Of a DNA stretch of 64,000 nt, positions 1 through 64,000 are shown piece after piece. Within the stretch, counting starts at the first letter, position 1. Every line of letters begins with the position of its first letter. The notes below the pieces were generated by a model. The model was not told where the DNA came from. It saw nothing but the letters and a program-made list of their open reading frames with translations, and ran no database searches. A program made the position numbers and the translations under genes. This DNA comes from Candidatus Indicimonas acetifermentans (GTDB lineage: Bacteria > Gemmatimonadota > Gemmatimonadetes > Palauibacterales > KS3-K002), in assembly GCA_947581815.1 (NCBI GenBank), contig CANPVX010000001.1, positions 31,644 through 95,643 of the forward strand. Reading direction: 5' to 3'.

Positions 1-1268
1 AGATCGGGCACCACGAAAGCCTCGTGGTCCGTGGGGGACATGATATCGAGGCCCTGGTCGGTGAGATGGACTTGTTGCCCTTTCTCATCCATAGAGTAGA
101 GGAGCGTCTCATCGAGCTCGTTCAGACGCTTCTCCCGCATGTAGTCGGCTTCGACTTTCTGGATGAGCTTTCTAAGTCCCGAATCCTGAAGCAGCTTCGC
201 GAGCTTGCGGTTCTTGGGCATCCCTCGCTGCGCCAGTAGGAGTTTCTCTCCCACCTGGAAGTTCGCTTCCGCGCTGCCCCCGTCACCGTCGGCACCCTCG
301 AGGAGCTGGGCCGCGTCGGCTAGGAGAGTGTTGACGATATTGGTCTGCTTCTTGGCCAGGCTCGATACCTGCGAGCTGAATTCCCCGTAACGTTTGTTAT
401 CTTCGCTGCCGACGGGCCCGCTGATGATCAAAGGGGTTCTGGCCTCGTCGATCAGCACCGAATCGACCTCGTCGATGATCGCGTAGTTATGTCCCCGCTG
501 AACACGCTCCTCCAAGTGGTGGACCATATTGTCGCGGAGGTAGTCGAACCCGAACTCGTTATTGGTCCCGTACGTGATGTCGCAAGCGTAAGCGGCATGA
601 CGCTCTGCACTGCCGGGATCCGTTGCGTCGATGCAGCCCACTGTGAGTCCGAGGAACTCGAAGATGTTCCCCATCCACTCGGAGTCACGCCTGGCCAGGT
701 AGTCGTTGACGGTGACGAGGTGCGTCCCCTTGCCTGACAGCGAGTTCAGATACAGCGGCAATGTCGCAACCAGCGTCTTTCCCTCGCCAGTCGCCATCTC
801 TGCGATCTTCCCTTGGTGTAGGACGACCCCGCCGATGAGCTGAACGTCGTACGGAACCATGTCCCATTTCATCTCCCGGCCACGCACGATGATGGTTCGC
901 CCCAACAGCCTCCGGCACGTCTCGCGCACGGTGGCGAATACCTCCGGCAGCAACCCGTCGAGCAGCTCCTGGATCGTGGCCTGGAGCTCCTCCTCGAGCT
1001 CGACGATGCGCAGCGCCATGCGCTCACGATCGCTGGCCTCCTCCGTGCGTTTCTTGGTCTCTCTGAGCTCGGTCAGCTCCTCATCCAAGTCCTGGGTCCG
1101 CTCTCGCATGAAAACTCGGAATTTCTCGGTCTGCGCCTTGAGCTGCTCGTCCTCCAGCTCCGCTAGCCGCGATTCGTGAACGTGGATCTCCTCCACGATC
1201 GGCTGAATCTCGCGGATATCGCGCTCGAATCTCGTGCCGAAGAAATTCGTTACTGCGTGCTTAATCAT
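1..1268 (-). CDS. secA: Preprotein translocase SecA, N-terminal portion; the gene continues beyond window position 1
   Basis: Minus-strand translation from ATG at 1266-1268 reads [29 protein letters not shown]. Further in it reads [18 protein letters not shown], the SecA DEAD-motor motif. There is no stop before the window edge, so it is absent from the ORF track. Confidence 0.85.
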
Positions 1269-1293
1269 GCCATGAAAAGTGGTGTATTTGGTT

Positions 1294-1899
1294 TTAGTTC
1301 CGACCCTTGTACAACGAATGCTCCACAATGATCCGGTAGACCGGGGCGGGCACGAGGTAGCGAAACGGTCTGCCCTCCCGGACTCGCGCGCGGATATCGG
1401 TAGAAGATATCTCCACCTGGGTCACGGGCACGTATCTGATGCGATCGAAACCTGCCGCCCAATCGGGATCGACGGCTACGTCGGCTCGAGCCAGGGCGGC
1501 GAGCGTGACCCGATCCACTAGTTCTTCCGCCCGATACCACTCGTGGATCTCTGCAAGAATATCAGATCCGACGAGCAGGAAAAGCTCAGCTTCGGGGTTG
1601 GCCTCGCGTAGCTCGGCCACCGTATCGACGGTATACGACGGACCGCTTCGGCGTAGTTCGCGATCATCTACGGCGAAGAGCTCGGATCCACTTTCAGTAA
1701 TCGACTCTTCAACCATTCGGAGGCGTAGCGACGCGGGCGCCTCTACTTCCGAGGTCTTAAACGGGTGCACACCCGCCGGGATGAAGAGCACGCGGTCCAA
1801 CGAGAGCGCCGCCGCGGCATCATCGGCAATGATCAGGTGGCCGCTGTGAAGGGGATCAAACGTGCCACCCAGGATACCGAGCCTCATTTCCGGCAGCAC
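1294..1899 (-). CDS. nadD: Nicotinate-nucleotide adenylyltransferase
   Basis: The motif [15 protein letters not shown] is the (H/T)xGH nucleotidyltransferase signature, and the length is about 200 aa. The start is either GTG at 1899 or ATG at 1887. Confidence 0.85.
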
Positions 1900-1917
1900 G
1901 CCTCGAGTGCGCCTCGC

Positions 1918-2676
1918 CTATTCGGCTTCACTCGACGCCTTTTTCTCTACGTCCCGGGCTTGGCGGGAATCGGGATACTCACGGATCAGGCGAGTCTTGA
2001 TCTCCGCCGCGTCCTCAGCGTAACCGACGCGTGTGTAGCTCTCATAGAGCGTCAGCATGGCTTCGGGCTCGACCGTCGAGCCACCGTAGGTCACGAGCAG
2101 ATACTCGAGATACACGATAGCGGAGTCGTAGGCTTTGCGTTTGTAGTAATAGAGCGCGTTCAGATACTGCTTTCGCGCCAACTTATCGACCAGCTCGCCG
2201 ATTCGCTCGTTGGCTTTCGCGGCGTATGGGCTGGAGGGGTAGAGTAGCACGACAGACCTGCATTGATCGATCGCTTCTTGGGTGAACTCCTGATCGAGCT
2301 CGGGTCGGGGGGAGAGTTGATAATAGGATTCGCACGCGCGGTAGCGCGAGTCATCCGCCAGCGCGCCCGCAGGGCGGTTTTGAGCGAGTCTCAGGAATTC
2401 GCTCGCAGCGGTGATGAACTGCCTCTGCTGGTAGTACGATTCACCGATCATGTATTGGGCGCTGTCCGTTTTCGTATGCCCCGGATCCTGAAAGATGAAT
2501 CGCTGGAGGGCCTCGATCGCATTTCCGTAACTTCGCCGCTCGAACTCTTGGCGCCCGAGCTGGTACAGCTCATCGGGCGTCGCGTCGCGGGGCAGCTCCT
2601 TGGGACAAGCGGCGACGGCCAACACCAACGCAGAGAAGGCCGCTCCGCGAATCCCTAAAGCGATCCACGCGCTCAC
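1918..2676 (-). CDS. bamD: Outer membrane protein assembly factor BamD (TPR lipoprotein)
   Basis: Reading from the GTG at 2676-2674, a lipoprotein signal ...SAWIALGIRGAAFSALVLAVAAC is followed by TPR repeats. This GTG overlaps the upstream stop by 4 bp (GTGA). The ORF-track N-terminus is over-extended. Confidence 0.7.
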   Translation of the reverse strand: MSAWIALGIRGAAFSALVLAVAACPKELPRDATPDELYQLGRQEFERRSYGNAIEALQRFIFQDPGHTKTDSAQYMIGESYYQQRQFITAASEFLRLAQNRPAGALADDSRYRACESYYQLSPRPELDQEFTQEAIDQCRSVVLLYPSSPYAAKANERIGELVDKLARKQYLNALYYYKRKAYDSAIVYLEYLLVTYGGSTVEPEAMLTLYESYTRVGYAEDAAEIKTRLIREYPDSRQARDVEKKASSEAE

Positions 2677-3680
2677 GGGGTACCCCGGTAGCGGATAGAA
2701 CGAATGCGATCCTCGGCCAGCCGGACCCGCCGTCCGGTACGGCTCGGGTTGAGATCGAGCACCCGCTCGTACGATACTAGCGCCTCTTCGAACTCTCCCA
2801 GCGTGAAGAGGATCTCGCCTCGCTCGAACCAAGCGTCGTCGAGCAGCGACTGGGGGGCTTGCAGCTCGATCAAGAGCTCGAGCCGCTCGAGCGCCAACGC
2901 AGGCCGTCCAGCGGCGCGATCCGCTTCAGCCAGCTCGTAGGTGCAATGCCCGGCGTGCCACCTGGCGTCCGCGGCGAGTGACCCTCGCCGACGCACCTCC
3001 AGATAATCGAGGAAACGGGCCAGGGCGTGGCCGCATTCGCCGAGCTCGCGGTAAACCCGCCCCAGCTCGTAATGCACTTGCGGCTCGACGCTAGAGGAAT
3101 CGGGCGTATGGACCGCCAAGTAGAACGGCAACGCTTCGGCGTACTCGGCCAGCTCGTAGTAGTAGCGGGCGAATGGCAGCGCGAGGTCATCCGGCACCCC
3201 ACCCGGGCGCACGGTCTCGAGCTGCTCGAGGGCCCTGGCGAGTCCGGCCCTATCGTCCCGCTCAAGCGCGCGCCTCCCCATGAGCAGGAAGTCGGCGCTG
3301 GCCTGGTCGGCGTAAGACGAGTCGACGGCGAGTAGGCGCGAGTAATACTCGGCAGCCTCATCCAGGCGATCCAGTCGGGCGTACCCGTGGGCGAGCCGTA
3401 ACAAGATGTCCGGCTCTTCGCCGCGCTTGCGGAGCGCGACCTGGTACTCGGCCATCGCCGCTTCGGGGCGATCGCTGCCTAGCAGCTCATCGCCCGATGC
3501 CAGGTGGTCCCGTACGTCTCCGCGACAGCCGACGGCGGCCGCCAAGAGAGCAGCTACAGCAACTCGGCTAGGTGCTGACTTCAGCCGGCCCCCTCCTCGC
3601 CGGCGCGCTGGCTCCGCGGCATGTTCAGGAATGCCCGGGCCTTGGGGTGATCGGGGCTGCGCTGAAGGCAGGTCCGCCAT
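2673..3680 (-). CDS. TPR-repeat lipoprotein; the true start is probably near 3590, the track start overlaps the upstream gene
   Basis: Multiple TPR-like repeats and a lipobox-like AALLAAAVGC near the N-terminus. The 100-bp overlap with the upstream TPR gene makes the 3680 start doubtful. Confidence 0.55.
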   Translation of the reverse strand: MADLPSAQPRSPQGPGIPEHAAEPARRRGGGRLKSAPSRVAVAALLAAAVGCRGDVRDHLASGDELLGSDRPEAAMAEYQVALRKRGEEPDILLRLAHGYARLDRLDEAAEYYSRLLAVDSSYADQASADFLLMGRRALERDDRAGLARALEQLETVRPGGVPDDLALPFARYYYELAEYAEALPFYLAVHTPDSSSVEPQVHYELGRVYRELGECGHALARFLDYLEVRRRGSLAADARWHAGHCTYELAEADRAAGRPALALERLELLIELQAPQSLLDDAWFERGEILFTLGEFEEALVSYERVLDLNPSRTGRRVRLAEDRIRSIRYRGTP

Positions 3681-4300
3681 TCCTCGGTGGCGACGTCGTA
3701 CTGACCCAAGCGATAGTAAACCAACCCGAGGTTCACTCGTGCCTCTACGTAGTCGGGGTGGTCGCCCAAGATTGCTTGTAGCTCCCTCAGAGCATCCTGA
3801 AGATCCCGGCGCTCCATGAAAGCGCGAGCCAGCTTGTTGCGGATGTCCAGGAAGTCGGGTCTCAGGCGAACGGAATGGGTATACTGCTCAACCGCTTGCT
3901 TGTACGAGCCGAGGTCGACGTAGAGGTCTGCCAATTCCATGTGCATATTGGCGAGGCGGGCTGAGACAGAGCGGGAAAACGGCCTACCGGCGGAATGGTC
4001 GCTATCCCAAGCCTGCCGAAACGATTCGCGTGCCTCGTCATATCGGCCCAGATCATTGAGCGTGATCGCCCGGTTCAGGTGAGCCTCGACGTACGAAGGG
4101 TTCAGCGCCAGCGCCCGGTCGAACTCAGACACAGCAGCTTCAGGCTGACCCGCAAGGCTGAGGGCTACGCCCAGGAGCTGCCGAACATCAGCAAAGCCGG
4201 GCTCCCGGTCGGCGGCCTCCTTGAGAGCGGAGATCGCCCCGACGTAATCGTTCTGCGCCAGGCTCTCTTTCCCCTTGGAGATAAGCTGGTCTGTATTCAT
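3581..4300 (-). CDS. TPR-repeat protein
   Basis: Repeated A..Y..LG..A motifs (ALALNPSYVEAHLNRA..., DALRELQAILGDHPDYVEARVNLG) and an ATG at 4298-4300. Confidence 0.6.
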   Translation of the reverse strand: MNTDQLISKGKESLAQNDYVGAISALKEAADREPGFADVRQLLGVALSLAGQPEAAVSEFDRALALNPSYVEAHLNRAITLNDLGRYDEARESFRQAWDSDHSAGRPFSRSVSARLANMHMELADLYVDLGSYKQAVEQYTHSVRLRPDFLDIRNKLARAFMERRDLQDALRELQAILGDHPDYVEARVNLGLVYYRLGQYDVATEEWRTCLQRSPDHPKARAFLNMPRSQRAGEEGAG

Positions 4301-4312
4301 CGCCGAAAAAAG

Positions 4313-5059
4313 CTAGGCTTTCTGTGCCTTCCGGGCAAGCGAGCCCTTTGGTTTACCGCGGCGAAAGAGGCGTCGCCAGAGGCCGTACTTAAGAATGCAC
4401 CTCAAGGCCGAGACACCGTCCTTCCAGTCGATCTTCTTGCCTTCCTCATAAGTTCTACCGCTGTAGGAGATCCCCACCTCGTAGATACGCCAGCCCCCCA
4501 GAGCCAGCTTGGCCGTGATCTCGGGCTCAAGCCCGAAACGGTGCTCCTCGATCTCGATCGCTTCCAGAACCTCCCGCCGAAACATCTTGTAGCACGTTTC
4601 CATATCGGTCAGGTTCAAGTTGGTGATCATGTTGGAAAGCAGGGTGAGGAACCTGTTACCGACGTAGTGCCAGAAGTAAAGCACGCGATGCGGTCCTTGG
4701 CCCGTGAAACGCGAACCATAGACGGCGTCGGCCCTACCCGAGGCTATCGGCTCCAAGAGTCTCGGGAATTCGGACGGATCGTACTCGAGATCGGCGTCCT
4801 GAATGATCGCTGCATCACCCGTGGCTTCCGCCACGGCAGCCCGAATCGCGGCGCCCTTCCCCTGATTCTTCGGCTGCAGAACCAGCTGATCGATGGACCC
4901 GCGTTGGTGTAGCTTCTGGAGCACTTCGCGAGTCCCATCGGTAGAGAAATCGTCGACGACGACTATCTCGATGTCCATCGGCACCTCGCGAACACGCTCG
5001 ACTATGACTTCGACCGTCTCGACCTCGTTGTACACCGGGATGAGAACCGAGAGCTTCAC
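4313..5059 (-). CDS. Family-2 glycosyltransferase, polyprenol-phosphate sugar transferase-like (DPM1/ArnC-like catalytic domain, no C-terminal TM helices)
   Basis: [12 protein letters not shown]...[11 protein letters not shown]...QDADLEY carries the GT2 DXD-type motifs. Confidence 0.75.
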
Positions 5060-5073
5060 GCCAAGCCCATGCG

Positions 5074-6024
5074 CTAAGTTCGAGCGGAATCGAGATCAAG
5101 CACTTCGCGGAAGTACGCTATTGTCTTGAGCAGGCCATCGCGGAGCTCGATCTGCGGGCTCCAGCCGAGGAGCTCGCTCGCGGCGGTCGTATCAGGCCGG
5201 CGGACCTTTGGATCGTTGACCGGTAGCGGTCGGTGATCGACCCCGGACTGGCTTTCTAGGATCTCGAGTACCAATTCCGCGAGCTGGTTGATCGTGAATT
5301 CGTTGGGATTTCCGATATTGAGCGGATCGATCCGATCAGATAGGAACAATCGGTAGATACCATCGACCAAGTCATCGACGTAGCAGAAAGATCGCGTCTG
5401 CGAGCCATCTCCGTAGACCGTGAGAGGTTCCCCGCGAAGCGCCTGAACGATGAAGTTGGATACAACGCGCCCGTCGTCGGGCCGCATGCGTGGACCGTAG
5501 GTGTTGAATATCCGCACGATGCGTGTTTCGACGCCGTGATATCTGTGATACGCCATAGTGAGCGCTTCCGCGAAGCGCTTTGCCTCGTCATACACGCCTC
5601 GGGGGCCCACGGGATTCACGTTACCCCAGTACGTCTCCGGTTGCGGATGTACGGCCGGATCACCGTAGACTTCGGATGTGGAGGCGAGCAGAAAGCGCGC
5701 ATTCTTCGCGCGGGCCAGGCCCAACGCCTTGTGCGTGCCCAGCGAGCCGACCTTCAAAGTCTGGATCGGAAAATTGAGGTAGTCGACCGGACTGGCCGGT
5801 GACGCGAAGTGGAGCACCCCATCGAGCTCCCCCGCAACATAGAGGAACTGCGTGACATCGTGGTTGAAGAACGAGAATAGCTCGTGGCCCAGCAGGTGCC
5901 CGATGTTATCGGCGTTTCCCGTAATGAGGTTGTCGAGGCCGACCACTTCGTGCCCCTCGGCGAGCAAGCGATCCGCCAGATGGGAGCCCAGAAAGCCAGC
6001 GACTCCCGTGACGAGCACCCTCAC
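5074..6024 (-). CDS. UDP-glucuronate decarboxylase (UDP-xylose synthase-like NAD-dependent SDR)
   Basis: [16 protein letters not shown] Rossmann motif, a YxxxK region, and overall UXS/ArnA-decarboxylase-like sequence. It overlaps ugd by 4 bp. Confidence 0.75.
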
Positions 6025-7331
6025 GTCACGGACTCGCGGCCCAAAGGGTAATATGTGAACTTCAGGTCTCTCATCTTCGACGGCTCATACAGGTTCCGGG
6101 CATCGAACACGACCGGCGTCTTCATCAGTTGACGCACACGAGCGAAGTTGGGGGTGCGGTAATCCAGCCAGTCGGTCATCACCACGAGTCCGTCCGCACC
6201 GTCTACCGCTTCCATACCATGGTCACAATACTTGATCCGGTCTCCCCAGATCCTTCTCGCCGATTCTCGAGCCGCGGGGTCGTGGCCGAATACCGTCGCG
6301 CCGCGCTCGAGTAATCCGTCGATGAGGACGATCGAAGGCGATTCTCGCATATCGTCGGTGCCAGGCTTGAAAGCGAGTCCCCACACTGCGATCGATTTTC
6401 CGCTGAGATCGTCGCCGAAGTGCTCAACGACTTTTTGGAGGAAGAGCCGTTTCTGTACTTCGTTCACCTCCTCCACCGCGCGCAAGATCTTGAAGTCGTA
6501 ATCCAGCTTGTCCGCGGCATGGATGAGGGCCTTTACGTCCTTTGGGAAGCATGAACCGCCGTATCCAGGACCCGGAAAGAGAAAAGTCGGACCTATGCGT
6601 CGATCGCTTCCCACGCCGTGACGCACGTGAGTTACGTCAGCGCCGGTCAACTCGCTAAGCCTGGCCACCTCATTCATAAGGCTGATACGGGTCGCCAGCA
6701 TTGCGTTGGCTACATACTTGGTCAACTCGGCGCTCGCGATATCCATGAAGATGATCGGATTACCCGTCCTCACGAACGGCTCATAGAGCTCCTCCAGCCG
6801 ATCCCTCGCTTGCTCTGAGTCTACACCCAGGACGATGCGATCAGGTCGCATGAAATCCTTGATCGCGTCACCCTCCTTCAGAAACTCCGGATTCGATGCT
6901 ACGTACACTCTGTGCTCGGTCCGCTTTTCTATCTCCGCTCTCACCAAGCTTGCAGTCCCCACGGGCACGGTACTCTTGGTCACGACGACTTTTTCGGCGT
7001 TCATGGTGTCGCCGATCGTAGCGGCGACGTCTAGAACGTGGCGAAGATCCGCCGACCCATCTTCATCCGGCGGTGTCCCTACGGCGATAAAGATGACCTC
7101 AGACGCTGTGATCAGCGAGACAATGTCAGTGGTGAAGCTCAATCGACCTTCGCGCAGGTTCCGTCCAACCAGAGGCCCTAGCCCGGGCTCATAGATAGGT
7201 ATTTTTCCATTGTTGAGAGCGCCGACTTTCTCCGCATCTACATCACCGCATATGACATCATTGCCCGTTTGAGCGAGACAGGCGCCCGCCACGAGCCCGA
7301 CGTACCCGGATCCTATAATCCCAACATTCAT
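6021..7331 (-). CDS. ugd: UDP-glucose 6-dehydrogenase
   Basis: [17 protein letters not shown]-binding fold and the GGSCFPKD catalytic-Cys motif. The true start is the internal ATG at 7329-7331, not the track start at 7394. Confidence 0.85.
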
Positions 7332-7476
7332 CGCTATACTTTGTCCAGCTTGGTTTCGTGATCGGCCTAGCCCAGTCGGCCGGCCCGCTCGCAAGGAGCG
7401 CTGGGCAGGAAACCTAGTATATCCGCACCGCGCTCACGCCGGCAACGCCAGTGAAGGCGGCGCCCGGCGACTCAAC

Positions 7477-9470
<1,994 letters not shown>

Positions 9471-10805
9471 CTAATTAGCCTCCGCTGCCTGCACTGCTGA
9501 AGGCGCCTCTTCCACAGGGTCGTGCCTCAGCACGTTGCGCGTATCAACGACCGGGCGTCCGCTCGAGCGGATCATCTCGTAATCGACGGAGCTGTGGTCT
9601 GTCACGATCACGATCAGGTCAGTCGCGGCCAGAACTCCCAAATCTAGCGTGACCGAGCTTAGAGCCTGACCCTCGTGCTCAAGAGAGGGCACGAACGGAT
9701 CGTGGTAGTAGACTTCGGCCCCCTTGGATGCCAGTAGCCTGATGATGTCTAAGGCCGGTGATTCGCGCGTGTCCGCCACGTCCGGTTTGTAAGCCACCCC
9801 CAGCACCAACACGCGCGAACCCCTTACGGGCTTGCCTTCCTGGTTCAGCGCGTCGGCCGCTTTCTGCGCCACATAGGCGGGCATCTCCGCGTTGATCTCG
9901 CTCGCCAGCTCCACTAGACGCGTCTTGTAGTCGAGCGTCTTCATCTTCCACGAGAGGTAATGCGGGTCGACGGGAATGCAGTGGCCGCCCAACCCCGGAC
10001 CCGGCGTGAAACGCATGAAGCCGAAAGGCTTGGTTGCCGCCGCCTCGATGACCTCCCAGACGTCCACTCCGAGCTTGTCGCAAACAACCGCCATTTCGTT
10101 GGCGAGCGCTATGTTCACTGAGCGAAACGTGTTCTCAAGCAGCTTCACCAGCTCGGCGGCCTCCGTGCTTGAAACGGGTATCACGTTGTCGATGATCGTC
10201 GAGAAAAGAGCGACCGCAGCGCTAGCGCACGCAGGGGTCATCCCGCCAACGATCTTAGGCGTGTTGCTGATCGTCCAGTGCGGATTGCCAGGGTCGACGC
10301 GCTCGGGGCTAAAAGCCAAGAAGAAATCGTCTCCTACTCGCAGCCCACCCGCCTCGGAGAGCGCAGGTAGCAGCAGCTCACGCGTGGTCCCTGGATATGT
10401 CGTCGACTTGAGAACGACGAGCTGTCCGGGCCTCAGCGTGCGCCCGATCGAGTCGGTGACGGACATTATGTAGGAGACGTCTGGGTCGCCGGTCTTGTTC
10501 AGAGGCGTGGGCACGCAAATGCAGATGGCGTCCGCATCTCCCAACCGGTCGAAGTCATCTGTCGCCACGAGGCGACCAGTCTCGACCGCCTCTGCCAACC
10601 TATCGTTCGGCACGTCACCTACGTGCGACATACCACGCCTCACGCCCTCGATCTTTGCTCTGGCGAGCTCGAAGCCGACGACGTGAAAGCCCGCTCGAAC
10701 GAACTCGACCGCCAGCGGCAATCCCACATAACCGAGACCGACTACGCCAACTGTGGCTTCTCGGCTATCAATCTTCGAGATCAGTGACCGCTCAAGCACA
10801 GTCAA
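9471..10805 (-). CDS. UDP-N-acetyl-D-glucosamine / mannosamine 6-dehydrogenase (WbpA/WecC family nucleotide-sugar dehydrogenase)
   Basis: VGVVGLGYVGLPLAVEF NAD-binding motif and a GGHCIPVD catalytic-Cys motif; 444 aa. Confidence 0.75.
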   Translation of the reverse strand: MTVLERSLISKIDSREATVGVVGLGYVGLPLAVEFVRAGFHVVGFELARAKIEGVRRGMSHVGDVPNDRLAEAVETGRLVATDDFDRLGDADAICICVPTPLNKTGDPDVSYIMSVTDSIGRTLRPGQLVVLKSTTYPGTTRELLLPALSEAGGLRVGDDFFLAFSPERVDPGNPHWTISNTPKIVGGMTPACASAAVALFSTIIDNVIPVSSTEAAELVKLLENTFRSVNIALANEMAVVCDKLGVDVWEVIEAAATKPFGFMRFTPGPGLGGHCIPVDPHYLSWKMKTLDYKTRLVELASEINAEMPAYVAQKAADALNQEGKPVRGSRVLVLGVAYKPDVADTRESPALDIIRLLASKGAEVYYHDPFVPSLEHEGQALSSVTLDLGVLAATDLIVIVTDHSSVDYEMIRSSGRPVVDTRNVLRHDPVEEAPSAVQAAEAN

Positions 10806-11779
10806 CCTCCAAGTAACCGGGCGAGCTGCCCGGCGTAGTACGTGATGATCAGATCCGCACCGGCCCGCCGGATAGAGTGCGCCGCTTCCAGCAGCGCCTT
10901 CTCTTCGTCCAGCCAGCCGCGTTCGCCCGCCGCCCGCAGCATACTGTATTCACCGGAAACGTGGTATGCCGCGACAGGGTAACCCGTCTCCAGCTTCACC
11001 CTATAGATGATATCCAGATATGGAAGGGCGGGCTTGACCAGTAGGATGTCTGCACCCTCTTCGACATCGAGCCACACCTCGCGGATCGCTTCGTCCGAGT
11101 TGGCTGGATCCATCTGATAACCGAGCCGATCACCTGCCTCCGGAGCCGAGCCCGCCGCGTCGCGAAACGGTCCGTAGAACGCCGAGGCATACTTGGCGGC
11201 ATGGGACATAATCGCGACGCCGGATAGGTCCGCCGCGTCGAGCGCCTCCCGTACCGCCGCCACGCGGCCATCCATCATGTCGCTCGGCGCTACGATGTCC
11301 GCGCCAGCTTCCCCCTGCGATATCGCGGTTTGCGCCAGCAATTCAAGGGTCGCGTCGTTGTCGACCTCACCCGCGTCCGTGAGGATTCCACAGTGCCCGT
11401 GGTCCGTGTACTCACACAAGCAGACATCGGTGATCACCACCAGCTGCGGTTTATTCTCCTTGATCGCGCGCACCGCCTGTTGCACGATCCCGTCGCTTGC
11501 GTACGCACCTTGACCGCGGCGGTCTTTCTGCTGCGGGATCCCAAATAGGAGGACCGCCCCTACGCCCAGCGCGTGTAAGCTTGACGCCTCCTCGACGACC
11601 GCTTCCACAGAGAGACGCGAGACGCCTGGCATGGAGGCCACGGGATGGCGACCCTCTTCGTGGGTTACGAATAACGGAGCGATCAGATGCCCAGGTTCTA
11701 TCGAGGTTTCCTTGATAAGGGATCGGAGCGCCTCCGTCCTCCGCAGCCGCCGAGGTCTGTAGCTCGGAAAGCTCGGCAT
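10802..11779 (-). CDS. hemB: Porphobilinogen synthase (delta-aminolevulinate dehydratase)
   Basis: RPRRLRRTEALRSLIKET...; the Schiff-base lysine region ALPYLDIIYRVK; 325 aa. Confidence 0.9.
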   Translation of the reverse strand: MPSFPSYRPRRLRRTEALRSLIKETSIEPGHLIAPLFVTHEEGRHPVASMPGVSRLSVEAVVEEASSLHALGVGAVLLFGIPQQKDRRGQGAYASDGIVQQAVRAIKENKPQLVVITDVCLCEYTDHGHCGILTDAGEVDNDATLELLAQTAISQGEAGADIVAPSDMMDGRVAAVREALDAADLSGVAIMSHAAKYASAFYGPFRDAAGSAPEAGDRLGYQMDPANSDEAIREVWLDVEEGADILLVKPALPYLDIIYRVKLETGYPVAAYHVSGEYSMLRAAGERGWLDEEKALLEAAHSIRRAGADLIITYYAGQLARLLGG

Positions 11780-12579
11780 CAGTCGGGTCGATCCGTGTAG
11801 TACTCCAAGATCGCCTGCACCAACCCCTCCACCGTATACTCGGTCGCCACCGTATCCACGCGAACCCCCCTGGCTCGCGCGGCCGCAGCCGTGATCGGAC
11901 CGATCACCGCAACGCGCGCCCTCCCCAGATCCGGTCCCGCCGCATCGACAAAATGATCGAGCGTGGACGCCGCTGTGAAGGTTACCATATCGATTTCGTT
12001 TCTTTCCAGGGCACCCTGCAGTCGTTCGATCCCCTCAGAGTCCGGTCTTGATTCGTAAGCCGCAATCTCATCCACTTCGGCGCCGGCTTCCTCCAGTAGC
12101 TCGCGGAGGACCGGCCTGGCGCCTGCCGCTCTGGGGAGCAGCACGCGCCGACCCCGAAGCTCTCCCCGCTCAATCAGCGCCTCCGCCACAGCCTCCGCCA
12201 CGAACTCCGAGGGCATGAGGTCCATCGGCACATCCCGTGCCCGCAGCGCGGCCGCCGTAGCCGGGCCAATCGCCGCTACCTGGACCCCCTCGGGCCAACC
12301 GACCCCCTTCTCGTCCAGGAGCCGCAAGAACCTCTCGACGCCGTTCACGCTCGTGAAGACCACCCATGCGTAGCCTTCCAACGAATCAACAGACTCGCGG
12401 AGCGGGGCCAGATCGGCAGGGTCGTCGATGCAGATCGTTGGGCAGCCCAACGGATCGCCGCCGAGCTCCTGTAGAGCCTCAGTTAGATGACGGCCCTGGG
12501 GCTCCGGCCGGGTAATCGCAATTCGCCGGGCCTTTAGCGGGGGTTCGCCTTCGAATCGGTCCTCTGGCCTGACCTGCAT
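11779..12579 (-). CDS. hemD: Uroporphyrinogen-III synthase
   Basis: HemD-like two-domain sequence (..VVFTSVNGVERF..). Its stop lies 1 bp after the hemB start. Confidence 0.7.
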   Translation of the reverse strand: MQVRPEDRFEGEPPLKARRIAITRPEPQGRHLTEALQELGGDPLGCPTICIDDPADLAPLRESVDSLEGYAWVVFTSVNGVERFLRLLDEKGVGWPEGVQVAAIGPATAAALRARDVPMDLMPSEFVAEAVAEALIERGELRGRRVLLPRAAGARPVLRELLEEAGAEVDEIAAYESRPDSEGIERLQGALERNEIDMVTFTAASTLDHFVDAAGPDLGRARVAVIGPITAAAARARGVRVDTVATEYTVEGLVQAILEYYTDRPD

Positions 12580-12601
12580 AGTATCACATCCATAAAGCCG
12601 T

Positions 12602-12623
12602 CTGGCCCGGATTCCCGGGCCAG
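12602..12623. promoter_or_regulatory. Perfect 9-bp stem / 4-nt loop hairpin in the hemD 5' leader / divergent intergenic region
   Basis: ctggcccgg-attc-ccgggccag. A GCGCATGCGC palindrome lies about 60 bp further in, at 12680-12689. Confidence 0.4.
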
Positions 12624-12928
12624 CATGGCGAGTCGTATCCCAGGTGTCAGTGGCGGCGCGGGCGTTTTCTGATCAGCGTGCGCATGCGCGCTGCCCGCGC
12701 TGAATATGCAGCCGCCCGGCATACCGAGCAACAGACCGGCAGCGCAAGGACTTGCGGTGTTTGGAGATAGAGAGCCGACACCCGTCTTGCGTCTGGCGTC
12801 ATTGCCCCCATCATCGGGCGACCGATATATTGGCGGGGCCAGCAACAAACGCCCAAACGCCCACATCCGGCATTTGCGGTTCGGCGCTAGACCCAGTTTG
12901 CGACGTGCCGGCTAGAAAGGAGCTACCG

Positions 12929-13315
12929 ATGGCTAGTTTCGTGAGCGCTAACTTGAGCCACGAAATCACCGGCGGATTCGTAAGCTTCAAGATCGATGCA
13001 AAAGTCCATTTCGAGGAGTCGGAAGTTGGCCATCGATGGCTGTTCCAGATCGAGTTCATGGAAGAAGATCCGCTCTCTGACGACAAAATCTCGACCAGCA
13101 GAGAGACTTTTGCGGATGAGATTAAGCGGCATTACATCATACCGTCCACTCAGGATGTCGAACTGTCGTTCACTGAGGAGATCGCGAGTCACCTTGTCAA
13201 CACGGAGTTGGGCAAAGAGGAGATCTACGCCAATCTCAAATTGAAGCCCCTGGAAAAGCCGGAGGGGTTTGTCGCGAGCCAAAGTCGCACGAACGTCACC
13301 ATCGTGGACGTATAG
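12929..13315 (+). CDS. Hypothetical acidic 128-aa protein; the only plus-strand gene; atypically low GC and low GC3
   Basis: Canonical RBS AAAGGAG at 12916-12922, 6 nt before ATG 12929. The ORF reads MASFVSANLSHEITGGFVSFKIDAKVHFEESEVGHRWLFQIEF...TNVTIVDV. GC is about 50% against about 63% around it. The upstream extension in the ORF track (from 12752) is not supported. Confidence 0.6.
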   Translation: MASFVSANLSHEITGGFVSFKIDAKVHFEESEVGHRWLFQIEFMEEDPLSDDKISTSRETFADEIKRHYIIPSTQDVELSFTEEIASHLVNTELGKEEIYANLKLKPLEKPEGFVASQSRTNVTIVDV

Positions 13316-13449
13316 GGATGGGCTTGGCCCTGAGCGGGCGCTCGGATCTCTCCCAGCCCATCATCTCCGGCGGCTGGCCGCGGCGTGTGGTTATTGTAGG
13401 CTGAGTGGTCGCCGCGTAGTGCGGCTCGAAAAAAAAGAAGGAATCCGGA

Positions 13450-13641
13450 CTAGGGCGCCTTCCGAACCTTACCCGCCTTGATGCAGCGGGTGCAGACCCG
13501 CACCCGGCGCACCTCTCCCTCCTCGACTATGCGAACCCTTTGAAGGTTCGGAAGCCAGCGCCGCCTGGTGCGATTGTTCGCGTGGCTGACGTTGTTTCCG
13601 ACCCCCGGCCTCCGGCCGCATATATGGCATACTCGCGCCAT
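13450..13641 (-). CDS. rpmB: 50S ribosomal protein L28 (zinc-ribbon C4 form)
   Basis: [34 protein letters not shown]...CTRCIK. Confidence 0.95.
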
Positions 13642-13674
13642 CAGAAAGATCTCCTGAACACGTAACCAGTGTTT

Positions 13675-14214
13675 CTAACGCTCTCCGGAGCCGGATCCCG
13701 AACCCGGTGTCGCTCCTTGGTCAGGGATCACGAAGTCGATGGAATCGACTAAGAAGAACGAGGTGTAACCGGATAGGCTTTCTCGGTTCTCCGGCTCGAA
13801 GAAGCCGCGTTGCGCCCAAACGTCTAGGATCGAGTCGTTCAAAGCGTATACCCAGCCGGCTATCGAGATATTGTCACCCGCTATCACTTGCAAGTTCGAC
13901 TCGAGGGCCGGTCGATCGAGGATCGCAGGGTAGCCTGGGCGCCCAGGCAAGTCGAGCGCCAGCGAAACTCGCCCCAGCGGCGTCACGACCCGCACCGGCG
14001 TCACCAAGACCCGCTGGCGCGAGTAGCGCTCAGGATCGATGGCGAAACTATCCACGTCGATCAGTGGCAGCTCTGTCGTGTCGGGGCCGAAACTGGCGAC
14101 TTCGATGGTCGACGACTGCCGATACAGCCAGAACATGAACCCGGCGATAAGAATCACGGCGACCGTCATCAGCGGCCAAGTACGCGTCGATATCTTCTCG
14201 AGCATATCGCCCAT
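13675..14214 (-). CDS. Hypothetical membrane-anchored protein (single N-terminal TM helix, about 140-aa extracytoplasmic domain, GS-rich tail)
   Basis: An N-terminal TM segment (PLMTVAVILIAGFMFWLY) and no recognisable motif. It is wedged between rplQ and rpmB with spacers of about 32 nt. Confidence 0.6.
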   Translation of the reverse strand: MGDMLEKISTRTWPLMTVAVILIAGFMFWLYRQSSTIEVASFGPDTTELPLIDVDSFAIDPERYSRQRVLVTPVRVVTPLGRVSLALDLPGRPGYPAILDRPALESNLQVIAGDNISIAGWVYALNDSILDVWAQRGFFEPENRESLSGYTSFFLVDSIDFVIPDQGATPGSGSGSGER

Positions 14215-14246
14215 GCGACCTGCCTCGCGGTATCTGGGTCCTTTCC

Positions 14247-14600
14247 CTAATCGACCAGTTGAACCAATGCGATCTCAGCGCCATCGCCTTCGCGGCGGCC
14301 GAGCTTGAGTATGCGAGTGTAGCCACCGTTGCGCTCGGCGTAACGTGGTCCGATTGTATCGAAGAGCTTCTTGAGCACCTCTTTATCGTGGAGGCGCTTC
14401 GCTGCTATGCGGCGAGCGTGCAGATCCCCGCGTCTTGCCAACGTTATCAGGCGCTCGGCGAACGGCCGCAACTCCTTGGCCTTGGCCGTGGTCGTTTGAA
14501 TTCGCTCATGCCTGAACAAGCTCGTCACCATGTTCGACAGCATCGCCTTCCTGTGGCTAGCCGTCCGGCTTAGCTGCCGCCCTTTTTTCCGGTGCCTCAC
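14247..14600 (-). CDS. rplQ: 50S ribosomal protein L17
   Basis: [37 protein letters not shown]. Confidence 0.95.
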
Positions 14601-14625
14601 GAGTTCAACCCCAGTGTATGGCTAC

Positions 14626-15672
14626 TCACTCGTCCTCTCCGTTGGCGCTCTCCCTGAGCAAGTAAAGCTCGCCATCCTCGCCTTGCTGGAACTGCATCCC
14701 GAAATGAAGACCGTGCTGCACAAGGAGGTCCGCGACTTCCTGTAGTGACTTCCTGCCGAAGTTCTCTATTTGCAGGATCTCGTCCTCGGTACGCCGCGCC
14801 AAGTCGCCCAGCGTCCTGATGTTGCCTTTTTCCAGAGTATGGCGCGAACGCACTGAGATATCGAACTCCTCGAGTGGCCGGTTCACCAGATCTTTGATCT
14901 TCTCATTGAGCGGCTCGAGCCGCGTTTCCGGTGCTGGCTGGTCGCCGTTCTCGGATCCAAAGCTCCGCAAGTAGTCCAGGTGCTTCGACATGAGCTCAGC
15001 GGCGTAGGCGACGGCCTCCTCAGGACGCATCGAACCGTCGGTTTGAACCGACAGGGTCAGCCGATCGAAGTCCGTGCGCTGACCAACGCGAGTCTCCTCG
15101 ACGTTGAAGTTCGCTCGCAGGACCGGACTATAGATCGAATCGATCCTAATCAGATCCACCGGCTCGTCCTTCCCCTTCGGGTGCTGGTCGGCGAGCACAA
15201 AACCGCGGCCGCTGTTGATGAACATCTCCATCCGAACGGGCCGGTCCTCCGGAAGCTCCTCCTGCAGCGTGAACAAGCGGTGGTCGAGATTTAGGATTTC
15301 GACTTTGGGGTTCTCGGCGATATCGCGGGCGGTGACCATGCCGGGCTCGTGCACCTCCAATTCGAGCCGAGCCTCGTGGTCCCCGCTCGACATACGGAGC
15401 ACCAGACTCTTGAACTGCTGGATGATTTGATGTACGTCCTCCACGACGCCGTTGATGGTCTGGTGCTCATGCAGCACTCCATCAGCCCGAAAGGACCAAA
15501 TCGCCCACCCGGGTAGTGACGACAGAAGGATTCGACGCGTCGCGTTTCCCAACGTCTGGCCATAGCCGCGCTCGAGCGGCTGGACGAGGAACTCCGCACG
15601 CTGGCCGTCTTCCGACGACTCGATGATCTCCACCCGCTCGGGCAGAACCCAGCCACGTAGGTCTATTTGCAT
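14626..15672 (-). CDS. rpoA: DNA-directed RNA polymerase alpha subunit
   Basis: PLERGYGQTLGNATRRILLSS is the alpha-NTD motif; 348 aa. Confidence 0.95.
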   Translation of the reverse strand: MQIDLRGWVLPERVEIIESSEDGQRAEFLVQPLERGYGQTLGNATRRILLSSLPGWAIWSFRADGVLHEHQTINGVVEDVHQIIQQFKSLVLRMSSGDHEARLELEVHEPGMVTARDIAENPKVEILNLDHRLFTLQEELPEDRPVRMEMFINSGRGFVLADQHPKGKDEPVDLIRIDSIYSPVLRANFNVEETRVGQRTDFDRLTLSVQTDGSMRPEEAVAYAAELMSKHLDYLRSFGSENGDQPAPETRLEPLNEKIKDLVNRPLEEFDISVRSRHTLEKGNIRTLGDLARRTEDEILQIENFGRKSLQEVADLLVQHGLHFGMQFQQGEDGELYLLRESANGEDE

Positions 15673-15774
15673 TTACTCCAAGCCTCCCCATCAGTACGGC
15701 CGGCGGCGAACCCCAGGGCTCGCCGCGGCTTCACAGGACCATGGTCTTAATTAGTCTGTTGCAAAAGCCCAGGT

Positions 15775-16410
15775 CTATTTCGAATACAGCTCGACGATCA
15801 ACTGTTCCTGTACCGCCAGCGGTACGTCCGCGCGCGTTGGCTTCTCGACCATGCGGCCTTTGAGTTTCTTGTGATCGACCGACAGCCAGTCGAGAACCCC
15901 TTCTCCACTGCGCGCTTCCGCCGCCTCCATCACAACCGGTAACTCCCGGCTCCTCGGCTTGACCGAGACTTCGGCTCCCGGCTGGACCGTGTAGCTCGGT
16001 ATGTCCAGGACCCGCCCATCTACGAGCACGTGCCGGTGACGTACGAGCTGGCGCGCGGCCTTCCGCGACGGCGCAAAGCCCATCCGATAGATGATGTTGT
16101 CCAGCCGGGTCTCCAGCGAGACGATCAAGTTGTCTCCTGTTATTCCCGGCTCGCGTGCAGCCTGCTTGAAGACGGTTCGAAACTGCGTCTCCTGCAGTCC
16201 GTAGATCCGCCGCACCTTCTGTTTTTCGCGAAGCTGCACGGCGTACTCCGACATCCGGCGGCGCCGAGCTCGCTGCAGGCCATGCTGACCCGGAGGATAA
16301 TTGCGCCGCTCGATGGCGCACTTCTCCGTGAAGCATCTCTTGCCCTTGAGAAAGAGCTTCTGCCCCTCACGACGACACAGCCGGCAAACCGGCCCCGCAT
16401 ACCTTCCCAT
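15775..16410 (-). CDS. rpsD: 30S ribosomal protein S4
   Basis: MGRYAGPVCRLCRREGQKLFLKGKRC. Confidence 0.95.
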   Translation of the reverse strand: MGRYAGPVCRLCRREGQKLFLKGKRCFTEKCAIERRNYPPGQHGLQRARRRRMSEYAVQLREKQKVRRIYGLQETQFRTVFKQAAREPGITGDNLIVSLETRLDNIIYRMGFAPSRKAARQLVRHRHVLVDGRVLDIPSYTVQPGAEVSVKPRSRELPVVMEAAEARSGEGVLDWLSVDHKKLKGRMVEKPTRADVPLAVQEQLIVELYSK

Positions 16411-16468
16411 TTATCTCATATTCTCGTGTAAGCGCTCATCGACGTATGCTCTTTTCCAAGCCAATCGC

Positions 16469-16861
16469 TCAAACCCTTCGCTTCTTGGGTGGCCGGCAAC
16501 CGTTGTGGGGAATCGGTGTCACGTCGCGAATCGAACGGACTTGCAGACCCGAAGTCTGCAGAGCCTGTATCGCGGACTCGCGTCCCGAGCCCGGACCCTG
16601 TACACGAACGTGGACGCGCCTCATGCCGAGGCTCAGCGCTTCCCGCGCCGCCTGCTCAGCGGCAACAGTTGCGGCAAACGGGGTCGACTTCTTCGAGCCC
16701 TTGAACCCCGCCTTCCCCGCGCTCCCCCATACGACCGTATTCCCCTCCATGTCGGTGATCGTCACGATTGTATTGTTGAAAGTCGCCTTGATATAGGCGA
16801 TCCCCTCGACACCGACATCCTTTTTCTTCTTCTGACCGGAAGACTTTTTCTTCGGCGGCAT
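16469..16861 (-). CDS. rpsK: 30S ribosomal protein S11
   Basis: [22 protein letters not shown]. Confidence 0.95.
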
Positions 16862-16864
16862 ATT

Positions 16865-17245
16865 CTATTTCCTCGGCGTCTTTTTCTTGCCCGCTACTCT
16901 GCGACGTGGCCCCTTGCGCGTGCGGGCGTTCGTATGGGTGCGCTGTCCACGTACTGGAAGCCCCTTGCGATGGCGGATACCTCTGTAACACCCGATATCC
17001 ATCAGTCGCTTGATGTTCATCGCGACCTCGGTGCGAAGCGCACCCTCGACCTTGTGCTTGGTCTCGAGGATGCGCCGGACCCTGTTGACGTCCTCGTCCG
17101 ACATCTGGTGCACCCGCAAATCAGGATCGACCCCGGTCTCGACGATGATCTGTTTCGAGATCGAGCGGCCGATCCCATATATGTGGGTGAGCGCGATCTC
17201 CAGGCGCTTCGAGTTGGGCAGATCGACGCCAGCTATACGTACCAT
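16865..17245 (-). CDS. rpsM: 30S ribosomal protein S13
   Basis: [26 protein letters not shown]. Confidence 0.95.
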
Positions 17246-17260
17246 ATCCCCATTCCTCGC

Positions 17261-17377
17261 CTAACCTTGACGTTGCTTGTGCTTCGGATTCCGCTTGCAA
17301 ATCACCCGGACGACGCCCCGGCGTCGGACCAGTTTGCAATGCTCGCAAATGCGCTTAACGCTCGACCGTACCTTCAC
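17261..17377 (-). CDS. rpmJ: 50S ribosomal protein L36 (zinc-binding form); not in the ORF track, found by manual translation
   Basis: A GTG-initiated minus-strand ORF reads [38 protein letters not shown], preceded by AGGAAGAGA. Confidence 0.85.
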
Positions 17378-17491
17378 TTGCGGCTGTCTCTTCCTATTTT
17401 CGAGTCTAACCCGAAGAACATACTCGGCTCGCCCCGAATGGCAATGGCTCTCGCGCCCCCATCACACGGCTCACGCAATTCGCACCTCGCC

Positions 17492-17710
17492 TCATTTGTA
17501 CCTGTAGGTGATCCGCCCGCGCGTCAGGTCGTAAGGCGAAAGATCCAACTGCACTTTGTCCCCAGGTAGGATCCGGATGTAATGCATCCGAATCTTTCCC
17601 GATATGTGGGCCATAATCTCATGGCCGTTTTCCAATTCAACCCTGAACATCGCGTTCGGGAGCGCCTCAATCACGGTGCCGGTCATCTGGATCGATTCTT
17701 CTTTAGCCAC
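17492..17710 (-). CDS. infA: Translation initiation factor IF-1
   Basis: [41 protein letters not shown]. Confidence 0.95.
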
Positions 17711-17718
17711 GCAGCCTC

Positions 17719-18492
17719 TCAGCTCGCCTTCGACGGCACCGCGGTGAGTACTCGTGGGCCCTTTTCGGTAACCACGACCGTATGCTCGAAGTGGGCGGAG
17801 GTCTTGCGATCCGCCGTCACCACCGTCCAGTCATCTTCGAGCATCCGTATCTCCGGCCCATCCAGGTTGAACATGGGCTCGATCGCTAGCACGAGGCCTG
17901 GGCGGAGACGCACGCCCTGGCCCGCGTGACCGATGTTGGGCACCTGCGGCTCTTCGTGCGGTTGGGTGCCGATCCCGTGGCCAACGAGCTCTCGCACGAC
18001 GCTAAAACCGGCGCCTTCGCCCACGGCCTGAATAGCGGCGCTGATATCGCCTACGTGCCCTCCCGGCTGCGCCGCCTCGACGCCGCGCATCAAGGCTTCA
18101 CGCGTCGCCTCCAACAGGCGCGCGACTTCCGGATCGACCTCGCCGACGCCCAGCGTGACGGCGCTATCCCCGTAATAACCCTCATACCCGACACCGACGT
18201 CGATGCTGATCACGTCGCCCTCCTGAAGCATGCGCTTTCTCGAGGGGATCCCATGCACGACTTCTTCGTTGATGCTCGTGCAGAGGGTGGCTGGGAAGCC
18301 ATAAAGCCCTTTGAAGGCCGGCCTCGCGCCCACGTGCCCCCGAATCAGCTCCTCGGCCCATTCATCGAGCTCGGCCGTCGTGACCCCCGGCCGTATCTGC
18401 CCTTCTACCTGATCGAGCACTTCTGCGACGATCTCGCAGGCGCGGACGATCAGCTCGATCTCGTTATCCGTCTTCAGCGTGATCAAGAGCAC
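17719..18492 (-). CDS. map: Methionine aminopeptidase type I
   Basis: Metal-binding D/D/H/E/E framework (..ISIDVGV..HGIG..) over 257 aa. Confidence 0.9.
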
Positions 18493-19133
18493 CCCACGGC
18501 GCTGAGCAGCCGTCCGTGCACTTCTTCTACCGTGCCTATTGCATCGAGCTCAAAAAGCTTCACAGAACCGTTCTTGTACCAAGCCAGTAAAGGCTCCGTG
18601 TTCTCGTGGTATACGCGAAGACGGTTACGGACCGTTTCCTGTTTGTCATCGACTCTCGCTTCCAATCGACCCCCGCAGCGATCGCAGCGATCGCTTACTT
18701 CGGAGGTTTCAGCGCGCAGGCTGAAAACAGCCCCACAATCTGGGCAAACCCTACGACGCGCCAGACGTCGGACAAGCTCCTCATCGTCAACGTCGAAGTA
18801 CACGACAGCGCTCAGCGCCCGATTCTGCTGGGCGAGGTACGCGTCGAGTGCTTCCGCTTGCGGGACGTTGCGCGGGAAGCCGTCCAGAATGAACCCCCGC
18901 TCAGCGTCGGGTGACTTCAGCGCTGCGTCGACGATGCCGAGCACGACCTCGTCTGGAACCAGCTCGCCCCGATCCATGTACCGTTTGGCCTCAACACCGA
19001 GCGGGCTGTTCTCCCGAACGGCCTCTCGCAGGATGTCGCCGGTTGCGTATTTCGGAATCTCGACACGTCCTGCCAGGAGATTCGCCTGTGTACCCTTTCC
19101 TGCGCCCGGCGGGCCCAAAAATACGAGGTTCAT
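18483..19133 (-). CDS. adk: Adenylate kinase
   Basis: MNLVFLGPPGAGKGTQA P-loop and a CxxC..CxxC lid zinc site. The true start is the internal ATG, not the track start at 19157. Confidence 0.9.
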   Translation of the reverse strand: MNLVFLGPPGAGKGTQANLLAGRVEIPKYATGDILREAVRENSPLGVEAKRYMDRGELVPDEVVLGIVDAALKSPDAERGFILDGFPRNVPQAEALDAYLAQQNRALSAVVYFDVDDEELVRRLARRRVCPDCGAVFSLRAETSEVSDRCDRCGGRLEARVDDKQETVRNRLRVYHENTEPLLAWYKNGSVKLFELDAIGTVEEVHGRLLSAVGCS

Positions 19134-19170
19134 CCACGCTGCTCCGTGAACCGACACGCCTGGAGCCTCG

Positions 19171-20484
19171 TCACATGTACTTTTGACGTCCCCGATATTT
19201 CACACGACCCTTCTTCATGAATCCTTCATAGTGCCGCAACAGCAGGTGTTGCTGCATCTGCTGAACAGTATCGAGGGCTACACCCACCACGATCAGCAAG
19301 GCCGTGCCGCCGAAGAAGAAGAGCTGTATGTCGAACCAGGCAAATATCAGGAACGGGACAAGGGCGATGGTCGCGAGAAAGATCGACCCAGGCAGCGTTA
19401 TGCGATCGAGGACATACTCGATGTATTCTGCCGTTCGCGCTCCGGGCTTAACGCCCGGAATGAAGGCGCCCTGTTTATTTAGGTTCTCAGCCAAATCGAT
19501 CGGATTGAAGATGATCGCCGTGTAGAAGTACGTGAAGAAGACGATCAACAACGCGTAAGTGACGTAATACGCCCAGTTACCCGGCTGAAACAGATCGGAG
19601 ATGGCTCTGAGCAACTGGACGTTCGAGAACGATGCGAGCGTCCCCGGCACAACGATGATCGACTGGGCGAAGATGATCGGCATCACGCCGGCGGAGTTGA
19701 TCCGCAGCGGTATGAAAGACTTTTGTCCTTCACGGATGCGGCCCCTCCCAACAACCTTTCTCGGTATCTGGACGGGGATCTTGCGCGCTGCCATCGTCAC
19801 GGCGACGGTCCCGGCGATCACTCCCACCATCACGACCAGAAGGGCGATCAGCTTGAACGCGGTGATCGTCCCCACCGACAAAGCCTCCAGCGTCCGAGCG
19901 ACTCCGTTCGGAAAGCTCTCCAGGATCGAGAAGAAGATCAGAAGCGACATCCCGTTCCCGATCCCGCGCTCGGTGATCTGCTCGCCGAGCCACATGATGA
20001 AGATGGCGCCAGTGGTGAGAGACAGCACGGTCACGAGGCGGAAGCCCCAGCCGGGGAAGGGGACGATCCCCGCCTGGCTCTCGAGGAATATCGCGTACCC
20101 GTAGCCCTGAAGCACCGAGAGCGCCACGGTCGTGTAGCGCGTCCACTGATTGAGGCGCTTCCGTCCCTCCTCCCCTTCCTTCTGCATCTTCTCGATCGTG
20201 GGGAAGACGGCCGCCAGCAGCTGGAACATGATGCTGGCGGAGATATAAGGCATGATCCCCAGGGCGAAGACGGTCGCCCGCTGCAACCCGCCCCCTACGA
20301 ACATGTCGTAGAGGCCGAAGAGCGTGCCCTGCAGCGCGGCGCCCAGATCGCGCAGCGCGACGATATTCACTCCGGGGACGGTGATATGCGCGCCGAAGCG
20401 ATAGATCGCCACGCACATCAAGGTGAAGAGGATCTTCTCCTTGAGCTCCGGCGCGCGAAACAGGCTCTGGATCGGGTTCGCCAT
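19171..20484 (-). CDS. secY: Preprotein translocase SecY
   Basis: A 437-aa polytopic membrane protein in the spc-operon position; ...IMPYISASI... Confidence 0.95.
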   Translation of the reverse strand: MANPIQSLFRAPELKEKILFTLMCVAIYRFGAHITVPGVNIVALRDLGAALQGTLFGLYDMFVGGGLQRATVFALGIMPYISASIMFQLLAAVFPTIEKMQKEGEEGRKRLNQWTRYTTVALSVLQGYGYAIFLESQAGIVPFPGWGFRLVTVLSLTTGAIFIMWLGEQITERGIGNGMSLLIFFSILESFPNGVARTLEALSVGTITAFKLIALLVVMVGVIAGTVAVTMAARKIPVQIPRKVVGRGRIREGQKSFIPLRINSAGVMPIIFAQSIIVVPGTLASFSNVQLLRAISDLFQPGNWAYYVTYALLIVFFTYFYTAIIFNPIDLAENLNKQGAFIPGVKPGARTAEYIEYVLDRITLPGSIFLATIALVPFLIFAWFDIQLFFFGGTALLIVVGVALDTVQQMQQHLLLRHYEGFMKKGRVKYRGRQKYM

Positions 20485-20927
20485 CAGCCGATCTCCTTAG
20501 CCTCCCCGCCAGCCTTCTCGATCTTCTCTCGCGCCGTGCGGCTGAAAGCGTGGGCGGCAACGCTCAGCGTCCGGCTGAGTTCCCCTTTCCCGAGGATCTT
20601 CACAGGCCTGTTCCGGGAGCCGATCAGTCCCGCCGACTTGAGCGTTAAGGGCGTCGCGTCCGATCCCGGCAATCTTTCCAAGTCACCGACGTTGACCACC
20701 TGATACTCCACGCGGTTGCGCGGGGTGAAGCCGCGCTTGGGCAGACGCCGCTGCAGCGGCATCTGGCCACCCTCGAACCAGGGTTTGGTCGAACCGCCGG
20801 AGCGCGATTTCTGACCCTTGTGGCCTCGTCCCGATGTCTTGCCCAAACCGGTCCCCGGGCCGCGACCCAGCCTCTTGCGACTCCGCTTCATGTCCTTGGG
20901 ACGCCGGATCGATTCCAGCCGCACCAT
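20484..20927 (-). CDS. rplO: 50S ribosomal protein L15
   Basis: KRLGRGPGTGLGKTSGRGHKGQKSRSGG. Confidence 0.95.
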   Translation of the reverse strand: MVRLESIRRPKDMKRSRKRLGRGPGTGLGKTSGRGHKGQKSRSGGSTKPWFEGGQMPLQRRLPKRGFTPRNRVEYQVVNVGDLERLPGSDATPLTLKSAGLIGSRNRPVKILGKGELSRTLSVAAHAFSRTAREKIEKAGGEAKEIG

Positions 20928-20931
20928 CTAG

Positions 20932-21141
20932 CTAGGATTCCTTCCTCTGCTTCTTCGTTTTGCTCTGGGCGGGTTCGACTTCCACCAGGTGCTTGACCCG
21001 AAAGAGCATTCCGCGTATCGCGGGATTATCGGGTCTCACGACGGTGCGCTGATGCTTGAGGCCCAACGCCTCCAGGTTGCGCCGGATCTTGCGGGGAGCA
21101 TCGATGCCGCTCTTTACCTGCCGGATCCTCAGCTCAGGCAT
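20932..21141 (-). CDS. rpmD: 50S ribosomal protein L30
   Basis: [28 protein letters not shown]. Confidence 0.9.
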
Positions 21142-21658
21142 TCCGACCGTCCAGCAGCTCTTCCAGCGGAATGCCGCGCTCCCGCGCCGCTTGCTCAGGC
21201 GTCACGAGCTCCAGCAGGCCAGCCATTGTCGCCCGCACCATGTTGATCGGGTTGTTGGAGCCCAGGCTTTTGGTCAGTATATCCTGAATACCCGCACACT
21301 CCAGAACGGCACGCACGGGCCCCCCAGCGATGACTCCGGTTCCGGGCCCGGCTGGCCGCAAGAGCACTCTACCCGAACCGTGTTTGCCTATGATCTCATG
21401 CGGTATGGTGCCATGTGCCACGATCGAGACTTCGACCATGGCGCGCTTCGCTTGCTCTATCCCCTTGCGGATAGCCTCCGCCACTTCCTTTGCTTTCCCC
21501 AGCGCAGTGCCGACGCGGCCCTGCTGATCACCCACCGCCACGAGGGCCGTGAACGAGAACCGACGACCACCCTTTACCACTTTCGCGACGCGGTTGATGT
21601 AGATGACGTTCTCGAGAAGCTCGGTCTCGCGAGCCCGCTTCTCACGTTGCTTATTCAC
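21134..21658 (-). CDS. rpsE: 30S ribosomal protein S5
   Basis: [24 protein letters not shown]. Confidence 0.95.
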
Positions 21659-22065
21659 TAGAACTTAAGCCCTCCCTTGCGGGCGCCGTCGGCGAACGCT
21701 TTGACGCGCCCATGATATCGGTAGCCCCCGCGGTCGAATACGACACTATCGATCCCCTTTGCGAGCGCCCGCTCGGCCATCACGACACCGGCGGCATGGC
21801 TCTGGGCCGACTTGTGACGCTCATCACCAAGTTTTGCCGTCACGTCGTCGTTCCGAGTGGACACACCGGTGATGGCAATGCCGCGCTCGTCGTCCATCAG
21901 CTGAGCTTCCATTTGCTTCAACGAACGGAATACCACCAGCCGAGGGCGCGCTCCTGTTCCCCGGATCTTCTTGAGCACACGCGCGTGCCGGCGTAGGCGC
22001 GCAACCCGGCGTTTCTCCGACGTGCCATGCGGTTTCTTCCGTTTGACGAGCTTCAGCGTCGACAT
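21658..22065 (-). CDS. rplR: 50S ribosomal protein L18
   Basis: [17 protein letters not shown]...[20 protein letters not shown]. Confidence 0.95.
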
Positions 22066-22601
22066 CAGATTGCCGTCTTACCCGCTTTGCGCCTGATATG
22101 TTCGCCTGCGTAGCGAACGCCCTTTCCCTTATAGGGCTCGGGCGGCCGAAGCCCGCGTATCTCAGCCGCCGCCTGCCCCACCTTCTCCTTATCTATGCCA
22201 GAGACTGTCACCGCGATCGGCGAGTCGGCTTCGATCCTTACACCATCCGGGGGGGCGTAAACAATCGGATGCGAGTAGCCGAGATGAAGGCGCAAGTTCT
22301 TCCCTGCGGCCTCGGCCTTGTATCCGATACCTACGATCTCGAGCTTCTTCTCGAAGCCGTCCACCACGCCGGTGATCATGTTGGCGAGCAGCGAGCCCGT
22401 GAGTCCGTGCAGCGAGCGGTGATCCTGCCGATCGGTGGGCCGGGTTACGCGCAGCTGCCCATCCTCCTGTACGATCGCCATCGACGGATGGAACTCACGC
22501 TCCAGCTCGCCCTTGGGACCCTTCACATTCACTCGCCTCCCATCGATGGTCACAGAGACCCCGTCGGGTATCGTTATGATCTGTTTGCCAATCCGAGACA
22601 T
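22065..22601 (-). CDS. rplF: 50S ribosomal protein L6
   Basis: MSRIGKQIITIPDGVSVTIDGRRVNVKGPKG. Confidence 0.95.
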   Translation of the reverse strand: MSRIGKQIITIPDGVSVTIDGRRVNVKGPKGELEREFHPSMAIVQEDGQLRVTRPTDRQDHRSLHGLTGSLLANMITGVVDGFEKKLEIVGIGYKAEAAGKNLRLHLGYSHPIVYAPPDGVRIEADSPIAVTVSGIDKEKVGQAAAEIRGLRPPEPYKGKGVRYAGEHIRRKAGKTAI

Positions 22602-22622
22602 GTGCCTTGCCGCCCCGCCAGC

Positions 22623-23021
22623 TCAGTGCACGACCGCCAGCAGCTCGCCGCCGACTCCGGCGGCGCGCGCTTCGCGGCCCGTCAAGATCCCTCGACTGGT
22701 CGAGAGAATCGCGATACCCATACCCCCCCGCACGCGGGGGATGTCGGCCACGCCCACGTAGGTACGGCGGCCCGGCTTCGATACGCGACGCAGCGCCCTG
22801 ATCACCGCTTTACCTTCGGGAGTGTATTTCAAGTAAACTCTCAACGTTCCCTGTAGCCCATCGTCGATGATCTTGAAGGCCTCGACGAAGCAGGCGTCAG
22901 CAAGCTTGCGAGTTATCTCCAGCTTCTGCTTGGAGAGTGGGATATCCACGCGCTTGTGTCCCGCGCGTTGCGCGTTGCGCACGCGCGTCAACAAATCGGC
23001 GATCGGATCTGTCATCGTCAT
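22623..23021 (-). CDS. rpsH: 30S ribosomal protein S8
   Basis: MTMTDPIADLLTRVRNAQRAGHKRV. Confidence 0.95.
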   Translation of the reverse strand: MTMTDPIADLLTRVRNAQRAGHKRVDIPLSKQKLEITRKLADACFVEAFKIIDDGLQGTLRVYLKYTPEGKAVIRALRRVSKPGRRTYVGVADIPRVRGGMGIAILSTSRGILTGREARAAGVGGELLAVVH

Positions 23022-23061
23022 CTTAAAAAATCCTACCTGAGCAGCCTGCCGCGTTTACTCT

Positions 23062-23247
23062 CTACCAGCTCGCCTTGCGCACGCCGGGGATCTCCCCGTT
23101 AAGAGCCATCTGCCGAAAGCATATACGGCAGAGCCCGAACTTGCGCAGATAGGCGCGCGCCCGCCCGCAGCGACGGCAGCGCGAGTACTGGCGTACTTTG
23201 AACTTGTTCTTCTTCTTTTGCTTCTCGATCAGAGCTTTACGTGCCAT
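23062..23247 (-). CDS. rpsN: 30S ribosomal protein S14 type Z (zinc-binding)
   Basis: 61 aa; [20 protein letters not shown]. Confidence 0.95.
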
Positions 23248-23322
23248 CGATTCTTCCAGTCCAAATACTGGCAGCTGCGAGAGATCAGTGACCGGCGCCC
23301 AGTCATTCGTACCGGGCTACTC

Positions 23323-23883
23323 TCACACCAAAACAGGCTCCACCTCTCGGAATGGCATACCCATTTCTCTGAGGAGAGCGAGCGCTTCATCGTCCCTATC
23401 CGTCGAGGTCACTATCGTCAGATCCATCCCATGGATCTTCTGAATTCGATCGTAGTCCACTTCCGGAAAGATCACCTGTTCCTTGATGCCCACGGTGTAG
23501 TTCCCTCGGCCATCGAACGAGCGAGTCGGGAATCCACGAAAGTCGCGGATCCTCGGAACTGCAATACTGATAAAGCGATCCAGGAACTCGTACATGTACC
23601 GGCGGCGGAGCGTCACGCTGACACCCACTGGCATTCCCTCGCGCAAGGAGAAGTTCGAGATAGCCTTTCGCGCGCGGTTCACTACCGGGCGCTGGCCGGA
23701 TATCACTCCTAGAACTTCAACGATCGAGTCCAAGAGCTTCGGCTCGCGGGACGCGTCACCGACTCCCACGTTGATCACGATCTTCTCTACCCACGGCAGT
23801 CTATGTGGGTTGGCGTAGCCTAGCTCCTTGGCGAGCTTGGGCCGTACCTTGCTCTCGTAGTGCTCTTGCAGTCTCGGCTTCAT
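23323..23883 (-). CDS. rplE: 50S ribosomal protein L5
   Basis: MKPRLQEHYESKVRPKLAKELGYANPHRLP. Confidence 0.95.
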   Translation of the reverse strand: MKPRLQEHYESKVRPKLAKELGYANPHRLPWVEKIVINVGVGDASREPKLLDSIVEVLGVISGQRPVVNRARKAISNFSLREGMPVGVSVTLRRRYMYEFLDRFISIAVPRIRDFRGFPTRSFDGRGNYTVGIKEQVIFPEVDYDRIQKIHGMDLTIVTSTDRDDEALALLREMGMPFREVEPVLV

Positions 23884-23914
23884 TTCACGCTACCGTCACT
23901 CGCGTCTCGGCTTG

Positions 23915-24238
23915 TCAGCTTTCCGGCGTCGGAATCGGATTGTCGCAGCGCACGCACAGACGCTCCACCGTACCGTCGGGATCGCGTTTGATCCGAATAC
24001 GGGAACCTGTGCTGCAGTGCGGGCAGACCAGCATCACGTTCGATGCCTCGATGGGCGCCTCGAATGTGACGATTCCGCCCTCCGGGTTTTTCTGCGACGG
24101 ACGCTCGTGCTTTGTCCGCCGGTTGATTCCCTCTACGACGAGCCGGTTCCGCCTTGGAATCACGCGAAGCACACGACCCTCGCTGCCCCGGTAGTTCCCG
24201 GCTATCACTGTGACCCTATCGCCTGTTCTGATTCTCAT
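23915..24238 (-). CDS. rplX: 50S ribosomal protein L24 carrying a C-terminal CxxC...CxxC zinc-ribbon-like tail
   Basis: An N-terminal KOW domain (MRIRTGDRVTVIAGNYRGSEGRV). The C-terminus reads ...VMLVCPHCSTGSRIRIKRDPDGTVERLCVRCDNPI. Confidence 0.9.
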   Translation of the reverse strand: MRIRTGDRVTVIAGNYRGSEGRVLRVIPRRNRLVVEGINRRTKHERPSQKNPEGGIVTFEAPIEASNVMLVCPHCSTGSRIRIKRDPDGTVERLCVRCDNPIPTPES

Positions 24239-24288
24239 AGCGTTACGTTCTTAGGCGCCTGCTCATGCGCTCCCGCCTGATGCGCCGC

Positions 24289-24657
24289 TTAAACGACCTC
24301 GGGCGCCAAGGAGACGATCTTCATGAAGCGCTTGTCCCTAAGCTCCCGGCCGACCGGTCCGAAGATTCGCGTCGCAAGGGGCTCGCCTTGATCAGTAATC
24401 AACACGGCGGCATTGTCGTCGAAGCGTATATACGAGCCGTCTCGGCGCCGCTGCTCCCTTGCGGTCCGCACGACCACCGCCTTGGTGACTTCACCTTTCT
24501 TGATCGTACTGGTCGGCAAGGCAACCTTGATCGTGACCACGATCACGTCACCGAGTCTGGCATAGCGGCGCCCGCTGCCGCCAAGCACACGTATGCAGAG
24601 TGCCTCTTTGGCGCCCGAGTTGTCGGTGACCCGCACAATGGATTCTTGCTGAATCAT
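24289..24657 (-). CDS. rplN: 50S ribosomal protein L14
   Basis: [28 protein letters not shown]. Confidence 0.95.
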
Positions 24658-24711
24658 TTCGCTCTTGGATTTGCCGCCTACCTGCTATCCTGCAACGATC
24701 CGTAGCGCCCC

Positions 24712-24966
24712 CTAGTCCGGGCGCCTGATGATCTCGCCTAACCGCCATCGTTTTTGCTTGGACAGCGGCCTCGTCTCGACGATACTCACTACATCGCCAG
24801 CGCGCGCCTTGTTCTCCTCATCGTGCGCATAATACTTCTTGTGGCGCGTCACCTGTTTTCCATAGAGCGGGTGGGCAAAGCGTCTCTCCACGCTGACCAC
24901 GATGGTCTTGTCCATCGCGTCGCTTACTACCGCTCCCACGCGCGTCTTACGTCGACTCCGGGGCAT
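24712..24966 (-). CDS. rpsQ: 30S ribosomal protein S17
   Basis: [27 protein letters not shown]. Confidence 0.95.
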
Positions 24967-24972
24967 GCTTGC

Positions 24973-25185
24973 TTAGCTCTCCTCGGCCCCCGCGCGCTCT
25001 AGCTCGCGCTCGCGTTTGACCGTCATCACTCTTGCCTTGTCTCGGCGCAGATGGCGTATCTGCATAGGGTTCTCAAGCTGCTCGTGCGCTCCCCGCATTC
25101 GGAGATTGAACAGCTCGTCCGCCATCTGGTTGATCTGCTGGTCGAGCTCTACGTCGCTCATGTCCCGCATATCCTCGATTTTCAT
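24973..25185 (-). CDS. rpmC: 50S ribosomal protein L29
   Basis: SDVELDQQINQMADELFNLRMRGAHEQLENP. Confidence 0.9.
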   Translation of the reverse strand: MKIEDMRDMSDVELDQQINQMADELFNLRMRGAHEQLENPMQIRHLRRDKARVMTVKRERELERAGAEES

Positions 25186-25186
25186 A

Positions 25187-25603
25187 TCACAGGCCTCCCG
25201 ACCGGCTCACGAAGCGCGTCCTTACCGGCAGCTTCGCCGCCGCAAGCTGCATCGCCCGCCGCGCGATCGGCTCGGGAACGCCTTCGAGCTCGAACAGCAC
25301 TCGGCCCGGCTTGATCACCGCGACCCAGGCGTCGGGCGTGGCCTTGCCTTTCCCCATCCGCGTCTCCGCCGGCTTCTTACCGACCGGCTTGTCCGGGAAA
25401 ATCCGAATGAACACTTTGCCCCCGCGGCGGATGTGCCGGGTCATCGCCACTCGAGCTGCCTCGATCTGTCGGGCGGTGAGCCAAGCACGATCGAGCGACT
25501 GCAGGCCGAACTGGCCGAACGCCACTTTGGTGCCCCGCGTTGCGGCGCCTCGGATCCGGCCCTTCTGTTGCTTGCGCCACTTGACGCGCTTGGGTGCGAG
25601 CAT
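25187..25603 (-). CDS. rplP: 50S ribosomal protein L16
   Basis: [24 protein letters not shown]. Confidence 0.95.
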
Positions 25604-25628
25604 GTCAGTCTATCTACCTATCCGATTG

Positions 25629-26297
25629 TCAAGCTCCGCGGCCGCCGGCGGTGTATGTCGTCCCGGCCCGCTCCTCCACCACCTCGCCCTTGAAGACCCA
25701 AACTTTGACTCCGATCGGCCCGAAGGTCGTCTTGGCCGTGGATAGCGCGTAATCGATATCTGCTCGGAGCGTATGAAGTGGTACGCGACCCTCATTGTAG
25801 CCTTCCGTGCGCGCTATCTCAGAGCCACCCAGGCGACCGCTCGCCTGTATCTTGATCCCAGCCGCGCCCATGCGCATAGCTTGCTGAACCGCACGCTTCA
25901 TGGCTCGTCGGAAAGCGATGCGCTGTACGAGCTGGTGTGCCACATTATCAGCCAGTAGTTGTGCGTCCAGTTCCGGCCTCTTGATTTCCTCGACGTTGAT
26001 CGCCACCTCGGCGCTCGTGAGGACGGCGAGCTCGTCACGCAGCTTGTCCACTTCCGCACCACGCTTGCCGATCACGACGCCCGGGCGACCCGTGTTGATA
26101 GTGACCACGATCTTACCAGGCTTCCGTTCGATCTCCACAGAGGAGATCGCCGCGTGGCCGAGTCGGGCCTTCAGGTAGTTGCGGACCTTCTCGTCCTCTT
26201 CGATCAGATCCGCCAGCGATCCTTCCGCGTACCAGCGCGACTTCCAATCTCTGATGACGCCCAGACGAAAGCCTAACGGATGCGTTTTCTGACCCAT
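25629..26297 (-). CDS. rpsC: 30S ribosomal protein S3
   Basis: [24 protein letters not shown]. Confidence 0.95.
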
Positions 26298-26298
26298 T

Positions 26299-26649
26299 CT
26301 ACTCCTTTCGATCCACGACCACGGTGACGTGGCTGGTCCGCTTGTGAATCGGGGAGGCGCGACCCATGGCTCTGGCCCGCCATCGCTTCAAGGTCGGGCC
26401 TTCGTCCACGCACGCCGTCTTCACATACAACTCGTCCGTATCGAGGCGCTCACCCTGCTCGTCCGCCGCGACCAGCGCGTTGGCCACAGCCGATCTCAAA
26501 GTCTTTTCCACGACCTCCGCCGCCTTCTTCTGGGCGAACCGGAGGATGGCGTAGGCCTCGTTGACGTCCTTGCCACGGATGAGGTCGATCACCAAACGTA
26601 TCTTGCGCGGTGACTGCCTCACATAGCGCGCCTTCGCCCGTGCCTGCAT
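26299..26649 (-). CDS. rplV: 50S ribosomal protein L22
   Basis: [27 protein letters not shown]. The true start is the internal ATG, 2 nt downstream of the rpsS stop; the track start at 26724 is over-extended. Confidence 0.9.
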
Positions 26650-26653
26650 CGTC

Positions 26654-26938
26654 TCAGACCTTCGCTCGCTTGTCCGCCAGCCTGCCGCTGTGGCCCCTGA
26701 AAAGACGCGTGGGCGCGAACTCACCCAGCTTGTGGCCCACCATATTCTCGGTGATATACACCGGAATGAACTTGTTGCCGTTGTGCACGGCCAGCGTTAG
26801 CCCGACAAACTCCGGCGTTATCGTCGACCGGCGTGACCACGTCTTGATCACCTTTTTCTGGCCGCTCTCGTTCATCATAGCGACCTTGCGATACAGGTGG
26901 TCATCGACAAACGGGCCCTTCTTAACGCTTCTCGCCAT
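26654..26938 (-). CDS. rpsS: 30S ribosomal protein S19
   Basis: [19 protein letters not shown]...[11 protein letters not shown]. Confidence 0.95.
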
Positions 26939-26975
26939 AGTTCCTCGGTATTCGCTCCGGGCCGCTCGTTGATGG

Positions 26976-27815
26976 TTACCGAGTCGCCTTACCGCGACGA
27001 CGGCGGCGCACGATCATCGAGTTCGATTTCTTATGCGGATCGCGCGTCTTTGGGCCTTCCGGCTTGCCCCACGGAGTGACCGGGGGTCGGCCGCCCGACG
27101 CCTTCCCCTCTCCACCACCGAGCGGGTGATCCACCGGGTTCATCGCCACACCTCGGACCTTCGGCCGCCGGCCAAGCCAGCGGCTGCGTCCGGCTTTCCC
27201 CCACGAGATGTTCTCGTGATCGACGTTGCCGACCTGTCCGATCGTCGCTACGCACTCCGCGGGCACCATCCGAACCTCCGTCGAGGGTAGCTTGACGGTC
27301 ACATGCCGGCCTTCCTTGGCAACGACCTGCGCGCCCGAGCCGGCAGATCTGACCATCGCGCCACCCCGCCCAGGGACCAGTTCGATGTTGTGCACGGTGG
27401 TACCGAGCGGGATCTCCTTGAGCGGTAGCGCGTTCCCCGTACGCACATCGCTCCCAGGACCCGCCAAGACCTTGTCGCCAACCGATAGGCCGCGGGGATG
27501 AAGGATGTACCGCTTAGCGCCGTCTGCGTAGTGGATCAACGCGATGTTCGCCGAGCGGTTCGGGTCGTACTCGACCGCAGCGACTACTCCGGGCACGGCG
27601 TGCTTATCGCGCCGGAAGTCGATCCGGCGATAGCGTCGCTTGTGACCACCGCCGCGGTGACGCGAAGTGACGCGGCCCTGATTGTTGCGACCTCCCTTCT
27701 GTGCCAGCGGCTCGAGCAGAGACTTCTCGGGCTTCTCGCGCGTGATCTCTTCACGCGTGACCACCGACCGGAACCTCGTGCCCGGCGAGGTAGGCTTGAA
27801 CTTCTTGACGCCCAT
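26976..27815 (-). CDS. rplB: 50S ribosomal protein L2
   Basis: [25 protein letters not shown]. Confidence 0.95.
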
Positions 27816-28103
27816 CTAGAGCCCCTCGACCTCGATCGACTGCCCTTCGGCGAGTTGGACGACCGCTTTCTTCCAATTCGGCTGCCTTCCGACGTGTCTA
27901 CCCCGGCGACGCCACTTCCCTCGCTGATTCGAGATGCGAACGCCCTTCACGTTTACCGAGAAAAGCCGCTCGATTGCGCGTTTGACTTCGTGCTTGTTGG
28001 CCTCGCGGATGACCTCAAACGAGAATTTGCCGAGAGTCATCTCCTGAGCCGAGGTTTTCTCCGTCACGATCTGTCGCACGACGACAGCCCTCGGATCACG
28101 CAT
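27816..28103 (-). CDS. rplW: 50S ribosomal protein L23
   Basis: MRDPRAVVVRQIVTEKTSAQE. The true start is probably the internal ATG overlapping the rplD stop; the track start at 28166 is over-extended. Confidence 0.85.
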   Translation of the reverse strand: MRDPRAVVVRQIVTEKTSAQEMTLGKFSFEVIREANKHEVKRAIERLFSVNVKGVRISNQRGKWRRRGRHVGRQPNWKKAVVQLAEGQSIEVEGL

Positions 28104-28800
28104 CTTCGTTCTCAGCCGCAGCGGGCGCCGCCGCCGCGTCCTCGACCGGCCCATCGGCGTCCGCACGCGGCGCGCCGCCCGTCAAGGCCCCTTCCTCGAT
28201 CAAAAGGCAGTCCGCCCAGAGAACGTCATAAGTCGACTCGTGCCCGTATCGCTTCACTTGCAGGTTGGGCACGTTCCGAGCCGACAGGTAGACCTTGGAT
28301 TCGTCCGCGGCGGTCAAGATCAGCACCTTATCGTCCCCAAGCCCCAGCTTGTCCAGCAACTTGATCAACTGGCGAGTCTTGGGTTCTTCCATAGCGAACG
28401 CCTCGAGAACGACGACGCGATCCTCCGCCGCCCGAGCGTTGAACGCCGACCTGCGAGCAAGCCGCTGCACTTTCTTCGGTAGCGTCTGCCGGTAGTCGCG
28501 GGGAATCGGGGGAAACACGATTGCCCCGCCACGCCATATCGGCGACCGAATAGTGCCAGCACGCGCTCGCCCGGTTCCTTTCTGCCGAAAGGGCTTTCGA
28601 CCGCCGCCTGTGATCACCGCCCTGTTCTTAGCCGACGCGGTTCCCTGACGCTGGTTCGCCAGATAGGCTTTGACGGCCGCGTAGATCGCTCGCTCGTGCA
28701 CCACGCCGTCGAACGGGTCGGCGGGCAGAGAATACTTCTTGCCGGCCGCCCCGGTGGCTTTGTAGTAACGTGCTTTCAGCAGAGCCGTCATCTCAGTCAA
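28096..28800 (-). CDS. rplD: 50S ribosomal protein L4 (with an acidic C-terminal tail)
   Basis: ARAGTIRSPIWRGGAIVFPP; the tail reads ADADGPVEDAAAAPAAAENEDA. Confidence 0.95.
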   Translation of the reverse strand: MTEMTALLKARYYKATGAAGKKYSLPADPFDGVVHERAIYAAVKAYLANQRQGTASAKNRAVITGGGRKPFRQKGTGRARAGTIRSPIWRGGAIVFPPIPRDYRQTLPKKVQRLARRSAFNARAAEDRVVVLEAFAMEEPKTRQLIKLLDKLGLGDDKVLILTAADESKVYLSARNVPNLQVKRYGHESTYDVLWADCLLIEEGALTGGAPRADADGPVEDAAAAPAAAENEDA

Positions 28801-28856
28801 TCATCAACTATTCGGCAGCACGAGTCATTCACGGCTGCTCAACCCAACGCCTTCTC

Positions 28857-29648
28857 TTATTGCTTCCTGATGAAAACCCAGCCGTTTGGCGCACCTGGAA
28901 CGGAGCCTCTCACAAATATCAGGTTCCGCTCGGGGTCGATCTTGACCACATCCAGGTTACGGAGCGTTCGGCGCTTCCCGCCCATGCGGCCAGCCATCTT
29001 CCGCCCCTTGATCACGCGCGAGGGATCCGTGCCGGAGCCGATCGATCCGGGCACTCTCGAAAACGGGTGGCCGTGGCTCTTCGGAAAACCCGCGAAACGG
29101 TGGCGTTTCACCACTCCCTGGAAGCCGCGCCCTTTCGTATCGCCTGTGACACGGATCCGCTCACCGGGCTCGAAGATAGACACCGTCAGAACCTGACCGA
29201 CTCGCAGGCCGGCACGGGGATCGGCGATCTCGGGACTAGCGGCCTCACCTACGGTCGCATCGGCTTCAGCCGCCGCATCGCTCCCGCCTTCTTCGCCTTC
29301 TCCCGCCTCATCGTCATCTACCGGAGCCGAGGCCTCGCTCACCGCCGCCGGAACGGGTGAGTGAGGGTCATCGGCCAGGGAATCATCATCGCCGAGCGGG
29401 AACTCACGCAGCATGGCCGGCACGTAGTCCAGGCTCGCCTTCGCGGCGTGACCGGTTTCGGGCTTCCCGCTGCGTCGCGGCTTCTTGGCTCCAAAGCCGA
29501 GCTGAACCGCCCGATAGCCGTCGCGCTCTTCCGTCCTCACCTGTACGATCGGGCAGGGGCCCGCCTGTATCGCCGTTACCGGAATAATGGCCCCGGTCTC
29601 GTCGAACAGCTGAGTCATCCCGATTTTTTTACCGATCAGTCCCAACAT
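28857..29648 (-). CDS. rplC: 50S ribosomal protein L3 (with an acidic low-complexity insertion of about 55 aa)
   Basis: MLGLIGKKIGMTQLFDETGAIIPVTAI...; 263 aa against a usual length near 210. Confidence 0.95.
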   Translation of the reverse strand: MLGLIGKKIGMTQLFDETGAIIPVTAIQAGPCPIVQVRTEERDGYRAVQLGFGAKKPRRSGKPETGHAAKASLDYVPAMLREFPLGDDDSLADDPHSPVPAAVSEASAPVDDDEAGEGEEGGSDAAAEADATVGEAASPEIADPRAGLRVGQVLTVSIFEPGERIRVTGDTKGRGFQGVVKRHRFAGFPKSHGHPFSRVPGSIGSGTDPSRVIKGRKMAGRMGGKRRTLRNLDVVKIDPERNLIFVRGSVPGAPNGWVFIRKQ

Positions 29649-29656
29649 TCTTCGCC

Positions 29657-29968
29657 CTAGGACTCTACCTTGATCTCTACATCAACCCCGGCCGGCAGGT
29701 CGAGCTTCGTGAGCGCGTCCACCGTCTGCGGCTTGCTGTCGATTATGTCGATGACCCGCTTGTGGGTCTTGAGCTCGAACTGTTCGCGAGACTTTTTGTC
29801 CACGTGCGGACTTCTGAGCACCGTCCAGCGCTGTCGCCGCGTTGGCAGCGGCACCGGACCCCTCACGGTCGCGCCAGTCTTCTGGGCTGTGCGCACGATG
29901 TCCGCCGCCGTCTGGTCCAAGACGGCGTGATCGAACGCCTTCAGCCTAATCCGGATCTTATCGGACAT
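29657..29968 (-). CDS. rpsJ: 30S ribosomal protein S10
   Basis: [33 protein letters not shown]. Confidence 0.95.
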
Positions 29969-30008
29969 TACCTAATCGCGACCGTCGCCCCTCAATAGTG
30001 GTCCGCAA

Positions 30009-31202
<1,194 letters not shown>

Positions 31203-31246
31203 CCTATCTCCTCGTTCCCGTCGCGGTACCGCGTACCGTGCCTAAG

Positions 31247-33364
31247 CTACGATCCAACGGCCGCCGCGGCCGTTCCGCGGTTAAGAATCTCGTCGGCTTT
31301 CTGCTTAGGAACATCACTGTAGAGAGAGAACTGCATGGTAAACACGGCACGACCCTGGCTCAGTGAGCGCAGGGTCGTCGAATAACCGAACATCTCGGCC
31401 AGCGGTACGCTGGCCCCAATGATCTGAGCGTCGCCGCGCTGGGTCATGCCCCCGATCTTACCGCGGCGGCTGCTCAGCTCGCCGACGACGTTGCCCAGAT
31501 ACTCTTCGGGTGTGACCACCTCGACATCCATGATCGGCTCGAGGAGCACGGGGTTCGCGCCACGCACCGCCTCGCGGAGGGCCATCGAGCCCGCGATCTT
31601 GAAAGCGATCTCCGAAGAGTCGACATCGTGATGCGACCCGTCGATCAGCTCGATCCGGATATCGACCATCGGGTAGCCCGCGAGCACACCGGCATCCATG
31701 GCCTCGCGGACGCCCTGCTCGACAGCTCCGATGTACTCCCGAGGGATGGAGCCGCCCACGATCTTGTCCTCGAACGTTAGGCCGCTGCCCGGCTCGCCGG
31801 GATCGACGTTCAGCACAACGTGGCCGTACTGCCCACGCCCACCCGTCTGCCGGATGTATTTCCCTTCGACGTCGTGCGCCGGTTTGCGGATCGTCTCCCG
31901 GTAAGCAACCTGCGGGCGACCGACGTTGGCGTCGACCTTGAACTCGCGGCGCATACGGTCGACGATGATCTCCAGGTGGAGCTCGCCCATCCCCGAGATG
32001 ATCGTCTGCCCCGTCTCCGGATCCGTATGGACTTTGAAGGTGGGGTCCTCCTCAGCCAGCTTCTGGAGCGCTTTGCTGAGCTTCTCTTCATCAATCTTCG
32101 TCTTCGGCTCAATGGCCACAGCGATCACTGGCTCGAGGAATTTCATCGCCTCAAGGATGATCGGCTGGTCCTGATCGCTCAGCGTCTCGCCCGTTTTCGT
32201 GTGCTTGAGACCGATCGCCGCACAGATGTCGCCTGCGTACACGTGATCTCGCTCTTCTCGCTTATCGGCGTGCATCTGCAGGAGGCGGCCGATACGCTCC
32301 CTCTTACCCGTGGAAGCGTTCAACACATAGGAACCCGCCTGGACTGAACCACTATAGACACGCAGGTACGTCAGCCGGCCCACGTAGGGATCGGTCGCGA
32401 TTTTGAAGGCTAGGGCGCTGAACGGTGCTTCGTCGCTGGCTAATCGAGTGATCGTCTGCTCATCATGATGGGGCAGGTGGCCATTGATCGCCTTGACATC
32501 GAGCGGCGACGGAAGAAAATCCAACACGGCGTCCAGCAGCTGCGGCACCCCTTTGTTCCTGAAGGCGGAGCCACACAAAACAGGCGTGAGATGGCTCGCG
32601 ACCGTGGCGTTGCGAACAGCGAGACGGATCTCATCCTCGCTCAACGAATTCTCATCCTCGAGGTACTTTTCGAGCAATTCCTCGTCGTGTTCTACCGCTG
32701 CTTCCAGCAGCTCGTGCCGCAGCACAGCGATCTTATCCTTGAGCCCCTCCGGTACGGGGCCTTCGGTCCACTCCGCGCCCAACGACTTCTCGTCGTATAC
32801 GAGCGAGACCCCTCGGATCACATCGATGATTCCTGTGAACAGCTCGCCGGAACCAAGGGGGTATTGAACGGCGAACGCCGGCGCGCCCAATCGGTCCCGC
32901 ATCATTTGGACGACGTTGTCGAAGTCGGCTCCGACGCGGTCCATCTTATTGACGAAGGCGATGCGCGGGACTCCATAGCGATCGGCCTGTCGCCAGACCG
33001 TCTCCGACTGGGGCTCGACGCCACCCACCGCGCAAAAGAGGGCTAAGGCGCCATCGAGGACGCGGAGGCTCCGCTCAACCTCGGCCGTGAAGTCCACATG
33101 GCCCGGCGTGTCGATGATGTTGACCCGATACTCGAGCCCACCCTTCTCCCAAAACGCCGTCGTCGCGGCCGAGGTGATCGTGATTCCTCGTTCCTTTTCC
33201 TGCTCCATCCAGTCCATCACCGTGTCGCCATGATGGACTTCGCCCATCCGATGCACCCGTCCGGTGTAATACAGGATGCGCTCAGTCGTCGTCGTCTTAC
33301 CGGCATCGATGTGCGCCGTGATGCCGATATTACGAAGTCTCTCTAGAGGTACTCTCCTCGCCAT
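31247..33364 (-). CDS. fusA: Elongation factor G
   Basis: [24 protein letters not shown]...; 705 aa. Confidence 0.97.
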
Positions 33365-33502
33365 TTTTCTACCGGTACGTCCTCATCTTGTCTCTCAGAA
33401 GACGATCAAAGACCAACGACGTTGATCGCCCAAAAAGCGCCCTCTGCAACGCTCATACATTCGATCGTCAGTCGAGCGTCCCTATAGATAGAATCGCTCG
33501 GG

Positions 33503-33973
33503 CTACCATCGGTAGTGTGCGAACGCCTTGTTGGCCTCGGCCATGCGATGCACATCTTCCTTTTTCTTCACCGCAGATCCTTCGTTCCGGCTGGCCGCGA
33601 TTAGCTCGCCAGCCAGTCGCTCGGCCATCGTTCGCTCACTGCGAGCTCGCGCTGCAGCAACCATCCAGCGGCGCGCGAGCGCCTCGCGCCGGCCTGGCCC
33701 AACTTCGATCGGAACCTGGTAAGTTGCCCCGCCAACCCTACGGCTTTTCACCTCGAGCACCGGCTTCGCGTTGTTGAACGCCTGCTGATAGATGTTCATC
33801 GCAGGCTGTCCGGTCCGCTCCTCGATCAGCCGCATCGCGCTATAGAAGAGCGACTCAGCCACAGACTTCTTGCCATCCGTCATCAACACGTTGACAAACT
33901 TCGTGACCGAATCGCTGGCGTACTTTGGATCCAGAGGGATCGGTCTCTGAACCGCTTTCTGTCTCCTGGACAT
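33503..33973 (-). CDS. rpsG: 30S ribosomal protein S7
   Basis: [28 protein letters not shown]. Confidence 0.95.
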
Positions 33974-34031
33974 AGCCTCCCAGCTCTACATTCGAGCGGT
34001 CGACCCTGACCGCTGTGTCAACCTGTGGGGA

Positions 34032-34403
34032 TTATTTCGGTCGTTTGGCCCCGTACTTACTCCGACTCTTCTTCCGGTCCGACACGCCCGCAGCGTCCAA
34101 CGTGCCACGCACAATATGGTAGCGAACGCCGGGCAAGTCTTTGACTCGGCCACCCCGGATGAGCACGATAGAGTGCTCCTGGAGGTTGTGGCCCTCCCCC
34201 GGTATGTAAGCCGTCACCTCATAGCCGTTGGTCAGCCGCACGCGAGCCACTTTCCGGAGAGCCGAGTTCGGCTTCTTCGGCGTAGTTGTGTACACGCGCG
34301 TGCAGACACCCCGCTTCTGGGGGCTCGCTTCGAGAGCAGGCGCCTTATCCTTCTTCGCGGCGCTTTTGCGGCCTATCCTGACCAGTTGGCTAATCGTTGG
34401 CAT
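34032..34403 (-). CDS. rpsL: 30S ribosomal protein S12
   Basis: [51 protein letters not shown]. Confidence 0.97.
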
Positions 34404-34450
34404 ACATCACTCTCGCCCGTCGCCAGCGCGGGACGGACATAACCTACCCA

Positions 34451-34482
34451 CGAAATAAAGCCGGGGACGCCGTCGCCCCCGA
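34451..34482 (-). promoter_or_regulatory. Hairpin followed by a U-run in the rpsL 5' leader (candidate attenuator or leader structure)
   Basis: The minus-strand transcript reads gucgggg-gcgacggcgu-ccccggc (7-bp stem including one G.U pair) followed by uuuauuucgug. Confidence 0.35.
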
Positions 34483-34664
34483 CGCGGTTAAGGTAAGCGG
34501 ATTTCCAAATCTTCGGCAGACTGCCGAACTTAGGCCTATCCCTCGGCTTCGTCAAGCCCCTGACGATGCGGGCTTTTGGTCCTCTTTCGGGCCCTCGGCC
34601 GCGCCGCTCCAAACGGGCGAAGAACACCCGAAGCGACCCGCCCTCGCGGTGTCTCTTGTCACAT

Positions 34665-34720
34665 CACATGACAATATTAAATTCATGACGCCCCGGAGAA
34701 ACCCAGCCCCGGGGCGTCAT
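34665..34720 (-). terminator. Probable intrinsic terminator after rpoC
   Basis: A perfect 12-bp inverted repeat, tgacgccccgg ... ccggggcgtca (34685-34720), followed on the transcript by ugaauuuaauauugu. Confidence 0.6.
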
Positions 34721-34752
34721 CTACAGTACAGAATTCTTCAGCCGGACTCCCG

Positions 34753-37700
34753 TCAGTCGCCCGAGCCGGCCGGGTTCTTGGCTCCTTTGACCAGATCGGC
34801 CAGGGTGATATCGACCGGTTCCCGCTGGGCCTCCTCCGCCGGGGCCTCGCTTTTCAGCTGGCTCATCTCACGCTCGAGGGTCGGGCCTTCCACGAGAAAT
34901 TCGATATCCTCGAAGCGGTGGATACCGGTGCCGGCTGGGACCAGGTGGCCTATGATAATGTTCTCCTTGAGACCCTCGAGGTTATCGACGGCGCCGCGGA
35001 CGGCTGCGTCCGTTAAGACGCGCGTCGTCTCTTGGAACGAGGCGGCGCTGATGAACGACTTGGTCGTCAGGCTCGCCTTCGTTATCCCCAGCAGCAACGG
35101 CTCGGCGCGAGCCGCGGTCTTACCGGCCTGCCGCATCTTGGCGTTCATGTCCCGGAACTCCACACGATCGACGTTCTCGCCCTCCAAGAACTCGGTGCTT
35201 CCCGGATCCACGATCCGAACCTTCCGGAGCATCTGGCGAACGATCACGCCGATGTGCTTATCTGTTATGCGCACGCCTTGCAGGCGATATACCTCCTGGA
35301 TCTCGTTGAGCAAATATTCCTGCACGGCCCGCGGCCCTCTGATCTGCAGGATGTCGTGCGGGTTCACTGGACCTTCCGATAGTCGATCGCCCGCGCGTAC
35401 CCGGTCGCCCTCGTGGACCCGCAAGTGCTTACCCACAGGAATCTCGTACGCATTCTCGTCGCCGCCTTCCGTCGTGACGAGGACTTCGCGCTTACCGCGT
35501 TTGATCGACCCGAAGGATACCGTCCCGTCGACGGCGGCTATGGTGGCAGGGTCCTTGGGCTTGCGGGCCTCGAACAGCTCCGCCACCCGAGGCAGACCTC
35601 CGGTGATGTCGCGAGTCTTGTAGACCTCGCGGCTGATCTTGGCGAGAGTAGTCCCCGGCTCGATCTTCTTACCGTCCCTAGCCACGAGCTGGGCGCCCAC
35701 AGGGACGATGAACTCTCGAACCTGCTTACCGCCCTTCTTAATATTGATTTGAGGGTGGAGCTTCTTATCGCGATCCTCGATGATCGTCAGCTGGCGACGA
35801 CCCGTCGATTCATCGAGCTCCTCGCGCACCGTCTCTTCCTCGACGATGTCCTGGAACTCGACGGTGCCGCCGACGTCGGCGACGATCGGCTCCGAGTATG
35901 GATCCCAGCTGAACAAGACCGCCCCCGTCTTGACTTCGTCTCCGTCCTTCACGTGGAGGGTCGCGCCGTACGGCACCGTGAGGCGCGAACGGATCTGCCC
36001 GTCCGGCGTGAGCATTTGAATGCCACCCTCTCGACTTGTGACGATGCTCTTGCCGTCCGGATCGACGACGCTGGTCATCCGCTCGAACTTGAGCTTCCCG
36101 TCGACCTTCGACTTACGCTGCGTCTGCGCCGCGATGCGCGCCGCTGTGCCTCCTATGTGGAAAGTACGGAGCGTCAGCTGGGTTCCGGGCTCTCCGATGG
36201 ACTGCGCGGCGATGATGCCCGCCGCCTCGCCCATGTCGACGAGGTGCATCGTAGCGGCATTACGCCCGTAGCACTGGCGGCAGATGCCGCGGCGTGACTC
36301 GCAAGTCAACACGGAGCGGATCCGCACGGACTGGATGCCCGCTTCCTCGACGGCTTCGGCGGACTCTTCGTCGATCATGCCACTGGCCCCGATCAACAAC
36401 TGACCGTCGATCGGGTCGACGACATCCTCGAGCGCGACGGCCCCAACAAGGCGGTCCCGTAGCGGCTCGATGATGTCCTCACCCTCCTTGAGCGCGGAGA
36501 CGTCGAGGCCGAGCACGGTGCCGCAATCCTCCTCTGAGATCGTCACGTCCTGAGCCACATCTACCAAGCGCCGCGTCAGGTACCCGGCATCCGCCGTCTT
36601 GAGAGCCGTGTCCGCGAGCCCCTTCCGCGCGCCGTGTGTGGAGATGAAGTACTCGAGCACCGTCAGCCCCTCTCGGAAGTTGGAGAGGATCGGGCTTTCG
36701 ATGATCTCGCCAATGCCACCCGTCAACTTCTTCTGCGGCTTCGCCATCAGCCCACGCATTCCGGCAAGCTGCCGGATCTGGTCGCGGGAGCCACGGGATC
36801 CCGAGTCGAACATCATGTATACGGGGTTGAATCCGCCGCGTGAGTGCTCCAGACCGCGAACCATCGCCTCGGCGACATCGTTGTTGGCGTGCGTCCACGC
36901 ATCGATGACCTTATTGTACCGCTCGCCGTTCGAGATCACGCCCTTTTCGTACGCCTTTGTGAAGCGGTCTGTGTCGGCGCGGGCCTCGCGGAGGATCTCC
37001 ACCTTCTCGGGCGGGATCTCCAGATCCTCGATTCCGATCGACGTCCCGCCGATGGTGGCGAATCGAAACCCGAAGTCCTTGAGCCGATCGAGAAGGTCCG
37101 TCGTCGCCTCGAGACCCACCTTGCGGAAGCACTGGAACACGAGATCCGAGAGCGCTCCCTTGTTCAATATATGGTTTACGAAGCGGAGCTCGTCTGGAAG
37201 GATGTCGTTGAACATCACCCGGCCAACTGTCGTTGGGATCCACTCACCGCCGTAGTGGAAGTGGATCGGGGAATGGTAATCGATCGATCTATTCGAGGCC
37301 GTGAAGCACCCGTTGACGATAGCTAACTCCACCTCGTGAACGTTCGAGTAGTGCGGCGCGTCGGCCAGCTTCTCTGCGTGATCGTGCGACGCCTTGGTCA
37401 CGTAGTGTAGACCCAGAACCATGTCCTGGCTTGGTGTCGCCACCGGCTTTCCGTCCGCAGGCTTCAGGACGTTATTCGCAGACATCATCAGCACCCGGCA
37501 CTCCAGTTGGGCTTCGAACGAGAGCGGCACGTGGACCGCCATCTGATCGCCGTCGAAGTCCGCATTGAAGGCTGCACATACGAGCGGGTGAATCCGAATC
37601 GCCTTACCCTCTACCAACACGGGCTGGAAGGCCTGGATGCCCAGACGGTGAAGCGTGGGCGCCCGGTTGAGCAGTACGGGGTGGTCCTTGATGATATCCT

Positions 37701-38964
37701 CGAGGACTTCGTAGACGCGGGGATCGTCACCCCTCTCGACGATCTTCTTAGCCCGCTTCACGGTCTCCGCCTCGCCACGCTGCTCGAGCTCGTGGATGAT
37801 GAATGGACGGAAGAGCTCGACCGCCATCACCTTCGGCAAGCCGCATTGGTGGAGCTTGAGCTCGGGGCCGACCACGATCACCGAGCGGCCCGAGTAGTCC
37901 ACACGTTTACCGAGTAGATTCTGGCGGAAGCGGCCCTGCTTGCCCTTCAGCATGTCAGAAAGCGCCTTCAGCGGCCGCTTACCGCGTCCCCGAATTGCCT
38001 TACCGCGGCGGCCGTTATCGAAGAGGGCATCGACCGCCTCCTGTAGCATCCGCTTCTCATTGCGCAGGATCACCTCTGGGGCGCGCATCTCCATGAGCTT
38101 CTTCAACCGATTGTTTCGGTTGATCACGCGCCGGTAGAGATCGTTGAGGTCCGAGGTCGCGAAGCGTCCACCATCGAGCGGTACCAAAGGACGCAGATCC
38201 GGCGGGAGCACCGGGATCACGTCCATGATCATCCACTCGGGCTGGTTGCGACGCTCGGGATCCGAGTCGCTGTTGCGGAAAGCGTCGACGACCTTCAGCC
38301 GCTTGAGATGCTGCTTCTTGCGGTGCTGGCTGGTCTCGGTCGCCACCTTTCGCCGGAGGTCCTTGGCCAACTCGTCCACATCGACTTGTCGGAGAAGCGC
38401 GCGGACGGCGTCGGCGCCGATCTGAGCGGCGAACTTATCGTCACCTGCGTCCTTGGCAGCGACTTTCATTTCGAGGTACTCCTCTTCCTCGAGAAGCTGC
38501 CCCGCTTTGACCTTTTGCCGACCTGCAGTCACAACGACGTAGTTCGCGTAATAGATGACCTTCTCGAGGTCGCGGAGCGTCAGCCCGAGCAGGTAACCCA
38601 TCTGCGACGGAAGGGTCTTGAAGAGCCAGATATGAGCCACCGGTACGGCGAGCTCGATGTGGCCCATGCGCTCGCGCCGGACCTTCGAAAGCGTAACCTC
38701 GACCCCGCACTTGTCGCAGATGTGGCCGCGATAACGAATCCGCTTGAATTTGCCGCAGTGGCACTCCCAGTCCTTCACTGGACCGAAGATGCGCTCGCAG
38801 AACAGCCCGTCGCGCTCCGGCTTGAAGGACCGATAGTTTATCGTCTCAGGCTTTATAACCTCACCGAAGCTCAGCCCGCGGATCTGCTCCGGCGAGGCGA
38901 TCTTGAGCTGAATGAAGTCGAACTGCTGGGGACGACTCTCGCGATGCCTTGGGAAGTCTATCAT
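34753..38964 (-). CDS. rpoC: DNA-directed RNA polymerase beta' subunit
   Basis: ...[23 protein letters not shown]...[12 protein letters not shown]. The probable start is ATG 38962-38964 (MIDFPRH), preceded by GAGGAAA; the track start at 39033 is over-extended. Confidence 0.95.
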
Positions 38965-38998
38965 CTGTTTCCTCTGACTCGTTGTTCCGTTCCGCCTA

Positions 38999-41900
38999 CT
39001 ATACGCCCTCGTCGCCCTGCGCCAACGTGACACTAAGGCCGAGGGCCTGTAGCTCCTTCACCAAAACGTTGAAGCTCTCCGGTATGCCCGGTTCGGGCAG
39101 GTTCTCGCCTTTGACGATCGCTTCGTAAACCCTCGAACGCCCAGATACGTCATCCGACTTGACGGTCAGCATCTCCCGAAGAGTGTGCGCCGCCCCGTAC
39201 GCCTCGAGCGCCCACACCTCCATCTCTCCGAACCGCTGACCTCCAAACTGAGCCTTTCCGGCCAGCGGCTGTTGGGTGACGAGAGAGTAGGGCCCGATGG
39301 ACCGGGCGTGGATCTTGTCGTCCACCAAGTGGGCCAGCTTCATGATATAGATGCTGCCCACGGTGACTTCCATGGCGAAGAACTCGCCGGTGCGACCATC
39401 CCGCAGCCGCATCTTGCCGGCCGGAGTCAGACCGGCCAGCCGAATGAACTCCGCCACGGTCTCATCTAGGCCCTCGCGTAGTACTTGGCGTCGTGAAAGC
39501 CTGGCGGCCGCCTCGAATCCGGCCTTGCTCAGGCTCGACTCACCGCCGCGCTCAGCCAGCTCGTTGGCAGCCTTCACGAGGTAAACGCCCAGCTGCTGGA
39601 GCAGGTCCTTCACCGATCCTGACGTCTGGCCCGCCAGCAGCGAATCGAGTGGGCGGCCGAGCCCCAGAGGCGAGCCCGAGGGGCGGGTCCCGTTCCCCTG
39701 TCCCTTGGTCTCCGCGGGGCCCTTAGTGCCAGCCCGGCGCAGGGTCTTGATCAGATCGCGGATGTCTTGGTCGCTCCACTCCGGTGGATGAGCTCCCCTG
39801 ATCCGTAAGGCTTCGTGAGCCCAGCGCACTCCCGCCAGCTTGAGCAACACGCCGATCTCATCCTCCGATGCACCGTGGAACACCGGTGTCTTCGACTCGA
39901 ATCCGAGGATCTGACCGCACCAGCCCAGGTGGGTCTCGAGGATCTGACCCACATTCATTCGGCTGGGCACACCCAACGGGTTGAGCACGATGTCCACCGG
40001 CCTGCCGTCGGGCTGGAGCGGCATGTCCTCCTCCGGCACGATTCGGGCGATGACACCCTTATTGCCGTGGCGTCCGGCGACCTTGTCACCCACCGCGATC
40101 TTGCGACGTTCTGCGACATATACCTTCACCAGCTGAACGACGCCCGGTGAGAGCTCGTCGGGCTGCAGCACTTTGTCGATCGACTGTTCAACCTTCTCGC
40201 GAACTCGATCGATCCGCTGCCGTCCCTCCTCGAGCACGCGGCGAACCTTCTCGTTCGCGGCCTGACCCTTAACCTTGAGCGCCGTGAGATCGATCTTGGA
40301 GAAGTCGAGCTCGGCGATGACGTCATCTCGGAGTTTCTTGCCTTCCTTGAAGAAAGGCTCGATCGTCCCGCGCTTTAGAAAGAGCTGCACCGTCTGGTCC
40401 ACGAGCAGTTCACGTAACTCCTCGTCACGGACCTCGGTGACGTGAGCGATCTCGTCGCGCTCGCGCTCTCGCAACTGGCCGATCTTCTCGCCGTGCTCCT
40501 TCTCTAGCAACGGGTCATCGATGCGCCGCGAGAAGATCTTCACGTCGATCACCGTACCCGCCATGCCGGGTGGCACGCGGAGAGAGGAATCCTTCACGTC
40601 CTTGGCCTTCTCGCCGAAGATCGCCGTCAGCAACTTCTCCTCGGGCGATAGCTCGGTCTCACCCTTGGGTGTGATCTTGCCGACCAGCACGTCGCTCGAC
40701 TTCACATAGGCTCCCGTTCGAATGATACCCCGCTCGTCGAGGTCTTTGAGTGCCTCTTCCGAAACGTTGGGTATCTCGCGGGTTATCTCCTCCATCCCGC
40801 GCTTCGTGTCCCGCACGTGAAGCTCCAGCTCTTGAATGTGTATCGAGGTAAAGGAATCGTTCTTGACCAGCTGCTCGCTGATCACGATCGCGTCCTCGAA
40901 GTTGTGGCCGTACCACGGCATGAACGCCACGGTCAGATTCTGTCCCAGAGCGAGCTCGCCGCGGTCGGTCGATGCACCGTCGGCGATGATGTCCCCCTCT
41001 TGGACAGTATCCCCGACCTTCACCAGCGGACGCTGGTTGATCGCGGTATCCTGGTTCGTGCGCCAAAATTTCTTCAGCTTGTAGCGATCGAACTGGCTGA
41101 GCTTGGCCAACGGCTGGTCGCCGCCGGGCTTCACCATACCCGTATCGATGAGCACCTCGTCCGCCCTCACCTGCGTGACTTTGCCTCCGCGACGCGCGAT
41201 GACGACGGCACCCGAATCGCGGGCCACCTTCGCTTCCAAGCCCGTCCCGACCAGGGGGCGCCGCGGGAACAGCAAAGGCACGGCCTGCCGCTGCATGTTA
41301 GAGCCCATCAGCGCTCGGTTGGCGTCGTCGTGCTCCAGGAACGGGATCAGTGCCGGTGACACCGCCACGAGTTGATCCGGCGAGACGTCCATGTAGTCGA
41401 TGTGCTGCGGCGGAAGCATCGGATAGTCATCCCGCTGCCGGCAGAGGACCAGAGCGTCCTTGAACGTCTCATCGGGGTTGAGCTCGGCGTTGGCCTGCGC
41501 CACCGCGAACTCTTCCTCCTCGCTCGCCGTTAGCCAGACGAGCTCGCCGGTCACCCGCCCTCGATCGACCTTGCGGTACGGAGTCTCGATGAATCCGAGA
41601 TCGTTGATGCGTGCGTAGGTCGAGAGGCTAGTGATTAGTCCAATGTTCGGGCCTTCCGGCGTCTCGATCGGACACATGCGTCCGTAGTGCGAGTAGTGCA
41701 CGTCGCGAACCTCGAAGCCCGCGCGCTCGCGCGTTAGGCCTCCTGGGCCAAGCGCGGAGAGCCGGCGCTTATGGGTAAGCTCTGCCAACGGATTCGTCTG
41801 ATCCATGAACTGGCTGAGCTGCGACGATCCAAAGAACGACTGGATCACAGCGCTCACAGTTCGTGCATTCACCAGATCGTCGATGTTGATCTGCTCTGGA

Positions 41901-43675
41901 TCGCTGGCGATCGACATACGCTCGCGCACCAGACGCGCCATGCGTGAAAGGCCGACCGAGAACTGATTGGCGATGAGCTCGCCCACCGACCGCACGCGTC
42001 GATTGCCCAGGTGGTCGATGTCATCCACGTAGCCACGGCCCTCGTGCAGCTCGATCAGATAACGGACGATCGCGATGAAATCCTGGACCGTCAGTATCGT
42101 CATGTCGCTGGGCGGCTGTTCCAGGTTGAGCAACCTGGTGATGTCCTTGAGCCTCTGGTTGATCTTGTAGCGGCCGACCCGGCCCAAGTCGTAACGCTTG
42201 GGGTTGAAGAAGAGGCGCTCGATCGCCGACCGCGCCGTCTTGAGGTTGGGCGCGTCGCCGGGGCGGAGGAGCGAATAGATCGCGTACAGCGCCTCCGACT
42301 CTCCGTTCGTCGGGTCTTTGGCGAGCGTGTTCTTGATCAGCGGGGATTCACCGCGAGCGCCGCCTGTGTAGACCTGAGCATCGCGGATGCCGCGCAGCGC
42401 CAGTGCGTCGAACAGCTCGGCATGGAAAGGCGCCCCCTTCTCGGCCAACACCTCGCCAGTATGCGGATCCACGACGTCGGCCGCGAGGTGTGGGTCTTGG
42501 CTCCAATCGCGGCGGTTTGTGAGCTCCTCGTATCGCCCGCGAAGCGGTACCCGTACAGCGCTGGAGTAGATCAAGATGCGCTCGACGCCTGCACGGGTCA
42601 GTTGTTTGATCAGGTCGGGCGTTAGATCGTCTGCTCGGGTGGCCAAAAAAGCGTCTTTGCTGCGGTAGATCGGCGCTTCCTCGATTCCGCCACCAATCAG
42701 ACGGTTTATGAGGTCCGTCGTGATCGGATCACCGAGCCCCGCCAGCATCTTCCCCGTCTCGGCGTGTAACTGGTCGCCGGCCAGCCAGCCGGCCTCCTGG
42801 TCGGGATCGAATCCAGTGAGAACGACGGTCTCGGGCGGCTCACCCTCGTAGGATTGATCGAGCACGGCTTCGGCGAACATCGTGCCCGCGGCCTCGCGGC
42901 GGAGGGCGCGGTTCGTAGCGATATCTTTCAGCTGGAGCTCGCGGGTCGTGTAAAAGAGAGCGAGCACTTCCGGGTCGCTGCCGTAACCGAGTGCGCGGAT
43001 TAGCGCGGTCGCTGGGAACTTTTTGCGCTTGTCTATATGTACGTGAATGACGTCGTGGATGTCGATGGAGAACTCCACCCACGAACCACGAAACGGTATG
43101 ATGCGCGCTGAGAACAGGCGCGTTCCGTTTGGATGGATCGTCTCCTCGAATACGACACCGGGTGAGCGGTGCAGCTGGCTCACTACGACTCGCTCAGCAC
43201 CGTTGATCACAAAGGTGCCCTGCTCGGTGAGCAGCGGTAGCTCACCGAGGTAGACTTCCTTTTCAAGGATGTCTCGCGGCCGCTTCTCGCCGCCGACATC
43301 CTCGTTGATCACGAGGCGCAGCGTGGCTTTGAGCGGAGCGCCATAGGTCATGTCGCGCTCCATGCACTCCTCGACGCTATACTTCGGCTCGCCCAAAGCG
43401 TAGCTGACGAAGTCCAGCAAGAAGTTCTCCTTGGTGTCGGTGCTCGGGAAGATCTCCAGGAACACGCGTTCGAGTCCGAAATCGCCGACGCCTTCGTCGT
43501 CAGCCTTCTCCAGCAGCGCCTCGAACGCCTTGATCTGAACGTCGAGCAAGTTCGGCATATCGACGGCCTTGCCGAGGTGCGCGAATGACATCACCGACCC
43601 ATCGCCGTTTGCCTGCGCCTGCGCCAATTTAGAGTCGGCCGTTACCTGGCTGGTGTGGATCTTCGTCTTGGCCAA
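38999..43675 (-). CDS. rpoB: DNA-directed RNA polymerase beta subunit (1558 aa, with lineage-specific insertions)
   Basis: [33 protein letters not shown] (Rif-cluster region). A GGAGG sits 6 nt before ATG 43675. Confidence 0.95.
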
Positions 43676-43794
43676 GTCTTATACCTCCAAGGAAAGTTCG
43701 GGGTGAACGGCCAGATCCGTCGGCACGTGTCCGTCGGCGGCCCCACCCAGAAGTTCGCTGCCACTACCGCAAATTTTCGGTCGGGAGTCTAGAA

Positions 43795-43832
43795 ACAGCA
43801 CAGAAATCCCCCGTCCCGTGTCGTTGCGGGGG
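43795..43832 (-). terminator. rplL-rpoB intergenic attenuator / partial terminator hairpin
   Basis: Transcript CCCCCG-caacgacacggga-CGGGGG (6-bp GC stem) followed by auuucugugcuguuucu. The position matches the classical L7/L12-rpoB attenuator. Confidence 0.5.
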
Positions 43833-43947
43833 TTTCGGGTTGGCATCAAGTTTTTAGGCCACGCGAGCGGCATAGGCAGAGGAGCGGTCACCTCGGTTCA
43901 AGACTGCCGACGCCCATCGACGCCGGCCTGGAGAAGCCCCTCAGCCG

Positions 43948-44322
43948 TTACTTCAGCTCGACAGTAGCGCCCTGCTCTTCGAGCTTGGCCTTGATTTGCT
44001 CGGCCTCCTGTTTGGTCGCGCCCTCTCGTACAGTGTTCGGAGCGCCGTCCACGAGTTCCTTCGCCTCCTTCAGGCCGAAGCTGGTGACCTCGCGGAGCGC
44101 TTTGATCACTTGGATCTTCTTACCACCCACTTCGGTCAGCACGACGTCGAACTCATCCTGCTCTTCCGCCGCCTCAGCCCCGGCGCCGGGCCCGGCCGCC
44201 GCCACTGCGACCGCTGCCGCAGCGCTAACGCCGAACTTCTCCTCCATGGCGTCCTTCAGCTCAGCCGCCTCGAGGACGGTCAGCGAACCGATGGCGTCTA
44301 GAATCTCTTCGATCTTGGTCAT
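43948..44322 (-). CDS. rplL: 50S ribosomal protein L7/L12
   Basis: [32 protein letters not shown]... Confidence 0.95.
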
Positions 44323-44386
44323 GTCTCTCCGTCGTGTTTGAACGCTCCTACTACTCTCAAGATCCCGAATAGATCCTGCTGGCTTC

Positions 44387-44932
44387 TCACGAGCCCTCAG
44401 GCGCGCCCTCGTTCTTCTTCGCTACCTCTCCAATCATGTAAGCCAGATCTCGCATCAGCGCGTTCAGCACCCCCACGATACCTGTGACCGGCGCCATCAT
44501 TGATCCGGCGATGCCGCCTAGGAGCTGCTGCCTGGGCGGCAGTTCGGCCAGGCGCTCGATCTCCTCGACGGAGACGATGCGCCGCTCGACCACGCCGATC
44601 TTGAGCGAGGGTCGGTCCTCGTTTTCCTTGGCGAATTCCCGCAGCGTCTTCGCCGGCGTTACGGGGTCGTCGACTCCCAGGACGAAGCCAGTAGGCCCGC
44701 GGAGGTGCTGCTTTATGTCGGGGAACTCCAGCTGCTCCAGGGCCCTGAGCGCCAACCGGTTCTTGACGACGACGAATCGGCCGTCCGATTCCCTGAACCG
44801 CTTCCTCAGCTCGGTCATGCTCTTGACGTTGAGCCCAGTGAAGTCGGCGAGGTACACGACGTTCGAGTTCTCCAGCCATTTCCTCAACTCGTCCGTCAGC
44901 TCGATCTTCTGCTTCTTGGTGCGCTGCGACAT
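44387..44932 (-). CDS. rplJ: 50S ribosomal protein L10
   Basis: [36 protein letters not shown]. Confidence 0.95.
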
Positions 44933-44951
44933 GAAGCCGTCTTTTCTCTCG

Positions 44952-45650
44952 TTATGCGGACTTCCTGAAAGCGCCAGGCTCGATCTTGACCCCCGGGCCC
45001 ATGGTGCTGCTCACGGTGATCGAACGGATGTATCCGCCTTTCGCCGCGACCGGGCGGGCGTGGAGAACCGCATCCATGAAGGTCTGGAGGTTGTCCACCA
45101 ACTGCTCGAGCTGGAACGAAGCTTTTCCCACAGGCGCGTGAAGATTCCCCGTCTTGTCAACCCGGAACTCGATCCGCCCCGCCTTCAACTCTTTGACGGC
45201 CCGGCCGATATCCATAGTTACCGTCCCTGCTTTGGGCGTGGGCATCAGCCCGCGAGGCCCGAGGATTCGGCCGAGCTTCGCTACATCCTTCATGGTGTCA
45301 GGGGTGGCGACCACCGCGTCGAACTCGAGCCACCCCTGCTGGATCTTCGCGATGTGATCCGTCCCGGCATAGTCGGCGCCGGCTTCCTCCGCTTCACGAG
45401 CCTTGTCGCCGTCGGCGAGCGCCAGGACCCGGACGGTTCTGCCGGTGCCGTGGGGCAGGCTAACGGTGCCGCGGACGATCTGGTCCGCGTGCCGCGGATC
45501 GACGTTCAACCTCACCGCGGCCTCGACGGTCTCGTCGAACTTGGCTAACGCCATTTCCTTGACCAGCTGAAGAGCCGCCTGAGGCTGGTGGCGCTCGGTC
45601 AGCTCGGTGCGCTCGGCCGCCGCGCTATAGCGTTTCCCGTGTCTGGCCAT
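44952..45650 (-). CDS. rplA: 50S ribosomal protein L1
   Basis: [27 protein letters not shown]. Confidence 0.95.
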
Positions 45651-46075
45651 CAGTCGGCCACCTCTATGCCCATGGAGCGGGCCGTTCCCTCGATCATGCG
45701 CATGGCGGCCTCGAGCGACGCGGCGTTGAGATCCTGCATCTTGAGCTCGGCGATCTTCTGTACCTGACTTCGGCTAACGGTCCCGACCTTTTCCCGATTG
45801 GGCTCGCCCGACGCCTTGGCCACGCCCGCTTCTTTCTTGAGCAATACTGCAGCTGGCGGCGTCTTGGTGATGAAGCCGAACGACCGGTCCGCGTAGACGG
45901 TGATTTCCACTGGGATGAGCAGTCCACCCTGGCCCTGGGTCCGCGTGTTGAACTGCTTGCAGAAATCCATGATGTTGACGCCATGCTGACCCAAAGCGGG
46001 GCCGACCGGCGGCGCTGGCGTTGCTTGTCCGGCGGGGACTTGAAGCTTAATGAACCCTATGATCCTCTTCGCCAT
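45650..46075 (-). CDS. rplK: 50S ribosomal protein L11
   Basis: [36 protein letters not shown]. Confidence 0.95.
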
Positions 46076-46089
46076 CTCTATTCTTTGTG

Positions 46090-46659
46090 CTAGTAGCCCT
46101 TGAGCTGCGTGTAATCCAGCTCGATCGTCGTGGAGCGGCCGAACAACGACACCAGGACCTTGACTTTGCCCTTCTCCTGATCGACGGCCTCGACCTGGCC
46201 GGTGAAGTCGCTGAATGGGCCCCCGGCCACTTCGACCGACTGTCCGACGTAGAACGGCACGCGCAGCTCTTCAGCGCCCTCGACTTCGATCGCCGTCTCG
46301 ACGCCGAGGATCTTGTTCATCTCCTCGGCGCGCAGAGGTTGAGGCGACGTGTCTCCGCCCACGAATTTGATCACGCCCTGGATGTTGTTGATCTCGTGCA
46401 TCGTCCTCTCGTTGAGGATCATTCTCACTAGGACGTAACCGGGGTAGAGCCGTTTGCTCTTCGAGATCTTCTTGCCGCCCTTTACCTCGACAACTTCATG
46501 GGTGGGGACAAGGACTTCGCGGATCTCCTTCTCCTCGATCGACTCCCCCGGCTGTTCGTCGATACGTCGCTCGACCAACGTCTTGACCTTGTTCTCGTGG
46601 CCGGCGTACGTCTGCACAGCATACCATTTTGATTCTTGCTCGGTGGTCTGTTCGCCCAT
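46090..46659 (-). CDS. nusG: Transcription termination/antitermination factor NusG
   Basis: [15 protein letters not shown] (NGN domain) and a C-terminal KOW ([19 protein letters not shown]). Confidence 0.95.
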
Positions 46660-46665
46660 AAGGCC

Positions 46666-46881
46666 TCAAGCGCCGAGGAAGCCGAGTATGAGATCTACGA
46701 TCTTACGGAACACGAGGTCCATCAGACCGATGATGGCCGCAACGATCAGGACGAAGACGATGATGACCCCAGTGGCATTTCGAAGCTGCAGCCAGTCGGG
46801 CCACGTGACCTTTTTCATCTCGGCCTGGACCTCGACCGTGAACTTCCGAACTCTATCCAGCCGCTCCAGCACCGCGGTCAT
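46666..46881 (-). CDS. secE: Preprotein translocase SecE (single-TM short form)
   Basis: 71 aa; ...VTWPDWLQLRNATGVIIVFVLIVAAIIGLMD. Confidence 0.85.
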   Translation of the reverse strand: MTAVLERLDRVRKFTVEVQAEMKKVTWPDWLQLRNATGVIIVFVLIVAAIIGLMDLVFRKIVDLILGFLGA

Positions 46882-46883
46882 CT

Positions 46884-47042
46884 CTACTTCGTCTCCTTGT
46901 GCTGCGTATGCTTACTGCAGCGCCGGCAGTACTTCTTGTACTCCACCCGCTCGGGGTGTTTCTGCCGGTTCTTAGTCAATTGGTAGTTACGCGACTTACA
47001 GTCGGCGCACTCAATGGTGACCTTTACGCGGTTCGCCGCCAT
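46884..47042 (-). CDS. rpmG: 50S ribosomal protein L33 (zinc-binding form); not in the ORF track
   Basis: Manual translation gives MAANRVKVTIECADCKSRNYQLTKNRQKHPERVEYKKYCRRCSKHTQHKETK*, with the stop 3 nt before the secE start. Confidence 0.85.
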   Translation of the reverse strand: MAANRVKVTIECADCKSRNYQLTKNRQKHPERVEYKKYCRRCSKHTQHKETK

Positions 47043-47061
47043 CTCACTTCCATACCGGTGG

Positions 47062-48255
<1,194 letters not shown>

Positions 48256-48350
48256 CCTATCTCCTCCGCTGGTCGATCCCGCTTCGTTCCTGCCCGCCGG
48301 GCGCCGGACCCGCCGTGGGTAAGCGCTGGCGCAGCTCTTGGCTCAGCGAA

Positions 48351-48433
48351 TGGTGGGGGAAGGATTCGAACCTTCGTAGGCATCAGCCGGCAGATTTACA
48401 GTCTGCTCCCTTTGGCCGCTCGGGCACCCCACC
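48351..48433 (-). tRNA. tRNA-Tyr (anticodon GUA), long variable arm, CCA not encoded
   Basis: The minus strand reads GGTGGGGTGCCCGAGCGGCCAAAGGGAGCAGACTGTAAATCTGCCGGCTGATGCCTACGAAGGTTCGAATCCTTCCCCCACCA, near-identical in its arms to E. coli tRNA-Tyr. Confidence 0.9.
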
Positions 48434-48440
48434 GTGACTG

Positions 48441-48523
48441 CCCCTCCCGCCTCCCTGCCCCCCTGCCCCCTGCCCCCTGCCCCCCTGCCCCCTCCTGCCC
48501 TTTCCTGCCCTTTCCTGCCCGCC
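48441..48523. repeat. C-rich (plus) / G-rich (transcribed strand) tandem heptamer-octamer repeats in the tRNA-Thr / tRNA-Tyr spacer
   Basis: cctgcccccctgccccctgccccctgcccccctgccccctcctgccctttcctgccctttcctgccc. The transcript carries (CAGGGGG(G))x5 and then (GGCAGGAAAG)x2. Confidence 0.8.
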
Positions 48524-48701
48524 ATCGGGTCGAGTCCTGACCGCGATTCACGACCGCCGGCCTCCGCCTATGGCGTCATCCTGCCCGTCGACCGCCGGCA
48601 GCTGTGCGGATGGACAGTAGACGTACCGGTACCTGCCGCGGTATTGGAAACCGCCACTGGTTCGTCTAGCTCTATGTATCTAAACACGATGCGTCGCCGT
48701 C

Positions 48702-48777
48702 TGGAGCTGACGGCGGGAGTCGAACCCGCAACCTGCTGATTACAAATCAGCCGCTCTTCCGTTTGAGCTACGTCAGC
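48702..48777 (-). tRNA. tRNA-Thr (anticodon UGU), CCA encoded
   Basis: The minus strand reads GCTGACGTAGCTCAAACGGAAGAGCGGCTGATTTGTAATCAGCAGGTTGCGGGTTCGACTCCCGCCGTCAGCTCCA, which folds as a cloverleaf. Confidence 0.9.
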
Positions 48778-48794
48778 ACTTTACCAAGCCCGAT

Positions 48795-48823
48795 AGTATA
48801 AATGGAGCTAAGTGACGTGTCAA
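48795..48823 (-). promoter_or_regulatory. Near-consensus sigma70-type promoter for the tRNA-Thr / tRNA-Tyr / tuf transcription unit
   Basis: The minus strand reads TTGACA, a 17-nt spacer (cgtcacttagctccatt), then TATACT. The tRNA-Thr 5' end lies about 17 nt downstream. The -35 element overlaps the cysS stop codon. Confidence 0.6.
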
Positions 48824-50268
48824 GCGGGCTTAGCACGCTTCCACCGGCTCCCGCCGGGTGTGTCCTCGATCTCGATCCCGGCCCCCGCCAGCTCCTCCCG
48901 GATCGAGTCGGCCCGGGCGTAGTCGCCGTTCTCCCGGGCACGCGCACGCGCCGCAAGCCGATCCTCGATCCAGCCCCGCAGCTCGTCCGGCACCTCATCC
49001 ACTTCGCGCTCCGCGAGGTCCAGCACACCGAACACACTATCCATCGACTTGACGGCTTCCAGCGCCGCCGTCACCTCGGCCTCGGCCGCCACACCGGCGG
49101 CGCGATCGAGCTCCGCGTTGGCGTCGCGGACGAAGACGAAGAGGGCGCCCCAGCCTTCGGCCACATTGAGATCATCGTCCATCGCTTCCTCGAACGACTC
49201 GAGCGCGGCCCGAGCCAGCTCGGGCAGGCGGGTCGCGGGGAGGTCCGACGCCTGGCCGGGAGCGGCCTCCAGCCGGCGGCGCAGCTCCATCAAGCGCTCC
49301 ACCGAGCGGCCGGCGTCTTCGAGGCCTTCGAGTGTGAAGTTGAGCTCCGTCCTGTAGTGAGCCGAGACGAGGAGGCGGCGGATGACGGACGGCGGGTAGC
49401 CCTGGTCGATCAGATCCTGGATCGTGTAGAAGTTGCCCGCCGACTTCGACATCTTGGCGTTGTTGACGAGCAGGTGGCTGGCGTGCAGCCAGTAGCGCGC
49501 GAAAGGGCAACCGCAGGCCCCTTCGGACTGGGCGATCTCGTTGGTGTGGTGTGGGAAGATGAGGTCGACGCCGCCGGTGTGGATGTCGATAGTCTCACCC
49601 AACAGGGTCGTCGCCATGACCGAGCATTCCAAGTGCCAGCCAGGTCGGCCCGGACCCCAAGGCGAGTCCCATACGGCGACGTCGCCTTCCTCGGGCCGTT
49701 CCCCTCCCTTCCAGAGCACAAAATCCCGGGCATCCTGCTTTTCGTACGCTTCATCGCTGGACACGCGCATTCCGGCCCGGATCTCCGACTTGTCGAGCTG
49801 GGCGAGCCGGCCGTATTCGGGGAACTTCGAGATATCGAAGTAGACGGATCCATCCGCTTCATAGGCCAGCTGACGCGTGTGGAGCCGCTCGACCAGCTCG
49901 ATCATCTGAGGGATGTAATCGGTTGCCCGCGGGTATTGCTCGGCCGGTTTAAGGCCGAGGCGCTCCAGATCCTCGAAGAAGGCGGCTATGAATGGCTCTG
50001 TGAGGTCGTGGAGGCTGGTTCCGGCCTTCACCGCCTCCCTTATAGTGTTGTCGTCCACATCCGTGATGTTGCGGACGTGGGTAACCTGGTAGCCCTTCCA
50101 CGCAAGATATCGCCGCAGGATGTCGTCGAACAGGAAGGTGCGGAAGTTTCCGATATGAGGTCGTTCATATACGGTGGGGCCGCACGTATACATCCGAACG
50201 TGGCCCTCTTCGATGGAGGCAAAGTCCTCGAGGGTGCGGGTCAGTGTGTTGAAAAAGCGCAGCGCCAT
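48820..50268 (-). CDS. cysS: Cysteine--tRNA ligase
   Basis: The HIGH motif (PHIGNFRTF) and KMSKS (AKMSKSAGN); 482 aa. Confidence 0.95.
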   Translation of the reverse strand: MALRFFNTLTRTLEDFASIEEGHVRMYTCGPTVYERPHIGNFRTFLFDDILRRYLAWKGYQVTHVRNITDVDDNTIREAVKAGTSLHDLTEPFIAAFFEDLERLGLKPAEQYPRATDYIPQMIELVERLHTRQLAYEADGSVYFDISKFPEYGRLAQLDKSEIRAGMRVSSDEAYEKQDARDFVLWKGGERPEEGDVAVWDSPWGPGRPGWHLECSVMATTLLGETIDIHTGGVDLIFPHHTNEIAQSEGACGCPFARYWLHASHLLVNNAKMSKSAGNFYTIQDLIDQGYPPSVIRRLLVSAHYRTELNFTLEGLEDAGRSVERLMELRRRLEAAPGQASDLPATRLPELARAALESFEEAMDDDLNVAEGWGALFVFVRDANAELDRAAGVAAEAEVTAALEAVKSMDSVFGVLDLAEREVDEVPDELRGWIEDRLAARARARENGDYARADSIREELAGAGIEIEDTPGGSRWKRAKPA

Positions 50269-50286
50269 GTAGAGTCCGCTCGCCGG

Positions 50287-50997
50287 CTAGGCGCCTTCGG
50301 CGAAGGCCGCGGCGACAGCTTGGAACGCGGCGGCGGGATCTTTGGCAGCAGTGATCGAGCGGCCGACTACGATGTAGTCCGCCCCGGCCCGTGCCGCGGC
50401 TCCGGGGGTTGAATAGCGGCTCTGATCGCCTGGGTCATCGCCCGGGAGCCGGATGCCCGGAGTCACGACCAGCAGCGCATCTCCGTAGCTGCGTTTGATG
50501 GTCTTGACTTCGGTCGGGGATGCGACGACCCCCGGCAGCCCAGTCTCTGCGGCCAGACCCGCCAGGCGGACGACCTCGTCCACCAGCGACACGGGCGCGC
50601 GGCCGAAGACCTGCTCGACATCCTCTGAGTCGAGCGACGTCAGCAGAGTGACCGCGAAGACGTCGGGTCCGTTCGGGCCCGCCGCTTCTTGCGCCGCCTT
50701 CAGCATTTCCTTGCCGCCGCTGGCGTGGACTGTGACCATAGAAACGCGCTTCCTGGCCGCCGCCTTGATCGCACCCGCCACGGTATTGGGGATGTCGTGG
50801 AACTTGAGGTCGAGAAAGACTCGCTTGCCTCGCTTGTGGAGCTCGTCGAGCAACCCCGGGCCCGCCTCGGTGAACAGCTGCGCCCCCACCTTCAGAAAGG
50901 CTGCCTGATCGTCCAGCTTCTCAACCAGCTCCAGCGCCTTTTTCCTGCTTGGGACGTCCAGTGCTACGATGATCTTACTGCTTGCAGAATCGGACAT
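50287..50997 (-). CDS. pyrF: Orotidine-5'-phosphate decarboxylase
   Basis: IIVALDVPSRKKALELVEKL...FLDLKFHDIPNTV. Confidence 0.9.
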   Translation of the reverse strand: MSDSASSKIIVALDVPSRKKALELVEKLDDQAAFLKVGAQLFTEAGPGLLDELHKRGKRVFLDLKFHDIPNTVAGAIKAAARKRVSMVTVHASGGKEMLKAAQEAAGPNGPDVFAVTLLTSLDSEDVEQVFGRAPVSLVDEVVRLAGLAAETGLPGVVASPTEVKTIKRSYGDALLVVTPGIRLPGDDPGDQSRYSTPGAAARAGADYIVVGRSITAAKDPAAAFQAVAAAFAEGA

Positions 50998-51911
50998 CAG
51001 GCCTCCAGGGCCCCGATGAGTTCAGAGATCTCTCCAACGCCGTGCTTTTCGCAGAACTCCGAGATGCCGGCGACTACCTCTGGTGCCGTAAACGGGTCCA
51101 CGAACATAGCGGTTCCGATCTGAATCAGCGACGCTCCCGCCAGGAGGTACTGCAATGCATCTTTCGCGTTTCGCACACCGCCGATGCCGATGACCGGGAG
51201 ATCGACCCGGGTGGCCGCGACTCGCGTTGCGTAAACGCCCATCGGAAGGATGGCGGGCCCGCTGACGCCCCCCGTTTCATTGCCGATCACCGCCCGACGC
51301 GTATCGACATCGATCACCATTCCCGGGAAGGTGTTGATGGTGCTGAGGCCGTCGGCGCCGTTGGCCTCGCAGATCTCCGCGAAGACACCGATGTCGGGGA
51401 CGTTGGGCGTCAGTTTGATGATGAGCGGCCTCGAGGTCGATTCGCGCAACGCCTTCACGAGCACCGCGAGTGCCTTCTCATCGGTCCCGAACAGCGTGCC
51501 CCCCTTTACATTGGGGCAAGAGACGTTGATCTCATAACCCAGAAAGCCGACCTCCTCGTTTAGCCCCTCCACAACTCCGACGAAATCCTCGACGGTCCAG
51601 CCGGCGACGTTCACGAGGACCTGAGCGCTGCGAAGGTTCTCCTGGATCCAAGGCAGCTTCTCTCGCTTGAAACCTTCCAGGCCGACGTTTGCGAGACCTA
51701 TAGAGTTGATCATCCCCGCGGGTGTCTCGGTGATGCGCGTCGGCAGGTTGCCTCGACGGCGCTTCGGGGTCACCGCTTTAGTGACGATACCGCCGAGCGC
51801 GTCGACATCGATGACGCCGCTGTATTCCTGTCCGTACCCGCAGGTGCCGGAAGCGAGCAGGATGGGGTTTTGGAAGGTAGCGCCGAAGACCTGCAGCGAG
51901 AGGTCTACCAT
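50997..51911 (-). CDS. pyrD: Dihydroorotate dehydrogenase, class 1B catalytic subunit
   Basis: MVDLSLQVFGATFQNPILLASGTCGYG...NSIGLAN. The probable start is the ATG at 51909-51911, overlapping the pyrK stop; the track start at 52058 is over-extended. Confidence 0.85.
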   Translation of the reverse strand: MVDLSLQVFGATFQNPILLASGTCGYGQEYSGVIDVDALGGIVTKAVTPKRRRGNLPTRITETPAGMINSIGLANVGLEGFKREKLPWIQENLRSAQVLVNVAGWTVEDFVGVVEGLNEEVGFLGYEINVSCPNVKGGTLFGTDEKALAVLVKALRESTSRPLIIKLTPNVPDIGVFAEICEANGADGLSTINTFPGMVIDVDTRRAVIGNETGGVSGPAILPMGVYATRVAATRVDLPVIGIGGVRNAKDALQYLLAGASLIQIGTAMFVDPFTAPEVVAGISEFCEKHGVGEISELIGALEA

Positions 51912-52624
51912 GGCAGTTGCTCCGCCCGAAAAACCGGCCCTTCGATACAGGCCCGAGCGTAGCGCTGTTCGCCGGTTGTCGGATCGACCGTCTCGACGAT
52001 GCAGCCGATGCAGGTGCCCATGCCGCAGGCCATGTGCTCTTCGACAGCCAGCTGACACGCGGTTCCCGAATCCAAAGCCAGCTCTCTGACAGCCTTGAGC
52101 ATAGGCGTGGGGCCACAGGCGAGTACGAGGTCGATGTCGCCTAGCTCGAGCCCATCGGTGATCCGCCCCTTGCGGCCGAGGCTTCCGTCCTCAGTCCAGA
52201 TCTCGGCGTCGATACCCGTCAGCTCCCTGAGCTTCCCCGCGTCGAACACCGCCGCGGCGTCGCGCTCACCGTAAAGAACGTGAACCTCAGCATCAGGAAG
52301 CGCCTCTCGCGCCCAACGCGGCAGCAAGATGAAAGGTGCAAGGCCAACGCCGCCCGCCACGCATAACACTTTTCGCGGAGCTTGGCCCAGGTCGAATCCG
52401 ACGCCCAACGGGCCAAGCAGCAGCACCGAGTCACCCGCGTCGAGCTGCGCGAGGCGGCGTGAGCCCTCACCAAAGATGCGGATTAGTAGGCCGACGGAGC
52501 CGTCGATGGTGGCCGCAACGCTGTTCGGCCGGGGGAGGAAAGGCACCGCGTACCCTTCAGACCCATAGCCGACCATCATGAATTGACCCGGTATCGTCCG
52601 AGCGGCGATCTCGGGTGCTTCCAA
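51905..52624 (-). CDS. pyrK: Dihydroorotate dehydrogenase electron-transfer subunit (FAD / 2Fe-2S)
   Basis: A ferredoxin-reductase-like fold with a C-terminal CGMGTCIGC cluster motif. Confidence 0.8.
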   Translation of the reverse strand: MEAPEIAARTIPGQFMMVGYGSEGYAVPFLPRPNSVAATIDGSVGLLIRIFGEGSRRLAQLDAGDSVLLLGPLGVGFDLGQAPRKVLCVAGGVGLAPFILLPRWAREALPDAEVHVLYGERDAAAVFDAGKLRELTGIDAEIWTEDGSLGRKGRITDGLELGDIDLVLACGPTPMLKAVRELALDSGTACQLAVEEHMACGMGTCIGCIVETVDPTTGEQRYARACIEGPVFRAEQLPW

Positions 52625-52788
52625 CTCCAGCCAAAAAGTCTGCTCAGCTACCTGCTCTTTAGACGCGACCGGGCACCACGCCCGTACTGGATCACTCTGC
52701 CGTGTCGTGGCTATGTCGTTCTCCCTCGAAGCGCACGCGCCACTTTCATGTCACCGCGGTCCGGATACATGTACACTCCAAACCAACG

Positions 52789-54264
52789 CTAGGGCCGGTT
52801 CGACGCGCGGCGCGGGTCGCTGAGCACTCGATCCGCCTGGATTCGCAAGCTGTTCAACTGCTGCCGCAGTCCCTGCTCCAGTTCCTCGTACGTGAATCCT
52901 TCCGCTTTCGCCTCACCGACGAGCGCCTGAACGTAAGCGGAGCTCCAGTAGTTTTCCAAAAGCTGCCGCCTCAACTCTTCGGCAGGCGGCTCTATGGAAC
53001 TCGTGCCATTGGTGCCGCTCGAGTCCAGGTCCATGAGATCGAGAGCAGCGAGCAGCGCTTTAGGCGCCCAGAGCCCATCGGGCTGTTCCTCCACATACGT
53101 CAGATAGAGGTGCCGGGCCAGACCCAGCGACTCCAGGTCCTCCCAGGCGACTTCAGCGGCCGCCAGGTATCCGACCTCACCCCGCTCGACGAAATACTCG
53201 AGCCGGCGGATCAACTCGATCAGCTCGGCGACCGTGGCGATTCGAGTTCCGAAGTTAAGTTGGCGAGCATCGCGCAATACCGCGTACGCGTCCTCGAGGT
53301 CCGCGAGCGTGATAGCCCGTGCCAATTTCAAGTCAACCAACGCTAGGTAGGCGTCGACCGCCGTCCGCGATTGTGGGGCAATTTCCGCTGCCAGTCGATA
53401 ATCTCGTTCAGCGTCTACGATGCGTCCCACGTCCACATCGAGGTCGCCGCGCAGCTTCACGAATCTAGCAGTCATGCCCACAGACAGGCCTGCCACCTCC
53501 ACCTTCAGTAGGGCGACACGTCCCACCTCCGGATCCGCAGCGGCGACGTGCTGCACAGCTTGGTACAGCTCGTCCTCCTCGTCCCTCTCCAAGGTGAGCT
53601 TGAAGACCTGGGTCAGCTCGAACCCAGCCTCCTGGTAACGACCGGCCATCACGAGCTCGCGTGCCCTGGCGAGTCGAGGCGCGACCCACTCCCGATCGAT
53701 CGCCGACGATGCTCTGAAGTCATCATCGGCGCTGCTCAGCTGCCCTAGACCGATCCGCGCCAACCCTCGACTATAGAACAACGACGCATGGAGACGTTCA
53801 TTCCAGTCCTCCTCCAACGCCGCCGTCAGCAGTGAATCAGCCTGTGCGCTGTTCCCCAAGCGCACTTCCGCCATGCCCAGAAAGCCTGCCGCCTCGGCGC
53901 TATCGCGCGCCGAGTGCACCATCTCAAGCAGCTTCACACTTGCCTCAGCGGCTTCGGGCCACTCCTCTCGCAGCACTCGCGCATACGCGATCAGCCGCTG
54001 GGCGTCATCGGCCCAGCGGCTGTTAGGCTTGTTCTCAACCACCCGCTCCGCCTTCTCGATGCTCTCATCGAGCGTGGCGCGACCGGCCGCCTCGTTCCCG
54101 TGCTCGATCTCTCTACGCCCGCGCTCGAACAGCGCGTTCGCATTGTAAACGGAATTGAAATAGACACAGCCCGTAGCCGAAGCCGCCGCGGCTGCGACAA
54201 GGAAGATGTGGGCTTTAAGCGCCAGCCCGGGGGGTAGACCAGACCCGCTGACCATAACCTGCAA
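52789..54264 (-). CDS. TPR-repeat lipoprotein
   Basis: Signal peptide with a lipobox (..FLVAAAAASATGC) followed by many TPR-like repeats; 491 aa. Confidence 0.6.
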   Translation of the reverse strand: MQVMVSGSGLPPGLALKAHIFLVAAAAASATGCVYFNSVYNANALFERGRREIEHGNEAAGRATLDESIEKAERVVENKPNSRWADDAQRLIAYARVLREEWPEAAEASVKLLEMVHSARDSAEAAGFLGMAEVRLGNSAQADSLLTAALEEDWNERLHASLFYSRGLARIGLGQLSSADDDFRASSAIDREWVAPRLARARELVMAGRYQEAGFELTQVFKLTLERDEEDELYQAVQHVAAADPEVGRVALLKVEVAGLSVGMTARFVKLRGDLDVDVGRIVDAERDYRLAAEIAPQSRTAVDAYLALVDLKLARAITLADLEDAYAVLRDARQLNFGTRIATVAELIELIRRLEYFVERGEVGYLAAAEVAWEDLESLGLARHLYLTYVEEQPDGLWAPKALLAALDLMDLDSSGTNGTSSIEPPAEELRRQLLENYWSSAYVQALVGEAKAEGFTYEELEQGLRQQLNSLRIQADRVLSDPRRASNRP

Positions 54265-55486
54265 GATAATTCACAATTCCATCCGCCAAGGCATCTGCAA
54301 TCTTCGCCTGATAGGAGCCTGACCGCAACTGCTTTTCCTCGGAGGGATTGGAGAGATAACCGACCTCGACCAACGCCGCCGGCATGGAGGCACCAATGAG
54401 GACCCAAAAACCCGCCTGGCGCACGCCGAGATCAGGGGTTGGCAGGGTCACACCCATGCTGCGGTTGATAGACGAGGCGAAGAGGCTCGATTCTCGCAGA
54501 TTAGCGGTAGACTGAAGATCACTCAACATGAATTGCAGCGGGTCGAGTCCCGCGGCTTCGGCGTCATCGCCCTCGAACCGCAGCGAGGCGTTTTCGCGCA
54601 AGGCCACCTGTCTGGCCTCCTCCGTTTTGGCGACGGCGAGGAAATAGGTCTCGAAGCCGCGAGTAGAGTTAGGCTTCTTCGGCATCGAGTTTCCGTGGAT
54701 CGAGATGAACAGGTCGGGTGCCCGAGTGTAGCCTCGTATCTGGGGAATCCGCGGCCGATCGGCTAGAGCGACAAGGGTGTCGCGGCCGCGGGTCATGACA
54801 ACGACGACATCGGGTTCGCGCTCGAGCCTTTTCTCGAGCCGCTTGGCGATGGCGAGGGTCACGTTCTTCTCGGCGGTTCCATTGACGCCAACGGCGCCCG
54901 GATCCCGCCCGCCGTGTCCCGCATCGATCACGACCAGCCAGGGCTCGCGCCGATCCCTGCGCTCGACGTCAGCGGGTCGCTCGACGAGCCGGCCATCTAT
55001 GTTGCGCCAGCGGCGCGGCTGGGCCATGGGCAGCCATTCGAGGGCCCAGGTGACCGGCACCATGAGCTCAGGCCCGATTCTATAAGCTGGATTGGGTAAC
55101 TGGTGAATCGCGTCGCCGAAGGCGAAGAATGGAGAGCCGTCATGGAACCTGACCGTTGCGTTGTCCAGTAAGAGGGCGCCCTGGCTCCAACTGTAGCCCA
55201 GGGTCTCGGCCAGCTTCGCCGCCGACGCGGCCGGATAGCCGCGCTCGTCCACCACCCTCACAGAACGGGTCGTCCCGGCGCGAACGATGACCAGGTCAAG
55301 CGCCCTGTCTGCGGGCGCCGGTGCGGCAGCCAATCCAAACGCCAGCAGCGCAACAACCACGACGCTACCGTTTCTTGAGCGCACGCTCGACCTCACGATC
55401 CGCTTCCCGCCTCTTGATGTCTTCACGCTTGTCACGCTGCCGCTTACCGCGGGCCAGCGCCAACTTGATTTTGGCCACGCCTTCAC
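54215..55486 (-). CDS. N-acetylmuramoyl-L-alanine amidase (AmiC-like, amidase_3 domain with an N-terminal AMIN-like domain)
   Basis: VVIDAGHGGRDPGA...ISIHGNS. The start may be a GTG at 55384 or 55396 (a signal-peptide-like segment follows), overlapping smpB. Confidence 0.85.
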   Translation of the reverse strand: MKAWPKSSWRWPAVSGSVTSVKTSRGGKRIVRSSVRSRNGSVVVVALLAFGLAAAPAPADRALDLVIVRAGTTRSVRVVDERGYPAASAAKLAETLGYSWSQGALLLDNATVRFHDGSPFFAFGDAIHQLPNPAYRIGPELMVPVTWALEWLPMAQPRRWRNIDGRLVERPADVERRDRREPWLVVIDAGHGGRDPGAVGVNGTAEKNVTLAIAKRLEKRLEREPDVVVVMTRGRDTLVALADRPRIPQIRGYTRAPDLFISIHGNSMPKKPNSTRGFETYFLAVAKTEEARQVALRENASLRFEGDDAEAAGLDPLQFMLSDLQSTANLRESSLFASSINRSMGVTLPTPDLGVRQAGFWVLIGASMPAALVEVGYLSNPSEEKQLRSGSYQAKIADALADGIVNYLAGYGQRVWSTPRAGA

Positions 55487-55823
55487 GGAAGTAAACCTCG
55501 AGCGGGATCAAGGTGAAGCCCGCGCTCTCTGCTTTCCCGAATATGCGCTTGATCTCCCTTCGGTGGAGCAGAAGCTTGCGCCGGCGCTTGAAGTCGTGAG
55601 CCGCCGGGCCTGCCGGACCATAGGGACCGATGTGCATGTTGTACAGCCACACCTCCCCATGCTCGACTCGCGCAAAGGAGTCTGAGATGTTCGCGTTGCC
55701 ATCGCGGAGAGACTTGACCTCACTGCCTATCAGCACCAACCCGGCCTCGAGACTTTCAACGATGTGAAACTCGTGCAACGCCTTGCGATTCCGGGCGACA
55801 ACCTTCGTAGCGTCTTGCGACAT
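55365..55823 (-). CDS. smpB: SsrA-binding protein SmpB
   Basis: VARNRKALHEFHIVESLEAGLVLIGSEVKSLRDGNANISDSFARV. Confidence 0.95.
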   Translation of the reverse strand: MSQDATKVVARNRKALHEFHIVESLEAGLVLIGSEVKSLRDGNANISDSFARVEHGEVWLYNMHIGPYGPAGPAAHDFKRRRKLLLHRREIKRIFGKAESAGFTLIPLEVYFREGVAKIKLALARGKRQRDKREDIKRREADREVERALKKR

Positions 55824-55891
55824 GGGAAAACGAGTGGCGGGCCAGGGGGTGCGTTATAATCGGCAGAACGGGGAGCCCACGCAAGTCGCGC

Positions 55892-56866
55892 TCATTCCAG
55901 CACTTCCATTTGCAGGCGTCGCACCCGCCGTAGCTCGTGCACCTGAGCGACCTCGGCGCCGAGCACGAACGCTACGCTTAGGTAGTAGACCCAAATGACC
56001 ACGATGATGAGAGTGGCGAGCCCGCCGTACACTGAGGAGTAGTCGGCGAAGCGGGTCAAGTAGACGCTGAATCCGAGTTTCAGCAGCTCCCAGCAGATCG
56101 CGGTGAAGGTGGCGGCTGTGAGGGCCATACGCCAAGGCACGCGGCGAGCGGGTAGGAACTTATAAACGAGGAGGAACAGAACGAATATGAAGACGAGCGA
56201 CGCCACGGCCGCGTAGATCGTTTCGAGGATGCCCACGCTGGTCGGCGACAGACCGAGAAAACGGAAACCCCTCGCTTTGCCGAGATTGACCGAGATCGTG
56301 ACCCCTATGTTGAGGATGAAAAGCACGCTCGACACCAGTACCATCTCGGCGTCGAAGATCTTGCCTTGAATGAGGCCTCGGCTCTGCCGGAGGTCGAGAA
56401 TCTCGCGCAAGACGGCGCGAAGAGATCCGAACAGTCGAGTCGAGAACCACGTGAACGCCACGAAACTGATGAGCCCGATAGCCTGGCCGCGAGTCACAAC
56501 CCACTCGATCACCTCCTCGGGGAGGTTGCGCTCCGGTAGGGTTGCAAAGTCGGAGGACAGGACCGGTACGATCACATCGAGGTAATGGCGCAGCTGGTCG
56601 ATCGGCTCTATGCCACTGGCTTGCGCCGCCGCCGCCAGAGTGAGGCTGGCCAGCGCCACGATGATGAGCAAGAAAGGGATAGCAGCGACGAGTATGCTGA
56701 AGGTGAGACCGCTGGCGAGGACGAAGATATTGTCATCGACCGACTTCTCGAAGACGCGAACCGAGTACTCTCTGAGCGCGTCCCAGAGTTCGGACGCCAA
56801 CCGGCCCGCCACCGCCACTCCCCGCGATATACGAGAGGAGAGCGGCGCTTCGGGCGTGGAGCTCAA
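55892..56866 (-). CDS. YihY/BrkB family inner-membrane protein
   Basis: A polytopic membrane protein with the ...FVLASGLTFSILVAAIPFLLI... signature. Confidence 0.7.
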   Translation of the reverse strand: MSSTPEAPLSSRISRGVAVAGRLASELWDALREYSVRVFEKSVDDNIFVLASGLTFSILVAAIPFLLIIVALASLTLAAAAQASGIEPIDQLRHYLDVIVPVLSSDFATLPERNLPEEVIEWVVTRGQAIGLISFVAFTWFSTRLFGSLRAVLREILDLRQSRGLIQGKIFDAEMVLVSSVLFILNIGVTISVNLGKARGFRFLGLSPTSVGILETIYAAVASLVFIFVLFLLVYKFLPARRVPWRMALTAATFTAICWELLKLGFSVYLTRFADYSSVYGGLATLIIVVIWVYYLSVAFVLGAEVAQVHELRRVRRLQMEVLE

Positions 56867-56908
56867 GATGGGCGCTAGTTTAGGATGCTACGCGCGATCT
56901 TCAAGCCG

Positions 56909-57334
56909 TCAGCTGGCGGAAACTTCGTCGCCGTCGTCCGGTTTCGCGGAGATCCGTTCCTCGAACTCGCTTCGGGCGGCGCGAGCCGCGTTCTTACCGG
57001 CCTCGAAAGCCTGCTGCGCCTTGGTGCGACCTTCGTCCACGGAGCGCTTGGCAGTTTTTAGTTTCCCCCCGAGCTGCTCCCGCCCCTGATCGAGGGCTTC
57101 ATGCAGCGACTCCTGAAGCTCGCCTGCCTTCTCTTCGGCGCGCTTGCGGAGGCGCTGCGCTCGCTCCTTGAGCTCGCGCTGCGTCTCTACTCCAGACTTG
57201 GGCGCCAGGAGAAGAGCCGCGGCGGCACCCATCAGCGCACCCCAGACGAAGGGAATCAAACCGGAACCGCTTCGCTCAATCACGATGTAAGGGACGTCGT
57301 CGTCGTGGTCACGCATCTTCCTATCCTTTTGCAT
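56909..57334 (-). CDS. YtxH-like (DUF948) membrane-anchored coiled-coil protein
   Basis: GLIPFVWGALMGAAAALLLAP followed by a long charged helical region. Confidence 0.55.
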   Translation of the reverse strand: MQKDRKMRDHDDDVPYIVIERSGSGLIPFVWGALMGAAAALLLAPKSGVETQRELKERAQRLRKRAEEKAGELQESLHEALDQGREQLGGKLKTAKRSVDEGRTKAQQAFEAGKNAARAARSEFEERISAKPDDGDEVSAS

Positions 57335-57358
57335 GTCGTGGGCCTATGCGCCCAACCG

Positions 57359-57706
57359 TCAATCATCTCGCAACGCGAGTCGGAGATCCTCCAAATTCAC
57401 GGGCCGCGGGAGCACGACGCGGCCGCCGTCATCCGCACCCGGCACGCGGCGCTCAGCGCCGACTTTCAATTCGATCATCATCATCGTATTGCCCGCTGCT
57501 GCCTCCTCCAGTCGAAAGCCAGCGTCCCCGATGCTCTCCGCATCGTAGACGATAGCGTCGGGTCCGAACTCCCGCAGGCGCTCGAGCGCCTCAGCCGAAC
57601 CGGCCGCCCGCACATCGTGCCCTTCGCTCTCCAGCAGTCTCGCGAGGGCATCCCGCGCGACACCTTGCCTGTCGATGATTAAGATTCGCCGGCGGGACAT
57701 GATCAC
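57359..57706 (-). CDS. Stand-alone receiver (REC) domain protein with degenerate active-site residues
   Basis: RILIIDRQGVARDAL...AIVYD...; the conserved acidic pair and Lys positions are altered (DRQ, LPRPV). Confidence 0.55.
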   Translation of the reverse strand: MIMSRRRILIIDRQGVARDALARLLESEGHDVRAAGSAEALERLREFGPDAIVYDAESIGDAGFRLEEAAAGNTMMMIELKVGAERRVPGADDGGRVVLPRPVNLEDLRLALRDD

Positions 57707-57824
57707 CTATCCTTGCAGCGAGCGGCTGGGGAGACTCTATCACCGCAAGACGGGAAAGATACTCGCGTTCCGATTGGAGCACAACGCTCTGCACGGGCAG
57801 GAACACGCCCAGAAGCCCGGCGCG

Positions 57825-59147
57825 TCAGGGACCGGATAGTTTCTCCCGCACCAATCGTTTCGAAAGCTCGACGCCCGGCTGATCCAGGGGGTTGACTCCG
57901 TAGAGTGCGCCCGCGTAGACCGTTGCGATCTGGCAGAGCATGAAGAACTCTCCGAGCTCGTGGGCACCCATCTTGGGAAAATCGATGGCTAGGCTGGGTC
58001 GATGCCCATGCGCCAAGGCCTCCTGCGTCGCCTCCGCTTCGGTACGGAGCAGCTCCCCCAGAGTGTGACCGGGCAGGTAGGCTAAAGCGTCGTGGTCTCC
58101 CGGCGCCGCCGGGATCTCCAAGTCTTCCTCGCTCTGCTGGACCGTCAAAAAGACGATGAGTTTGTCGAATGGGCCCTGCGCGTACAGCTGAAGCTGCGAA
58201 TGCTGATCGGTTGCCCCCAGCGCAGCCACCGGCGTCGGCCCGACGGCGGGCTCGCCTTCCCCAGAGCCCTTACCGAGGCTCTCTGCCCATAGCTGACGAA
58301 ACCAGAAGGCTACATCACGCAGCCGATCCGAATAGGGCATCATGACGTGGATGCGGGCGCCCAGATTGGCGTCAGCCAGGTAGAGCGCGCTCGCGAGCAA
58401 GGCGGCAGGGTTCCCATCCAACATCTGGGCGTCGCAGCGCTCGCGCATGGAGCGTGCTCCGGCGAGAAGCTGAGCGATATCGATGCCGACCAGAGCGGCT
58501 GGCAGCAGTCCCACCGCGGAGAGCACGGAAAAACGTCCGCCGACGTTCTCGGGCACGGGCAGAGCGGCGATGCCCTCCTCGCGCGCGATCGAGCGCAAAA
58601 CGCCGTGCTCTGAATCGGTCGTGAAGACTAGGTGCCTGCGGTACCCGTCGCCCAGTTCGGCCTCCAACATCGAGCGCACGATCAAGAATTGCGCGGCGGT
58701 CTCGGCGGTTCCTCCAGACTTCGAGACGACGTTGAACAGAGTGCTGTTGAGGTCGAGACGCCGGAGGAATGGCCCGATCGTATCGGGATCGATGTTGTCG
58801 AGGATGTACAGTTTCGGGTAGAACTCTCGCTCCTCGGATGACATCTCGTTCCACCAGGGGCCAAGCAGAGCCGAACGCAGTGAGATCGCGCCCAGCGCCG
58901 ATCCACCGATTCCGAGCACGACGACGTTCTCGAAGGCCTGACCGGCTCCCTCGGCGAACTGGAGGATGCTATCAACGAGATCACCGCCATCCGGTAGCTC
59001 GTAGAACCCTAGCCGACCCTCGATGCGCTGCCGGCGGATTTCTTCGTGCACGCTCGGGAACCGATCTCTTGCCAACTCGTCGAAGTGAGCGCGGTCGATC
59101 CCGTGTTCGGGAAGGAAGAGGTTGTCGAGTCTCAGTTCAAGCGACAT
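57825..59147 (-). CDS. pgi: Glucose-6-phosphate isomerase (short bacterial/archaeal PGI family)
   Basis: VVVLGIGGSALGA... SIS-domain motifs; 440 aa. Confidence 0.75.
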   Translation of the reverse strand: MSLELRLDNLFLPEHGIDRAHFDELARDRFPSVHEEIRRQRIEGRLGFYELPDGGDLVDSILQFAEGAGQAFENVVVLGIGGSALGAISLRSALLGPWWNEMSSEEREFYPKLYILDNIDPDTIGPFLRRLDLNSTLFNVVSKSGGTAETAAQFLIVRSMLEAELGDGYRRHLVFTTDSEHGVLRSIAREEGIAALPVPENVGGRFSVLSAVGLLPAALVGIDIAQLLAGARSMRERCDAQMLDGNPAALLASALYLADANLGARIHVMMPYSDRLRDVAFWFRQLWAESLGKGSGEGEPAVGPTPVAALGATDQHSQLQLYAQGPFDKLIVFLTVQQSEEDLEIPAAPGDHDALAYLPGHTLGELLRTEAEATQEALAHGHRPSLAIDFPKMGAHELGEFFMLCQIATVYAGALYGVNPLDQPGVELSKRLVREKLSGP

Positions 59148-59165
59148 CCGTCTCGCCTTCGAGGA

Positions 59166-59942
59166 TTAATCGATATCGACGACGAGTCCATCGTAAGCGG
59201 GCTCAATGCCGTCGGGTAGGCCGCTCAGCAAGTCGTGGTACTCGACGCGATGGGTCAAGTGGGTCAGGTACGCCCTACGCACGCCCAAGCTCTGGATCGC
59301 TTCAACTGCACGTTCGACGTTGAAGTGTGTGGGGTGGCCCTTTCCCCGCCAGAGGGCGTTGATGACGAGTACTTCAACGCCGAGTAGGCGCTCATAGGCT
59401 TCAGCAGGAAGCGAGGCAGCATCGACGATCACCCCGAGCTTGCCCATCCGGAAGCCGTATGAGCGGACGTTCCCATGGGGGAAAGCGATCGGCTGCAGGG
59501 CGAACCCGGCGATCGAGACCTCGTCACCCGCCTTGAAGGACGAGAGATCGATGTCCGGCGCGCTGGTCCCAGGAGGTGGCTGCACGGATTCGTCGAATAT
59601 GTAACGAAAACGGGTAGTCAGTTCTTCGACGTGCTCCTCGGCGACGAAGAGGGGTAACGGTCCCCCTCGCACGCTGAAGATACGAAGGTCGTCCAGGCCG
59701 TGGAGATGGTCGGCGTGCAGGTGGCTGATGAACACCGCGTCGACGTGGCTGATCCCTTCCCTGAGCAGCTGCATGCGCAGCTCGGGAGGCGTGTCGACCA
59801 GGAGGACGTTACCGTCGCTCTCGAGGGCGAGGCCGTGCCTCTGCCGCTGGTTCTTTGGATCGTTCGAAGTGCAAACGGCGCAGTCGCAACCGATGACAGG
59901 TATGCCAAAGCTGGTCCCGGTGCCGAGAAAGCGAAGGCGCAC
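59166..59942 (-). CDS. MBL-fold metallo-hydrolase
   Basis: ISHLHADHLHGLDDL is the HxHxDH motif. Confidence 0.7.
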   Translation of the reverse strand: MRLRFLGTGTSFGIPVIGCDCAVCTSNDPKNQRQRHGLALESDGNVLLVDTPPELRMQLLREGISHVDAVFISHLHADHLHGLDDLRIFSVRGGPLPLFVAEEHVEELTTRFRYIFDESVQPPPGTSAPDIDLSSFKAGDEVSIAGFALQPIAFPHGNVRSYGFRMGKLGVIVDAASLPAEAYERLLGVEVLVINALWRGKGHPTHFNVERAVEAIQSLGVRRAYLTHLTHRVEYHDLLSGLPDGIEPAYDGLVVDID

Positions 59943-59944
59943 GG

Positions 59945-61381
59945 TCAGAGCGATTCTATCCGGACCATGTTGGTCGTGCGGGATACGTGGAAGGGCACGC
60001 CGGCTGTGACCACGATCCTGTCGCCCTCACGGGCGATGCCGCGGCGCAGCAGCTCGGTCCGAGCCGACGCCCACATGTTCTCGTAGGTCTGCTCCAGCTG
60101 ACAAAGCACTGGTAGGACCCCCCAGACCATCGAGAGCTGTCTGTAGACCCTATCGGTGTCAGTCACGGCGATGATCGGGACGGGCGGTCGGCGTGACGAG
60201 ACCACCCGAGCGGTGAATCCGCTCGTCGTGAAGGTGACGATGGCGGGAGAGTGGAGTACCCTCACCGCCTCGGCCGTAGCGCCAGCGATGGCCACTTCGG
60301 TCGGTTCGGGCTCTCCTTCGTCATTCACCCCGGCTGGGACATCGTACGTTGGTCCCTGGACCATGAGCGTGGTGGACTCGATCTCACCAATGACGCGAGT
60401 CAGGGCCTCCACCGATTCTACGGGGTACTGACCCGCCGCGGTCTCCGCAGCCAGCATGACGGCGTCGGTTCCGTCGAGGATCGCGTTGGCGACGTCCGAT
60501 ATCTCGGCGCGGGTCGGCCGCGGTCGCTCGATCATCGTCTCCAGCATCTGCGTCGCGATTATCACGGGCCGATAGTTGCTGTTTGCCAGGCGAACGATGC
60601 GCTTCTGGACGAGAGGGACCTGCTCGAAGGGTAGCTCCGTGCCCAAGTCGCCCCGCGCGACCATGGCCGCGTCGCTGGCATCGAGGATAGCGTCGAGGTC
60701 CTGGAGCGCCACGTCTTTCTCGATCTTTGCTATGATCAGTATATCGTCAGGGATGCGCTCTCGAAGCTGCTGGATGTCGCTGGCGCGGCGGACAAACGAC
60801 AGGCCCAAGTAGTCGACACCGATCTCGAGGGCGAGGTCGATGTCTGACAGATCCTTGTCCGTCAAAGGCGGCGCGCTGACATGCACGCCCGGCAAGTTGA
60901 TCCCCTTGCCCTTTGAGATCGGCCCACCGATCACGACCTCCGCTTCCACCCTCGGGGGATCGATCTTCCGTACCAGGAGCTCGACCTGGCCGTCATCGAT
61001 CAGGATTCGGTCTCCGGCGGAGAGATCCTCGGCGAAGTTTGCGTAGGTAACGGGTAAGGCGGCGCCATCCGGTTTCTCGCCCGAGATGAAGGCGACGTTC
61101 TGGCCCGGGCTGAGCTCGATCGTCTCCGGCACATCACCCAGGCGGATTTTCGGTCCCTGCAAGTCAGCGAGCAGAGCTACAGGGTGACCGAGGTTCGACG
61201 TGTTTTCGCGCAGCCGCTGCGCCAGCTGGCGAATCTGGTCGGGCGTGCCGTGAGCCATGTTGAGCCGAGCCATGTTCATGCCCGCCTCACACAAGCGCTT
61301 GATCACCCGCGGTTCAGAAGAGGCTGGCCCGATGGTGCAAACGATCTTTGTCTTGAGAAAGCGCGTCGAGTGATCGCTCAT
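59945..61381 (-). CDS. pyk: Pyruvate kinase
   Basis: KTKIVCTIGPASSEPRVIKRLCEAGMNMARLNMAHG...MVARGDLG. Confidence 0.95.
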   Translation of the reverse strand: MSDHSTRFLKTKIVCTIGPASSEPRVIKRLCEAGMNMARLNMAHGTPDQIRQLAQRLRENTSNLGHPVALLADLQGPKIRLGDVPETIELSPGQNVAFISGEKPDGAALPVTYANFAEDLSAGDRILIDDGQVELLVRKIDPPRVEAEVVIGGPISKGKGINLPGVHVSAPPLTDKDLSDIDLALEIGVDYLGLSFVRRASDIQQLRERIPDDILIIAKIEKDVALQDLDAILDASDAAMVARGDLGTELPFEQVPLVQKRIVRLANSNYRPVIIATQMLETMIERPRPTRAEISDVANAILDGTDAVMLAAETAAGQYPVESVEALTRVIGEIESTTLMVQGPTYDVPAGVNDEGEPEPTEVAIAGATAEAVRVLHSPAIVTFTTSGFTARVVSSRRPPVPIIAVTDTDRVYRQLSMVWGVLPVLCQLEQTYENMWASARTELLRRGIAREGDRIVVTAGVPFHVSRTTNMVRIESL

Positions 61382-61437
61382 AGTTGCAAGATCTCTCTCC
61401 TACAGCGTTGCGTCAAATCAGCGAACCGCGGTGGAGA

Positions 61438-62730
61438 TCAGGGACGGTAGCGGGCCCAAAGCGCTGGCGCGTCAGCCGCCAGACTCAGTAGGTCCGCCGC
61501 GATGGCCAGGATATTCCGACCGGAAGATGTAGGGTCGCCCGGAACGACCTGAGCGCCCGGAGAGAAAGTGCCCGGAACGGGGCGCGCGAAGATTAGCGCC
61601 ACCGTCAGCCCGGCGGATTCGCCCGGCGCCAGGGTCAGGGGGCCATGCGCCTCCGTGACTCGATAGTCGTTCGGTTCGTCCGAGAAGAACCCGTAGTCCG
61701 GATGGGGGTGGTCGCTGATTGCATCGCCTGCACCTAGCTGACCCGCCAAGATTCTCCAAGCCCGATCGTGACGGGTGCCGTCGTCCCAGTCGTCGACAGC
61801 GCGCCACAGCGTCCGCGTTCGTTCGGTCGCGCCGCTCGGAGGTTCCACTGTCAAGACTCCCACCAGCGCGGGTTGGTCTGCATCGCTCCCAAGCTCGGAG
61901 TCCCTGAAGTCAGCGTCGTAGATAAACCCAACGCCCAAGTCAGGATCGAAAGTCCCCAAATCATCGCTGGGTGTCCCGATATCCGCATCGAGACCGAAGC
62001 CGAGGAAGACTGCCTCGAGCGTGTATCCCGCCCCCGTGATCCCCGGATAAAGGGCCTGGTAACGGGGATCGCCGGTCACGTTCGTCACCTTATAGTGAAT
62101 GAAGAGTATGTCCTCAGCGCCCGCGCTGTCGACGGCGAAGATGGTCTGCTCGACCGACAATCCCAGCAGCGAGTTGCCGAGGAACAGGGCTGTTCCCCAG
62201 TAGTCAAGTTTCACGGTCTCGACCAGACCAGCCACGTCCGTCTCCACAGCCTGTCGGCCGATCCAAGCTTGACGAAAAGCTTGCGTGGCCGATGTGTCGC
62301 CGGCCTGATTTCCCGCGTCCGATCCGAGGATCGCGGCGATCAACAGCCGGCCGCCAGCCCCGTAATCGCCGCCCACCACGCCGGGCCACTGGAGCGCCGG
62401 GATCCCGCCGCCGAAGAAAGTGCTGGCGCAAGTATCACCGAAATTGTTGAATCGGCAAATGACGCGCCCGCGCTCGAGCACGAAAGGGCAGTCACGACCG
62501 CAGCCGCCCTGGAGCGCCGCATCCACCGTACCAAGTCCCTCATCGGGCACGACTACTTCCGCACTCCAGCGGAAGATCTGCGAGGACCCGGCATCGAGCT
62601 TGAGCTCTACCTCGCGTGTCCCCGTCGGAACCCCGACGAGGGTGTCGGGAGTCGTATTCGGAAACGACTCACCGTCGACGGTGATGCTGGCGCCGGTTGG
62701 GTCAGAGGTGATCGCCAAATCGCCCGTCAC
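61438..62730 (-). CDS. Hypothetical secreted protein / lipoprotein (430 aa from GTG 62730; the in-frame upstream extension encodes a lipoprotein-type signal but has no canonical start)
   Basis: Upstream in-frame sequence reads ..LSRINSAARIVAAAAIIPLFAAAC AETRDRPTVPV, and no ATG/GTG/TTG lies between the upstream stop (62875-62877) and 62730. Confidence 0.5.
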   Translation of the reverse strand: MTGDLAITSDPTGASITVDGESFPNTTPDTLVGVPTGTREVELKLDAGSSQIFRWSAEVVVPDEGLGTVDAALQGGCGRDCPFVLERGRVICRFNNFGDTCASTFFGGGIPALQWPGVVGGDYGAGGRLLIAAILGSDAGNQAGDTSATQAFRQAWIGRQAVETDVAGLVETVKLDYWGTALFLGNSLLGLSVEQTIFAVDSAGAEDILFIHYKVTNVTGDPRYQALYPGITGAGYTLEAVFLGFGLDADIGTPSDDLGTFDPDLGVGFIYDADFRDSELGSDADQPALVGVLTVEPPSGATERTRTLWRAVDDWDDGTRHDRAWRILAGQLGAGDAISDHPHPDYGFFSDEPNDYRVTEAHGPLTLAPGESAGLTVALIFARPVPGTFSPGAQVVPGDPTSSGRNILAIAADLLSLAADAPALWARYRP

Positions 62731-62833
62731 CGGGACGGTGGGCCGATCGCGCGTTTCGGCGCACGCGGCTGCGAAGAGAGGGATGATCGCAGCAGCGGCT
62801 ACGATCCGGGCTGCGCTGTTGATTCTGGACAGC

Positions 62834-63616
62834 TTAACGACTGGCCGCCTCCATCCTCTGTACCAATTCCGGGATTAGCTCCCCCGCTGGTCCCTCGAGA
62901 AAGATATCCACGCTTCCGCTGAAGGTCAGGTCCGAGGGAGCGGTGTTGACTTCGATCACCGAAGCACCCGTTGCCCGGGCCACTGCGGGAAGCCCTGCCG
63001 CGGGATAGACCAAGCCGGAGGTCCCGATTACGAGCATGACTTCGCAGGCGGCCGCGTGTCTCTCCGCTCGCTCGAAGACGCCGGGGGGCAGCATCTCGCC
63101 GAACCAGACGACATCGGGCCGCAGGGGCGAACCGCACTCGGGACAGGGCGGCGGTTCGAGCGGCCCATCTTCAGGCGCGACGGGGAGCTCCACTGTCGCA
63201 GGGTGGTCGAGATCGAAGCACTTGAAACGGTTGATGTTGCCGTGTAGCTCCAGCACGGTGCTCGACCCGGCCCGCAGGTGTAGACCATCGATATTCTGGG
63301 TCACGACGACCACGTCAGGTAAGATGGTCTCGAGGCGCGCCAACGCATGGTGTCCTGGGTGTGGCTCGGCACAGCTGATCAACCCCCGCCGATAGTTGTA
63401 CCAGCCCCATACGCGCGCCGGATTTGACTGGAAACCGCTACGGGTCGCAAGCTGCTCAGGATCGTAATGCGCCCACAGCCCTTCGAGCGCATCGCGGAAC
63501 GTGGGTATCCCGCTCTCGCTGGACATGCCCGCTCCCGTCGCGGCGACAACGCGCGACGACTTCAGCAGGATGGCGGCCGCCTGTTCGAGTCGTCTCCGCC
63601 CTTCAGCCCCACTCAC
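62834..63616 (-). CDS. cobB: NAD-dependent protein deacylase (Sir2/CobB family sirtuin)
   Basis: GAGMSSESGIPTFRD, QNIDGLH, LELHGN, and a CPECG zinc motif. Confidence 0.85.
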   Translation of the reverse strand: MSGAEGRRRLEQAAAILLKSSRVVAATGAGMSSESGIPTFRDALEGLWAHYDPEQLATRSGFQSNPARVWGWYNYRRGLISCAEPHPGHHALARLETILPDVVVVTQNIDGLHLRAGSSTVLELHGNINRFKCFDLDHPATVELPVAPEDGPLEPPPCPECGSPLRPDVVWFGEMLPPGVFERAERHAAACEVMLVIGTSGLVYPAAGLPAVARATGASVIEVNTAPSDLTFSGSVDIFLEGPAGELIPELVQRMEAASR

Positions 63617-63622
63617 CGCCCA

Positions 63623-64000
63623 TCACCTTTGATCATAGACAAGCTCGCCGCCTACAAAGGTCGCCACGACATCAGCTGAAAGGATCCGATCTGGCTCGGC
63701 GGTCGCCAGGTCGATATCCCAAGCAACGAAATCGGCATCGAATCCGGGGGCCAGTCGCCCCCTGCGCGAAGCATCACCTGCAGCGCGGGCCGGACCTACC
63801 GTGTACGCTTCCAACACCTCCTCACCCGTCAAGCGTTCCTCAGCCTGCCAGCCTTGGACCGGCTGGCCCTCCCGGTCCCGGCGTCCGATCGCCGCATAGA
63901 AGCCTTCTCGCGGGTCGGCCGCCTCGACCGGCGCGTCCGAGCCGAAGGCCAGGAGCGTTCCGGCATCCAGCAGGCTTCGTAACGCGAAGGTGCCGCGAGC
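63623..64000 (-). CDS. Amidohydrolase-family protein, C-terminal part (the gene continues beyond the window end)
   Basis: The C-terminal sequence ...GRLAPGFDADFVAWDIDLATAEP...TFVGGELVY is typical of the metal-dependent amidohydrolase C-terminus. The frame stays open to position 64000. Confidence 0.5.
   Translation of the reverse strand, partial: ARGTFALRSLLDAGTLLAFGSDAPVEAADPREGFYAAIGRRDREGQPVQGWQAEERLTGEEVLEAYTVGPARAAGDASRRGRLAPGFDADFVAWDIDLATAEPDRILSADVVATFVGGELVYDQR

Follow-up and report, generated by a model that had tools for sequence, protein, structure and literature searches.

A four-cysteine (C+) ribosomal protein uL24 of a known isoform encoded in a Gemmatimonadota genome

Bacterial ribosomal proteins fall into C+ and C- isoforms, a dichotomy reportedly drawn by Makarova, Ponomarev and Koonin in 2001. 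For uL24, the closest known C+ case is that of Thermus thermophilus, in whose ribosomes the protein coordinates Zn (van den Elzen et al., NAR 2023, PMC10450194). The same study defined C+ uL24 by the pattern (CXXC)-(CXXC) and surveyed the C+ and C- forms across 2021 bacteria (PMC10450194). The uL24 site was found to be increasingly conserved with growth temperature and invariant only at an optimum of at least 80 °C; at low temperature it is the least conserved of the metal sites, with some outliers (PMC10450194). The treble-clef zinc-finger “L24” of PMC4999995 is the eukaryotic/archaeal eL24 rather than uL24, and is irrelevant to this comparison.

We analyzed a window of 64,000 nucleotides (the whole stretch of DNA considered here) from a Gemmatimonadota MAG. 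It contains an rplX gene at positions 23,915–24,238 of the minus strand, the strand that carries all features given below with coordinates. The gene encodes a uL24 of 107 amino acids plus a stop codon, and the whole translation is MRIRTGDRVTVIAGNYRGSEGRVLRVIPRRNRLVVEGINRRTKHERPSQKNPEGGIVTFEAPIEASNVMLVCPHCSTGSRIRIKRDPDGTVERLCVRCDNPIPTPES. With 102.1 bits, the match to the family profile TIGR01079 (rplX_bact) exceeds the cut-off of 53.7 and aligns residues 1–101 with profile positions 2–103 of 104, and Pfam recognizes a KOW domain (residues 6–36, 32 bits) followed by PF17136, ribosomal_L24 (residues 38–101, 75.9 bits). L24 chains in the PDB match the protein with a best E-value of 9e-23. The upstream neighbor is rplN (uL14; 24,289–24,657) and the downstream neighbor is rplE (uL5; 23,323–23,883); around them the ORFs follow the order L14-L24-L5-S14-S8-L6 within a long S10-spc-alpha ribosomal protein cluster. 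The identical arrangement in loci L081–L084 was labeled by Pfam as Ribosomal_L14, Ribosomal_L5, and Ribosomal_S14. Exactly the same uL24 protein is encoded in assemblies GCA_036476805.1, GCA_036447695.1, and GCA_044232185.1. An AlphaFold2 model of the protein has a mean pLDDT of 80.5 (86–89 across residues 71–100), and the top 50 Foldseek matches of this model in the PDB are all uL24 or uL24m chains, each with a probability of 1.00 and with 95–111 columns aligned. Profile score, operon position, and fold all agree that the gene is a member of the bacterial uL24 family.

We then examined the C-terminal domain of this protein, encoded at 23,918–24,040, an interval that corresponds exactly to codons 67–107. 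The C-terminal end reads ...NVMLVCPHCSTGSRIRIKRDPDGTVERLCVRCDNPIPTPES, and here lie the only four cysteines of uL24, arranged as C72-x2-C75 (CPHC; codons at 24,023–24,025 and 24,014–24,016) and C95-x2-C98 (CVRC; codons at 23,954–23,956 and 23,945–23,947). Together, C72PHC75 and C95VRC98 satisfy the (CXXC)-(CXXC) pattern by which C+ uL24 is defined (PMC10450194). Of the 120 nearest homologues (protein clusters), 119 retain all four cysteines, and conservation of these columns in alignment A2 reaches 90% or more. When the 48-residue tail was searched against the PDB, T. thermophilus L24, represented by 267 entries, ranked first with the four cysteines in register, and a phmmer alignment with chain 10px_1Y (T. 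thermophilus uL24) places all of them in the same columns as the Zn ligands. The T. thermophilus protein (PDB 4Y4Y, 7AZO, 4V8A) has CPAC-x19-CAKC where the window protein has CPHC-x19-CVRC, and the domains are equal in length. Given this register and the conservation among the nearest homologues, the four cysteines are not a product of chance. The original prediction of an L24 with a pair of CxxC motifs of the zinc-ribbon or knuckle type after the KOW domain was correct.

The structural comparison extends to the whole protein. Foldseek aligns the model with T. thermophilus uL24 over its full length (7azo_L24A, 106 columns, TM 0.70), and the C+ chains of 7azo and 4v8a both give a TM of about 0.7 at 38–39% identity. 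In the model, β-strands at residues 68–71, 81–85, and 91–95 flank both CxxC turns. The two proteins differ in that overall identity is just ~38% and in that the host here is a Gemmatimonadota MAG, probably no thermophile. The original prediction held that such a site on L24 was not known to be described as a general feature. This part does not stand, because the same motif is present in T. thermophilus L24 and the C+ and C- isoforms have been surveyed across bacteria (PMC10450194). The window protein is a standard member of an already known isoform, and its significance is accordingly small: it adds one further case to those documented.

We consider it very probable that the gene is an ordinary Gemmatimonadota rplX encoding the described metal-binding (C+) form of uL24. 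In such a protein, an N-terminal KOW barrel is followed by the usual small C-terminal β-hairpin domain, with the knuckles C72/C75 and C95/C98 placed at the turns of that domain. Both knuckles together most likely hold one structural Zn2+ as Zn(Cys)4, like T. thermophilus uL24. The metal would cross-brace a mini-domain that is too small for a real hydrophobic core, and this bracing would stabilize both the fold and its contact with the 23S rRNA near the exit tunnel. The C- relatives have the same domain, kept together in a metal-free manner. It is by analogy with Thermus that we infer Zn2+ occupancy and a stabilizing role for the site in this organism.

Rubredoxins likewise bind their metal through a pair of CxxC knuckles, and the four cysteines might instead bind another cofactor (rubredoxin-like Fe or an Fe-S cluster) or serve as a redox-sensitive switch. 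In Thermus uS4, an iron-sulfur cluster and not Zn occupies the Cys site (PMC10450194), so the Cys sites of ribosomal proteins are not always Zn sites. Ogr_Delta, Zn_ribbon_4, MJ0042_CXXC, and TraR were rejected as families of the uL24 tail, with Pfam and NCBIfam E-values of 0.004–0.2 that fall below the cut-off; weak zinc-ribbon matches of this kind reflect only the generic CxxC...CxxC spacing and are thus of no use as evidence of membership, and those from Pfam (E 0.004–0.03) cannot tell one metal from another. Against a cofactor or function other than structural Zn, uL24 is counted among the Zn-coordinating proteins (PMC10450194), the window motif is in register with the Thermus Zn site, and no sequence feature indicates Fe. 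We therefore regard this alternative as very unlikely, and structural Zn2+ as the preferred reading of the site.

The original prediction had described the cysteine-bearing segment as a tail absent from canonical L24, and had read it as possibly a lineage-specific and previously undescribed zinc-ribbon extension appended to the protein. The segment, however, adds no length. It lies inside both the PF17136 (38–101) and TIGR01079 (1–101) models, and the part beyond the family profile is confined to the final five or six residues (PTPES). Across the segment, alignments with Cys-free L24 proteins from S. aureus, from Flavobacterium, and from other Gemmatimonadota continue at the same length, with D, P, T, or S at the Cys positions. 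For S. aureus, the alignment runs without length change against the window tail ...LVCPHCSTGSRIRIKRDPDGTVERLC, and the Cys-free Gemmatimonadota tails read ...IDPTTDEPTRVRIRIDKDGTKERISVRSDNPIP. Cys-free uL24 proteins are also those of E. coli, B. subtilis, and S. aureus, which resemble the window protein in length and in the architecture of a KOW domain plus C-terminal hairpin and give a Foldseek TM of 0.64–0.68, but which carry residues such as Asp, Pro, Thr, or Ala at the Cys positions and lack the metal site. The predicted structure also matches C- as well as C+ chains over their full length, the C- chains including those of B. subtilis, S. aureus, and Listeria.

An extension restricted to one lineage also conflicts with the distribution of the motif, for which the cross-phylum picture comes from a search of cluster representatives and from cluster names. 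The C+ form of uL24 occurs in at least four phyla, Thermus included, and the motif is present in Synergistota, in Sporomusa-type Firmicutes (Negativicutes), and in many further lineages. Among the clusters with organism names (2 of the 10 checked), the C+ form is that of Synergistaceae/Thermovirgaceae and of the mesophilic Sporomusa/Methylomusa. Of the 150 representatives of 50%-identity clusters with the best scores, 88 (59%) have a strict CXXC-CXXC motif, a share inflated by the use of a C+ query. The presence of cysteines in just 29 of 80 Gemmatimonadota species, in two blocks around one C- block, could be taken to favor an extension peculiar to some of these bacteria. With the domain shared by C- relatives, the segment covered by the family models, and the motif already in the literature (PMC10450194), we find an appended lineage-specific ribbon scarcely credible and retain the reading of an ordinary C+ uL24.

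Five more of the best 150 representatives combine a widened knuckle (C-x4-C) with a normal CxxC, as in CQNRDC...CVKC and CPHC...CKNPDC. These proteins (P0127, P0139, P0172, P0206, and P0218, with knuckles such as CQNRDC, CKNPDC, and CPSSSC) still have four cysteines, and the published CXXC-CXXC rule would score them as C-.

The distribution within the phylum was assessed by a genome contig scan in which all 80 loci proved to be Gemmatimonadota; these loci, like the names on homologues, place the window in that phylum. Among 80 species representatives (loci L001–L080), uL24 is C+ in 29 and C- in 51, at equal length, and in the C- proteins all four cysteines are replaced together and not singly. 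A neighbor-joining (NJ) tree of uL24, computed after masking of the Cys columns, places the C- sequences in a single contiguous block, with the C+ Gemmatimonadota sequences in two blocks on either side of it, and Fitch parsimony requires one change. This pattern suggests a single loss or gain of the Cys set as a block, in a tree that is short (100 amino acids) and weakly rooted. A block loss in a large clade would fit the published C+/C- dichotomy and its “recurrent disruption of Zn ribbons”. That the cysteines are chance or neutral residues without a metal is hardly tenable: a large share of Gemmatimonadota does lack them at equal length, but 119 of 120 close homologues have the complete set of four, C- forms have lost them jointly, and different phyla carry them in the same alignment columns.

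The S14 site behaves differently from that of uL24 in this phylum, being C+ in 73 of the 74 Gemmatimonadota loci where it was readable. Loss at uL24 against retention at S14 fits the published view that metal sites are lost most readily from the larger ribosomal proteins. A uL24 site lost as a block in part of Gemmatimonadota while the S14 site is near-universal is of modest descriptive value. In locus L067, S14 has CTRC...CRIR, so that its second pair is short of one Cys.

Other metal-capable ribosomal proteins are encoded in the same window. These are uS14 (rpsN/rpsZ; 23,062–23,247), in the short C+ form of 61 amino acids with CRRC...CRIC and recognized by Pfam as Ribosomal_S14 for the same gene in L081–L084; bL36 (rpmJ; 17,261–17,377), in the C3H form with CEHC...C-x4-H; bL33 (rpmG; 46,884–47,042), in the C4 form with CADC...CRRC; and bL28 (rpmB; 13,450–13,641), in the C4 form with CHIC...CTRC and a Pfam match to Ribosomal_L28 (E 1.4e-23). 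The motifs of all four were read in the translations and agree with the original prediction, which had named S14 as the short Zn form and L28, L33, and L36 as C4 or C3H forms. A further protein that had escaped its list is uS4 (rpsD; 15,775–16,410), which has Pfam Ribosomal_S4 and S4 domains and whose translation has C9RLC12...C26FTEKC31, a CXXC-CXXXXC pattern that fits the published definition (PMC10450194). With uL24, six of the six metal-capable ribosomal proteins found in the window meet the C+ patterns of the published dichotomy, a count that leaves out bS18, bL31, and bL32 (none seen in the window; no dedicated family search). The broader claim that the Zn-capable ribosomal proteins of the window are in the Zn form thus agrees with the six found, all of which are Cys forms. 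The rpmG gene lies directly upstream of a 71-amino-acid ORF with a hydrophobic stretch, which we take to be in the usual position of secE.

The average number of metal-binding ribosomal proteins in mesophiles is 5 in Gemmatimonadetes, 7.3 in Acidobacteria, and 7 in Chrysiogenetes (Table S2, PMC10450194), so C+ forms of most of these proteins are not unusual for a mesophile. The organism of the window is itself probably not a thermophile. The assemblies with the exact uL24 protein belong to an accession series that includes South China Sea bins (a link read from the names alone), and the clade, judged by its MAG names alone, appears to be non-thermophilic and to live in marine sediment. Since the host is probably no thermophile, the thermostability rationale of the literature does not obviously explain why the C+ form of uL24 has been retained. 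One could suppose that this clade, with at least six of nine metal-binding ribosomal protein sites kept, is a systematic outlier to the rule that treats ribosomal metal sites as a thermometer, which we consider unlikely. If it were so, some factor other than heat, for example metal availability, anoxia or redox conditions, or a non-Zn cofactor, would account for the persistence of C+ uL24.

A switch between C+ and C- paralogues is known for L31, L33, L36, S14, and S18. Neither a Fur/Zur-family protein among the flanking genes scanned in the 64-kb window nor a second rplX, other C- ribosomal protein paralogue, or duplicate of any ribosomal protein gene among its ORFs was found, and such a switch is thus not seen here. 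For uL24, paralogue switching is not known to be an established property.

A Pfam scan of the flanks identified ordinary housekeeping genes. Some are involved in envelope and sugar metabolism (nucleotide-sugar enzymes, TPR proteins, a BamD-like lipoprotein, and an amidase) and others in heme and pyrimidine synthesis (HemB, HemD, PyrF, and PyrD); further flanking genes encode CysRS, PGI, pyruvate kinase, and a Sir2 deacetylase. Three ORFs have no Pfam match at E ≤ 1e-5: one of 179 amino acids with a hydrophobic N-terminus between rpmB and rplQ (13,675–14,214), one of 491 amino acids upstream of the amidase gene (52,789–54,264), and one of 115 amino acids (57,359–57,706).

The window also encodes two copies of tuf (EF-Tu), each of 397 amino acids, at 30,009–31,213 and 47,062–48,266. 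Their nucleotide sequences show 100% identity throughout a block of 1205 bp that comprises the whole CDS and 11 nt of the 5' leader and ends abruptly on both sides. This identity fits gene conversion between tufA and tufB, and could also reflect collapse or duplication in the MAG assembly. The second tuf copy is preceded by genes for tRNA-Tyr(GTA) (48,351–48,433) and tRNA-Thr(TGT) (48,702–48,777), a common tRNA-tufB arrangement, and rpmG follows that copy after 19 bp, with tRNA-Trp absent between them.

Motifs of metal-binding type occur in two enzymes encoded in the window. Adenylate kinase (18,483–19,157) has a four-Cys lid, CPDC...CDRC, of the metal-binding type. HemB (ALAD; 10,802–11,779; Pfam E 1.4e-142) has the Cys-rich motif DVCLCEYTDHGHCG of the Zn-dependent and not the Mg type, which makes it another Zn-using protein in the window.
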